From Coraliomargaritaceae bacterium (GTDB lineage: Bacteria > Verrucomicrobiota > Verrucomicrobiia > Opitutales > Coraliomargaritaceae): 49,085 bases of DNA. Within the stretch, counting starts at the first letter, position 1. The number at the start of each line of letters is the position of its first letter. The stretch covers positions 1 through 49,085 of the forward strand of contig CBFHKU010000005.1 of assembly GCA_965656495.1 (NCBI GenBank), written 5' to 3'. Position numbers and translations under genes: made by a program. Shown piece after piece: positions 1 through 49,085 of this stretch. The notes under the pieces are model-generated. The model was not told the origin of the DNA. It ran no database searches and saw nothing but the letters and a program-made list of their open reading frames with translations.

Positions 1-2
1 AA

Positions 3-635
3 CAGTTCACGCAGGTTTTCTCGCATGACGAGGTGGTGCATGGCAAAGGCTCGATGCTCTACAAGATGCCAGGGGAACCGATCTCAAACAAGGCGCGGCA
101 GTTGCGTTGCCTCTATGGCTTGATGTGGTTCTGGCCGGGTAAGAAGACTCTCTTTATGGGTTGCGATTTTGGGCAATCGAGCGAATGGGCCTACGCCCGC
201 AGCCTCGACTGGCATCTCTTGCAATATATTGATCACGAGGGTATTCGGCGCACAGTCCGCGACCTCAACCGACTCTACTGCGAGATTCCCGGCCTCGCCG
301 CCGCTGATTCCGACCCTGCGAGCTTTGAATGGATCAACTGCACCGACGGCGACAACAGCAGTCTCACCTTCCTGCGTAAAGGAGGGGAGGGCGGTGATAC
401 CCTAGCGGTGATCTGCAATTTTACTCCGGTCCTGCGGGATAGCTTTCGCGTCGGCGTGCCGAGCGCTGGTTACTGGGAGGAGATTTTCAACAGCGACGCC
501 AAGGATTACGGCGGCCTGGGCTTTGGGAACTGTGGCGGGCTAGAGAGCGAGCCCATCGAATGGGACGCCCGCCCGCATTCCCTCTGTCTACAGTTGCCGC
601 CCCATTCCGTGAGTGTTTTTCGTTTGAAGCGCTAG
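3..635 (+). CDS. glgB: 1,4-alpha-glucan branching enzyme, C-terminal part (5'-truncated by window edge)
   Basis: Open frame from position 3. Motifs SHDEVVHGKGS, PGKKTLFMG, FEWI, NFTPV and EIFNSD are typical of the GlgB C-terminus. Confidence 0.95.
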   Translation, partial: QFTQVFSHDEVVHGKGSMLYKMPGEPISNKARQLRCLYGLMWFWPGKKTLFMGCDFGQSSEWAYARSLDWHLLQYIDHEGIRRTVRDLNRLYCEIPGLAAADSDPASFEWINCTDGDNSSLTFLRKGGEGGDTLAVICNFTPVLRDSFRVGVPSAGYWEEIFNSDAKDYGGLGFGNCGGLESEPIEWDARPHSLCLQLPPHSVSVFRLKR

Positions 636-663
636 CGGGGTAGCCGGTTGTACGTTGCTGGTT

Positions 664-1360
664 AACCACGTAATATACGAAGGATATGAAAGGCTTGCAT
701 ATCGTGGAAGCGGCAATCCTGCCGCTTTTCCGGTGCTTACAAAGCGACAGGAGTGTCGCTTCCACGTCCGGTGGTTCTAAAGCGACAGGAGTGTCGCTTC
801 CACGTCCGGTGCTTGAATAAAGGAACCGCGAAAACTTTGAACATCGAACTTTCAACTACCTTCCCACTTTCCCACCTTCATACCTTCCCACCTCTTTTAA
901 CCTTCGCGTTTTCCTTACTTGTTGCCGTGGAGTGAGAACCACAGATGTTCGCAGATAATCGCAGATGGACTCAGATATTCTCATGGCTTGTATCGTGGAA
1001 GCGACACTCTTGTCGCTTTGCTTGTACGGCTTGTGAAGGAACCACGAAAAGCACGAAAAGGGTGTTAGGGTCACTGACTTGTTGCCATGGGCCCGGGATA
1101 GCAGGGAACCACTCAACTACACTAATAGACACTAATGGGAAAGGGGGTAATGGTGGGAAGGTATGAAGGTGGGAAAGTGGGAAGGTTGGGGGTTAGTCTT
1201 AATCTTATTCTTAATCCTAATCTCAATAAGAAATGGTTTGTATCTCGTAGAAGCGACACTCTTGTCGCTTTGGTTGTACGGCTTGGGTTGCAAAGCGACA
1301 AGAGTGTCGCTTCCACGTCCGGTTGCTGGAAAGCGACAGGAGTGTCGCTTCTACGTTACC
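664..1360. repeat. Intergenic mosaic of 7 REP hairpins and microsatellite modules
   Basis: REP-A GTGG-AAGCGGCA-ATCC-TGCCGCTT at 704-727. REP-B GT(G/A)G-AAGCGACA-nnnn-TGTCGCTT at 995-1018 and 1247-1270 (+) and at 742-765, 780-803, 1293-1316, 1331-1354 (-). Interspersed TTCCCAC, CAGAT, CACGAAAA, CACTAAT and TCTTAA tandem runs. Confidence 0.9.
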
Positions 1361-1433
1361 AACGTTCAGATAACAACGCCACATTTGATGAAAAACGCGT
1401 GCATTTTTTGCGGGGCTGCGCTAATCCTTTCAT

Positions 1434-2549
1434 ATGCCAAAGAAAACGACTGTCTCAAAAACGAAACAACGCCGCTCGAAAGCGATTACTCCGCCGGATT
1501 TTCTGGTGGAATTACTGGAGGCTCGTTCGCCGACGGGGCAGGAGCAGGAGGCGCAGGCGGTGGTCGATGCGCGGATCGAGCCGGCGGTGGATGCGTATCG
1601 CCGGGACACGATGGGGAATCGTTTCGCGACGGTAAACCCCGAGGGGGATCCTTCCATTTTATTTGCGGGGCATATCGATGAACTGGGCTTGATCGTGACG
1701 TATATCGATGCCAAGGGGTTTGTGTATTTCGATACCCTTGGCGGGCACGATAAAACCATGATTTCCGGGCGGCGGGTCTCGATCCTGACAAAGAAGGGGG
1801 TGGTGAAGGGCGTGACGGGTAAGCGTGCGATTCACCTCATGAGTGCGGAAGACCGGAAGAAGGTGCCGGAGACGCATCAAATTTGGATTGATCTGGGGGT
1901 TAACTCGAAGGCGGAAGCGGAGGCGCTGGTACGGATTGGGGACGCGGCGGTGTATGACCAGGGATTTGAATTGCTGCGCGGGAGCGTTGGGGTGGCGCGG
2001 GCCTTTGATGACAAGGCGGGTGCTTATGCGGTGCTGGAAGCGGTGCGGCGACTGGCAACGGAAAAGGGCAAGGCGAAATTGGCGGCGCGGGTCACGGCGG
2101 CGGCGACCACCCAGGAAGAGATTGGAACCCGAGGTGCGATGACGGCGGCGTTTTCCGAGAATCCTGATTTTGCGATTGCGGTGGACGTGGGTCACGCCAC
2201 GGATTCCCCGGATTGCGATGCACGCAAATACGGTGCCTTTAAGCTCGGTGGCGGGCCGATTGTGTGTCGCGGGCCAAACATCAACCCGATGTTATTTGAA
2301 CGCATCATTGAAGTGGCGGAAAAGGCGAAGATTCCGTATCAGGTCGAGGCGGATCCGCGTCCTACGGGGACGGATGCGCGGGCGATACAAGTGGCGCAGG
2401 CGGGGATTGCGACCGGTCTGCTCTCGATTCCCCTGCGCTATATGCACACGCCCAGTGAGATGGTGGACCTTGAGGACATCGAACACACCGTGCAGTTATT
2501 GGTAGCGGTGGCGCGGAGTCTTAAAAAGGGCGAGCGCGGGATTTGGTAG
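1434..2549 (+). CDS. M42 family metallopeptidase (M20/M25/M40 superfamily)
   Basis: Metal-ligand motifs AGHIDE, AFDDK, QEEIG, AVDV and RYMHTP. Confidence 0.92.
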   Translation: MPKKTTVSKTKQRRSKAITPPDFLVELLEARSPTGQEQEAQAVVDARIEPAVDAYRRDTMGNRFATVNPEGDPSILFAGHIDELGLIVTYIDAKGFVYFDTLGGHDKTMISGRRVSILTKKGVVKGVTGKRAIHLMSAEDRKKVPETHQIWIDLGVNSKAEAEALVRIGDAAVYDQGFELLRGSVGVARAFDDKAGAYAVLEAVRRLATEKGKAKLAARVTAAATTQEEIGTRGAMTAAFSENPDFAIAVDVGHATDSPDCDARKYGAFKLGGGPIVCRGPNINPMLFERIIEVAEKAKIPYQVEADPRPTGTDARAIQVAQAGIATGLLSIPLRYMHTPSEMVDLEDIEHTVQLLVAVARSLKKGERGIW

Positions 2550-2575
2550 CTGGGTTCGGGGCTAGGAACTAGGGG

Positions 2576-2790
2576 AACTTCGAACTTCGAACATTGAACG
2601 TTGAAGGTTAACCACGAATGCTGAGGGGTTGTTCGTTGGTAGAGGAACCACTAAAACATCGAACATTGAAGGTTAATCACGAAATACACGAACAACACGA
2701 AAGGGGAAGCTGAAGAACTTCGAACTTTCAACCCCACCGTTTCGTGATCTCGGTGCTTCTGAGGTGAATTAAGGAACCACGAATGGATCG
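2576..2790. repeat. Microsatellite mosaic upstream of vapBC
   Basis: 7-mer (A/T)TCGAAC/ATTGAAC runs and CACGAA-type runs. AACCACTAAAACATCGAAC recurs at 3452; CAACCCCACCGTTTCGTG recurs at 3951. Confidence 0.8.
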
Positions 2791-2793
2791 GGG

Positions 2794-2821
2794 TTGACGC
2801 GGAGGTTTTTTTGTGCAGACT
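2794..2821 (+). promoter_or_regulatory. Putative sigma70 promoter, leaderless vapB transcript
   Basis: TTGACG (2794-2799), 16 nt, CAGACT (2816-2821), 7 nt, ATG at 2829. No Shine-Dalgarno. Confidence 0.55.
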
Positions 2822-2828
2822 TTCGCAC

Positions 2829-3029
2829 ATGGCAACCAACATTGAATTGGATTCCGGTCTCATGGAGCGGGCGCTCTCACTGGCGGAGAAAAAGACGAAG
2901 AAGGCAGTGGTGAATGAAGCGCTGGCGGAATACGTGCGCCATCGTGAACAATTGAAGGTGCTGGAGGTTTTTGGAACGGTGGAGATGGATCCCGATTACG
3001 ATTATAAGGCGCAACGGAAATCGCGGTGA
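2829..3029 (+). CDS. vapB: Type II TA antitoxin, VapB/DUF2191-like
   Basis: MATNIELDSGLMERA...KTKKAVVNEAL signature. Its TGA overlaps the GTG start of the PIN gene. Confidence 0.85.
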   Translation: MATNIELDSGLMERALSLAEKKTKKAVVNEALAEYVRHREQLKVLEVFGTVEMDPDYDYKAQRKSR

Positions 3030-3433
3030 AGGTTTTGGTCGATACGGATGTGTGGTCGGAGGCACTGCGCAAACGGAAGGGTAGGGCTTCCGATGAAGTG
3101 CGGGCTCTGGTGCAACTGGTAGAGGAACGTCGGGTCGAACTGGCGCCCTTTGTGCGGATGGAAATTCTTTGCGGTTTGCGGGACGGGGAAGTCTTTGAGC
3201 GCATCCGCGAGTATTTGGCGGCTTTTCCGGACCGTGAGCTCACGAGTGAGGCCTATGTATTGGCGGCGCGTTATTTCAACCGTTGCCGCAGCAAGGGCAT
3301 TCAGGGTTCGCAGTATGACTTTTTACTTTGTGCCTGCTCGGTCCTGTGGGGCATGCCGATCCTGACCAAGGATAAAGACTTCCGGCACTACGCGCGTCAT
3401 GTGCCTATTCGCTTGATGGACGTGAATGCTTGA
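3026..3433 (+). CDS. vapC: PIN-domain toxin VapC
   Basis: PIN acidic motifs VLVDTDVW, E (RMEIL), YDFLL and ILTKDKDF. Confidence 0.9.
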   Translation: MKVLVDTDVWSEALRKRKGRASDEVRALVQLVEERRVELAPFVRMEILCGLRDGEVFERIREYLAAFPDRELTSEAYVLAARYFNRCRSKGIQGSQYDFLLCACSVLWGMPILTKDKDFRHYARHVPIRLMDVNA

Positions 3434-4170
3434 GAACCGCGACAACTTCGAACCACTAAAACATCGAACATCGAACATTGAACATCGAACGTTGAAGGGG
3501 AACCACGAATGGACACGAATATGCACGAATGGTGAGGGGTTTGGTGGTGGGAAGGCTTATAGGTGGGAAAGTATGAAGGTTGGAAAGTGGGAAGGTTGGG
3601 GTTAGTCTTAATCTTATTCTTAATCTTAATAAGAAATGGTTTGTGTATCGTGGAAGCGGCAATCCTGCCGCTTTGCTTGTACGGCTTGTGAAGGAACCAC
3701 GAAAAGCACGAAAAGGGTGTTGGGGTCACTGACTTGTTACCATGGGCCCGGCATAGCCGGGAACCACTAATCTACGCGAAGGGAGTTGTTGGTTGTTAGT
3801 TGTTCGTTGAGAGTACCCTTAATCTTACTCTTAATCCTAATCTTACTCTTAATATCAAAAGGTTGTATCGTGGAAGCGGCAATCCTGCCGCTTTTGCTGT
3901 ACGGCTTGGGTTGAAAAGCGACAAGAGTGTCGCTTCCACGCTTAGGCAATCAACCCCACCGTTTCGTGCTTTTCGTGCCTTTCGTGGTTAAAAAACGAAC
4001 CGCGAAAACTTCCAACTTCCAACCAGCAACAAGGAACTACCTTCCCACCTTCCCACTTTCGCACTTTCCCACTCCTTATAACCTTCCCACTTTCCCACTT
4101 CTTATAACCTTCCCACCTTGCCACTTTCGCACTTTCCCACCTATACGCTTTCCCACCTCTTTTAACTCTC
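3434..4170. repeat. Intergenic mosaic of REP hairpins and microsatellite modules
   Basis: REP-A at 3650-3673 and 3870-3893; REP-B (-) at 3916-3939. ATCGAAC, CACGAAT, GTGGGAA/TTCCCAC and TCTTAA/TCTTAC runs. Blocks are shared with 664-1360. Confidence 0.9.
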
Positions 4171-5565
4171 CAACTCTGCAAGTGCTTCCTGGATGTCCTC
4201 GAGGGGGTAGGTCCAGATTTCGGAGAGGGTGGGGTGATACCAATGGACCTTGAGGAGGTCGTGAACCGTGGCTTTTAGGGTGACGGCGACCGCGAGGGCG
4301 TGGATGAGTTCGCCGGCGTCCTTGCCGACGCATTCCGCGCCGAGGATGGTGCCGTCGCGCCCGGCGTAAACTTTGACATAGCCGTATTTGGCTTCCATGA
4401 GGATGGATTTTCCGTGGTCGTCGAAGGGATAGTCCGCCGCGAGGAAGTCGATGCGGCGTTCCTTGAGTTGTATTTCGTTGAGTCCAACAGTAGCGATTTG
4501 CGGGTCGGTAAAGACGACGGTGGCGAGGTGGTCGTAGTCGAGGGGCTCGGCGGGTCGGGCGGTGGCATGGCGGGCGGCGCATTCGCCCTGAAGGATGGCG
4601 GTGTGGACAATTTCGTGGGGGCCGGCGACGTCGCCACAGGCATAGACGCGGGGGTTGGAGCTGCGTTGAAAGGGGTCGCAGGCGATGTGACCGGAGGGGA
4701 GGGTCTCGATACCGGCGGCAGGGAGGTTGAGTCCGTCGGTATTGGGGCGGCGACCGAGGGCGTTGAGGCAGTGAGCGGCTGTAGCGGTTTGGGCGGTTCC
4801 GGCGTGGGTAAAGTGGACGGTGAACCCGTCGGCGGTTGGCTTGATTTCTTGAATGGCGGTATCGGTGTAAACTTGCATGCCGCTATCGGTGAAGGCTTGT
4901 TTGAGGGTATCGGCGGCGGCGGGCGGGAAGTTTTTAAGGAGGCGGGGGCTGCGCTGGATGAGAGTGACTTGGGTGCCGATGCGGTTGAGGAATTGCGCGA
5001 GTTCGCATGCCACGATTCCGCCGCCCAATACGAGGATGGATTCGGGGACCGAGTCGAGCGCGAGTACTGTTTCGCTGGTCCAGATATCGGGCGAATCGAG
5101 TCCGGGGATGGCGGGCGTGGCTACGGTTGAACCGGTCGCGATCATGATATGATCGGCAGTGAGACGGGTGCCGTCTTCCAGTTGAATGGTTTGGGGGTCG
5201 ATAAAGGAAGCGGTTTGCCGGAAGAGGGTGAAGCGGTCGCTTTGTAGCTGGCCCTGTCGGTATTCCGCGAATTCGCGGATGAGGTTTTGTTTGCGAGCCT
5301 GGAGGGCTTTGGCGTTTACCCCGGCGGAAGGGATCTCGAGGCCAAAGGCATTGCCGGCTTGGGCGAGATGCAGGACTTCGGCGGCGTAGAGGAGGGTCTT
5401 GGATGGCATACAGCCGTGGAGGATACAGAGGCCTCCCAGTTCGGGGGCAGCATCAACGATGGCGACGCGCTCGCAGGTTTCACGGGCGGTGCGGGCGGCG
5501 GCGTAGCCACCGCTCCCGCCGCCGATGACAAGGTAATCGAAGTGCTGGCTCTGGGCGGGGGGCAT
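4162..5565 (-). CDS. Class I pyridine nucleotide-disulfide oxidoreductase (dihydrolipoyl dehydrogenase-like)
   Basis: FAD motif GGGSGG, redox motif GGLCILHGCMPSK, NAD motif GGGIVACE, and C-terminal HPTLSE. No C-terminal Cys pair, so not MerA. Confidence 0.88.
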   Translation of the reverse strand: MPPAQSQHFDYLVIGGGSGGYAAARTARETCERVAIVDAAPELGGLCILHGCMPSKTLLYAAEVLHLAQAGNAFGLEIPSAGVNAKALQARKQNLIREFAEYRQGQLQSDRFTLFRQTASFIDPQTIQLEDGTRLTADHIMIATGSTVATPAIPGLDSPDIWTSETVLALDSVPESILVLGGGIVACELAQFLNRIGTQVTLIQRSPRLLKNFPPAAADTLKQAFTDSGMQVYTDTAIQEIKPTADGFTVHFTHAGTAQTATAAHCLNALGRRPNTDGLNLPAAGIETLPSGHIACDPFQRSSNPRVYACGDVAGPHEIVHTAILQGECAARHATARPAEPLDYDHLATVVFTDPQIATVGLNEIQLKERRIDFLAADYPFDDHGKSILMEAKYGYVKVYAGRDGTILGAECVGKDAGELIHALAVAVTLKATVHDLLKVHWYHPTLSEIWTYPLEDIQEALAELES

Positions 5566-5568
5566 GGC

Positions 5569-7035
5569 TTAGATTTCTCTTTCTTTTTGTTCTCCGGTAA
5601 AGAAGGGGACGCGGCGCTCGCTTGCGGGGTTAATTAGTTGCGGGGGCTCGATATCCACTTGGTCGACTTGTTTGTGTTCAATGTCGGCGTGCCGCAAAGC
5701 GCATAAAAAGACGATCCAGAAACTGAGGGTTACTGAGGGGGACATGAAGGGATTGTCAATCGCCGCTATGAATAAAATTGCCAGTGAGGCGAGGAGTAAA
5801 TAATTACAAAAGCTGCTTTTGAATTTTCTGCGCAGGTAGCGAATGGAAAGGACAAGCATGAATATCAATAGCGTGAGGCAGCCGAAGAGTCCGAATTCGC
5901 TGAGGTATTGAAGGAAGTCGGAGTGGGCGCTCAGGTATAAGCTGTCGCGGAGGGCATCATGGTTGTAGAATGGAGCGGCATGGGTAAAACTTTCGAAACC
6001 CCAGCCGAAGAGTGGTCGCTCAAAAAAGAGGTTCAGGGCGGACTCACGCAGCAAGGATATGTTTTTGATTTCCGGGTTGCTTTCAAAGAGGCGGAAGATT
6101 CCAAGCGCAAAAAGGAGGCAACTGCCAAGGGTGGCGAGGAGGGTGATGTTGTTGTGATTCCGGTCGCCGCCAACGCGAATAAATTCGATCGCGAGGAGGA
6201 GGAGCATGAGGGAAAGGAAGAGCAGCAGGATGGCGCCGGGACCGCTGGCATGAATAAAGACACCGGTAAAGCCGAGGATGACAGCTCCTGTCATGAACCA
6301 GGGGCCGTTCGTGCTGAGGAAATCTTTTCCGGGATCATCACGAACGTTTTTCATGGCAAAAGCGGCGCAGACACCACACCAGAGGCAGGCAAAGGCGGCC
6401 CAGTGCCCGTCGTATGGGAAGTATGCGAAAAAGTCGGATTGGCCGGTGCCGTTAGTGAACGGGGGTTTGACAATTTTTAGTCCCTTGAGCAGGAGGCCAT
6501 ACACGGCGGAGATTACCGCGATGAAGCAGAGCTTTGAGAGGAGCCGATTGAAAAATATCAGTGATTTGGGAATGATGAAAAGGTTCAGGGTAACGATAAA
6601 AATTGAGATAAAACTGAACAGTGTAATGGTGGAGGTAAATTTACCGGGGAGGGTATTTACGGGAAGCCAAGCGCTTTGTTCTGAGAGAATGTGGAAGACT
6701 TGTTTTTTGAATTGAAAGGTTTCGGTCGCCGGAAAAATCAGTCCAATGATATATTGTAGTGCAATCAAAGTGGCGGGCAGCATGAGGAGCCCGTATCGAA
6801 GCCAGAGACGGTCGATTTTAAAGGGGTGAACGATTTCATGTAGTTTGACGTTGGCGATGCTGAGAGGGGCAAAAATAAGAGGGACGCCAAGGATCCAGAG
6901 GCTGCGTGGGTCTGCCGCGATCACGGATATGGAATACATCACTAGAATTGTGAAATAAAGTGCGAGCTCCGCCGAGGTAAAGCTGTCGCGGAGGAGGATC
7001 TCGCGATCGGTGAGTGGTCTTGTTTGTTGCGACAC
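5569..7035 (-). CDS. O-antigen ligase family membrane protein
   Basis: About 12 hydrophobic segments and a Wzy_C-like motif PLFGWGFESF...AHSDFLQYLSEFGLFG. Confidence 0.8.
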   Translation of the reverse strand: MSQQTRPLTDREILLRDSFTSAELALYFTILVMYSISVIAADPRSLWILGVPLIFAPLSIANVKLHEIVHPFKIDRLWLRYGLLMLPATLIALQYIIGLIFPATETFQFKKQVFHILSEQSAWLPVNTLPGKFTSTITLFSFISIFIVTLNLFIIPKSLIFFNRLLSKLCFIAVISAVYGLLLKGLKIVKPPFTNGTGQSDFFAYFPYDGHWAAFACLWCGVCAAFAMKNVRDDPGKDFLSTNGPWFMTGAVILGFTGVFIHASGPGAILLLFLSLMLLLLAIEFIRVGGDRNHNNITLLATLGSCLLFALGIFRLFESNPEIKNISLLRESALNLFFERPLFGWGFESFTHAAPFYNHDALRDSLYLSAHSDFLQYLSEFGLFGCLTLLIFMLVLSIRYLRRKFKSSFCNYLLLASLAILFIAAIDNPFMSPSVTLSFWIVFLCALRHADIEHKQVDQVDIEPPQLINPASERRVPFFTGEQKEREI

Positions 7036-7051
7036 GGTTTCGGTGAATGGT

Positions 7052-7606
7052 TTAAGCTTCGGAGCAGATCGCTTGAGCGATGGACTGCGCGACTTCGTTG
7101 TTGGTCATTTGACGGACAAGGGCGAGTGAAAAAGCAAGGGCATTGCCTGCGCCGCGGGCGGTGATACAGTTTTGGTCATGAACGACCGCTTTGTTTTGGG
7201 CGTCTGGTAGTTCCTTTTCGGCAGAGGGGTGGCAGGTAAATTGGAGGCCGGGAAGCAGACCGGCATCGCGTAGAAGCAGGGGGGCGGCACAAATGCAGCC
7301 GAGGGTTCGCCCGCTCTGGAATTGTGCGGCAAGGATCTGGCAGATGAGCGGGTGGCGGCGCAAGGGGGCGATACCCGGCCCACCGGGTAAGATGAGGCAG
7401 TCAAACTCCAGCTCGGTGAGGTCTTTCAGTTGGTGTGCGAGCTGAACGGTAATGCCACTGCGTCCGGTGACGGCTTGAGCGGAGTCGATCCCCGCCAGGG
7501 TGACGGCAACGCCCGCGCGGGAAAGGAGATCGACCGGGGTGAGCGCTTCGATTTCCTCAAAGCCATCAAAGAGCAGAACCAGAGCGGTGCGCGGGGCGTC
7601 TGTCAT
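7052..7606 (-). CDS. DJ-1/YajL/PfpI family protein
   Basis: GFEEIEA, LPGGPG, ICAAP and ITARG motifs. Start chosen at the ATGA overlap with the upstream gene. Confidence 0.9.
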   Translation of the reverse strand: MTDAPRTALVLLFDGFEEIEALTPVDLLSRAGVAVTLAGIDSAQAVTGRSGITVQLAHQLKDLTELEFDCLILPGGPGIAPLRRHPLICQILAAQFQSGRTLGCICAAPLLLRDAGLLPGLQFTCHPSAEKELPDAQNKAVVHDQNCITARGAGNALAFSLALVRQMTNNEVAQSIAQAICSEA

Positions 7607-8355
7607 TCCGGATTTGAAGGTTGAGGGTTGAGCCATTTGCGGATGTCGGGAATGGGGCAGGCGCGGCGTCCGCTTTCGAGGCGTTCGATATATTTGTCGG
7701 GTTTGCGGTCTTCGGGGAGGGCGTCTTCAAATTCGTCCTCCTCGATCGGTATTAGTTCATCGAAGAAGAGGGAAAGGCGGCGGGCCTCGGGCTCGAGGAT
7801 TTCGCGGGGATTGGGCGGGCGGCCTTTTTTGATGAGCTCAAAGCGGGAGGGGGTATGCGCTTTGTTGAATTTATCTTGAAACTCTTTGATCCACTTGGGG
7901 GCGGTGTTTTCACGGCGGGCGAGGAGGACAAAATCGGAAAAATGAATACAGGCTTCAAACCAGGGGAGGGCTGTAGGATTTGCTTGCAGGAAGTCGCAGT
8001 GGATATGGGTGAGGCAACGTGCGATTTGGCAGGCGTTATTATCGGACCATGACTTGATGGCCTCGGCGGCATCGGCGGGATCGGCAGTACCGGGAATAAG
8101 AAAAAAGACTGCCTCGGCGGGCGCTTCGATACGGGCGTGCTGAACCTTATTGCCTTGCAATTCCCATTCCACGGTTTGGAGGTTTTCCAAGGCTGAGATT
8201 TGCGCATCAAAGGGATCCCCAAGTTCACCGGCGGGCTTGAAGTAGAGCGCGGGGGTGCCCTTTTCCAAACCGTTCTCGATCAGGTCGCAGAGGGTGGCAC
8301 GGCGTTCGGAGCCGGGAATTCCAAATAGGATATAAACTCTTGGCGATTCTGGCAT
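7603..8355 (-). CDS. Conserved hypothetical protein (possibly degenerate CobW-like P-loop)
   Basis: Clean ORF in an operon between aroC and DJ-1. N-terminal VYILFGIPGSER resembles a degenerate P-loop. Confidence 0.65.
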   Translation of the reverse strand: MPESPRVYILFGIPGSERRATLCDLIENGLEKGTPALYFKPAGELGDPFDAQISALENLQTVEWELQGNKVQHARIEAPAEAVFFLIPGTADPADAAEAIKSWSDNNACQIARCLTHIHCDFLQANPTALPWFEACIHFSDFVLLARRENTAPKWIKEFQDKFNKAHTPSRFELIKKGRPPNPREILEPEARRLSLFFDELIPIEEDEFEDALPEDRKPDKYIERLESGRRACPIPDIRKWLNPQPSNPE

Positions 8356-8404
8356 GGCAAGCAGCGAGGCATGCAAAGGCGATGGGTTTGCGAATAGCTA
8401 AACC

Positions 8405-9499
8405 TTAAGATTTGAAATCAAATGTTTGGCATTGCGCACTGTGGCGCATCCAATGATCAGCGAGGACAAGGGCCGCCATCGCTTCGACGATCGGCACGGC
8501 GCGTGGAAGGACGCAGGGGTCGTGCCGCCCGCGGCCCATGAGTTCGGTTTCCTTGCCGTCAGAGTCGACGGTGGCCTGTTTCTGAATGAGGGTGGCGGTG
8601 GGTTTAAAGGCGACCCGGAAGATGATTTCTTCTCCATTGGTGATGCCGCCCTGCACGCCGCCGGAACGGTTGGTGGCGGTTCCGACCTCGCCTTCTTTGT
8701 CGATGAAAATGTCGTTGTGCTCGGAGCCTTTGAGATGGGTTCCAGCAAAGCCGCTGCCGATTTCAAAACCCTTGGTGGCGGGCAGGGAGAGCATCGCTTT
8801 GGCGAGGTCGGCTTCAATGCGGTCGAAGACTGGAACGCCGAGTCCCACGGGAAGGTTGCGCACGCGGCACTCGATGCATCCACCGATGGAATCGCCGTCG
8901 GCACGCACTGCTCGGATGCGTTCTGCCATCGCTTCGGCGGCCTCGGGGTCGGGGCAACGCACCGGGTTGGCCTCCACTGCTTCAAGGCTGGGGAAGGCTT
9001 CGATTTTGGCTTCAATGTCATGAATACGAGTTACGTACGCCTGGATCTCGACCTTGCCCGCGAGGAGGAGGATTTTTCGGGCGATGGCGCCGGCGGCGAC
9101 GCGGCCAATGGTCTCACGCGCGGAGGAACGGCCCCCGCCTTCGTGATTGCGAATGCCGAATTTAGTCTGATAGGTGAAGTCGGCGTGGGAAGGACGGAAT
9201 TTATCCTTCATTTCGGCGTAAGCCTCGGGGCGATGATCCCCGTTGGGGACATAAATAGCGATGGGGGTTCCGAGGGTGAGGCCTTCGTAAACACCGGAAA
9301 CGATGGTGGCGGTGTCGCTTTCCTTGCGCGGGGTGGTGATGTCGCTTTGACCCGGACGGCGGCGGTCGAGCTCGAATTGGATGTCTTCGACCGCGAGGGG
9401 GAGGCGCGGGGGGCAACCGTCAATGACCACGCCAATGCCGCCGCCGTGACTTTCGCCCCAGGTGGAAATACGAAGGAGTGTACCGAATGAATTGCCCAT
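8405..9499 (-). CDS. aroC: Chorismate synthase
   Basis: [27 protein letters not shown] and GRHDPC motifs. Confidence 0.98.
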
Positions 9500-9555
9500 G
9501 GTGCTAGAGTTAGAAGCAAGAAGGAGTAGGTGAGAAGCCTATTTTTAGAGGGTCT

Positions 9556-11661
9556 TTAGGCTTCGTTTTCGCGGGCGGCTTTGGGGAGGCGCACCACGTT
9601 GCGAACGGAATGCTTGGTGACAATGTTTCCGCCGGAGCTGCGACCGCGAATCGCGACGTCTTTAAAATGAATTTCTTCTTCGGTTTTGCGGAGCCGGGGA
9701 GCGGGCTTGAGGTTGACTTTGACCGCGTCGGGTGGGCCGTTCTCGGTGGGGTAGGCGGAAAGATAGAAGACGCGGGAACCGGGCTTACCCTTGGTGAGGT
9801 CGTATTCCTTGTCGCGGGTAACGCCGCCAATCGTGAAATGTTTGGCGAGGACGGGGCCGGTTTTGCCGTCGCGGTAAACCATGCAATAGGTGAGGGCGTT
9901 GGGTTCGGCGCGATTGAAGAGATCGATGTGGAGGATGTTTTTACCGAAGAAGGCCTTGTCGCTGACTTTGGAGACGGTGAGTTTGCCTTCCTGATTGATG
10001 GCAATGACATCGCTGAGGGCAGAGCATTTGCAAACGGCCTCGTCTTTTTTCATGCCGATGCCGGCAAAGCCTTCCTTTCGGTCAACATAAAGGGTTTCGT
10101 TGGCGATGACGACATCCTGCGCCACGACTTTATCAAAGGTCGTGAGTTCGGTGCGGCGTTCGCGGCCCTTGCCGTATTTCTTCTGAAGTTCTTTGAACCA
10201 CTTGATGGCGTATTTTGTGAGGTATTTGAGATTTTTCTCGGTCAGGGCGATTTCATCCTCGAGGCCCTTGATGAGTTCATCGGCGCGGAGGGTGTCGTAT
10301 TTCGAAATGCGTTTGATTTTGATTTCGAGGAGGCGAAGGATGTCGTCCCGGGTAATGGGGCGGCGCAGTTTTTTACGGTAGGGTTTGAGTCCTTCGTCCA
10401 CCGTGGCGATGACGGCTTCCCAGGTGGTCTCTTCTTCAATGCGGCGATAGATGCGTTTCTCGATGAAGATTTTCTCAAGGGAGGAGAAGTGCCATTTTTC
10501 CTGAAGCTCAGCGAGTTGGATTTCGAGTTCGAGTTTGAGGAGTTCGCGGGTTTTTTCGGTGGCGAGGTAGAGGAGGTCGGCGGCGGAGAAGAAGTGGGGT
10601 TTTTCGTTCTCGATGACGCAGATGTTGGTGCTGACGGAGACTTCGCAATCGGTGAAGGCGTAGAGGGCCTGCTCGGTGGTTTCGGGGTCGGCGCCTGCCG
10701 GGAGAAAGACGAGGATCTCGACTTGATCGGCGGTGTTGTCCTCCACGCGCGCGATTTTTATTTTACCCTTATCGTTGGCGGAGAGGATGGAATCGATGAG
10801 GGAGGTGGTGGTTTTCCCGAAGGGAAGCTCCGTAATGGCGAGGCAGTTCTTCTTGCGGGTTTCGATGCGGGCGCGGACTTTGACGCGACCGCCGCGTTGA
10901 CCGTTGTTGTAATCGGAATCGTCGGCGATACCGCCGGAGGGGAAATCAGGACGGATTTCGGGGGTTTGTTTGCGGAGGAGGGCAATAGAGCCCTCAAGGA
11001 GTTCGTTGAAGTTATGGGGAAGGATTTTGCAGGCGAGGCCGACCGCGATCCCCTCGGCGCCCTGGGCGAGGAGGAGGGGGAATTTCATGGGGAGGGTCTC
11101 GGGTTCCTTGTTGCGTCCATCGTAGGAGGCGAGCCAGCTGGTGGTCTTGGGGTTAAAGGCGACCTCGAGGGCAAATTTGGAAAGGCGTGCTTCGATGTAG
11201 CGGGGGGCGGCGGCGGAATCTCCGGTTAGGGTGTTGCCCCAGTTGCCCTGCATATCAATGAGGAGGTCTTTTTGCCCCAACTGGACGAGGGCGTCGCCAA
11301 TGGAGGCGTCGCCGTGGGGGTGGTATTTCATGGTATTGCCGATGAGATTGGCGACCTTGTTGTAACGTCCGTCTTCCAATTCGCGCATGGAATGGAGGAT
11401 GCGGCGTTGCACCGGCTTGAGTCCGTCATTGGCATGCGGGACAGCGCGTTCGAGAATGACGTAACTGGCGTAATCGAGGAACCAGTTGCTGAACATATCA
11501 TCGACATGACCGGAATCGGTTTGAAGGTCGAAGATCGAGGGCTCGGATTTTTTGGAATCGGGTTCCGTTGCCTCGCTTGCTGCTGCTGCGGATGCTTCGT
11601 CCGCATCCTCAAGATTAAGTTCAAGGGCTTTATCGGCGGCTGGCTTCTTTTTTCGCGGCAT
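9556..11661 (-). CDS. parC: DNA topoisomerase IV / gyrase-type subunit A
   Basis: DGLKPVQRR, YHPHGD and catalytic AAAPRY. No recognisable GyrA box; short CTD. Confidence 0.85.
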   Translation of the reverse strand: MPRKKKPAADKALELNLEDADEASAAAASEATEPDSKKSEPSIFDLQTDSGHVDDMFSNWFLDYASYVILERAVPHANDGLKPVQRRILHSMRELEDGRYNKVANLIGNTMKYHPHGDASIGDALVQLGQKDLLIDMQGNWGNTLTGDSAAAPRYIEARLSKFALEVAFNPKTTSWLASYDGRNKEPETLPMKFPLLLAQGAEGIAVGLACKILPHNFNELLEGSIALLRKQTPEIRPDFPSGGIADDSDYNNGQRGGRVKVRARIETRKKNCLAITELPFGKTTTSLIDSILSANDKGKIKIARVEDNTADQVEILVFLPAGADPETTEQALYAFTDCEVSVSTNICVIENEKPHFFSAADLLYLATEKTRELLKLELEIQLAELQEKWHFSSLEKIFIEKRIYRRIEEETTWEAVIATVDEGLKPYRKKLRRPITRDDILRLLEIKIKRISKYDTLRADELIKGLEDEIALTEKNLKYLTKYAIKWFKELQKKYGKGRERRTELTTFDKVVAQDVVIANETLYVDRKEGFAGIGMKKDEAVCKCSALSDVIAINQEGKLTVSKVSDKAFFGKNILHIDLFNRAEPNALTYCMVYRDGKTGPVLAKHFTIGGVTRDKEYDLTKGKPGSRVFYLSAYPTENGPPDAVKVNLKPAPRLRKTEEEIHFKDVAIRGRSSGGNIVTKHSVRNVVRLPKAARENEA

Positions 11662-11839
11662 GAAGATGGTGCAATATTCGAGATGAAATGCTTAAGGGTT
11701 TACGAAAAACGAGAGAGCGCCTCTTGTGCAAGGAGAATTGGTGCGTTGGTATTGAAAGGGCGAAAGGTCAGATTGAGAAATATTAAAATTGGTGTCGTTT
11801 GTGCTTATCAATTAAGTAATATTTGGATATAAAATTTAC

Positions 11840-13654
11840 ATGAAAGAAAAAAGCCCCAATGACGCAAAGGAAATAACAAACCACAAGGCCCTCTTGAAGT
11901 GGGTCTCCAAAACGGAAGCGATGTGCGAACCTGATTCGGTGCATTGGTGTGACGGCTCGGAGGAAGAAGCGGAACGTCTTTTTGGGGAAATGGTGGCAAG
12001 TGGGATGTGTATCAAGCTGAACGAGGCGAAGCGACCGAACAGTTATCTGTTTCGTTCGGATCCAAAAGACGTCGCGCGAGTGGAATCCCGGACTTTTATA
12101 TGTACGCAGAGTCGCGATGGTGCGGGCCCGACGAATAACTGGGAGGATCCGGTTGTGATGCGTCGCAAACTCAAAGGACTTTTTAAAGGCTGCATGAAGG
12201 GTCGCACGATGTATGTCATACCATACAGTATGGGGCCGATCGGTGGGCCGATTTCCAAGATCGGGGTAGAAATAACAGACTCGCCCTATGTGGTGGTGAA
12301 CATGCGAATCATGGCGCGCATCGGGCAGGCAGTCCTGAATGCATTGGGCGATCGCGGTTTTTTCATTCCTTGCCTGCATTCGGTCGGTCAACCGCTGGCG
12401 CCGGGTGCGGAGGATGTGCCGTGGCCCTGTGACCCGCCCAATACCCACATTGTGCATTTCCCGGAAGAACGGGCGATTGTTTCCTACGGTTCGGGCTATG
12501 GTGGCAATGCCTTGCTGGGTAAGAAGTGTCTTGCTCTGCGCATCGCCTCCGTTCTGGCGCATGACGAGGGTTGGATGGCGGAGCACATGTTGATTCTCGG
12601 GGTGGAGGAACCCTCCGGTGAAAAGACTTACGTAGCGGCGGCTTTCCCGAGTGCCTGCGGCAAAACCAATTTTGCGATGTTGATTCCGCCGAAAGCGATG
12701 GAGGGTTACAAGGTGACCTGCGTGGGGGATGATATTGCGTGGTTAAAGCCGGGGCCGGATGGCGCCTTGTATGCCATCAATCCCGAAGCGGGTTTCTTTG
12801 GGGTCGCTCCTGGAACCTCGAAACAGACTAATCCCAGCGCTATGACTTCCTGCGCGCGCGATACGATTTTTACCAACGTGGCATTGACGGATGACGGCGA
12901 TGTTTGGTGGGAGGGGATGACGGAGGAACCGCCCGCGCATTTGATTGACTGGTTGGGGAATGATTGGACTCCGGATTGCGAAACCCTCGCGGCGCATCCC
13001 AATAGCCGTTTTACCGCTCCGGCGGCGAATTGCCCGGTGATCGACGCGGATTGGGAAAAACCGGAAGGGGTGCGGATCGATGCGATTGCTTTTGGGGGAC
13101 GCCGGATGCGGGATGAACCGATGGTGGCGCAGGCCTTCAACTGGGGTCATGGGGTTTACCTTGGTGCGACGATTGGTTCTGAAATGACGGCGGCGGCGGA
13201 GGGGCAGCTCGGGCAGGTGCGTCGTGACCCGATGGCGATGTTGCCGTTTTGCGGTTATAACATGGGGGACTATTTCCGGCACTGGTTTAAGATGCGGAAT
13301 AACATCCAGCATTTACCAAAAATATTTAAGGTTAACTGGTTCCGCAAGTCTGAGGAGGGTGCCTTCCTGTGGCCTGGCTACGGGGAAAATATGCGTCCGC
13401 TGCGGTGGATGGTGGAACGTGCAAACGGTCGGGTTGGTGCGTTTGAAACCCCGATTGGCTGGATGCCGCATTACGAGGATATCGACTGGCGCGGTCTGGA
13501 TTTCTCGCGGGCGGACTTTGAAGCCCTGATGAAAATCGACCGACCGACGCTGCGGATGCAAACCCTCGCGCACGAGGAGCTGTTCCTTAAATTATTTGAA
13601 CACTTGCCCAAAGAGATGATCTTTGAGCGCGAGTTGTTGATTTCACGTCTCTAG
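11840..13654 (+). CDS. pckG: Phosphoenolpyruvate carboxykinase (GTP)
   Basis: [36 protein letters not shown] and [11 protein letters not shown]. Confidence 0.97.
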
Positions 13655-13765
13655 GTCAGGTTTTTAATGACTTAGCTTGAATGGTATATTTTAGCGCACC
13701 CTGCCTTGACTTGGAGTGAAAGCTTAACTTTTCTCATCAAATTGTTTGAATCCTGACTACTTGCT

Positions 13766-16700
13766 ATGAAGAAAAAATTGCTCGTCGCAAACCGCAGTGA
13801 AATTGCGGTCCGAATTTTCCGCAGTGCCACTGAACTGGCGCACCGCACCGTCGCGATTTATGCGAAGGAAGACCGCTTCGGGGTGCACCGTTTTAAGGCC
13901 GACGAATCCTATTTGGTGGGCGAGGGCAAAGGGCCGGTGGCGGCTTATCTGGATATTGACAGCATCATCGCCCTGGCGAAGAGCAACGGCGTGGATTGTA
14001 TCCACCCGGGTTACGGTTTCCTTTCCGAGAATGCCGGATTCGCCAATGCTTGTGAAGCGAGTGGCATTTCCTTCATTGGACCCAGCTCTGACTTGCTGGC
14101 ACGCATGGGCGACAAGATCGAGGCCCGTAAAATTGCCGATCAAGCGGCGGTGCCAACCCTCCCCGGTACTGAAGATCCGGTAAAGGATCCCAAGGAGGCG
14201 ATGCGAATCGCGAAAAAGATTGGCTTCCCTTTGATTATCAAAGCGGCCTTCGGCGGCGGCGGGCGCGGCATGCGTGTTGTAAAGGATCCCAAGGATTTGA
14301 AGGCCAGCCTCGAAGAAGCACAGGGCGAGGCACAGCGCGCCTTCGGGAATGCCTCGGTTTTCCTCGAGCGCTATATTGAACGCGCCAAGCATATCGAGGT
14401 GCAGATCCTCGGAGACAAACAGGGCAATGTCGTGCACCTGCACGAGCGTGATTGCTCCGTTCAGCGCCGTCACCAAAAGGTCGTTGAAATCGCCCCTTCT
14501 ATTGGTCTGCCCGACGAAGTCCGCAGCGATCTCTGCGATGCCGCCGTGAAAATCGCGAAGTCCATCGGCTACTACAGTGCCGGTACGGTGGAATTCCTCT
14601 ACGACCTCGACACCGATGAATGGTTCTTTATCGAGATGAACCCCCGCATTCAGGTCGAGCACACCGTGACCGAGGTCATTACCGGAATCGATATTGTGCG
14701 GAGCCAGATTCTCATTGCGGAGGGTCACAGTCTCCACAGCAAGACGGTCGGCATCCCCAAGCAGGAAGACATCCCCCGCAACGGCGTCGCGATTCAGGCG
14801 CGTATCACGACCGAGGATCCTGAAAAGAATTTTGCGCCGGATTACGGCAAGATCGTGAACTACCGCTCCGCCGCTGGTTTCGGCATCCGTCTTGACGGTG
14901 CGATGGGCGATACCGGTGCAGTCATCACACCCTATTACGATTCCCTGCTGGTGAAGCTCACCGCCTCGGCCCGCACCTTTGAACTCGCCATCCAGCGAAT
15001 GGATCGCGCCCTCCGCGAGATGCGCATTCGCGGGGTGAAGACCAACATCCCCTTTATCGAAAACGTCGTAAACCACCCGATCTTCATCTCGGGCAAGGCC
15101 ACCACGACCCTCATCGACACCTCCAAGGAACTCTTCGATTTCAAGCGCCGCCGCGACCGCGCCACGAAACTCCTCAATCTCCTCGGTGAAACCATCGTGA
15201 ACGGCAATGATCAGGTAAAGGGCCGTCCGGTGCCGGTGATGGATCTTCCTGTTATCGTTCCAGAGGTCGACCATTCCCGCAAGTTGCCCAAAGGTACCAA
15301 GGATTATCTCGTAAAGCACGGCCCCGAGAAGTTTGCAGAGTGGACCCGTTCCCAAAAGAAACTCCTCGTTACCGACACCACCATGCGCGACGCGCACCAG
15401 TCCCTGCTGGCGGCCCGAATGCGCAGTTACGATCAGCTCATCGTAGCCGATTCCATCGCACAGCGCGCCGGCGATCTCTTCTCCCTCGAGTGCTGGGGTG
15501 GCGCGACCTTCGACACCTCCATGCGCTTCCTGCATGAGAACCCCTTTAAACGTCTGCAGCGCCTCCGTGAACGCATCCCGAATGTTTGTTTCCAGATGCT
15601 CCTGCGCGGCGCCAACGGGGTGGGCTACTCCAATTACCCCGACAACGTCATTCGCGGATTCATCAAACACTCCGCGGAATCCGGCATGGATATTTTTCGC
15701 GTCTTCGATTCCCTGAATTATCTGCCGAATCTCAAGGTTGCGATGGAATCCATTCGCAAACACACCAACTCGGTTTGTGAAGCCACGATTTGCTACACCG
15801 GCGACATCCTCGACACCAAGCGCGACAAATATACCCTCAAGTATTATGTCGAAATGGCGCAGGAACTCGAGCGCATGGGCGCGCACATGCTGGCCCTCAA
15901 GGATATGTCCGGTCTCTGTACCCCGCACGCCGTCTATAAACTCGTGAAAGCCCTCCGCGAAAAAATCGGCATCCCGGTGCATTTCCACACCCACGATTCC
16001 TCCGGTATCGCTGGTGCCTCCATCATTAAAGCCGCCGAAGCAGGCGTCGATGTGGTCGATCTCGCAGTCTCGTCCCTCTCCGGCTTGACCTCGCAGCCCA
16101 ACCTCAACTCGATTGTCAACGCCCTGCGCGGCAATACCCGCGACACCAAGCTCGACCTCGAATTCTTCAACGAGCTCTCCATCTATTGGGAGGCGGTGCG
16201 CCAGTTCTACGGTCCCTTCGATACCAGCCCCAAGTTTGGCTCGGCGGAGGTCTACACCCACGAAATGCCCGGCGGGCAATACACCAACCTGCGCGAGCAG
16301 GCGCGGGCCCTCGGTCTCGGTGCCCGTTGGCCGGAAGTCGTCCGTTATTACCATGAGGTCAACGAACTCCTCGGCGATATCGTCAAAGTGACCCCCTCCT
16401 CCAAAGTGGTGGGCGACCTCTCGATGTTCCTCCTTACCAAGGGCGTCGAACCCGCTGACCTCGTCAACCTCGAACCCGGCACCGCCTTCCCGGAATCGGT
16501 GGTCGATATGCTCTCCGGCGGACTCGGTCAGCCCAAGGGCGGTTGGCCCAAAGCGGTACAGAAGGTCGTCCTCGGGGACCGCAAACCCTTCAAGGGCCGT
16601 CCTAGCAGCCGCGCCGAAAAGGTCGATCTCGAAGCGACCCGTGCCGATCTCAAGAAACGCTTCAAGCGTCCGATCACCGACGACGATCTCTACGCATACC

Positions 16701-17206
16701 TCATGTACCCGCAGGTTTTTGCCGATCTGGATAATTTCGTGAAGGATTACGGTCACGCCCGCGTATTGCCAACGCCCGCCTTCTTCTACGGACTCAAGCC
16801 CGGCGAGGAAATCACGGTTGAAATTGAACAGGGCAAGAACCTCATCATCAAACTCATCTACGTTTCCGATCCCAACGAGAGCGGCGAGCGCACCCTTACC
16901 TTTGAACTCAACGGTCGCGCCCGCGAATGCGTCATCCTCGACCGTTCCGTCAAGAGCGAGACCCGCAAACGTGCCAAGGCCGATCCCGCCAACAACAAAG
17001 AGGTCGGTGCGCCCATCCCCGCGATGGTCAGCAGTGTCACCGCCACGGTCGGGCAAAAGGTCAAGGCCAAGGAAAAACTCTGCGTGCTCGAAGCGATGAA
17101 GATGCAAACCACCGTTTACGCCCTCACCGACGGCGTGGTGGAGAGTATTGAGGTGCAGACCGGCGACCAAGTCGACAGCAAGGATCTCCTCGTGCGCCTG
17201 CGCTAG
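13766..17206 (+). CDS. pyc: Pyruvate carboxylase
   Basis: BC domain (ANRSEIA, GGGGRGM, ERDCSVQRRHQK), CT domain (RDAHQS, KDMSG, HTHD) and biotin motif EAMKM. Confidence 0.98.
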   Translation: MKKKLLVANRSEIAVRIFRSATELAHRTVAIYAKEDRFGVHRFKADESYLVGEGKGPVAAYLDIDSIIALAKSNGVDCIHPGYGFLSENAGFANACEASGISFIGPSSDLLARMGDKIEARKIADQAAVPTLPGTEDPVKDPKEAMRIAKKIGFPLIIKAAFGGGGRGMRVVKDPKDLKASLEEAQGEAQRAFGNASVFLERYIERAKHIEVQILGDKQGNVVHLHERDCSVQRRHQKVVEIAPSIGLPDEVRSDLCDAAVKIAKSIGYYSAGTVEFLYDLDTDEWFFIEMNPRIQVEHTVTEVITGIDIVRSQILIAEGHSLHSKTVGIPKQEDIPRNGVAIQARITTEDPEKNFAPDYGKIVNYRSAAGFGIRLDGAMGDTGAVITPYYDSLLVKLTASARTFELAIQRMDRALREMRIRGVKTNIPFIENVVNHPIFISGKATTTLIDTSKELFDFKRRRDRATKLLNLLGETIVNGNDQVKGRPVPVMDLPVIVPEVDHSRKLPKGTKDYLVKHGPEKFAEWTRSQKKLLVTDTTMRDAHQSLLAARMRSYDQLIVADSIAQRAGDLFSLECWGGATFDTSMRFLHENPFKRLQRLRERIPNVCFQMLLRGANGVGYSNYPDNVIRGFIKHSAESGMDIFRVFDSLNYLPNLKVAMESIRKHTNSVCEATICYTGDILDTKRDKYTLKYYVEMAQELERMGAHMLALKDMSGLCTPHAVYKLVKALREKIGIPVHFHTHDSSGIAGASIIKAAEAGVDVVDLAVSSLSGLTSQPNLNSIVNALRGNTRDTKLDLEFFNELSIYWEAVRQFYGPFDTSPKFGSAEVYTHEMPGGQYTNLREQARALGLGARWPEVVRYYHEVNELLGDIVKVTPSSKVVGDLSMFLLTKGVEPADLVNLEPGTAFPESVVDMLSGGLGQPKGGWPKAVQKVVLGDRKPFKGRPSSRAEKVDLEATRADLKKRFKRPITDDDLYAYLMYPQVFADLDNFVKDYGHARVLPTPAFFYGLKPGEEITVEIEQGKNLIIKLIYVSDPNESGERTLTFELNGRARECVILDRSVKSETRKRAKADPANNKEVGAPIPAMVSSVTATVGQKVKAKEKLCVLEAMKMQTTVYALTDGVVESIEVQTGDQVDSKDLLVRLR

Positions 17207-17214
17207 GTAAGGTC

Positions 17215-19071
17215 CTACGCCACTGCGGCTTCGGCGCTGTCTTTCTCGACCTTGAGGTTTTCGATGATGAATTCCTGGCGTTCGGGGGTGTTCTTGCCCA
17301 TGTAGAAGGTCAGGAGGTCTTGGGTGGTCATGCCCTTGGGGATGATGACGGGGTCGAGGCGGATGTTCTTGCCGATGAAGTGACTGAATTCGTCGGGGGA
17401 GATTTCACCGAGTCCTTTGAAACGGGTAATTTCGGGCTTGGGGCTGCATTCCTCGATTGCGGCAAGGCGTTCTTCTTCGCTGTAGCAATAGCGGGTGACT
17501 TTCTTGTTGCGAACGCGGAAGAGGGGGGTCTGGAGAATGTGGAGGTGTCCCTGCCGAATGAGCTCGGGGAAGAATTGGAGGAAGAAGGTGATGAGGAGGA
17601 GGCGGATGTGCATGCCGTCGACGTCGGCATCGGTCGCGATCACGACGTTGTTGTAACGGAGGCCTTCGATCCCGTTCTCGATATTAAGGGCGTCCTGGAG
17701 GAGGTTGAATTCCTCGTTTTCGTAGACGATTTTTTTGGTGAGCCCGAAGGAGTTGAGAGGTTTGCCTTTCAGGGAGAAGACCGCCTGTGAGTTGACGTCG
17801 CGGGCCTTGGTAATGGAACCGGAAGCGGAGTCGCCCTCGGTGATGAAGAGGGTGGAATCGAGGCGTCCGGTTTTTTTGGTGTCGAGGTGGACGCGGCAAT
17901 CGCGGAGTTTTTTGTTGTGAACCTTGGCTTTTTTGGCGCGTTCGCGGGCGAGTTTTTGGATGCCCTTGAGTTCTTTGCGGTTGCGCTCGGCTTCCTGAAT
18001 TTTTTCGAGGAGGGCTTTGGCGGTTTCGGGTTCGCGGTGCAGGTAATTGTCGAGGGCCTGCTTGATGAAGTTTGCCATGAAGCTGCGAACGGTGGGGCCT
18101 TTGGGGCCCATGTCCTGTGAGCCGAGCTTGGTCTTGGTCTGGGATTCAAAGACGGGTTCCTCGACCTTGATGCTGACGGCGGCGCAGATGGAGGTGCGGA
18201 TATCGACCGCATCAAAATCCTTTTTGAAGAAATCCTTGATGGTCTTGGCGAGGGCCTCGCGGAAAGCGGCGAGGTGGGTGCCGCCCATGGTGGTGTGCTG
18301 GCCATTGACGAAGGAGTAGTAATCCTCGCCGTAGGCGTTGTTGTGGGTAAAGGCGATTTCGATGTCCTTGTCCTTTAGGTGGGCGATGGGGTAGAGCGGT
18401 TCGCCGTCGAGTTTGTTTTCGAGGAGATCGCGGAGACCGTTCTCGGATTTGAATTTTTTACCGTTGTAGAGGAGGGTAAGGCCGCTGTTGAGGTAGGCGT
18501 AATTCCAGAGCATGTCTTCGACGTAATCGTCGCGGAAGCGGCACTTGCCGAAAATCTCGGGGTCGGGATCGAAGCGGAGTTCGGTGCCGGAGCTGGCGTC
18601 TTTGGGCGCGGCTTTGTCGCGTTTATCCTCGCTTGTGACCTCGCCGCGGGCAAATTGCACGGCGCGGGTTTTGCCTTCGCGAAAGGCTTGAATGGTGAAC
18701 TCGGAGGAAAGGGCGTTGACGGCTTTGATGCCGACTCCGTTGAGGCCGACGGATTTCTTGAAGGCCTCGGAATCGTATTTCGCGCCGGTGTTGATTTTAG
18801 AGGCGCAATCCTTGAGTTTGCCGAGGGGGATGCCGCGCCCGTGGTCGCGCACGTAGACGTGGGTGCCGTCGATATTGACCTCAATCGTTTTGCCGTGCCC
18901 CATGACGAATTCGTCGATGGAGTTGTCGATGACCTCCTTCAGGAGAATGTAGATGCCGTCGTCGGGGGAAGCGCCGTCCCCGAGTTTCCCGATATACATA
19001 CCGGGGCGGAGGCGGATGTGCGCCTTCCAATCGAGGGATTTGATGCTGTCTTCGTTGTATTTTTCGGCCAT
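17215..19071 (-). CDS. parE: DNA topoisomerase IV / gyrase-type subunit B
   Basis: [39 protein letters not shown] and RFKGLGE. Confidence 0.9.
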
Positions 19072-19158
19072 GGTAACGGTGGTAGTGGAATTATTGGGTA
19101 TTCAGGAATCCGGCGGCGGAGCAGACCGGGAGGAAGCGGTAATCAAGAAAGGGATTCT

Positions 19159-19416
19159 TCAATATCTTTGGCAGTTACGCTCATTTTCAATCAAGGCCGC
19201 AAGGTCGGGTGTACTGGCAGAAGCGGTTTGGATAGACGGCTTGGCGATGAAGCGAGCGCCTCGCAGTTCTATCGTGGGCGCGCGGACCTTGCGCCGGAGA
19301 TGGATTTCGCCGTCCTCAAAAGTAGCGGCAAGCGGGGCGCTGCAGCTAAGGTCTGTCTTGGTACGCATTTCTGAAGGGATGACTACCCGATCGGCTCTGT
19401 TTCTATCAATTGCCAT
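19159..19416 (-). CDS. AbrB/MazE/SpoVT-type DNA-binding protein (orphan antitoxin, possibly degenerate)
   Basis: IDR...RVVIPSEMR...FEDGEIHL resembles the swapped-hairpin signature. A TTGACT -35 lies upstream; no toxin ORF follows. Confidence 0.55.
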   Translation of the reverse strand: MAIDRNRADRVVIPSEMRTKTDLSCSAPLAATFEDGEIHLRRKVRAPTIELRGARFIAKPSIQTASASTPDLAALIENERNCQRY

Positions 19417-19482
19417 ATAATAAATTACGGTATATGAAATCCTGGAGTCAAGGTGCCGATCAAAAGAAGCTGAGGGAAAGAA

Positions 19483-19884
19483 TTACCAGATGGTTTGGAC
19501 GCAGTTGGAGGCGGTGATGTGTCGGTCGCGGGTGATGAGGGGTAGTTTGTGGTAGAGTGCGGTGGCGACGATGCTGCGGTCGAAGGGGTCGGACTGCGGG
19601 AGGGGCAGTTCGTAGGCGGTGGCGGCGATCGCTGCGTTGATCGGGAGAACCTGAAAATTAGCCTCGATGCCTTTCAGAAGTATATTAATTGGTTGCCCTT
19701 CTGGGATGCGCCCTTTGTGCCATAAGATCGAAATCTCCAGAAGGCTGATGTCGGCGATAGCCAGCTGCTTGGCTGGCGTGGTATCGGCGATGATCCGGGT
19801 ATTTTGACCCACTCTCGGATCATTTTCCACCAGCCAGATAATCGCGTGGGTATCAACGAGATAGCTTAGAGCGAGGCCTTCCAT
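19483..19884 (-). CDS. vapC: PIN-domain toxin (VapC family)
   Basis: LVDTHAIIW, ISLLEI, DPFDRSIVATA and LITRD motifs. Overlaps the antitoxin 3' end. Confidence 0.9.
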   Translation of the reverse strand: MEGLALSYLVDTHAIIWLVENDPRVGQNTRIIADTTPAKQLAIADISLLEISILWHKGRIPEGQPINILLKGIEANFQVLPINAAIAATAYELPLPQSDPFDRSIVATALYHKLPLITRDRHITASNCVQTIW

Positions 19885-20093
19885 TCGTCTTCCGTGGTGG
19901 TAGGCTTGTCGAGGTCGTCATCGAGGTAGCCAAACATTCCCTTCATGCAACCCAGGACGGACTTGCCTTCCGGTTTTTCGGCAGTGATCCGCAGGTCGCC
20001 CTCGCGGGTCTGCACAATCACGTCCTCCCCGGCCAGCACCGTGCGCCGGACTTTTGGGAATTCCCGCAGGAGGGTGCTTACGTTCGTTTTCAT
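19866..20093 (-). CDS. Type II TA antitoxin (Phd/YefM-like)
   Basis: 75-aa ORF upstream of and overlapping a PIN toxin. N-terminal NVSTLLREF...V.AGEDVIV Phd-like pattern; acidic C-terminus. Confidence 0.75.
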   Translation of the reverse strand: MKTNVSTLLREFPKVRRTVLAGEDVIVQTREGDLRITAEKPEGKSVLGCMKGMFGYLDDDLDKPTTTEDEWKASL

Positions 20094-20101
20094 GGTTTGA
20101 T

Positions 20102-20130
20102 AATTTGTCAAATGATTTGTCAAATGTCAA
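20102..20130 (-). promoter_or_regulatory. TA promoter with tandem palindromic operator
   Basis: TTGACA, 17 nt, CAAATT, 8 nt, ATG. Two ATTTG-T-CAAAT palindromes at 20103-20113 and 20115-20125. Confidence 0.7.
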
Positions 20131-20177
20131 GGGGGACGAAAAAGCCCCGTTGGTTATGGCATTTTACTGAGGCTCGC

Positions 20178-21071
20178 TTACTTGGTAAGCGGGTCGCCCA
20201 TATTCATGAGGGGCAGGGGGGTGGGTGAGTCGCCGTTGAGGAAATAGATTTTACTGGAGGGGTTGGCGGAGATTTCCTTGAGGGCTTCAAGGGCTTGAAT
20301 CTGGACGTAGGCGGGGTTTTGGGCGATCGCTTCGTTGAGTTTGGTGATTTCGTAGGCTTGGGCGTCGGCGAGGATTTCGCGTTGCTTGGCTTCGAGTTCA
20401 GCGGCTTCGCGGTCTGCCTGAGCTTTGGCGATGATTTGTTGTTGCTCGGTGCGGAAGCGTTCGAGTTCGGCCTTTTGTTTTTCAACTTCCTGCTCGCGTT
20501 CCTTTTTGGATTCAATCGCGCGGGTGATGAAGGGGGGGAGGCTGATGTCACGGATGAGGATGTCGAGGCAGACGATGCCGCGCTGTGCCAGATAATCACT
20601 CATTGAATTATAAATGGCGGATTGGAGGTTTTCCTGGGTTTCCTGCAGGAAGAAATCCTCGGCGCGCACGATGCTCTTGCCCTGTTCGCGCACGACGGAG
20701 CGGAGCTTGGGTTGGATTTGGACGCGGACGGCGTCTTCAAAGGTACCGGTTTCCTGGAGGATGCGGGGGGCTTCCTCGCCATCGATGCGGAATTTGATGC
20801 TGACGTCGACGTTGGTGGTGAGCTGATCCTGAGAGGGGACGCCGGCGCTTTCCTTGAGTTCCTTTTCGCGAATGTCGTAAAAGGTGAATTGGTAGAGGGG
20901 ATTGACGGGGATGGTGAGACCCTCGCGATAGGGCTCATCGACGACTTCCCCGAAGAGGGTGGCGACGGCGACGTGCCCGGCGGGGACGCTGACAAAGATG
21001 CGTGAACCGCCGAGGAGGGCAGCAACTAATAGCGCGATAAGGATGGAGGCGGAGACGGTGCTTTTATTCAT
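20178..21071 (-). CDS. SPFH/prohibitin family membrane protein
   Basis: N-terminal TM helix, VPAGHVAV..LFG and EGL SPFH motifs, C-terminal coiled coil. Start trimmed to MNKSTV. Confidence 0.88.
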   Translation of the reverse strand: MNKSTVSASILIALLVAALLGGSRIFVSVPAGHVAVATLFGEVVDEPYREGLTIPVNPLYQFTFYDIREKELKESAGVPSQDQLTTNVDVSIKFRIDGEEAPRILQETGTFEDAVRVQIQPKLRSVVREQGKSIVRAEDFFLQETQENLQSAIYNSMSDYLAQRGIVCLDILIRDISLPPFITRAIESKKEREQEVEKQKAELERFRTEQQQIIAKAQADREAAELEAKQREILADAQAYEITKLNEAIAQNPAYVQIQALEALKEISANPSSKIYFLNGDSPTPLPLMNMGDPLTK

Positions 21072-21134
21072 GGGGTTGATTGAGTGATAGTTTGCCTTGG
21101 CTGTCAGCAGAAAATAGCGCAAAAGTTTGGGTAG

Positions 21135-22151
21135 ATGGAAATGAATGGCACAGAGGTGAAAGCGCAACTGGCGGCACGGGCAGAGGAGCTGGGTTTTGCG
21201 GCGCTGGGGGTGAGTGCGGTGCCGGTGGAACTGCGGCGGGAATATTATCGGGAATGGATTGCGGCGGGTCAGCACGGAAGTATGGATTGGATGGAGCGAA
21301 ACAATGAGCGTCGTTTGCAGCCGGAGGCCTTGATCCCGGAGGCTCGTAGTGTGGTGATGGTCAGTCTGAATTATTACCAACCGGACCCGGAGCGGGAGTT
21401 TCGCATCGCGAAATACGCGCTGGGGGACGACTACCACAATTTTATGTTGAAGCGGCTGAAGCAGCTTTGCCGTATCATGCGGGAGGAATATGGCGGGGTG
21501 CAGCGGCCGTATGTTGATACCGGGCCAGTGCTGGAGAAACCGATTGCGGCGGCGGCGGGTTTGGGTTGGCAGGGTAAGAGCACGATTTTGATTGAGCCCA
21601 AGCGGGGGACCTGGTCCTTTTTGGGGACGATTGTAACGACCCTGGATTTGCCGGTAGGGGAAGCGGTTAAGGATCGTTGTGGAACTTGTACGCGTTGCAT
21701 TGATGTCTGTCCGACGCGGGCGATAACGGCACCGTATCAATTGGACGCGCGGCGGTGTATTGCCTACCTGACGATTGAGCACGAGGGTGCCATCCCGGAG
21801 GAGTTTCGGGAAGCGGTGGGGGATCGTTTGTTTGGCTGTGATGAATGTCTGGATGTGTGCCCTTGGAATCGGTGGGCGGTGGTGACGCAGGAGGCGCGGT
21901 TTGCGCCACGGGATTTGCCGCTGATGCGGGAGATGCTGGGCTGGGGCGAGGCGGAATTTACGGAGCGTTTTCGTGGTTCACCGATGCGGCGTTTAAAATT
22001 GCAGCGCTTCAAACGGAATATCTGCGTGGTGCTGGGCAACGTCGGCGGGCGGAAGGACGTTCCGGCGCTGGAGGTTTTGGTGCACGGTGATGACGCCATG
22101 CTGGCGGAGCATGCAAGCTGGGCGCTGGAGCGAATCGGAAAGCGCCCCTAG
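21135..22151 (+). CDS. queG: tRNA epoxyqueuosine(34) reductase
   Basis: YALGDDYH, VDTGPVLEK, CGTCTRCIDVCP and GCDECLDVCPWN. Confidence 0.95.
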   Translation: MEMNGTEVKAQLAARAEELGFAALGVSAVPVELRREYYREWIAAGQHGSMDWMERNNERRLQPEALIPEARSVVMVSLNYYQPDPEREFRIAKYALGDDYHNFMLKRLKQLCRIMREEYGGVQRPYVDTGPVLEKPIAAAAGLGWQGKSTILIEPKRGTWSFLGTIVTTLDLPVGEAVKDRCGTCTRCIDVCPTRAITAPYQLDARRCIAYLTIEHEGAIPEEFREAVGDRLFGCDECLDVCPWNRWAVVTQEARFAPRDLPLMREMLGWGEAEFTERFRGSPMRRLKLQRFKRNICVVLGNVGGRKDVPALEVLVHGDDAMLAEHASWALERIGKRP

Positions 22152-22609
22152 TTGCGTTCCCAGCGTTCGACTGTAAAATCGGGATTTTCCAGTTCCACTG
22201 CCGCGAGGCTAAATGCGTTTTCAAACTCAGGGAAGTAGGCATCGCCTTCACAGGTGCGGTGCACGCGGGTGAGGTAGAGGGTCTCACAGTGTGGGAGCAT
22301 TTGGCGGTAAATCTCACCTCCGCCCGCGATCCAGATCGTCTTGTCGGTGGCAAGCTGGTCGAGCATGGCGAGGTCGGTGAAGCAATGCACGTTTGGGATG
22401 TTGCGGGGGGTGCGACTCAGGACATAGGTTTCCCGGCCGGGGAGGGGGCGTCCGATGGAATCGAAGGTCTTGCGACCCATGATAAGAATACCGCCCATGG
22501 TGGTTTCTTTGAACCATTTGAAGTCTTCGGGCAGATGCCAGGGGATGTCGCCGGCGTTACCGATAACGCGGTTTTCAGACATGGCTGCGATGGCCTTGAA
22601 GGTCTTCAT
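22148..22609 (-). CDS. folA: Dihydrofolate reductase
   Basis: IPWHLPED, MGRKTF, RPLPGR, IAGGGEIY and GDAYFP. Confidence 0.97.
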   Translation of the reverse strand: MKTFKAIAAMSENRVIGNAGDIPWHLPEDFKWFKETTMGGILIMGRKTFDSIGRPLPGRETYVLSRTPRNIPNVHCFTDLAMLDQLATDKTIWIAGGGEIYRQMLPHCETLYLTRVHRTCEGDAYFPEFENAFSLAAVELENPDFTVERWERN

Positions 22610-22615
22610 GGAAAA

Positions 22616-23410
22616 TCAGACGGCGATGGGTGCCTTGATGGCGGGGTGGGGATCGTAGTTGACCAGTTCGAAGTCCTCGTAGGTGAAGCCGTCAATGGTT
22701 TTGACCTCGGGGTTGAGGCGCATTTGTGGACAGGCACGGGGCTCGCGGGAGAGTTGCTCGCGGGCTTGGTCCACGTGGTTGGCGTAGAGGTGCAGGTCGC
22801 CGAAGGTATGGACGAATTCCTTGGGGCGGAGATCGCACACCTGAGCGACCATCATGGTGAGGAGGGCGTAGGATGCGATGTTGAAGGGGACGCCGAGGAA
22901 GATGTCGGCACTGCGCTGGTAGAGCTGGCAGCTGAGTTCGCCGTTGGCGACATAGAATTGGAAAAGGGCGTGACAGGGCGGGAGCGCCATGTGCTGGATT
23001 TCGCCGGGATTCCAGGCGCAAACGATGTGGCGGCGGCTGTCGGGGTTGTTTTTGAGATCCCGGATGAGGTTGGCGATTTGGTCCACGCGGGAGCCATCGC
23101 TGGCAGACCAGTCGCGCCATTGCGCACCGTAGACCCGCCCAAGGTCGCCGTTTTCATCGGCCCATTCGTCCCAGATGGTGACTTTGTTGTCGCGCAGGTA
23201 GGCGATATTGGTTTCGCCTTTAAGGAACCAGAGGAGTTCGTGAATGATGGAGCGGAGGTGGAGTTTTTTGGTTGTGAGGAGGGGGAAGTCGGGATGGAGG
23301 GAGAAACGAGCCTGCGCCCCAAAGATGGAATAGGTGCCAGTGCCGGTGCGGTCGTCGCGGTAGGTTCCGGTTTCAAGGACGGTATTGAGTAGATCAAGGT
23401 AACTTTTCAT
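22616..23410 (-). CDS. thyA: Thymidylate synthase
   Basis: DRTGTGT, MALPPCH and [14 protein letters not shown]. Confidence 0.98.
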
Positions 23411-23472
23411 GGAGCGTTACTGTCAAGGTAGGCGAGTGGGCTGTCAATATAGGGCGTTTGTATAATTTGGAT

Positions 23473-23835
23473 TTAGCCGCGAATCACGAGTTCACGAATT
23501 TTACCACAATGTGGGAGGGAGATAATCTTTTTTAGGATATAAGATTTTTTGAAGTTGAGTTCGGAGCGCAGGGTGGGGTTGGTGACTGAGATGATAAGGG
23601 TGTGTTCATCTTTGATGCGGACGGGATTGCAGCGGCCTGCTAATTTACCGAAGAGCTCATTCCAGTTTTCAACGAGGGAACGCTCCGGGCATGGAGCTTC
23701 GATTTTGTAGCGTTCCTTGATAACAACGAGGAGATTATCGAGGCTTATGGGCATGCTTTTTGATGACCAACTGACGCTGCGTGGCAGCCCGCGAAAATCC
23801 GCGATGATGTCTTCGGTTGGCTTGGAAAATGGCAT
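23473..23835 (-). CDS. DUF721/DciA family protein
   Basis: W..L.G.LA.RC.P...LIISV.NP.LRSEL pattern of the DciA KH-like domain. Confidence 0.7.
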   Translation of the reverse strand: MPFSKPTEDIIADFRGLPRSVSWSSKSMPISLDNLLVVIKERYKIEAPCPERSLVENWNELFGKLAGRCNPVRIKDEHTLIISVTNPTLRSELNFKKSYILKKIISLPHCGKIRELVIRG

Positions 23836-23953
23836 AATTTGACTGTGGAGGCTCCTTTAATTGATTGCCAGCCCATAAGTTTAAGGTGATTATGTTTCCT
23901 AATGGTCTGATTTGTAGGGATTAAAAAAACTTTATTTAAATTCGAAAAATGAC

Positions 23954-23981
23954 TTGCAATAAAGACAGCGAAATCTAAGGT
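23954..23981 (+). promoter_or_regulatory. Putative sigma70 promoter for candidate sRNA
   Basis: TTGCAA (23954-23959), 16 nt, TAAGGT (23976-23981), with an AT-rich upstream region. Confidence 0.55.
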
Positions 23982-23987
23982 TGAAAT

Positions 23988-24086
<99 letters not shown>

Positions 24087-24292
24087 GTGCCCCATCCTGC
24101 AGCGCTTTTTGATACGAAAGACGGGTTTAGTGGAGTTGAGTGCCCTAATTATCGGGCTTTTTGCTTGCTATATGTGAATGCACGGCTACTACTTGCCGGC
24201 TCTTTTGATGATTGGTATCATCACACGGGAAAACCCACTTAATTATTAACCATCAACCCAGTTGTCCTTTCGGGGACGACACACAGTCAAAT

Positions 24293-25951
<1,659 letters not shown>

Positions 25952-25984
25952 GTCGTCGATTCGTTTAACCCGCGATTACATTCC

Positions 25985-26010
25985 AGCCCCCGCTTGTCGG
26001 GGGCTTTTTT
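25985..26010 (+). terminator. Rho-independent terminator of rpsA
   Basis: AGCCCCCG-CTTGT-CGGGGGCT followed by a T-run. Confidence 0.85.
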
Positions 26011-26059
26011 GTTTCCCGTGGGTGATCAAAGGTTGAACCATCCGGCGGAAACAGATTCC

Positions 26060-28552
26060 ATGCATCCAATGACAAAAGCCGCGCCCAGTTTCAGTCACCG
26101 TTTTTGTGTCGATCTCGCCGGTGGCCAGGTTTACCGGCAGGCTGAAAAACTCCATGACGGCGGCGCAGTGCGGGCATCGGAGTGGGTGAGTCCGGTGCTC
26201 ACCGGAAAAGTGAAAGGCGCGGCGGGGTTGTATCAACCGCGTCTCAACTTGCGCTCCACCGTCTTTGCGGAGAATGAATGCACTTGTCCGGTGGGCCGGA
26301 AGGGTCGGATCTGTGCGCACGCGATCGCCTTGTGTTTGCATTACGAGTCGCACCGGAGTGAGGCGGGCTCACCGGTGGAGGACCGTGGCAGTGTTGGGGT
26401 GGCGCCGATGCGGGAAGCGTCAAAGCCGAACCTGCGGCGGCAGGCGGAGGCCTCCACTCAGGCGCGATGGTCGAGCAGTCCAAAGGATTATCCCGATGCG
26501 ATGCCGGCGGGCGATCCCATGGCGGATTTCCCGGAAACTAAGATCGTGGTGGATGGTTCGACGCAATACCTCGCGCTACGTTTGCCTACCGGAGGGGATG
26601 ATTCCATTCGGCCCCTGCGGGAGATTCTCAAGGCGGAGGGTTTTCAGCTTGAACCGAGAAACCGTCGCTGGTGGTTGCGCGATCGGCATAAGGTTTTGAA
26701 CTTTCTCGCCTTACATTGGAGTGCCTTGCGTGAGCAATGGCGTGCCTGCTTCACCGATAATTTTGAAAGAAAACTGAAGGGCGTTGAAGTGGCGGGTCTG
26801 GAGGTGGAGGCTGCGGAGTCGGAGGGGAGCTTTCGTTTGGACTTGAGCTTGAGCCGTCAACAGGACTCTGAGGCGATCCGCCGCGCCATGGGTGGAGGAA
26901 AGCATTATCTTGAGAGTGAAAAGGGAACGATTACTTTGATTGATCGCGGGGCGGTGGAGCATTTGCACCGAATTGAGCGCGCGGTGAGCGGGCAGGCCGA
27001 CCGGCCTTTTACGCCGGGATTCTCCAAACAACTGGGTGCAGCGGAATTGGCGGCAGTCGAGGGTATGCTCGACGAACTGGCGCCGGGTTGGGAACCGCCG
27101 CAAGCGTGGCAATCCCGCAGTCGCGCCCTGCGCGACATTGGAGCGCTGGACCCGCCACCGGTCCCGCCGCATTTTGATTCGCTCCTGCGTCCGTATCAAC
27201 GGGTAGGGGTAGCTTGGCTCTGGCATCTTTACCGGCATCAGTTGGGCGGTATTCTGGCAGACGAAATGGGTTTGGGAAAAACCCTGCAGGCGCTCGCGCT
27301 GGTAAGCTGTATCACGAAAACAAATACAGACTTGGAGCCCGCGCTCGTGGTTTGTCCGGCGAGTCTGGTGGAAAACTGGTGTCGTGAGGCGGCCCGATTT
27401 GTGCCGGACCTGCGGGTTTTGAAGCACCACGGTCCGTCGCGGGCGAAGGAAGCGGTTTCAATGGAGGACGTCGATTTGGTGGTGACCTCTTATGGAACCC
27501 TGCGGCAGGACGGGGAATTAATGGGGGCGCTCGATTGGTCCGTTGTGATTGGAGACGAGGCCCAGCACATCAAGAATCGCCGCAGTCAAAATGCCCGGAT
27601 CCTGACCCGCCTCCACAATGGCGGTCGTTTTCTCCTGACGGGTACCCCGGTGGAAAACTCTTTGGACGATCTCTATTCACTCTTTGAATTTCTGATGCCC
27701 GGTTACCTGACGGCGCCCAGCGGCAAATTGTCGGGAGCAGATCGTGCCTGGCACAGTGAGGGGCAAAGTCGCCGTGCGGCTGCCTATATTTTGCGGCGTA
27801 CGAAAAAAGAGGTCGCTCCGGAGTTGCCGGAAAAGATTGAGAAGACTTTTTATTGCGAGCTTGGGAGTAAACAGCAGCGCTTTTATCAGGAGACACTCGA
27901 GAAAACCCGGCGCGAAATCTTTGAAATGGAAATGGCGGGCGCGGCGGCGGGACGGGTTCGCTTTGCGGCTTTTACGGAGTTGTTGCGCCTGCGGCAGGTA
28001 TGCGTCGATCCCCGTATTTTGGATGCGGAATTTGCGGCAGAGGAATCTGCGAAATTGAAGGCTTTTGATGAGGTCCTGGCGGAGTGTTTGGACAATGGTG
28101 GGCGGATGCTGGTATTTTCTAGTTTTGTGACGGCGCTCAAGTTGTTGGCCGAGCACCTGAAAGCATCGGGTCACTGTTACGCTTACCTTGATGGGCAAAC
28201 CAGGAACCGCCTGGCAGTCTGTGACGAATTCAATAACGACCCTGAGATCCCGGTATTCCTGATTTCCTTGAAGGCGGGGGGGACCGGTTTGAATTTAACG
28301 GGTGCCGACACGGTCTTGCACTACGATCCCTGGTGGAATCCGGCGGCGGAGGCGCAGGCAACGGACCGGGCGCACCGCATCGGTCAGGAACGGGTCGTTA
28401 CGAGCGTGAAACTCATCGCCACTAATACGGTGGAGGAAAAAGTGCTGGAGTTACAAAAGCGCAAGGCGGAGCTCTTGGCGGAGCTTTTTGAGGAATCGGC
28501 AGCCGCCAATGCCAAGGTCAGTATTGAGGATATCAAGGATCTCTTGAGTTAG
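26060..28552 (+). CDS. SWIM zinc finger + SNF2-family helicase
   Basis: CTCP...[35 protein letters not shown] and [11 protein letters not shown]. Start uncertain (26060 or 26069). Confidence 0.9.
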
Positions 28553-28622
28553 AGCCTTGCCGCCCGATACAGGGATGGGTCTTGCTTCCTTTGAATCCGT
28601 CCTTTTGCTTGGGAATAGAAGC

Positions 28623-29567
28623 ATGGCAGATTCATGGGAAATTTTGAAATTGTTGGCGGACCAAACCCGGGTCCGCTTGCTGACGCTGCTTGCCCGGGAG
28701 GAACTCTCGGTAGCGGAATTGCAGGAAATCATGAACATGGGTCAGTCAAGGATTTCATCACACCTCGGGCTTTTGCGGCAGGGTGAGTTGTTGCAGGATC
28801 GGCGGGAGGGTAAAAAAACCTTCTACGCATGGAACAAGGGTTTTGAGTCGGAAGGTCGCGCTTTGATTGCGGCGGCTTGTGATGCGGTCGCGAATACTCC
28901 GCAGATCGTTGAGGATGCCGCAAACTTGAAACGTGTCCTTGAAAAACGAAAACGTAAGGCGGAGGAATATTTCAATTCGGTGGCGGGTCGTCTGGGGAAG
29001 CATTATTGTCCGGGCCGCAATTGGGAGGGTATTGGGCACTTGCTCCTTCAATTGACACCGCCGCTTACGGTTGCCGATTTGGGGGCGGGAGAGGGCTTGA
29101 TTTCTCAACTGCTGGCGCGACGGGCGAAACAGGTTATCTGTGTGGATAATTCACCGAAGATGGTTGAGTTCGGTACCGCGCTCGCAAAGAAAAACGAATT
29201 TACGAACCTCGAATACAAGCTGGGCGATATTGAGTCGGTGCCTTTAAAAGACGGCTCGGTTGATTTGGCGCTACTGAGCCAGGCCTTACACCATGCACCA
29301 CATCCTCAGCAAGCGGTGGCGGAGGCTTTCCGGATTTTAAAGCCCGGTGGTCAACTTGTGGTGATTGATTTGCTGGAGCATCAATTCGAGAAGGCGCGGG
29401 AACTGTATGCGGACGAATGGTTGGGCTTCTCAGAAAACAAGCTATACCAATATCTCAAGGAGGCGGGTTTTAAAGGTATCGAGATCAACGTAGTGGCACG
29501 TGAAAGCGAGCCGCCCCATTTTGAGACGGTGGTTGCCAGTGGTTTTAAACACAAATCAGGGGCCTGA
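28623..29567 (+). CDS. ArsR-HTH + SAM-methyltransferase fusion regulator (SahR/SamR-like)
   Basis: ArsR motifs [10 protein letters not shown] and QSRISSHL, followed by DLGAGEG and LHH...LKPGG. Confidence 0.85.
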
Positions 29568-29578
29568 CGGGGGAGCGT

Positions 29579-30322
29579 ATGGAGGCGAATGAAAAGGCGG
29601 TGCACGCTTATTTTGATTCTGATGAAGTGGTCGAGCAGTACGCTGCGGCTGCGGGTCGAGTCGGGCTGTGGGAGTCGGAGGAAAAAATTTTCAGGCGTTT
29701 GTTTAAGCCAGAGGAGACATTACTGGAGTTGGGATGTGGCGCGGGGCGCATCGCCTTTGGTTTACATGAGTTGGGTTATCATAATTTGATGGCGATTGAT
29801 TTCGCACGTGGGATGGTGCGCCGCGCGCGTCACATGGCGGAGGTGCTGGAATATGCCATTCCTTTTCGGGTTGGGGATGCCACCCAACTGGAGTTTGAGG
29901 ATGCGGTTTTTGACGGCGCGATTTTTAGTTTTAACGGCTTGATGCAGATTCCGGAAGCGGCGCGACGGGAAACGGCGCTGCGGGAAATTTTCCGCGTTTT
30001 GCGACCGGGGGCTTGGTTTGTTTTCACCAGCCATGACCGGGAGCGCAGTCCGGATCAGGCCTTCTGGGAAGCGGAAGAAAAACGCTGGTCGATCGGTGAA
30101 CAGTCTGCGGGCTTGCATGAATTTGGTGATCGTTTGGAAGCAGGAACGACGGGAGTGCATTTTATGCACGTGCCAACGGTTGCCGAGATGGAGGCGCTCA
30201 TTGCCAAGGTGGGTTTTCGTATTGAGGCGCACCTCATGCGGTCTGAATTGGCGATGGAGTCGGCTCGCGTGCGGGAATTTTCAGACGATTGCCGATTTTG
30301 GGTCGTGCAGCGTCCGGGCTGA
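29579..30322 (+). CDS. Class I SAM-dependent methyltransferase
   Basis: [12 protein letters not shown] and RVLRPG motifs. Confidence 0.88.
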
Positions 30323-30329
30323 GGTAAGC

Positions 30330-31052
30330 CTAGATAAGGCCGGCATCATCGAAGCTATAATAACCCACTTGCATGGGGTCGATCTCTCGACGACCAAGAA
30401 TAATGTGGTCGAGGAAGTCGATTTGTAGGGTTTGGGCAGCTTGTCGCAATTGTCGGGTAATTTGGATATCGGCCTTGCTTGGGGTCGGATCGCCGCTCGG
30501 GTGGTTATGCGCCGCAATGATGGCAGTGGCATTGCATTTGATGGCTTCCCTAAAGACCTCGCGTGGATGAACCAGACTGCTGGTCGCAGTGCCGGAGGTG
30601 ACCGCCAGGTCGCTGATGAGTCGATTCTTGCGGTCGAGGCATAAAACCCAGAACTTCTCAACGTCGAGCCCCGCAATGCGGGTGCGGAAAAATTGGGCGA
30701 CTCTTTCAGGGCTATCAAAGGCTTCAGTAATAGTAGCTTCGTCCCATGCGCGAATAAGCCGCTTGGTTAGCTCCATAATCGTCAAAAGTTGGGCGGCCTT
30801 CACCCCTCCAATGCCACGTATTTTAAGAAAATCCTGCCGCGTCCAATGTAGCAATTTGTCCAGCGATCCGGCTTTATCCAGAATGGTTCCACAAAGACTC
30901 AGAATATCAATTCCCTTGGGGCCGCTGCGCAGTAAAATCGCAAGCAATTCAGCATCGCTCAAGGCATCTGCCCCCAGCGATTCAAGTCGCTCCTGAGGGC
31001 GCTCGCTGGCAATCATGTCTTTTATTCGTCTCTGTGGATAGTCGCGCTCCAT
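30330..31052 (-). CDS. radC: RadC/JAB-domain protein
   Basis: LSDAELLAILL, HhH GIGGVKA, VHPREVF, HNHPSGD.TPS.AD and LDHIIL. Confidence 0.95.
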   Translation of the reverse strand: MERDYPQRRIKDMIASERPQERLESLGADALSDAELLAILLRSGPKGIDILSLCGTILDKAGSLDKLLHWTRQDFLKIRGIGGVKAAQLLTIMELTKRLIRAWDEATITEAFDSPERVAQFFRTRIAGLDVEKFWVLCLDRKNRLISDLAVTSGTATSSLVHPREVFREAIKCNATAIIAAHNHPSGDPTPSKADIQITRQLRQAAQTLQIDFLDHIILGRREIDPMQVGYYSFDDAGLI

Positions 31053-31059
31053 CTTTAAA

Positions 31060-31087
31060 AATTTAGGTTAAAAACCTAAAATGTCAA
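31060..31087 (-). promoter_or_regulatory. radC promoter with overlapping palindrome
   Basis: TTGACA, 16 nt, TAAATT, 7 nt, ATG. Inverted repeat TTTAGGTT-AAA-AACCTAAA at 31062-31080. Confidence 0.65.
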
Positions 31088-31192
31088 AATATTATAGATC
31101 TGCGTGACTAATTAAGCAGAAATTTTTCAAGTGGTTGGATTCGAGCAAGTTTTCTAGTTGAGGCAGCGTCGGAATGTGAACATCTCATAGGG

Positions 31193-32347
31193 GTGCGGCT
31201 ATCACCTGAAAAACCAAGTCTCTTTGGAGAAACGCTTGAAACCCTTACGGAAATCCTGAAGGAAGCTGGTCATCCCGCTTTTCGGGCACGGCAAATCATG
31301 GATTGGCTCTACAAAAAACGGGTGCAGGCGCTGGACGAAATGACCAATCTCCCCAAAAGCCTTCGCCAATGGCTGGATGCCAACTACTGTATTTATCCGG
31401 TGCGCCCGGTGCTGGATAAGCGTTCCAATGATGTCACTCAAAAATTGCTGATGGAGTTGGAGGATCGCTCATTGATTGAAACGGTACTGATTCGCGCGCC
31501 ACAGGAAGGGGTCGGGGTCGATCAGTCGCGCAAGACGGTGTGCGTCTCGATTCAGGTCGGCTGCGCCTATGGGTGCCGTTTTTGCGCATCGGGTCTTGCC
31601 GGGTTCAAGCGCAATCTCCTCGCCTCGGAAGTCGTGGCGCAGTTGATGCATATCTGCCGAATGGAGGATGCCCATACCGCGCGTGCCGAAGCATCCATCG
31701 CGTCCTTCGATAATATCGTCTTCATGGGAATGGGGGAACCGCTCGCAAATTATGACGCGCTGGTGCGCACGATCAAAATTCTGAACGCGGACTGGGGGCT
31801 GCATTTTGGAGCGCGTCGCATTACGGTTTCGACCTCGGGCCTGGCGCCGCAAATATTGAAACTGGCAGAGGAAGGTGTGGCGGTGCGGCTTGCGATCTCC
31901 CTCCACGGGGCGACCAACGCGGTGCGGGATCAGATCATGCCGATCAACAAAAAATACCCGCTCGAGGTTTTGCTTCCCGCCGCAAAGGCTTTTCAGGAAA
32001 AGCACGGGCGTATGCTAACGCTCGAGTTTATTCTGATTGAGGGGATCAATGACAGTCTCGAGCAGGCACGCGAGCTCGCCAAAATAGCTTACGATCTCCA
32101 CGCCCATGTGAACTGCATTCCCTACAACAAAGTGGAAGGGCTTGAATGGAAACGCCCCAGTATCGGGCGTCAGGATGCCTTTGTGAAAGTGCTGCGCGAG
32201 GCGGGAGTTTCGGTCACAATCCGCCGCGAGAAAGGCCATGATATCAACGCCGCCTGCGGACAATTGCGCCTCAAGACTGAAAAAGCCATGGCGGAGTCCG
32301 AGCCCCGTCCCGGTAATCCCTTCGGCGAAAAACCCGAGAGCGCCTAG
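31193..32347 (+). CDS. rlmN: 23S rRNA (A2503-C2) methyltransferase, radical SAM
   Basis: CxxxCxxC (GCAYGCRFC), MGMGEP and DINAACGQL. Confidence 0.97.
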   Translation: MRLSPEKPSLFGETLETLTEILKEAGHPAFRARQIMDWLYKKRVQALDEMTNLPKSLRQWLDANYCIYPVRPVLDKRSNDVTQKLLMELEDRSLIETVLIRAPQEGVGVDQSRKTVCVSIQVGCAYGCRFCASGLAGFKRNLLASEVVAQLMHICRMEDAHTARAEASIASFDNIVFMGMGEPLANYDALVRTIKILNADWGLHFGARRITVSTSGLAPQILKLAEEGVAVRLAISLHGATNAVRDQIMPINKKYPLEVLLPAAKAFQEKHGRMLTLEFILIEGINDSLEQARELAKIAYDLHAHVNCIPYNKVEGLEWKRPSIGRQDAFVKVLREAGVSVTIRREKGHDINAACGQLRLKTEKAMAESEPRPGNPFGEKPESA

Positions 32348-32361
32348 CGCTCCATATCGGT

Positions 32362-32530
32362 TATGAAGGTGGTTTTAGGTATGAAAGTGGGCTTTAGGTA
32401 TGAAAGTGGGAAAGTGGGAAGGTGGGAAAGTTAGGGAACGTCGAACATCGAACATTGAACGTTGAAGGGGTTGTTCGTTGAACGTTGTTGGTTGTTAATT
32501 GGGATTACTCTTACTCATGATCTTAATATC
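32362..32530. repeat. Microsatellite mosaic (same vocabulary as 664-4170)
   Basis: GTGGGAA(A/G), ATCGAAC/ATTGAAC and TCTTAC/TCTTAA runs. Confidence 0.8.
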
Positions 32531-32883
32531 GTGGAAGCGGCAATCCTGCCGCTTTGCTTGTTGCTGAAAAGCGACAAGCGTGTCGCTTCTACCTCCGGTG
32601 CTAGGAACAGCGACCGGGTTGTATATCGTGGAAGCGGCAATCCTGCCGCTTTGCTTGTTGCTGAAAAGCGACAAGCGTGTCGCTTCTACCTCCGGTGCTA
32701 GGAACAGCGACCGGGTTGTATATCGTGGAAGCGGCAATCTTGCCGCTTTGTTTGTTGCTGAAAAGCGACAAGCGTGTCGTTTCTACCTCCGGTGCTAGGA
32801 ACAGCGACCGGGTTGTATATTGTGGAAGCGGCAATCCTGCCGCTTTGCTTGTTGCTGAAAAGCGACAAGAGTGTCGCTTCTAC
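32531..32883. repeat. BIME/REPIN array: 4 x 97-bp units
   Basis: Units start at 32531, 32628, 32725 and 32822. Each has REP-A forward and REP-B reverse; a constant linker (CTCCGGTGCTAGGAACAGCGACCGGGTTGTATAT) joins successive units. Confidence 0.92.
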
Positions 32884-33072
32884 TGCAAGTAATCGGATGA
32901 GTGCTCATGAGCGACTCTAAGCGTGCCGGACTCAGGGCAGCATGCGGGCTATCCACATTCGTAAAATCCGCGTAATTGGTAGTTTTTTTTAAAACTACGG
33001 ATCGCGCGGATCGCACGGATTTCGGGAGTTAAAAGTTGAGAGTTCGCTGTTGGATCTTCGCGGTTCTTCGTC
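32829..33072. repeat. 244-bp direct repeat, copy 1
   Basis: Colinear with 34608-34851 (offset 1779), 5 mismatches counted by eye. A partial third copy lies at ~34230-34306. Confidence 0.9.
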
Positions 33073-33706
33073 ACGGTTCATAGGTTTTCAGTGCTCCTGC
33101 AATAATCGGTTTAGCCCATTCGGGTGCATGGGAAAGCTCAGGCCCAACCAGCTTTTGTGATTCGATGTGAAGGAGCAGTTTGGGCTGTGGCTTTTTGCCT
33201 CTTTTTGGATCTGCCTCTTTGGAATTATCGTAGAGTCGCAGGCTGTCGATGTGCGGCAAAAGCCTAATGAGGTTGCGTCGACTCCCATTCCAGCGCTTGC
33301 GAATGTCCTTCTCCGGGATGTCGTGGCCACCGGCATCAACCCGTGCTTTCACGCGGGCGATGTTCAGTTCCACGGATTCGAGTCCCGCATACCAGATTTT
33401 GACTTTGATGCCTGCCTTGGCGGCTTTGATGAGTAGGCTTGTAATGGTGTTTCCGCCAAGGGTTGCCTCGAAGGCAAAGGACTCGTTTTCGGCGATAGCC
33501 TTTTGCAGCATTTCCTTACCCAGCATCCAGGCATGCCCATTGGCGATTCGCTGCGTCATGTCAGGATGCATTGCCTTTAGTTGTTTGGCGGCCTCGTCTG
33601 GATTATGATAGATAAGGCCGTGCGACTCGATTGCAGCACCGCCAATGCTGCTTTTGCCTGAGCCGTTGACACCGGCAAGGACGTAAATGGTGGGCACTGC
33701 CATCAC
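33071..33706 (-). CDS. Zeta-toxin-like P-loop kinase (AAA_33/zeta family)
   Basis: LAGVNGSGKS Walker A, NPD, FAFEATL and RV..RV.AGGHDIP. Confidence 0.85.
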   Translation of the reverse strand: MMAVPTIYVLAGVNGSGKSSIGGAAIESHGLIYHNPDEAAKQLKAMHPDMTQRIANGHAWMLGKEMLQKAIAENESFAFEATLGGNTITSLLIKAAKAGIKVKIWYAGLESVELNIARVKARVDAGGHDIPEKDIRKRWNGSRRNLIRLLPHIDSLRLYDNSKEADPKRGKKPQPKLLLHIESQKLVGPELSHAPEWAKPIIAGALKTYEP

Positions 33707-34056
33707 TCGCTGAGCGCTCTTTTAGCAGCAACTTTTCCCAGTTCCTTTGGAGCGCAGTTGAAAGCGTCTTCGTAGGCAACCGCAGCTTCTGGATTTTGCA
33801 TGGCAGCAAAGCGCTTGTCGTAATCCTTCCGGAGTATTTCAAGGGGATCCCGGCTGGCGAGTTCCTTGATGATCTGATCATAAAGATCCGCAGACAGCAA
33901 AATTGCCTCGCGTTTCCTGTTGCGTGTGATGCTAACCGGCCCCGATTCCAATGCCTTTTGAAAGACGCTCTTGAAAGTGTTCTTCAAGTCTGTGGAAGGC
34001 GAGGTTGGCAGCTCGCGGGACGTGTGCAGCGAGTGGATATCTTGTGCGGATGGCAT
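33703..34056 (-). CDS. Phd/YefM-like antitoxin
   Basis: STDLKNTF...GPVSITRNRKREAILLS Phd pattern. Overlaps the toxin start; start chosen from promoter geometry. Confidence 0.8.
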   Translation of the reverse strand: MPSAQDIHSLHTSRELPTSPSTDLKNTFKSVFQKALESGPVSITRNRKREAILLSADLYDQIIKELASRDPLEILRKDYDKRFAAMQNPEAAVAYEDAFNCAPKELGKVAAKRALSE

Positions 34057-34057
34057 A

Positions 34058-34091
34058 ATGGCAAATATGGCAAAATTTGCCATTAAGTCAA
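34058..34091 (-). promoter_or_regulatory. TA promoter with palindromic operator
   Basis: TTGACT, 16 nt, CATATT, 7 nt, ATG. ATGGCAAA-A-TTTGCCAT at 34067-34083 plus a half-site at 34058-34065. Confidence 0.7.
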
Positions 34092-34541
34092 CTTTGATCG
34101 TGCCAAGGGTACTTTTTCTTGAAATCGCCACGCGCTGAACTGGAAGGCTTTAATTGCTTCGGTTTTGCCAGGCGCGACTAAAGCGCAAGCTGCCTGTTGC
34201 GTTAGGGAAGGGTGGAATCCGTTTCACGGCAGTATGCGGGCTATCCACATTTGTAAAATCCGCGTAATTGGTAGTTTCTTTTTTTAACTACGGATCGCAC
34301 GGATTTCCTTTCTCAAACGTACCCCCGAATCTCGCAGCTTTTTTTGCTTAAACCTTGGCTTCCTTAAATATTGCATCAGGCTCATCACTGCCACCTATCT
34401 CTGTGGATACGACCGGTGCGGTAGTCTCTGATACGGTAGAAGGTGACGGGGTTTGATATTTCGAATCCTGTGCCGCTGGAGCAGGCGCACCACCTGTTCC
34501 GGCGGATGACATCCTTGCCACCGCAGGCAAAGCCATCATAC

Positions 34542-34616
34542 CAACGCCGCCTGTGGTCAATTGCGGCTCAAGACTGAAAAAGCGATGGCGGAGTCCGAGC
34601 TCCTTCCCGGCAATCC
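34542..34616 (+). pseudogene. Diverged duplicate of rlmN 3' segment
   Basis: 75 bp colinear with 32245-32319, 7 mismatches of which 5 are synonymous in the rlmN frame. Confidence 0.88.
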
Positions 34617-34851
34617 TGCCGCTTTGCTTGTTGCTGAAAAGCGACAAGAGTGTCGCTTCTACTGCAAGTAATCGGATGAGTGCTCATGAGCGACTCTAAG
34701 CGTGCCGGACTCAGGGCAGCATGCGGGCTATCCACATTCGTAAAATCCGCGTAATTGGTAGTTTCTTTTTTAACTACGGATCACACGGATCGCACGGATT
34801 TCGGGAGTTAAAAGTTGAGAGTTCGCTGTTGGATCTTCGCGGTTCTTCGTC
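34608..34851. repeat. 244-bp direct repeat, copy 2 (begins in a truncated REP-A; REP-B at 34639-34662)
   Basis: Near-identical to 32829-33072. Confidence 0.9.
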
Positions 34852-34856
34852 TGCTT

Positions 34857-35231
34857 CTAACTTTTTTTGTATGGCGCAAAGGCAGTATCGATCATCGGGA
34901 AGTGCTTAATGTTGAGCGTTGCTAATTTCATTCCCTGCGACATGGCGGTAGCAGCAATGATGCAATCTGCCAGTCCACTCGAGTGAGACTTCCCGTATTC
35001 GCTTTTTAGAAGACCTGCTTTGATCGCGATGTCTCCAGTGATGGAGAAAACCCGCAGTTCGGAAACGAAAAGGTCTAGTAGCTCTCTTTCTTTTTTATTC
35101 CGAATGCCCTGATAGAGCTCCGCAATTGTCACCGAGCTTACCGAGACCACATCAACATTCCTTTCAATAAAATCTACTGCGAGGGGATTACCTTTTAGGT
35201 AATCGATCAACACATCGGTATCGACTAACAT
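34857..35231 (-). CDS. vapC: PIN-domain toxin VapC
   Basis: LVDTDVLID, TIAEL, LADCIIAATA and TLNIKHF. Confidence 0.9.
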   Translation of the reverse strand: MLVDTDVLIDYLKGNPLAVDFIERNVDVVSVSSVTIAELYQGIRNKKERELLDLFVSELRVFSITGDIAIKAGLLKSEYGKSHSSGLADCIIAATAMSQGMKLATLNIKHFPMIDTAFAPYKKS

Positions 35232-35233
35232 GA

Positions 35234-35464
35234 CTAAAACCTGTCGAAGTCAGACCTAAGCTCTTCAAGTGAAATAGCTTCGCGGTCCTGCCAGATGCCT
35301 TGTGCCTCTCTTATTCTCTCAAGTTTATCTTTGGGGTTCGATCTCACCAGAAACTCGTCGATCGCCTGACGTATCAGTTCGCTTTGTTTCTTTTGCAGAG
35401 AGCTTGCAAGACTGCTGATTCCGGCATGCTCTTCCTCAGTTAAATATATCTGAGTGCGTATCAT
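35234..35464 (-). CDS. Ribbon-helix-helix (CopG-like) antitoxin
   Basis: MIRTQIYLT...SELIRQAID. Promoter TTGACT-16-TACATT-7-ATG at 35472-35499. Confidence 0.85.
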   Translation of the reverse strand: MIRTQIYLTEEEHAGISSLASSLQKKQSELIRQAIDEFLVRSNPKDKLERIREAQGIWQDREAISLEELRSDFDRF

Positions 35465-35692
35465 ACACCGCAATGTATATGATCCTGTCCGGGAGTCAAG
35501 ATTCTCTTTTTATAAGGTAGAGAGGCGTCGGCGCCGAGGCGCAGCTCAGGTAGTGTTATAACAAAGTTATCGAATGCTGCATTTGATCTACGAGCAGAAA
35601 AAGGGATTGTTTGCCCGGCTTGGGGCAAGATGGTTGCCGAGGCCGTGACCGAGAAATTCTGGGGCATCATGCCGTCGAAGCAGCTATAGAAC

Positions 35693-37801
35693 CTACTTGT
35701 AGCTTTTTGCCTCTTCCATCGAGAGCAACTCATTCTGCGCGAGCTTGTAGGCTATCGCATAAGCAGAGCGCTTATGCTCGGCAGCTATCTCAGGGACTGG
35801 CTTCCCCTTCTTGAATTTATCGAATACCTCTTCTTTCTCCGCTGCGGGAAACGGTAGCCCATGGCGATCTGGTCGCCCGTTGGCACGATTCATTTCGATC
35901 CTCATTTCCTCAGTGAGTTTTTCCTTCTTGGGTTTTTCGACATTCACCTCCGATGGAGCTTCTTCTACCTCAGTGACTTCGCCCCCGTTGGCACGAATCC
36001 ACTGACGGATGACCTCCATAAAGGCCTCACCGTAGTCAGACAGCTTGCGCTTGCCGACCCCTGAAATCGCCAGAAAAGCCGAATCGCTCGTCGGTAAATC
36101 CGCTGCCATGTAGCGCAGCGACACATCCCCAAAAACCACATATGGAGGCACCCCGGCGGCATCCGCCAGTTCCTTTCTTAGTTGCCGCAGTTCCTGGAAA
36201 AGCCCCTCGTCACATTCCACCACGGCCCCCTTCGAGCTGACCTTCGGCTCCTTCACCGGCTTCAGAGCGGGCAATGTCAACACGATGCGTTGCTTCTGGT
36301 TCACTGCCTGAATTGCCCTTTTTGTAATCGTCAGTGTGCTGTAGCCATCATCCGAAAGCTGGAAATAGCCGTGCTGGGTCATCTGTTTCCCCAGCGCCAG
36401 CCAATACTCCGCAGGCTTATCCATGCCTTTCCCGTAGGCCCGCAACTTGTCATGCCCTTTCTGGATGACCTTTGCCGCCTTCGAGCCCCGCAGTACATCC
36501 ACCGCATGCTTCAGCCCCATCGGGTAGCCCCCGTCCGCGATCATATTCACGCAGTAGATCAGCTTTACTGCCCATTCCGTCACATCCTCCTGGCTTAGGT
36601 CGTCAACGCAATTGTCGCAGGTGCCACAGCGGCCACCCTCCAGCTCCTCCCCAAAGTAGCGCACCAGCGCCGCCCACCGGCAACTCGTGTTCTCGGAAAA
36701 ATCAGCCATCTGCCGCAGTTGCTGCTCAGCTATTCGTGCCGCATCCACGTCCTCCATCTCTGAGATAAACCGACGCAGCTTCAAAACATCACCCGCACCA
36801 TAGAGCAGTGTGCATTCCGATGGCAGCCCGTCACGCCCTGCGCGCCCCGTCTCCTGGTAAAAGCTCTCGATATTCTTCGGCAGATCTGCGTGGAGCACAT
36901 AGCGCACATTCGGCTTGTTGATCCCCATCCCGAAAGCCACCGTCGCACAGACCACCAAAACATCATCGCGAATAAACGCCTCCTGATTCGCCGCTCGCTG
37001 CTCGTCACTCAGACCCGCATGATAGGGCAACGCCTTGATCCCAAGGTCCTGGAGCGCAGCCGCATACTCCTCCGTCGTTTTTCGCGCCAGACAATACACG
37101 ATGCCTGATACATCCGGCCGCTCCTTCACGAAATTACAAACCTGCTGACGCACCTTCTTCTTCGGCCTCACCCGATAGCGCAAATTCGACCGATAAAAAC
37201 TTGCCACAAAGATCGCCGGGTTCTGCAAGGCCAACTGAGTGACGATATCCCGCCTTACACGTTCCGTCGCGGTCGCAGTCAACGCCACGAAAGGCACCCC
37301 AGGGAAATGCTTACGCAGCTCCGCCAGCTGTCGATACTCCGGCCTGAACTGGTGCCCCCATTCACTGATACAGTGCGCCTCATCAATCGCGATCGCGCTC
37401 ACCCGCCACCGCTTCAAATCCTCCAGAAAACCCTCCGCAAAGATCCGCTCCGGCGCCACATAGAGCAGCTTGTAGGCCCCCTTGTGCAGCCCCGCCAGCC
37501 GCTGCTGCGTTTCACTAAAGCTAATCGACGAGTTCAAAAACGTCGCCGCCACACCCGCCGCTTCCATCTGGTCCACCTGGTCCTTCATCAGCGCGATCAA
37601 GGGCGACACCACCACCGTCAGCCCCTCCCGCATCAAGGCTGGCAGCTGATAACACAGGCTCTTCCCGCCACCCGTCGGCAAAATCGCCAAAACATCGCGC
37701 CCGTCCAGTCCCGCCTTGATGATCGCCTCCTGCTTGGGGCGAAAGCTGTCATAACCAAAGACAGACTTTAAAGTTCCGGAAATATCGTACGTAACAGGCA
37801 T
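35693..37801 (-). CDS. recQ: DNA helicase RecQ with extra C-terminal HTH-like domain
   Basis: PTGGGKS, DEAHCISEWGH, ATVAFGMG, QETGRAGRDG, Zn motif CGTCDNC, RQC and HRDC (VPPYVVF). Start trimmed to MPVTY. Confidence 0.93.
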   Translation of the reverse strand: MPVTYDISGTLKSVFGYDSFRPKQEAIIKAGLDGRDVLAILPTGGGKSLCYQLPALMREGLTVVVSPLIALMKDQVDQMEAAGVAATFLNSSISFSETQQRLAGLHKGAYKLLYVAPERIFAEGFLEDLKRWRVSAIAIDEAHCISEWGHQFRPEYRQLAELRKHFPGVPFVALTATATERVRRDIVTQLALQNPAIFVASFYRSNLRYRVRPKKKVRQQVCNFVKERPDVSGIVYCLARKTTEEYAAALQDLGIKALPYHAGLSDEQRAANQEAFIRDDVLVVCATVAFGMGINKPNVRYVLHADLPKNIESFYQETGRAGRDGLPSECTLLYGAGDVLKLRRFISEMEDVDAARIAEQQLRQMADFSENTSCRWAALVRYFGEELEGGRCGTCDNCVDDLSQEDVTEWAVKLIYCVNMIADGGYPMGLKHAVDVLRGSKAAKVIQKGHDKLRAYGKGMDKPAEYWLALGKQMTQHGYFQLSDDGYSTLTITKRAIQAVNQKQRIVLTLPALKPVKEPKVSSKGAVVECDEGLFQELRQLRKELADAAGVPPYVVFGDVSLRYMAADLPTSDSAFLAISGVGKRKLSDYGEAFMEVIRQWIRANGGEVTEVEEAPSEVNVEKPKKEKLTEEMRIEMNRANGRPDRHGLPFPAAEKEEVFDKFKKGKPVPEIAAEHKRSAYAIAYKLAQNELLSMEEAKSYK

Positions 37802-37838
37802 CGCTTTTGAAATAGCCTCCAAAAAATATTTTAAACCA

Positions 37839-38435
37839 TTAATTGGTTGCCAGCCACTTCCGGCCCTTGTCGGAGATTTCCCAGACACCGTTGGGGGAAT
37901 CTTTCTTCATCCGGCCGTCGGTGTTGACCATCTTGTTGCGGGCCCATTGCGCTGAGTTGCGCCAGCGAATTTGTTTGTGGTTCGATTTGTGGCATTCGTA
38001 GTCGATAGGCTTTAGGGTGGCTTTCATTTTTTCGCCGACCCGGTCAAGCACGGTCTTGGTCTTGCCCTTACCGCCCATCTCGACCAGTACTTGGAGGATG
38101 GGCCTGCAGTAGTCTTCCTGTGGCGTGATCAGTCCCTTCTTCTTTTTACCGAAGAAGTGTTTGCTTACGATTTGCTGGACCTCGGGCGTCGCGGCGTCGC
38201 GGGCGTTTTCGAGGTCTTCCCACTCGTCGGCCAGCGCGGCCACTTTGTTTTGGAAGGCCACCAGCCTCTCGGCAAATTCAATTACCTGGCGGGCCGTCTC
38301 GAAGGCTCCGGCCTTCATGGCATCGGCGCCTTCTTCGCCGATCCGGGTCTTTTCTTCGGTCAGAGTTTCGGAGAGTAGCGCGAGGGCTTCGCCGACGTCG
38401 TTACCGGGATTGTGGGTGCTTTTCTTTTTAGGCAT
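37839..38435 (-). CDS. Coiled-coil + Mrr N-terminal winged-helix domain protein
   Basis: C-terminal half P...Y.RPIL.VL...RWRN..QWAR...GVWEISDKGR matches the Mrr_N pattern. No catalytic domain. Confidence 0.75.
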   Translation of the reverse strand: MPKKKSTHNPGNDVGEALALLSETLTEEKTRIGEEGADAMKAGAFETARQVIEFAERLVAFQNKVAALADEWEDLENARDAATPEVQQIVSKHFFGKKKKGLITPQEDYCRPILQVLVEMGGKGKTKTVLDRVGEKMKATLKPIDYECHKSNHKQIRWRNSAQWARNKMVNTDGRMKKDSPNGVWEISDKGRKWLATN

Positions 38436-38486
38436 ATTCGGGATGGATAGATTTTGTTGACAAATGGACTGAGTTGGAGTCTCTTA

Positions 38487-38556
38487 GTGGTGCTGTGAAT
38501 GAAATTCGGCCGCGTGCCGTGAGTGCCTTCGGGCTCCTATATTCACGGCTTTTTTA
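38487..38556 (-). ncRNA. Structured RNA candidate downstream of DUF3800-like remnant
   Basis: Stem GCCGTGA/TCACGGC (38516-38522 with 38543-38549) enclosing a GCC-CGAA-GGC hairpin. An alternative partner lies at 38492-38500. Confidence 0.5.
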
Positions 38557-38826
38557 TGCCCTCATGCTTTCGGGGGAAGGTGGTGGTGAGGCTTGGCCAG
38601 TTCTTCGGCGTGTAGAAGGTGCCCCCACTCGGACCGTGATGGAGGTCATGGATTTCAGCGATCTGGGACTGGAGCATATTGAGGTAGCGGTCCTCGCGGA
38701 TGATCTTTCCGTTCTGCGGGTGGGTGCGCGGCTCGTAGAAGCGTTGCACGGCCCGCTGCCGCGCTTCTTCCCGAACAGCACGGGGTCTCCGGATTCGTCG
38801 ACGAAACTGTAAATCGTGTCACTCAT
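38543..38826 (-). pseudogene. DUF3800-like gene remnant (internal deletion plus frameshift)
   Basis: N-terminus MSDTIYSFVDESGD (DUF3800-like DESG motif) is ATGA-coupled to the upstream gene. The frame shifts after ~26 aa and a C-terminal-like segment continues in another frame to 38543. Confidence 0.6.
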
Positions 38827-39311
38827 TCAGATTTTGCCTTTTCGGCCCGACGCTTTGCGCGCTTATTCCAATTTACGACCAAGTTACTTAAGACCTCACC
38901 TGTCTCACAGGAGACTCTCGTCATGTCCAGAAACTCATCAACGGGGAGTGTCGGAGTGCCGGGGTCTGAGCGAACGAGGTTGTGCACGATTTTATTCCTT
39001 TGCCTACGCCAAGTATCGATCAAGTCCCATACGCTTTCACCCTCGTCGCTCAAAAGCTCCTCATGCCCTCGAACTGCATCAGTGAGGTTGTGTAGGCTGT
39101 GATCCCAACCCTGCCTGTTTTTTAGGGGAAAGTTATGTGCCCCGTGCAAGAACGAGAGAATGCGGTCACTAATGATTGATTCGATGATCGCAGTGGCCTC
39201 GATATAGAAGTGATGCTCCTTGGCTGCCTTGATACGTGCCTTAGCTTCACGATAACTGTCCGCTTTTGCGATGTTACCTTTTTTTGCTGGTGATGGTAAG
39301 GATTTTCTCAT
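38823..39311 (-). CDS. HEPN-domain protein (putative RNase effector)
   Basis: All-helical 162 aa with YIEA...ES and the RxxxxH motif RNKIVH. ATGA-coupled to the MTase. Confidence 0.65.
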   Translation of the reverse strand: MRKSLPSPAKKGNIAKADSYREAKARIKAAKEHHFYIEATAIIESIISDRILSFLHGAHNFPLKNRQGWDHSLHNLTDAVRGHEELLSDEGESVWDLIDTWRRQRNKIVHNLVRSDPGTPTLPVDEFLDMTRVSCETGEVLSNLVVNWNKRAKRRAEKAKSE

Positions 39312-42300
39312 GGCTCGCCTTCTCTACTTTCTACTTGAAACGCACCGGGCCAGCCGCCGTGGGTTTCGATGACTTCGTCGATTTCGGCCATGAGGCGGAT
39401 GGTTTCGGTCAGGGCGATGACGATCTTGTGGTAGTGGGCGATGTCCTCCTGGGTCAGGATGCGGTCTTTCCTGTCTTTGAGCCACTTATGGCAGACTTGG
39501 TAGCCGCCGATGTGGAAGTTCCACACTTCCTCGGGGATAGGTGCGAAGCCGCTGGTGCCTACTTTGGGCTCCTTCGCAGTGCCTTTGCCGTCGATCCAGA
39601 CGGTGCCTCCGTTGTCGGGTGTGTAGGTGACTTTGCTGACTTGGGCGTCGTCTCCTATGAACTCGGTAATGGGTTCGTCAAGTGTAGGAGATTCCAGCAT
39701 GTGCAGAGCGGTGAGTTCGCAGCCGAGGCGGGCAAGTTCACGGAACAGTTCCAAGCTGCTGGTTAACGGTAGGCGTGGGAAATCAATCTTCAGAAACTCC
39801 GTGTAGCGGCTGCGGTAGCCGGGACTATGAAAGACCCCGTAGGCGTAGTGGAAGATGTCTTCGGGCGTCAGGCCGCGCGGCAAGTTGTGAGGTTGTGCCT
39901 GCGGTAAGTTAAGTGCGCTCGCCAGTTGTCGGAGAAATGCGGGTGCAAAGTTTGGCTCACCGTCATTGCCGAACGCTAGTTCTCCATCGCTCACGTATAT
40001 GTAAAGCGGATGAGCGTATCCGCGTTCGCGCGACTTATTCGAAACGTAGCAGTCATCTATGAGGCCGCGAGCAACAAGAATATGCGCCCAACCCTCGCTG
40101 ACGCATTGACGGCAGACATGAAATGCAACGTTGCTTCCCGCAAGCATGTGGCCCGAAACCTCTGGCCGCGGCCAATCAACCATCCAGTCGGCCCAATAGA
40201 CTTTGCGCTTGTCGAACGGGCGATAGCTACAGGTCTTGACGCGCTCCTTCCAATTTTCGTCGCCTGCGACCAGCTTACGCGCTTCGGGAAGTTTCCAACC
40301 GCGCGTATCACCGTCGGGATATTTGTTTGACCCGCAACCAGCGAAATGGGCCGCGCGAATGTCAGCGTCTGATTTCTTGAGATTTGCGAAATCGTCGATG
40401 CGCTCCAGCAATGCTGCCTTGTCGAGGTCCACAACGAAATGGTCGCGTGCGGTAATGAAGCCTGCACAATTTATCGGCATTGCCTCGTTAATCTTCCAAC
40501 CGCTGTCGTATTCGTCTCGGTAGTCAGTATTTTGAGGCTCAAAAAAGTAATACGGTGAGTCAGGTGTCAGTGCGACGAACCCACTGTTGGCTACGGAGCG
40601 CTTAGCGAGCCACGAGTATTTCGCCTCACGCAGGCCCCACAAATCCGCGTGTTCGACACCATTATTTGAACCGCCTCGCGTAGCAAGGCAAACGGCAACA
40701 CCCTGTTGGATGTCGAAGACATTCTTGTCGGTAACGCCAACGGGAGGATATTCGATTCTAGTAGTATTGCCATGCAGGTCAAGTGCGCGAAAGGAAGTGA
40801 ACGTGGTCATGAGGCTCTGCCGCATTCCTCGAAACGTCGGGTTGTCTAGATAGCTGTGATTCGTGATATAGCTAAAGAGACCGACCTTGCTGTTCTCGAT
40901 GGTTGTCTGCGCATTGCGGATAAACTTAACGTAGTCGTCTTGGAGCCAAACTTTCCTTTCATTTAGCGCAGCGCCATCGACGAACTTGTAAGCATCAACG
41001 ATGTGTTGCGCGTATTCGGACATGTTCGACGAGATTCCCGAATACGGTGGGTTGCCGATTACGACGGTGAAGCGCTTGCTACGTTTGATTTTGTTTACGA
41101 CAGCGGCTTCTTGAGCTAGTGCCTCAAAGTCTGGCAGGGCGAGCTGATTTTGCCATGGTTCCAATGCATTTGTGAGATAAATTTGAGCTCGTTCCTGGGA
41201 TTCGAAGCGGTAGCCCGTCTCGGCGAGTTTCAGACCGATCTTCATGTGAGCGATAGCGTAGGGAGCCATCATGAGCTCGTAGCCGTAGAGACGTGGCAAG
41301 AGTGATGCAGAGACGTAAACCTGCCAGTAGTCGACAAAGGATTTTGGCGGGGCACCGGCCTGCTTATCCTTCGGGATCTCTGGCATAGTCGGAAGACCAC
41401 CCTTTTCCCACATATTTTGGAGGTGTTGATGAACAACATCAATGACCTGGACAAGGAAGGTGGCGGTGCCGGTTGCGGGATCGAGGATCTGAACGAAGGG
41501 TTCGTCGGGGGAGATAGTCTCCTTGCAGTCAGGTTCGTCGGTGAGTGGAGGAAGTTTCAGATCAGAGTTGCGCTGGAGCATTTCGCCCCAGGTAGTCGTG
41601 TCGGCAAGGCCGTGCTTGAGATCGAATTCGGTTTGCAGGAGTTCGTGGACGCTACGGACGATATAGGACACTACGGGCTGCGGGGTATAGTAAACGCCGC
41701 GCCGCTTACGCTGCACTTTCTCGTATGCCTCTAGGAAATGCTCGTAGAAATGGATGACGGGGTCCTCGCCTCTTGTCTTGTTGTTAAAGTCGGCAAGGAT
41801 GGCAGGCATGTGGGTGTCGGGACTGGTGAGCAGATCGGTCACGTCACTCACGCCCATTTCATCAAAATCAAGGCCTCCCTGCTGCGCCTTGATACCGAGG
41901 AAGATGCTGAGCATATCGCGCAGGAAAGGGCTGGTGAAATAGTGGTTAAGGTCTTCCTTAGCAAAGGCAGTGCCGCCGTCTTCAAAGGAGCGTCGGCAAG
42001 CGAGGGAGAACAGTCCGTAGGTGACGGTTTGGGCAAACATGTCGGCAAAACCGGCATTGTCCATATCGTGAATCAGACAGTCCTGAAAGGCTTTCTGGAG
42101 TTGTCGTATCTGGCCGCCTGAGGTCTCGATTCGCAGAATATCCTCAAGGCGCTTACGGAGCAGTTTAGCTACGCGGGCAAGCTCCTCAGCGAGTTGGTCG
42201 GACTTGGTGATAGCGTGACGGTGGCGCAGGATAAAGGCCTTGGCCCAAGTCGCACGCCACTCGTCCTGATGATCCACATCATCAGGCCAGCGGAGATTCT

Positions 42301-42796
42301 CTTTTAGAGTGGAATCGACCATCTGCATGTGCAGCGGCGTGTCGTCATCATCCCAGCCAAGGACGCGGAGCTCAGCTAGACCGGAGCCGGGGTTTTCCAC
42401 GAAGTGGGCAAAGCTGATAGCGCGGTCGCTGGAATCGCCGAAGTTCGTGATAAAGAGCAGGTCGTTGGGTTGCCAGGCCATGCGCTCCGCCTTGTTGGCC
42501 GATTGGCGTTTCTTAATCACGAGGGAGCGCAGAATGCGGCGCATGACTGTAACGGGCAGTCTCTTATCATCGAACTCGACAAAGAAGATCCCCCACGGCT
42601 GTTCGCCTTCCAATGGGCGAAGCTGACGAATAGTTCGCACTTTAGCCGCATCTTCGCCACTAAGCCCGACTTCCTCGGGTTCGTAGTCGAAAGAGAGTTC
42701 CTCCGGTGTGAAGTCCTCAACGGGCCAGTCCAGCTCGTCACGGAGGTATTCGAGAAGTTGGTCGAAGTCGTTAATCGATTGAAGTAGTTGTGTCAT
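39308..42796 (-). CDS. N6-adenine DNA methyltransferase with Type ISP/IIG-like C-terminal TRD
   Basis: GVYYTP, motif I ILDPATGTATFL, motif IV VIGNPPY, DLHG, YRPFD, DFPRLP and IGGYQV..KWLKDRK. Confidence 0.9.
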   Translation of the reverse strand: MTQLLQSINDFDQLLEYLRDELDWPVEDFTPEELSFDYEPEEVGLSGEDAAKVRTIRQLRPLEGEQPWGIFFVEFDDKRLPVTVMRRILRSLVIKKRQSANKAERMAWQPNDLLFITNFGDSSDRAISFAHFVENPGSGLAELRVLGWDDDDTPLHMQMVDSTLKENLRWPDDVDHQDEWRATWAKAFILRHRHAITKSDQLAEELARVAKLLRKRLEDILRIETSGGQIRQLQKAFQDCLIHDMDNAGFADMFAQTVTYGLFSLACRRSFEDGGTAFAKEDLNHYFTSPFLRDMLSIFLGIKAQQGGLDFDEMGVSDVTDLLTSPDTHMPAILADFNNKTRGEDPVIHFYEHFLEAYEKVQRKRRGVYYTPQPVVSYIVRSVHELLQTEFDLKHGLADTTTWGEMLQRNSDLKLPPLTDEPDCKETISPDEPFVQILDPATGTATFLVQVIDVVHQHLQNMWEKGGLPTMPEIPKDKQAGAPPKSFVDYWQVYVSASLLPRLYGYELMMAPYAIAHMKIGLKLAETGYRFESQERAQIYLTNALEPWQNQLALPDFEALAQEAAVVNKIKRSKRFTVVIGNPPYSGISSNMSEYAQHIVDAYKFVDGAALNERKVWLQDDYVKFIRNAQTTIENSKVGLFSYITNHSYLDNPTFRGMRQSLMTTFTSFRALDLHGNTTRIEYPPVGVTDKNVFDIQQGVAVCLATRGGSNNGVEHADLWGLREAKYSWLAKRSVANSGFVALTPDSPYYFFEPQNTDYRDEYDSGWKINEAMPINCAGFITARDHFVVDLDKAALLERIDDFANLKKSDADIRAAHFAGCGSNKYPDGDTRGWKLPEARKLVAGDENWKERVKTCSYRPFDKRKVYWADWMVDWPRPEVSGHMLAGSNVAFHVCRQCVSEGWAHILVARGLIDDCYVSNKSRERGYAHPLYIYVSDGELAFGNDGEPNFAPAFLRQLASALNLPQAQPHNLPRGLTPEDIFHYAYGVFHSPGYRSRYTEFLKIDFPRLPLTSSLELFRELARLGCELTALHMLESPTLDEPITEFIGDDAQVSKVTYTPDNGGTVWIDGKGTAKEPKVGTSGFAPIPEEVWNFHIGGYQVCHKWLKDRKDRILTQEDIAHYHKIVIALTETIRLMAEIDEVIETHGGWPGAFQVESREGEP

Positions 42797-42799
42797 GAT

Positions 42800-43252
42800 T
42801 TAGACGGTGGATCCGTGAAGCGTATTCAAGAGTAAGAGTGAACCAGCTATGTAAGAAATTATAGTCAGACCATCCATGATCGCGGAGGGCCAAGTTAAGT
42901 TCGAGTAATACAAGCTTTTTATATAACTTTTCGTTTGCCTGAAACTCGCGTTTATCTCCCCTATATAAATGTAGCCCATTGCGATCTTATAGAGATATAC
43001 TTATAGCAATTGCAGGAAGCGACCGAAAAAGAATAAAGATATTACCAGCCAAACATTATTTGATTCACGCAAGGCCTCTCCAAATTCAACGTTAGTTGCA
43101 AAGAGAAAAGGGACACCAATTCCAAAAGCAACAAGCCAGTTCCTGAGGATTTTTGCATGATTTGCGTAGGCCTCGTAATATCCAGATTCATGCTCAGGAA
43201 TTTCACAGGCTTTCTGCTCAATCGCCTTAGTATGCTCGGTTTCTGGATTCAT
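42800..43252 (-). pseudogene. Decayed ~3-TM membrane protein gene
   Basis: After LQLL a TAA is followed in frame by VYLYKIAMGYIYIG; two further frame changes lead to WPSAIMDGLTIISYIAGSLLLL and a stop at 42800. AT-rich. Confidence 0.6.
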
Positions 43253-43276
43253 AGATACAGTCGCTTCAGGGAATGA

Positions 43277-46200
43277 TTAGTTCAACTCCATCCAGCACTT
43301 GAGCACGGGGGACACGCCGACAGGAGCTTGCAGCGGGCGCAGGTGCGATTTATTCAGGTCCTTCTCTACCTTTTCCCTAAGCTTGGTCAGGGCGGCTTGA
43401 TCGAATGCTGTTTTTCGAGGAGTGCTTTCGTCGGACCGTGCCAGCATGGCGATGCGGCCGGAGTCGGGGCTGATGAAGTTGCCCTCCAGGTCGTAGAGCA
43501 ACCAGAGGGTATCGCCTGCCGATTCGGCCCAGAGCGGCTCGCCTGTTTTCGGGTCGGGCATTTCAGGGTCCGGACGGGGGATGCGATAGCAGAAGAAGAC
43601 GGCTTTGGTCTTCGGGTCAGGTGATTCCTTTCCGCTGAATGTCTTGAGCGGATAATTGGGGAGTTTCGCAGCAAGCTCGGAGTGATCCTTAATCAGCTGT
43701 TGGTATTCGAGTGCCAGTTTCTCGGATACCGTCTGCTCGCCCTCGAATTGTTCGTTGATTTCTTTAATCGGGTCGAAGTCGTCGTCGGGGCGGAGTAGCT
43801 TTTTGCCCTCGATGCCGAATGCCTTTGAGATGACAAGTGTCTTCCGGTTTACGCGGTTGTAGATTTTGAGAAGCGTTTCTAGTTCGTCGGGCGGAAGGAA
43901 GTTCCAATAAACGACGCGGTTGCGGGTGCCTTCCTGCTCGGGGTGTGCGGCCAGTATCTGAGCTTCGATGTCCGGGTTCATCCGCCGGTCCACACGGCCG
44001 ATCCGCTGCATGAGTCGGACGGGGTTCCAATGGAGGTCGAAGTTGATCAGGCGGTTGGCGTCCTGCAGGTTGAGGCCTTCGGCAAGGACGTCTGTCGCAA
44101 TGAGGATGTCGATCGCCTTGTCTGCGGGTGGAACCGTGGCACCATTGTAATAGGGAGCGAAGCGGTGAATGACGGCGCTCCGCTGCTTCTGGTTGCTGCT
44201 GCCGTCGATGCGCTCGACGCGCTCTAGGCCCTTTTCCTTAAGATGGTGCTCCAGATAAACGGCCGTATCGGAGAACTCGGTAAAGATGATGACCTTACGC
44301 CCTTTGAGCTCCTTGTTGTCTTTGAGCAGTTTGGCGAGGGCGCTCAGTTTCGAGTCGCGGTCCGGGCGCACATCTTTGACCAATCGGAGGAAGTCGGCAA
44401 CTTGTTCCAGATCGTCCATGGTTTCATCGAACATGTCATCGACGCGGTAGATTTCGCGGTCGAGCTTATCCACTTCTTCGCGGTGGGCGTCGGTGATAAA
44501 CTCTTCCGCATCTTCGTCATCCGCCCAAAACTCGGCCTGTGTGCTCTGGGCGTGGCCAACCTTTTCCATAAGATCGGAATGCTTCGTCTTCCAGCGGTCG
44601 ATGCGTTTCAGGTCGTGGTCTCGGTCAGCATGCTCTTCCGCCCATGTGAGTAGTTTACGCAATAGCCGCCAGCATGACATCTCAAATGCTTTTGCTGAAC
44701 TCTCGAAGCGCTTGAGGAACAAGGTTCGGATGAGCGAGACGACCTGCTTCTGACGACCGCTCTCAAAGTCATCCTCAGTGGTTTCATCGACGAGGTAAGC
44801 AAGGGGGCTGTAAAGTGCCAGAGCGAAGAGTGGCTTTTCCTTGTCGAATGCTTTGGCGACGGCCTCCAGTAAGCGCCCGTAGGTGATCTTGAGCTGGTAG
44901 TTGGCAACTTGCGGGGCATCGCGATCGGGAAAGAGGACAGCGTTGGATGCTTCTAGGGTTTCACTGGCCCTGACGTAGCCACGGCTGCGTTGGACGACGA
45001 GTTCACCAAAGATGTCTCCAGCCTCTGTCGCATCGCGCAGGGCAGTAAGGTATTCGGTTTCTGCCAGACCTTCCGCCGTCTGCTTATGAAATTTCTTATC
45101 CAGTTCGTTGAAGTGGCTCTGCAGGTTATGGATGCCGAGATTGCGGGCGCCCTTCGAGAAGTAGGCTTGATCCTCGCCAGTAACGAGACCTGCAATGTGG
45201 CGAAAGTCGTGGACGCTGTTGTTGATGGGCGTCGCAGTTAGGAAGAAGACCTGCTTGGGGCGGCTATCCTGCTGGATGATGTAGCTCTGAAGCTTTCGAT
45301 AACGAGACATTTGCTTCTCTCCCGTCCCTGCGACACCGGGATTTCGGAAGTGGTGCGCTTCGTCGATGACGATCACGTCGGCATCCTTGATGGTCCGTGC
45401 AATACGATTTGGCCAGCCGTCGGAAGTGCGGGTTAGATCTGTATGGCTGTAGCTCACTAGAGGCTGGAAGTCGCTATCGAGGTGAGGGAGCAAGTTTTTG
45501 ATAACGGGCCCCCATACGTCTTCTTTTGCAGCTTTGGGTGCAAAAAGAGCGACTCGCTTGCCTTCTTTCACGATCATTCGCTCGATCAGCATCAGGCCGA
45601 CAAATGTTTTACCCAAACCAACGCCATCGCAGAGGTAGGCCAAACCGTAGCGGGTGGCGATCTCCATCAAGTTCTTGTAGGCGTCACGCTGGTAGCCTGC
45701 CAGCTTCTCGAAAATAATGGAATTTTCCCGATCCCACTGGTCGGGTGAAGGTCCCCTGTCCCTGGCGTATTCGTAGAGCGCCTTTGCCCATACCTCGAAA
45801 GGTGTCCGCTCTTTACTGTGATGCTCCATCACGCGGAGCACTTCGGGGGTCACGTCTTCGGCTTCTTCCCAATGCATTTCATACCAATTCTGCAGCGCAT
45901 TTACCTGCGAACCGGTGACCTGTATATTCAGTTCGACATTATCGCATAGGCCCGGATAGGTGAAGTTGGATGAGCCAACAAGGGCAGCAGAACCGATGAC
46001 AGCCTTCTCAGCATGGGTGATGTAGGCCTTTGCGTGAAACTTGTCCTTACGGTAAACGCGGCACTTGATTTGCCCGCTGCGCAAGGCTTCGACAATCGCA
46101 GGAACACCCTTCAGGAAGTCGTTCTGCTTCTTCTCCAACTCGATACTTTCGTCGAGAGTGGCCGTGATCTTCTCAAGACCAGCATTGAAGGCCTTCTTCG

Positions 46201-46411
46201 TCCTGAGAGAGACTTCGTCCCCCATTAGAATCCGGATCTCAGCGACCGATTGCCACGCACCATCTAAGGCGAGCAGACCTCCAAGCTCGAAGTAGCCGGT
46301 GGCAATATCCACGCCTTTCGATAGCTCGCACCATTCAAACAGGTAGCGCTTCACCTTCCAATCTGAATGTGTGTTATCTACGATGAAGAGTTCGCTTCCG
46401 ATGTTAGCCAT
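43277..46411 (-). CDS. PLD-nuclease + SF2 (SNF2-like) helicase fusion
   Basis: PLD HAK...GSSNFT...ELN; helicase DGVGLGKT, DEAHH, LTATP, EGLNLQ and QRIGRVDR. Confidence 0.9.
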   Translation of the reverse strand: MANIGSELFIVDNTHSDWKVKRYLFEWCELSKGVDIATGYFELGGLLALDGAWQSVAEIRILMGDEVSLRTKKAFNAGLEKITATLDESIELEKKQNDFLKGVPAIVEALRSGQIKCRVYRKDKFHAKAYITHAEKAVIGSAALVGSSNFTYPGLCDNVELNIQVTGSQVNALQNWYEMHWEEAEDVTPEVLRVMEHHSKERTPFEVWAKALYEYARDRGPSPDQWDRENSIIFEKLAGYQRDAYKNLMEIATRYGLAYLCDGVGLGKTFVGLMLIERMIVKEGKRVALFAPKAAKEDVWGPVIKNLLPHLDSDFQPLVSYSHTDLTRTSDGWPNRIARTIKDADVIVIDEAHHFRNPGVAGTGEKQMSRYRKLQSYIIQQDSRPKQVFFLTATPINNSVHDFRHIAGLVTGEDQAYFSKGARNLGIHNLQSHFNELDKKFHKQTAEGLAETEYLTALRDATEAGDIFGELVVQRSRGYVRASETLEASNAVLFPDRDAPQVANYQLKITYGRLLEAVAKAFDKEKPLFALALYSPLAYLVDETTEDDFESGRQKQVVSLIRTLFLKRFESSAKAFEMSCWRLLRKLLTWAEEHADRDHDLKRIDRWKTKHSDLMEKVGHAQSTQAEFWADDEDAEEFITDAHREEVDKLDREIYRVDDMFDETMDDLEQVADFLRLVKDVRPDRDSKLSALAKLLKDNKELKGRKVIIFTEFSDTAVYLEHHLKEKGLERVERIDGSSNQKQRSAVIHRFAPYYNGATVPPADKAIDILIATDVLAEGLNLQDANRLINFDLHWNPVRLMQRIGRVDRRMNPDIEAQILAAHPEQEGTRNRVVYWNFLPPDELETLLKIYNRVNRKTLVISKAFGIEGKKLLRPDDDFDPIKEINEQFEGEQTVSEKLALEYQQLIKDHSELAAKLPNYPLKTFSGKESPDPKTKAVFFCYRIPRPDPEMPDPKTGEPLWAESAGDTLWLLYDLEGNFISPDSGRIAMLARSDESTPRKTAFDQAALTKLREKVEKDLNKSHLRPLQAPVGVSPVLKCWMELN

Positions 46412-46412
46412 A

Positions 46413-47033
46413 TCAAAAATAATTCAAAAGTTCACTAACTGCAAAGAGCTTAACACCGCCTGTCGATCGAATCTTGCGAACCCCGTCGATAAAAGGCGTA
46501 ACCACCCAGACCTGGCACTGCAGTTTGTCGCCAATCAATTCCGCCTGGGCAATCGTCTTTTTAATATCCCCATCCACGTTAGCCTTACACTCTAACGCGA
46601 TCCGCCTCCTGTCCTGCTCGATCAAAAAGTCTGTCGAGTAAATCCCTTCACAATAGTCCTGCTGGTAGGTGATTCCTGCTTTGTCCAGTTCCCGAGCCAC
46701 GCTGCGCTTGAATTGGATCGACTGCGTCTTCCGCTCCAGGAACTGCTCCGCTCGCAGCCGCAGGATTTTCTTCTCAGCCGATGGCAATACCTGGTCCGAC
46801 TCCTCATCCAGCAATTCCGTCCCGGCAAAAGCCGCGACTAAGTGTCGCTCTTGCTCCTTCGTCTCGCAGGGCCGCTTCATGATTCGGGTCAGCGTGAACT
46901 GACGTGGCCGGCTCTGCCCATTCAAAATCTGGCTCACAGAAGTCGGCGTGATCCCAATGGATTCGGTCAGTTGCAGGCCGGAAGCCTTCTTTGCCTCGAT
47001 GGGCTGCCGCACAGCGTCTCCAAAAAGGTTCAT
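46413..47033 (-). CDS. XRE-family HTH fused to PD-(D/E)XK-like domain
   Basis: L...IGITPTSVSQILNG..RP HTH and C-terminal TDFLI...IALECK. Stop is 1 nt from the helicase start. Confidence 0.65.
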   Translation of the reverse strand: MNLFGDAVRQPIEAKKASGLQLTESIGITPTSVSQILNGQSRPRQFTLTRIMKRPCETKEQERHLVAAFAGTELLDEESDQVLPSAEKKILRLRAEQFLERKTQSIQFKRSVARELDKAGITYQQDYCEGIYSTDFLIEQDRRRIALECKANVDGDIKKTIAQAELIGDKLQCQVWVVTPFIDGVRKIRSTGGVKLFAVSELLNYF

Positions 47034-47212
47034 AGGAAAACAATATATGAATATCTTGGCATTAACAGGTGTTTACAGTAAACGATTTTTCTTACCCGAA
47101 CGTCAATGTGTTTATCCGAACAGGATTGTTTGCCTGGCTTGGGGTCCTCCGGCGCCGTGGCGTAGCTGCAGAGTAGCAGCTTGCGGTTTTAACTCCTGAT
47201 TGCACCGGGCAT

Positions 47213-47241
47213 AAAAAACCCCCGACCGGAGTCGGGGGTTT
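47213..47241 (-). terminator. Rho-independent terminator after tRNA
   Basis: AAACCCCCGAC-CGGA-GTCGGGGGTTT hairpin with a T-run on the minus strand. Confidence 0.85.
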
Positions 47242-47244
47242 AAA

Positions 47245-47321
<77 letters not shown>

Positions 47322-47396
47322 GTAAAGTCTTACGGTAAGAAGAAGATCTAAGCACCTGTGGGTCGTGCTGTAAAGCCTTTATTCTTGTTGCGGGGG

Positions 47397-48635
47397 TTAG
47401 AGAAAGGGGACGGGGTCGAATTGATCGCCCAGTATTTGTTGGGCGTCGGCCTGGAGCCATTGGTCGAGGACGGTATTGTAGATGCCCCGGAAATCGGTGG
47501 TGTATTGGAGGTCTTCTTTGGGGTCGAGGTTGAGGTCGGGGCGTTGGCCCAGAATGCCGCCTTTGACATCGCGGCCCATCACGAAGAGGGGGGCGGCGGT
47601 GCCGTGGTCGGTGCCGGCGCTGCCGTTTTCAGCGGCGCGGCGTCCAAATTCGGAGAAGGTCATGGTGAGGACTTGGTCGTCGCGTTTATTCGCTTTGAGG
47701 TCGCGTTGGAAGGCAGCCATGGAATTTGCGAGGTCGCCGAGGAGCTCGGTGTGTTTTTCGAGTTGTCCGGCGTGGGTGTCGTAGCCGGTTTGGGAGACGT
47801 AATAGACGCGGGTCTCCATGTCGGCATGAATGAGGGCGGCAATGCGTTTGAGGGATTGGCCGAGATTACTGGAGGGGTATTGGACTTGGGTTTTGTAATT
47901 GGCAAGGTGGGTCTCGACGCGGCGTTCTGTGACGAGGGTATTCATCATGGTTTGCTGCAAATAGGAGGGGGAGCCTTCGATGTGCGGTTCGTTGAGGAGG
48001 GTCTCATAGGCGATGTCGGAGGGGGATTTGCGGCGGTTGAAGCTTCCGCTGGAACGCATTCCAAAGATGGAGGCGGGTTTGTCGGTGAGGTAGCTTTGCG
48101 GGATAATATCGCCGATGTGGATCGCGCTGGGGTCAGCCTGTTCGGGGGTGCCGGAGCAATTGTTGTCGAGGTAGCGCCCGAGCCAACCGGTGGTGCCGTA
48201 TTCGTCGCTATCGGAGGCGGTTTCCCAGATTTCGGTGGAACGAAAGTGGCTGCGGCTGGGGTTGGGGTACCCAACGTTTTGAATAATGCTGAGGTTGCCC
48301 TGATCGAGGAGGTTGCGGAATTGCCCGAGGGCGGGGTGCAGGGCGAGGTGGTCGTCCACCACATGAATATTTTCGCGGATTGAGAGGTTGGGTCGCAGGC
48401 GGAAGTAGTTGTCGTCGGTAAAGGGGATGAGGGTATTGAGTCCGTCGTTGCCGCCGCCGAGTTGAATCATGACGAGGATGGGGCGGTCGCGTTCGGGGCC
48501 GGGGTTTTGGGCGTAAGCGCTCTGGGTAAGGAAGGCGGGTGCGAATCCACTGAAGGCGAGGAAGCCGAGGCCGCCGCCGGCGCTCTGGCGGATGAATTCG
48601 CGGCGGGTTAGGGGCGAAGGTAGTTTTTTGCTCAT
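47397..48635 (-). CDS. DUF1501 domain protein with Tat signal
   Basis: TRREFI, LGGGNDGLN, RSHF, GWLGR, YDTH, SEFGR and GTDHG. Confidence 0.88.
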   Translation of the reverse strand: MSKKLPSPLTRREFIRQSAGGGLGFLAFSGFAPAFLTQSAYAQNPGPERDRPILVMIQLGGGNDGLNTLIPFTDDNYFRLRPNLSIRENIHVVDDHLALHPALGQFRNLLDQGNLSIIQNVGYPNPSRSHFRSTEIWETASDSDEYGTTGWLGRYLDNNCSGTPEQADPSAIHIGDIIPQSYLTDKPASIFGMRSSGSFNRRKSPSDIAYETLLNEPHIEGSPSYLQQTMMNTLVTERRVETHLANYKTQVQYPSSNLGQSLKRIAALIHADMETRVYYVSQTGYDTHAGQLEKHTELLGDLANSMAAFQRDLKANKRDDQVLTMTFSEFGRRAAENGSAGTDHGTAAPLFVMGRDVKGGILGQRPDLNLDPKEDLQYTTDFRGIYNTVLDQWLQADAQQILGDQFDPVPFL

Positions 48636-48656
48636 TGGTATTCTAAAGGGGTTTGG

Positions 48657-49085
48657 TTAACAGAGATTGTAGGCGGGGGATTGAAGGAGCCCAATGACGG
48701 TGTTGCGGAGGTTCCAGTGCGGCTTCCCGTCTATGTTTTCTTCAATCATTTTAATAATGGCGGGTCGATAGGTGTCGCGGGATGGAGCCGTTATGAAATA
48801 GGTGGTGAGGTGGTCGGCGATTCCTTCGGGGTCGAGTTTCATGAGTTTGCCGAGGCGATCGGGGGTAACTTGGAAGTTGGCGTGATTGTTCTCGCGGGCA
48901 GCTTTGAGGGCTTTTTTGTCATTTCCGTTGAGTCGTTTCTCATTGACCGGGGTGAAGAGGTAATCGACGAGCTGGCGGCGTCCGCTGATGGTGGTGGAGT
49001 TGATCCAATTTTGGCCGTAGAGCCAGCCGCGGACGTTGGGCGGGTTGTAGAAGTTTTGACCCATGGTGCGCATGGCATGGAGGGT
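48657..49085 (-). CDS. DUF1800 family protein, C-terminal part (truncated by window edge)
   Basis: MGQ..Y.PP.V.GW and terminal LL.SP.Y motif; canonical position upstream of DUF1501. Confidence 0.8.
   Translation of the reverse strand, partial: TLHAMRTMGQNFYNPPNVRGWLYGQNWINSTTISGRRQLVDYLFTPVNEKRLNGNDKKALKAARENNHANFQVTPDRLGKLMKLDPEGIADHLTTYFITAPSRDTYRPAIIKMIEENIDGKPHWNLRNTVIGLLQSPAYNLC

What the first reader, a model, noticed from the sequence alone, without database searches (positions are those of the whole stretch)
35693..47033. Candidate undescribed defence operon: split Type ISP-like PLD-helicase + MTase-TRD with HEPN, Mrr-N and RecQ
Seen: one tightly packed minus-strand run, XRE-nuclease > PLD/SF2 helicase (1044 aa) > decayed TM gene > m6A MTase with ISP-like TRD (1162 aa) > HEPN > DUF3800-like remnant > Mrr-N protein > RecQ, with 1-nt and ATGA junctions. 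Known: Type ISP enzymes carry nuclease, helicase, MTase and TRD in one chain with an Mrr-type nuclease; CglI/NgoAVII use separate PLD and helicase subunits with a C5-MTase; DISARM needs DrmA and DrmB (DUF1998), which I do not see. Inference: a two-subunit ATP-dependent R-M system in which the PLD-helicase provides translocation and cutting, the MTase provides specificity (its N-terminus shows no clear PD-(D/E)XK), and accessory abortive effectors back it up.
Basis: partly seen in the sequence, partly recalled or inferred. Interest (0 to 1): 0.82.

Follow-up and report, generated by a model that had tools for sequence, protein, structure and literature searches.

The report
Two-gene motor-nuclease plus methylase defence
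Two intact genes in a strain-variable DNA insert encode a motor-driven DNA cutter and a DNA methylase that are almost always inherited together and are predicted to bind each other, so they likely form a two-protein restriction-modification defence whose layout was noted in 2016; the six genes around them are not shared by related loci and are likely passengers.

Summary
The ORFs and junctions are real, but this is a two-gene system with passengers, not an eight-gene one. The core is a PLD-Snf2 helicase (1044 aa) and an m6A MTase-TRD (1162 aa) of the DrdV/Type ISP class. The MTase follows the helicase in 51 of 52 loci with room; the helicase precedes the MTase N-terminal domain in 52 of 54. 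That domain has no conserved nuclease motif and is predicted to bind the helicase C-terminus (score 0.66, best control 0.00). The TRD is hypervariable, and two MTase classes alternate behind the same helicase. XRE, HEPN, the TM gene and RecQ were found in 0 of 160 related loci, Mrr-N in 2; the TM and DUF3800 genes are broken. The 11.5-kb block lies between 22-nt repeats inside a 14.9-kb insert beside tRNA-Met. 'Undescribed' is too strong: Blow et al. 2016 reported this layout (AchA6III), with a homologous helicase but an MmeI-type MTase, and showed methylation only. It is not Type ISP, MANTIS or DISARM. This scan found the same pair before in other genomes. Restriction itself is untested.

The parts
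43277..46411 (-). CORE: PLD (single HKD) nuclease + Snf2-family motor + C-terminal alpha/beta domain, 1044 aa; residues 1017-1034 predicted to dock the MTase
39308..42796 (-). CORE: m6A MTase-TRD, 1162 aa: N-terminal domain 1-190 (likely dead nuclease fold, predicted docking site), helical linker, NPPY MTase, hypervariable TRD, Type_ISP_C
46413..47033 (-). XRE HTH + PD-(D/E)xK-like protein, 206 aa; family heads several unrelated defence loci in the order; not tied to this system
42800..43252 (-). Broken membrane-protein gene between the core genes (premature stop at 43001-43003), 41% GC against 55% for the core
38823..39311 (-). HEPN-like protein, 162 aa, R-x4-H motif intact; rare passenger
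38543..38826 (-). DUF3800 remnant with ~195-residue internal deletion; relatives of this gene lie beside the core in 10 of 80 genome loci
37839..38435 (-). Helical N-terminus + Mrr_N domain, 198 aa, no Mrr catalytic domain detected; 2 of 160 related loci
35693..37801 (-). Ordinary RecQ (RQC, HRDC), 702 aa from the likely start; the only RecQ in this genome, not found in 6 congeners; cargo of the block
35604..35625 (.). 22-nt direct repeat, left end of the XRE-RecQ block
   Evidence: (D16)
47123..47144 (.). 22-nt direct repeat (21 of 22 identical), right end of the block
47245..47321 (-). tRNA-Met; the 14.9-kb insert (about 32325-47200) lies between its terminator and rlmN

Best explanation
The 1044-aa PLD-Snf2 protein and the 1162-aa MTase-TRD are encoded together in nearly all related loci and likely form a two-subunit, ATP-dependent restriction-modification system, in which the methylase likely reads and marks a short asymmetric site and is predicted to recruit the motor-nuclease through a likely inactive N-terminal nuclease domain. 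Shown: domains, intact catalytic motifs, co-occurrence, TRD variability, exchange of MTase class. Predicted: the helicase loop 1017-1034 binds MTase residues 26-37 and 58-65. Inferred by analogy with DrdV, AchA6III, SauUSI and MANTIS MtsD: one strand of the site is methylated in the host; at unmethylated sites the Snf2 motor moves along double-stranded DNA; two single-HKD PLD domains pair to make one active site and cut, best between inverted sites. The other six genes are passengers of a variable island.
For: Helicase then MTase in 51 of 52 genome loci with >=2.5 kb downstream; helicase upstream of the N-terminal domain in 52 of 54 metagenome loci with >=2.5 kb upstream, found with the MTase domain alone. 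No third gene family is in more than 10 of 80 loci. HxK, Walker A and DExH present in 81 of 81 helicases. TRD 27% mean identity against 51-55% in the flanking regions, n=30. Complex model: score 0.66, best of 3 controls 0.00; the mark was reached by 116 of 157 solved and 2 of 215 mismatched pairs; runs share >=78% of contacts; partner pLDDT >=78; neither interface domain has a sequence relative in the PDB. L062/L063 share a 95%-identical helicase and MTase residues 1-82 (the predicted contact part) but differ after that (32%) and in MTase class. The AchA6III MTase, next to a homologous helicase, methylates one adenine of a 6-bp asymmetric site (PMC4752239 S3 Table).
Against: No methylome, cleavage or phage data for this clade. 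The fold match of the N-terminal domain to the DrdV nuclease is weak (Z 4.7, rmsd 4.1, 107 aligned, tied with unrelated rows) and the Atlas MmeI_N hit (0.87) is a lead only. A shifted (D/E)76-x-K78 is present in about two thirds of sequences, so residual activity is not excluded. Mean conservation of the whole predicted interface is no higher than background (0.60 vs 0.60; 0.51 vs 0.57). For MANTIS no MtsD cleavage and no MtsD-MtsABC binding could be shown in vitro. The 80 genome loci were the closest of 570 hits; distant PLD-Snf2 relatives (26-28%) have other partners.
Confidence: 0.65

Rival explanations
1. The pair recognises unmethylated sites as above, but blocks phage by BREX/DISARM-like exclusion or by non-specific DNA damage and cell death, not by site-directed cutting after translocation.
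For: Snf2 helicase plus PglX-like MTase is also the shared core of DISARM class I and ARMADA. MtsD cleavage has not been reconstituted.
Against: HxK is present in 81 of 81 helicases. No YprA/DUF1998 or AAA+ partner is conserved in the loci or found in the genome. Split MTase genes beside intact helicases occur in several loci, which fits a nuclease that is harmless without its reader (inference).
Confidence: 0.15
2. The MTase is an autonomous Type IIG/IIL enzyme that still cuts with its own N-terminal domain; the helicase is a helper or a separate defence.
For: Best PADLOC model is REase_MTase_IIG (641 bits); closest structure is DrdV; (D/E)76 in 40 and K78 in 36 of 57 sequences.
Against: At the expected E-x-K position residue 74 is E in 23 of 57 and residue 76 is K in 6 of 57; no acidic residue reaches 75% between 43 and 111. 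The domain is almost never seen without the helicase and is predicted to bind it.
Confidence: 0.08
3. All eight genes work as one system, with HEPN, Mrr-N, XRE and RecQ as back-up effectors and regulator.
For: Tight junctions; the block from XRE to RecQ is bounded by a 22-nt repeat and appears to be gained or lost as one piece; HEPN motif intact; DUF3800 recurs in 10 of 80 loci.
Against: XRE, HEPN, TM, RecQ 0 of 160 loci, Mrr-N 2 of 160. XRE relatives head Type I, DUF499 and other loci. RecQ orthologues in five family genomes have none of these neighbours. Two genes are broken.
Confidence: 0.07
4. The cassette is decaying and silent in this strain.
For: Two neighbouring genes are broken; the stop in the TM gene could be polar on the MTase.
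Against: Both core frames and all catalytic motifs are intact, and contigs from independent runs match them without differences.
Confidence: 0.05

Closest known systems
AchA6III-type atypical Type IIG ('IIG*'), Blow et al. 2016 (PMC4752239, S4 Fig B legend, S3 Table)
   Same: MTase/TRD without PD-ExK next to a fused PLD nuclease/translocase; same gene order; the helicase on pACHL02 is homologous (27% over residues 34-866, E 7e-55).
   Different: Its MTase is MmeI-family (MmeI_Mtase, MmeI_TRD; 955 aa) with no BLAST or profile hit to this MTase or its N-terminal domain. Here the TRD is Type_ISP_C. That ACHL_RS22620 is Achl_4502 is my inference. Only methylation was shown.
DrdV (Type IIL/IIG, PDB 7lo5)
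   Same: Closest solved relative of the MTase-TRD (E 3.8e-25); same domain order; weak top fold match of the N-terminal domain.
   Different: DrdV cuts with its own D64/E79/K81 site and needs no motor; that motif is not conserved here.
Type ISP enzymes (LlaBIII, LlaGI)
   Same: Homologous MTase and TRD (E 3.6e-22, 6.1e-21).
   Different: Single chain with Mrr-like nuclease. Here two chains, PLD nuclease and Snf2 motor; the helicase has no hit to them at E<=0.001.
MANTIS / Gao_RL / BR type 2 (bioRxiv 10.64898/2026.09.23.753747; PMC12839542)
   Same: PLD-SF2 effector with an N6A MTase that sets specificity.
   Different: Needs AAA+ MtsA (DUF499) and MtsB; DUF499 is not in this genome nor conserved in the loci. 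NF042964 scores 131 of 1100 bits.
DISARM class I / ARMADA
   Same: Snf2 helicase beside a large adenine MTase.
   Different: No DUF1998/MZB domain in the genome; DrmD model 149 of 610 bits; PLD is fused, not a separate DrmC.
SauUSI (Type IV)
   Same: PLD + SF2 motor acting as a dimer.
   Different: Reads methylated cytosine with its own SRA domain and has no MTase partner; no SRA hit here.

Membership tests
AchA6III-type IIG* | Adjacent gene with fused PLD nuclease/translocase | tested here: met
   homologous to the pACHL02 helicase
AchA6III-type IIG* | MTase/TRD chain lacking the PD-ExK motif | tested here: met
   no conserved E-x-K or upstream Asp in 57 sequences; register assigned by me from the predicted strand
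AchA6III-type IIG* | MmeI-family MTase/TRD (orthology to AchA6III) | tested here: not met
   TRD is Type_ISP_C; no hit between the two MTases
AchA6III-type IIG* | Single-strand m6A on an asymmetric site | not testable with these tools
   needs SMRT or nanopore methylome
Type ISP | Nuclease, motor, MTase and TRD in one polypeptide | tested here: not met
   two genes in the window and in the related loci
Type ISP | Mrr-like N-terminal nuclease | tested here: not met
   PLD nuclease; the Mrr_N gene has no catalytic domain hit and is in 2 of 160 loci
Type ISP | Gamma-class MTase with ISP-type TRD | tested here: met
Canonical Type IIG/IIL (DrdV) | Active PD-ExK nuclease at the N-terminus | tested here: not met
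   against DrdV residues; by sequence only, activity not measured
Canonical Type IIG/IIL (DrdV) | N-terminal domain of restriction-endonuclease fold | tested here: inconclusive
   Z 4.7, rmsd 4.1, 107 aligned to DrdV 4-142; Atlas 0.87 MmeI_N
MANTIS / BR type 2 | DUF499 AAA+ ATPase MtsA in the locus | tested here: not met
   (genome 99.36% complete)
MANTIS / BR type 2 | MtsB (DUF3780) gene | tested here: not met
   no such Pfam or PADLOC hit among the block's proteins; no conserved small gene in the loci; genome not searched for it
DISARM class I / ARMADA | DrmA/DrmB or YprA helicase with DUF1998 | tested here: not met
   PF09369 0 matches in the genome, control rang in 8 of 14
CglI / NgoAVII | Separate PLD-B3 and helicase subunits with a C5 MTase (recalled; abstract of PMC5861437 seen) | tested here: not met
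   PLD and motor fused; MTase is NPPY m6A type

The most novel reading that the evidence does not exclude
A plug-in restriction system: one PLD-Snf2 motor-nuclease uses a short C-terminal loop to dock on the dead nuclease domain of interchangeable Type IIG-like methylases of two different classes, so specificity is swapped gene by gene behind a constant engine. It would be the minimal, two-protein model for how Snf2 motors and PglX-like methylases couple in BREX-related, DISARM and ARMADA systems.
Probability: 0.5. Interest if true: 0.65.

Novelty: new variant of a known kind. Interest (0 to 1): 0.46.

Why it matters
How a methylase that reads the site hands over to a separate ATP motor-nuclease is open for MANTIS, BREX, DISARM and ARMADA, which have four or more subunits; for MANTIS cleavage could not be reconstituted. 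A two-protein version with a predicted contact surface makes that question directly testable. The family is widespread (17 named phyla among 80 loci; 985 clusters for the N-terminal domain), and annotation tools see only a 'Type IIG' gene, so the likely nuclease partner is missed. The eight-gene cluster as such does not matter.

Tried and rejected
Foldseek of the N-terminal domain gave no match at E<=0.001; its profile and the helicase C-terminal domain found nothing useful in PDB sequences or PADLOC; the Atlas hit for the helicase C-terminus (RapA_C, 0.83, 33% of members) is too weak to use. No close relative on plasmids: helicase at E<=1e-100 and N-terminal domain at E<=1e-6 both blank. Promoter/terminator scan no better than shuffles. 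The one RNA run holds only a few short pieces: no evidence on expression. The PADLOC DpdF hit of RecQ is rejected: NCBIfam DpdF scores 197 of 550 bits, RecQ passes its cut-off. No integrase among the 13 proteins scanned and no duplicated tRNA end was found, so how the block moves is unknown. Mirror correlations (N-terminal domain vs helicase identity rho 0.49, MTase 0.25, TRD 0.11) rest on non-independent pairs and are not counted as evidence. L060 was labelled 'TaqI-like class' from its N-terminal domain alone (contig ends), so the N-terminal tree test is partly circular for that row. L015, L039 and L054 were left out of the N-terminal alignment and trees (frameshifted starts).
Full report
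Observation. The 1044-aa protein has PLDc_2 and Helicase_C hits, intact H126-x-K128, Walker A, DEAH and motif VI, and a Snf2-family motor by structure (top Z 19.1, rmsd 3.7, 418 aligned, to ALC1; model pLDDT 78). The 1162-aa protein has DPATGT, NPPY and Type_ISP_C (258 bits); its closest solved relatives are DrdV, LlaBIII and LlaGI. The TM gene has one premature stop, DUF3800 has lost about 195 residues, and contigs of public runs match both breaks. RecQ is an ordinary RecQ.

Setting. The genome is 2.06 Mb and 99.36% complete and is held by marine runs; a Verrucomicrobiota host is my inference from the labels of the nearest relatives. In 4 of 5 congeners searched rlmN and the DUF1501 gene are about 210 nt apart with only tRNA-Met between them (the fifth contig ends there); here 14.9 kb lie between, and one contig of run X13 shows the empty join. 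Within the insert, XRE to RecQ is bounded by a 22-nt repeat. A contig of X14 carries the 8 bases that precede the left copy directly before the right copy, and contigs of X11 and X15 begin exactly at 47123.

What is conserved. I fetched the best 80 of 570 helicase loci from species-representative genomes (49-75% identity; 17 named phyla). In 51 of the 52 with at least 2.5 kb downstream an MTase gene follows; the exception, L058, has a TA pair and a transposase-like frame there. In reverse, 80 metagenome loci found with the MTase N-terminal domain alone have the helicase upstream in 52 of the 54 with at least 2.5 kb of room, downstream in one and absent in one. No other family is in more than 10 of 80 loci (DUF3800), and neighbouring slots hold YhcG, TIR, PIN, AAA_21, Fic and others (44 genes scanned). 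Across all 160 loci XRE, HEPN, TM and RecQ have no hit and Mrr-N has 2. XRE relatives occur in 28 of 400 other genomes of the order; in 14 loci examined the next gene was HsdM (3), DUF499 (2), a small MTase (2), KilA-N (2), SNF2 (1), AlbA (1) or unassigned (3). HEPN was found in 0 of those 400. RecQ was not found in 6 congeners, and five family orthologues have none of these neighbours. The system is patchy: 6 of 401 genomes of the phylum, own included.

The MTase. Among 30 intact ISP-class partners the TRD (772-960) averages 27% identity against 51-55% on either side, as expected for specificity change. Of 36 partner proteins scanned from 35 loci, 24 have Type_ISP_C and 12 (11 loci) are Eco57I-type, 6 loci with TaqI_C; both classes share the N-terminal domain. 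On the helicase tree (56 rows, quick method) the second class needs 10 changes, at least 9 forced by starred branches, no more clustered than shuffles (124 of 500); on the N-terminal tree it needs 1 (support 40). So whole MTase genes are exchanged behind the helicase. L062 and L063 share 95% DNA identity over the helicase and the first 249 nt of the MTase, then diverge. The N-terminal domain folds well (pLDDT 87); its best structural match is the DrdV nuclease domain but only at Z 4.7. At the expected E-x-K position residue 74 is E in 23 of 57 and residue 76 is K in 6 of 57, and no upstream acidic residue is conserved; a shifted (D/E)76-x-K78 occurs in about two thirds. I read the domain as a likely dead nuclease.

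Binding. Helicase 236-1044 with MTase 1-190, both as alignments, scored 0.66 against a best control of 0.00; that mark was reached by 116 of 157 solved and 2 of 215 mismatched pairs, roughly applicable here; runs share at least 78% of contacts and partner pLDDT is at least 78. The lowest-error contacts join helicase 1020-1032 to MTase 33-37 and 58-62. A1029, P1030 and G1032 are kept in 54-56 of 58 sequences and Q58, R60, P61, L62 in 48-50 of 57, though the interface as a whole is no more conserved than background. Neither domain has a PDB sequence relative, so recall of a solved complex is not evident. The model supports binding; it does not show it.

Mechanism. Most likely (0.65) the MTase-TRD marks one strand of a short asymmetric site and, at unmarked sites, recruits the motor-nuclease, which moves along DNA and cuts as a PLD dimer, best between inverted sites. 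Every step after recognition is inferred from SauUSI and the MANTIS model. Rivals: exclusion or suicide without site-directed cutting (0.15), an autonomous IIG enzyme (0.08), an eight-gene system (0.07), a silent relic (0.05).

Prior art. Blow et al. 2016 (PMC4752239; passages, S4 Fig legend and rows of S3/S4 Tables seen, figure not seen) describe AchA6III: an MmeI-like MTase/TRD without PD-ExK beside a fused PLD nuclease/translocase, with an m6A motif. The matching locus on pACHL02 has a homologous helicase (27%) but an MmeI-family MTase with no hit to this one. It is the only held paper naming AchA6III. Milman et al. 2023 (PMC9881135, Table 3 passages) list PLD+SNF genes beside Cj0031-like RM genes with inverting ends. 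I also saw: the MANTIS preprint (abstract, introduction, MtsD section, discussion), passages of PMC12839542, PMC12707154, PMC12458937, PMC10853773, PMC3710099, PMC5608340, PMC3874165, the DrdV preprint and 10.64898/2025.12.08.692795, and the abstract of 10.64898/2026.05.13.724313. Searches showed no test of restriction by such a pair and no mention of the ISP-TRD form; subscription journals, REBASE and preprint supplements were not searchable and could hold either. MANTIS and DISARM/ARMADA are excluded by missing partners. Four other distant helicases (26-28%) on plasmids sit beside an N-6 methylase, an Eco57I-type gene, Type III-like genes or no annotated MTase, so the two-gene rule is shown for this clade only.

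Verdict. A real, widespread and biochemically untested two-gene R-M-like system; a new variant (ISP-type TRD, predicted docking surface, class exchange) of a layout named in 2016, and found before by this scan in other genomes. The surrounding genes are island cargo. Interest 0.46.

Noticed in passing
window 32829-33072 and 34608-34851: 244-nt direct repeats (98%) flank a Phd-like + Zeta/AAA_33 gene pair (33071-34131); contigs in runs X11 and X14 join 33011 to 34819, i.e. haplotypes without the pair.
   Followed up: partly
window 34518-34616 vs 32221-32319: An 86%-identical second copy of the rlmN 3' end inside the insert, suggesting capture by recombination with a related chromosome.
   Followed up: partly
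window 32526-32883: Tandem 97-nt repeat of a family with many copies across the genome's contigs, with a palindromic core.
   Followed up: no
window 34857-35473: RHH + PIN (VapBC-like) pair next to the left 22-nt repeat; present at higher contig depth than the XRE-RecQ block in X11.
   Followed up: partly
window 46413-47033; L204-L217: XRE + PD-(D/E)xK-like family in 28 of 400 genomes of the order, placed at the head of Type I R-M, DUF499 and other defence loci: a possible general regulator of defence islands.
   Followed up: partly
L019, L045, L071; L022, L023, L072, L079: Partner MTases with extra C-terminal AlbA_2 (3) or Peptidase_S24 (4) domains.
   Followed up: no
L004, L010, L030, L033, L034, L039, L041, L049, L057, L080: MTase gene in two pieces in 10 of 59 loci, mostly beside an intact helicase: assembly error, decay or phase variation.
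   Followed up: no
G008 region L111: The RecQ orthologue lies about 1.9 kb from radC-rlmN in another genus of the family, so RecQ may be an old resident of this chromosomal region that returned on the insert.
   Followed up: partly
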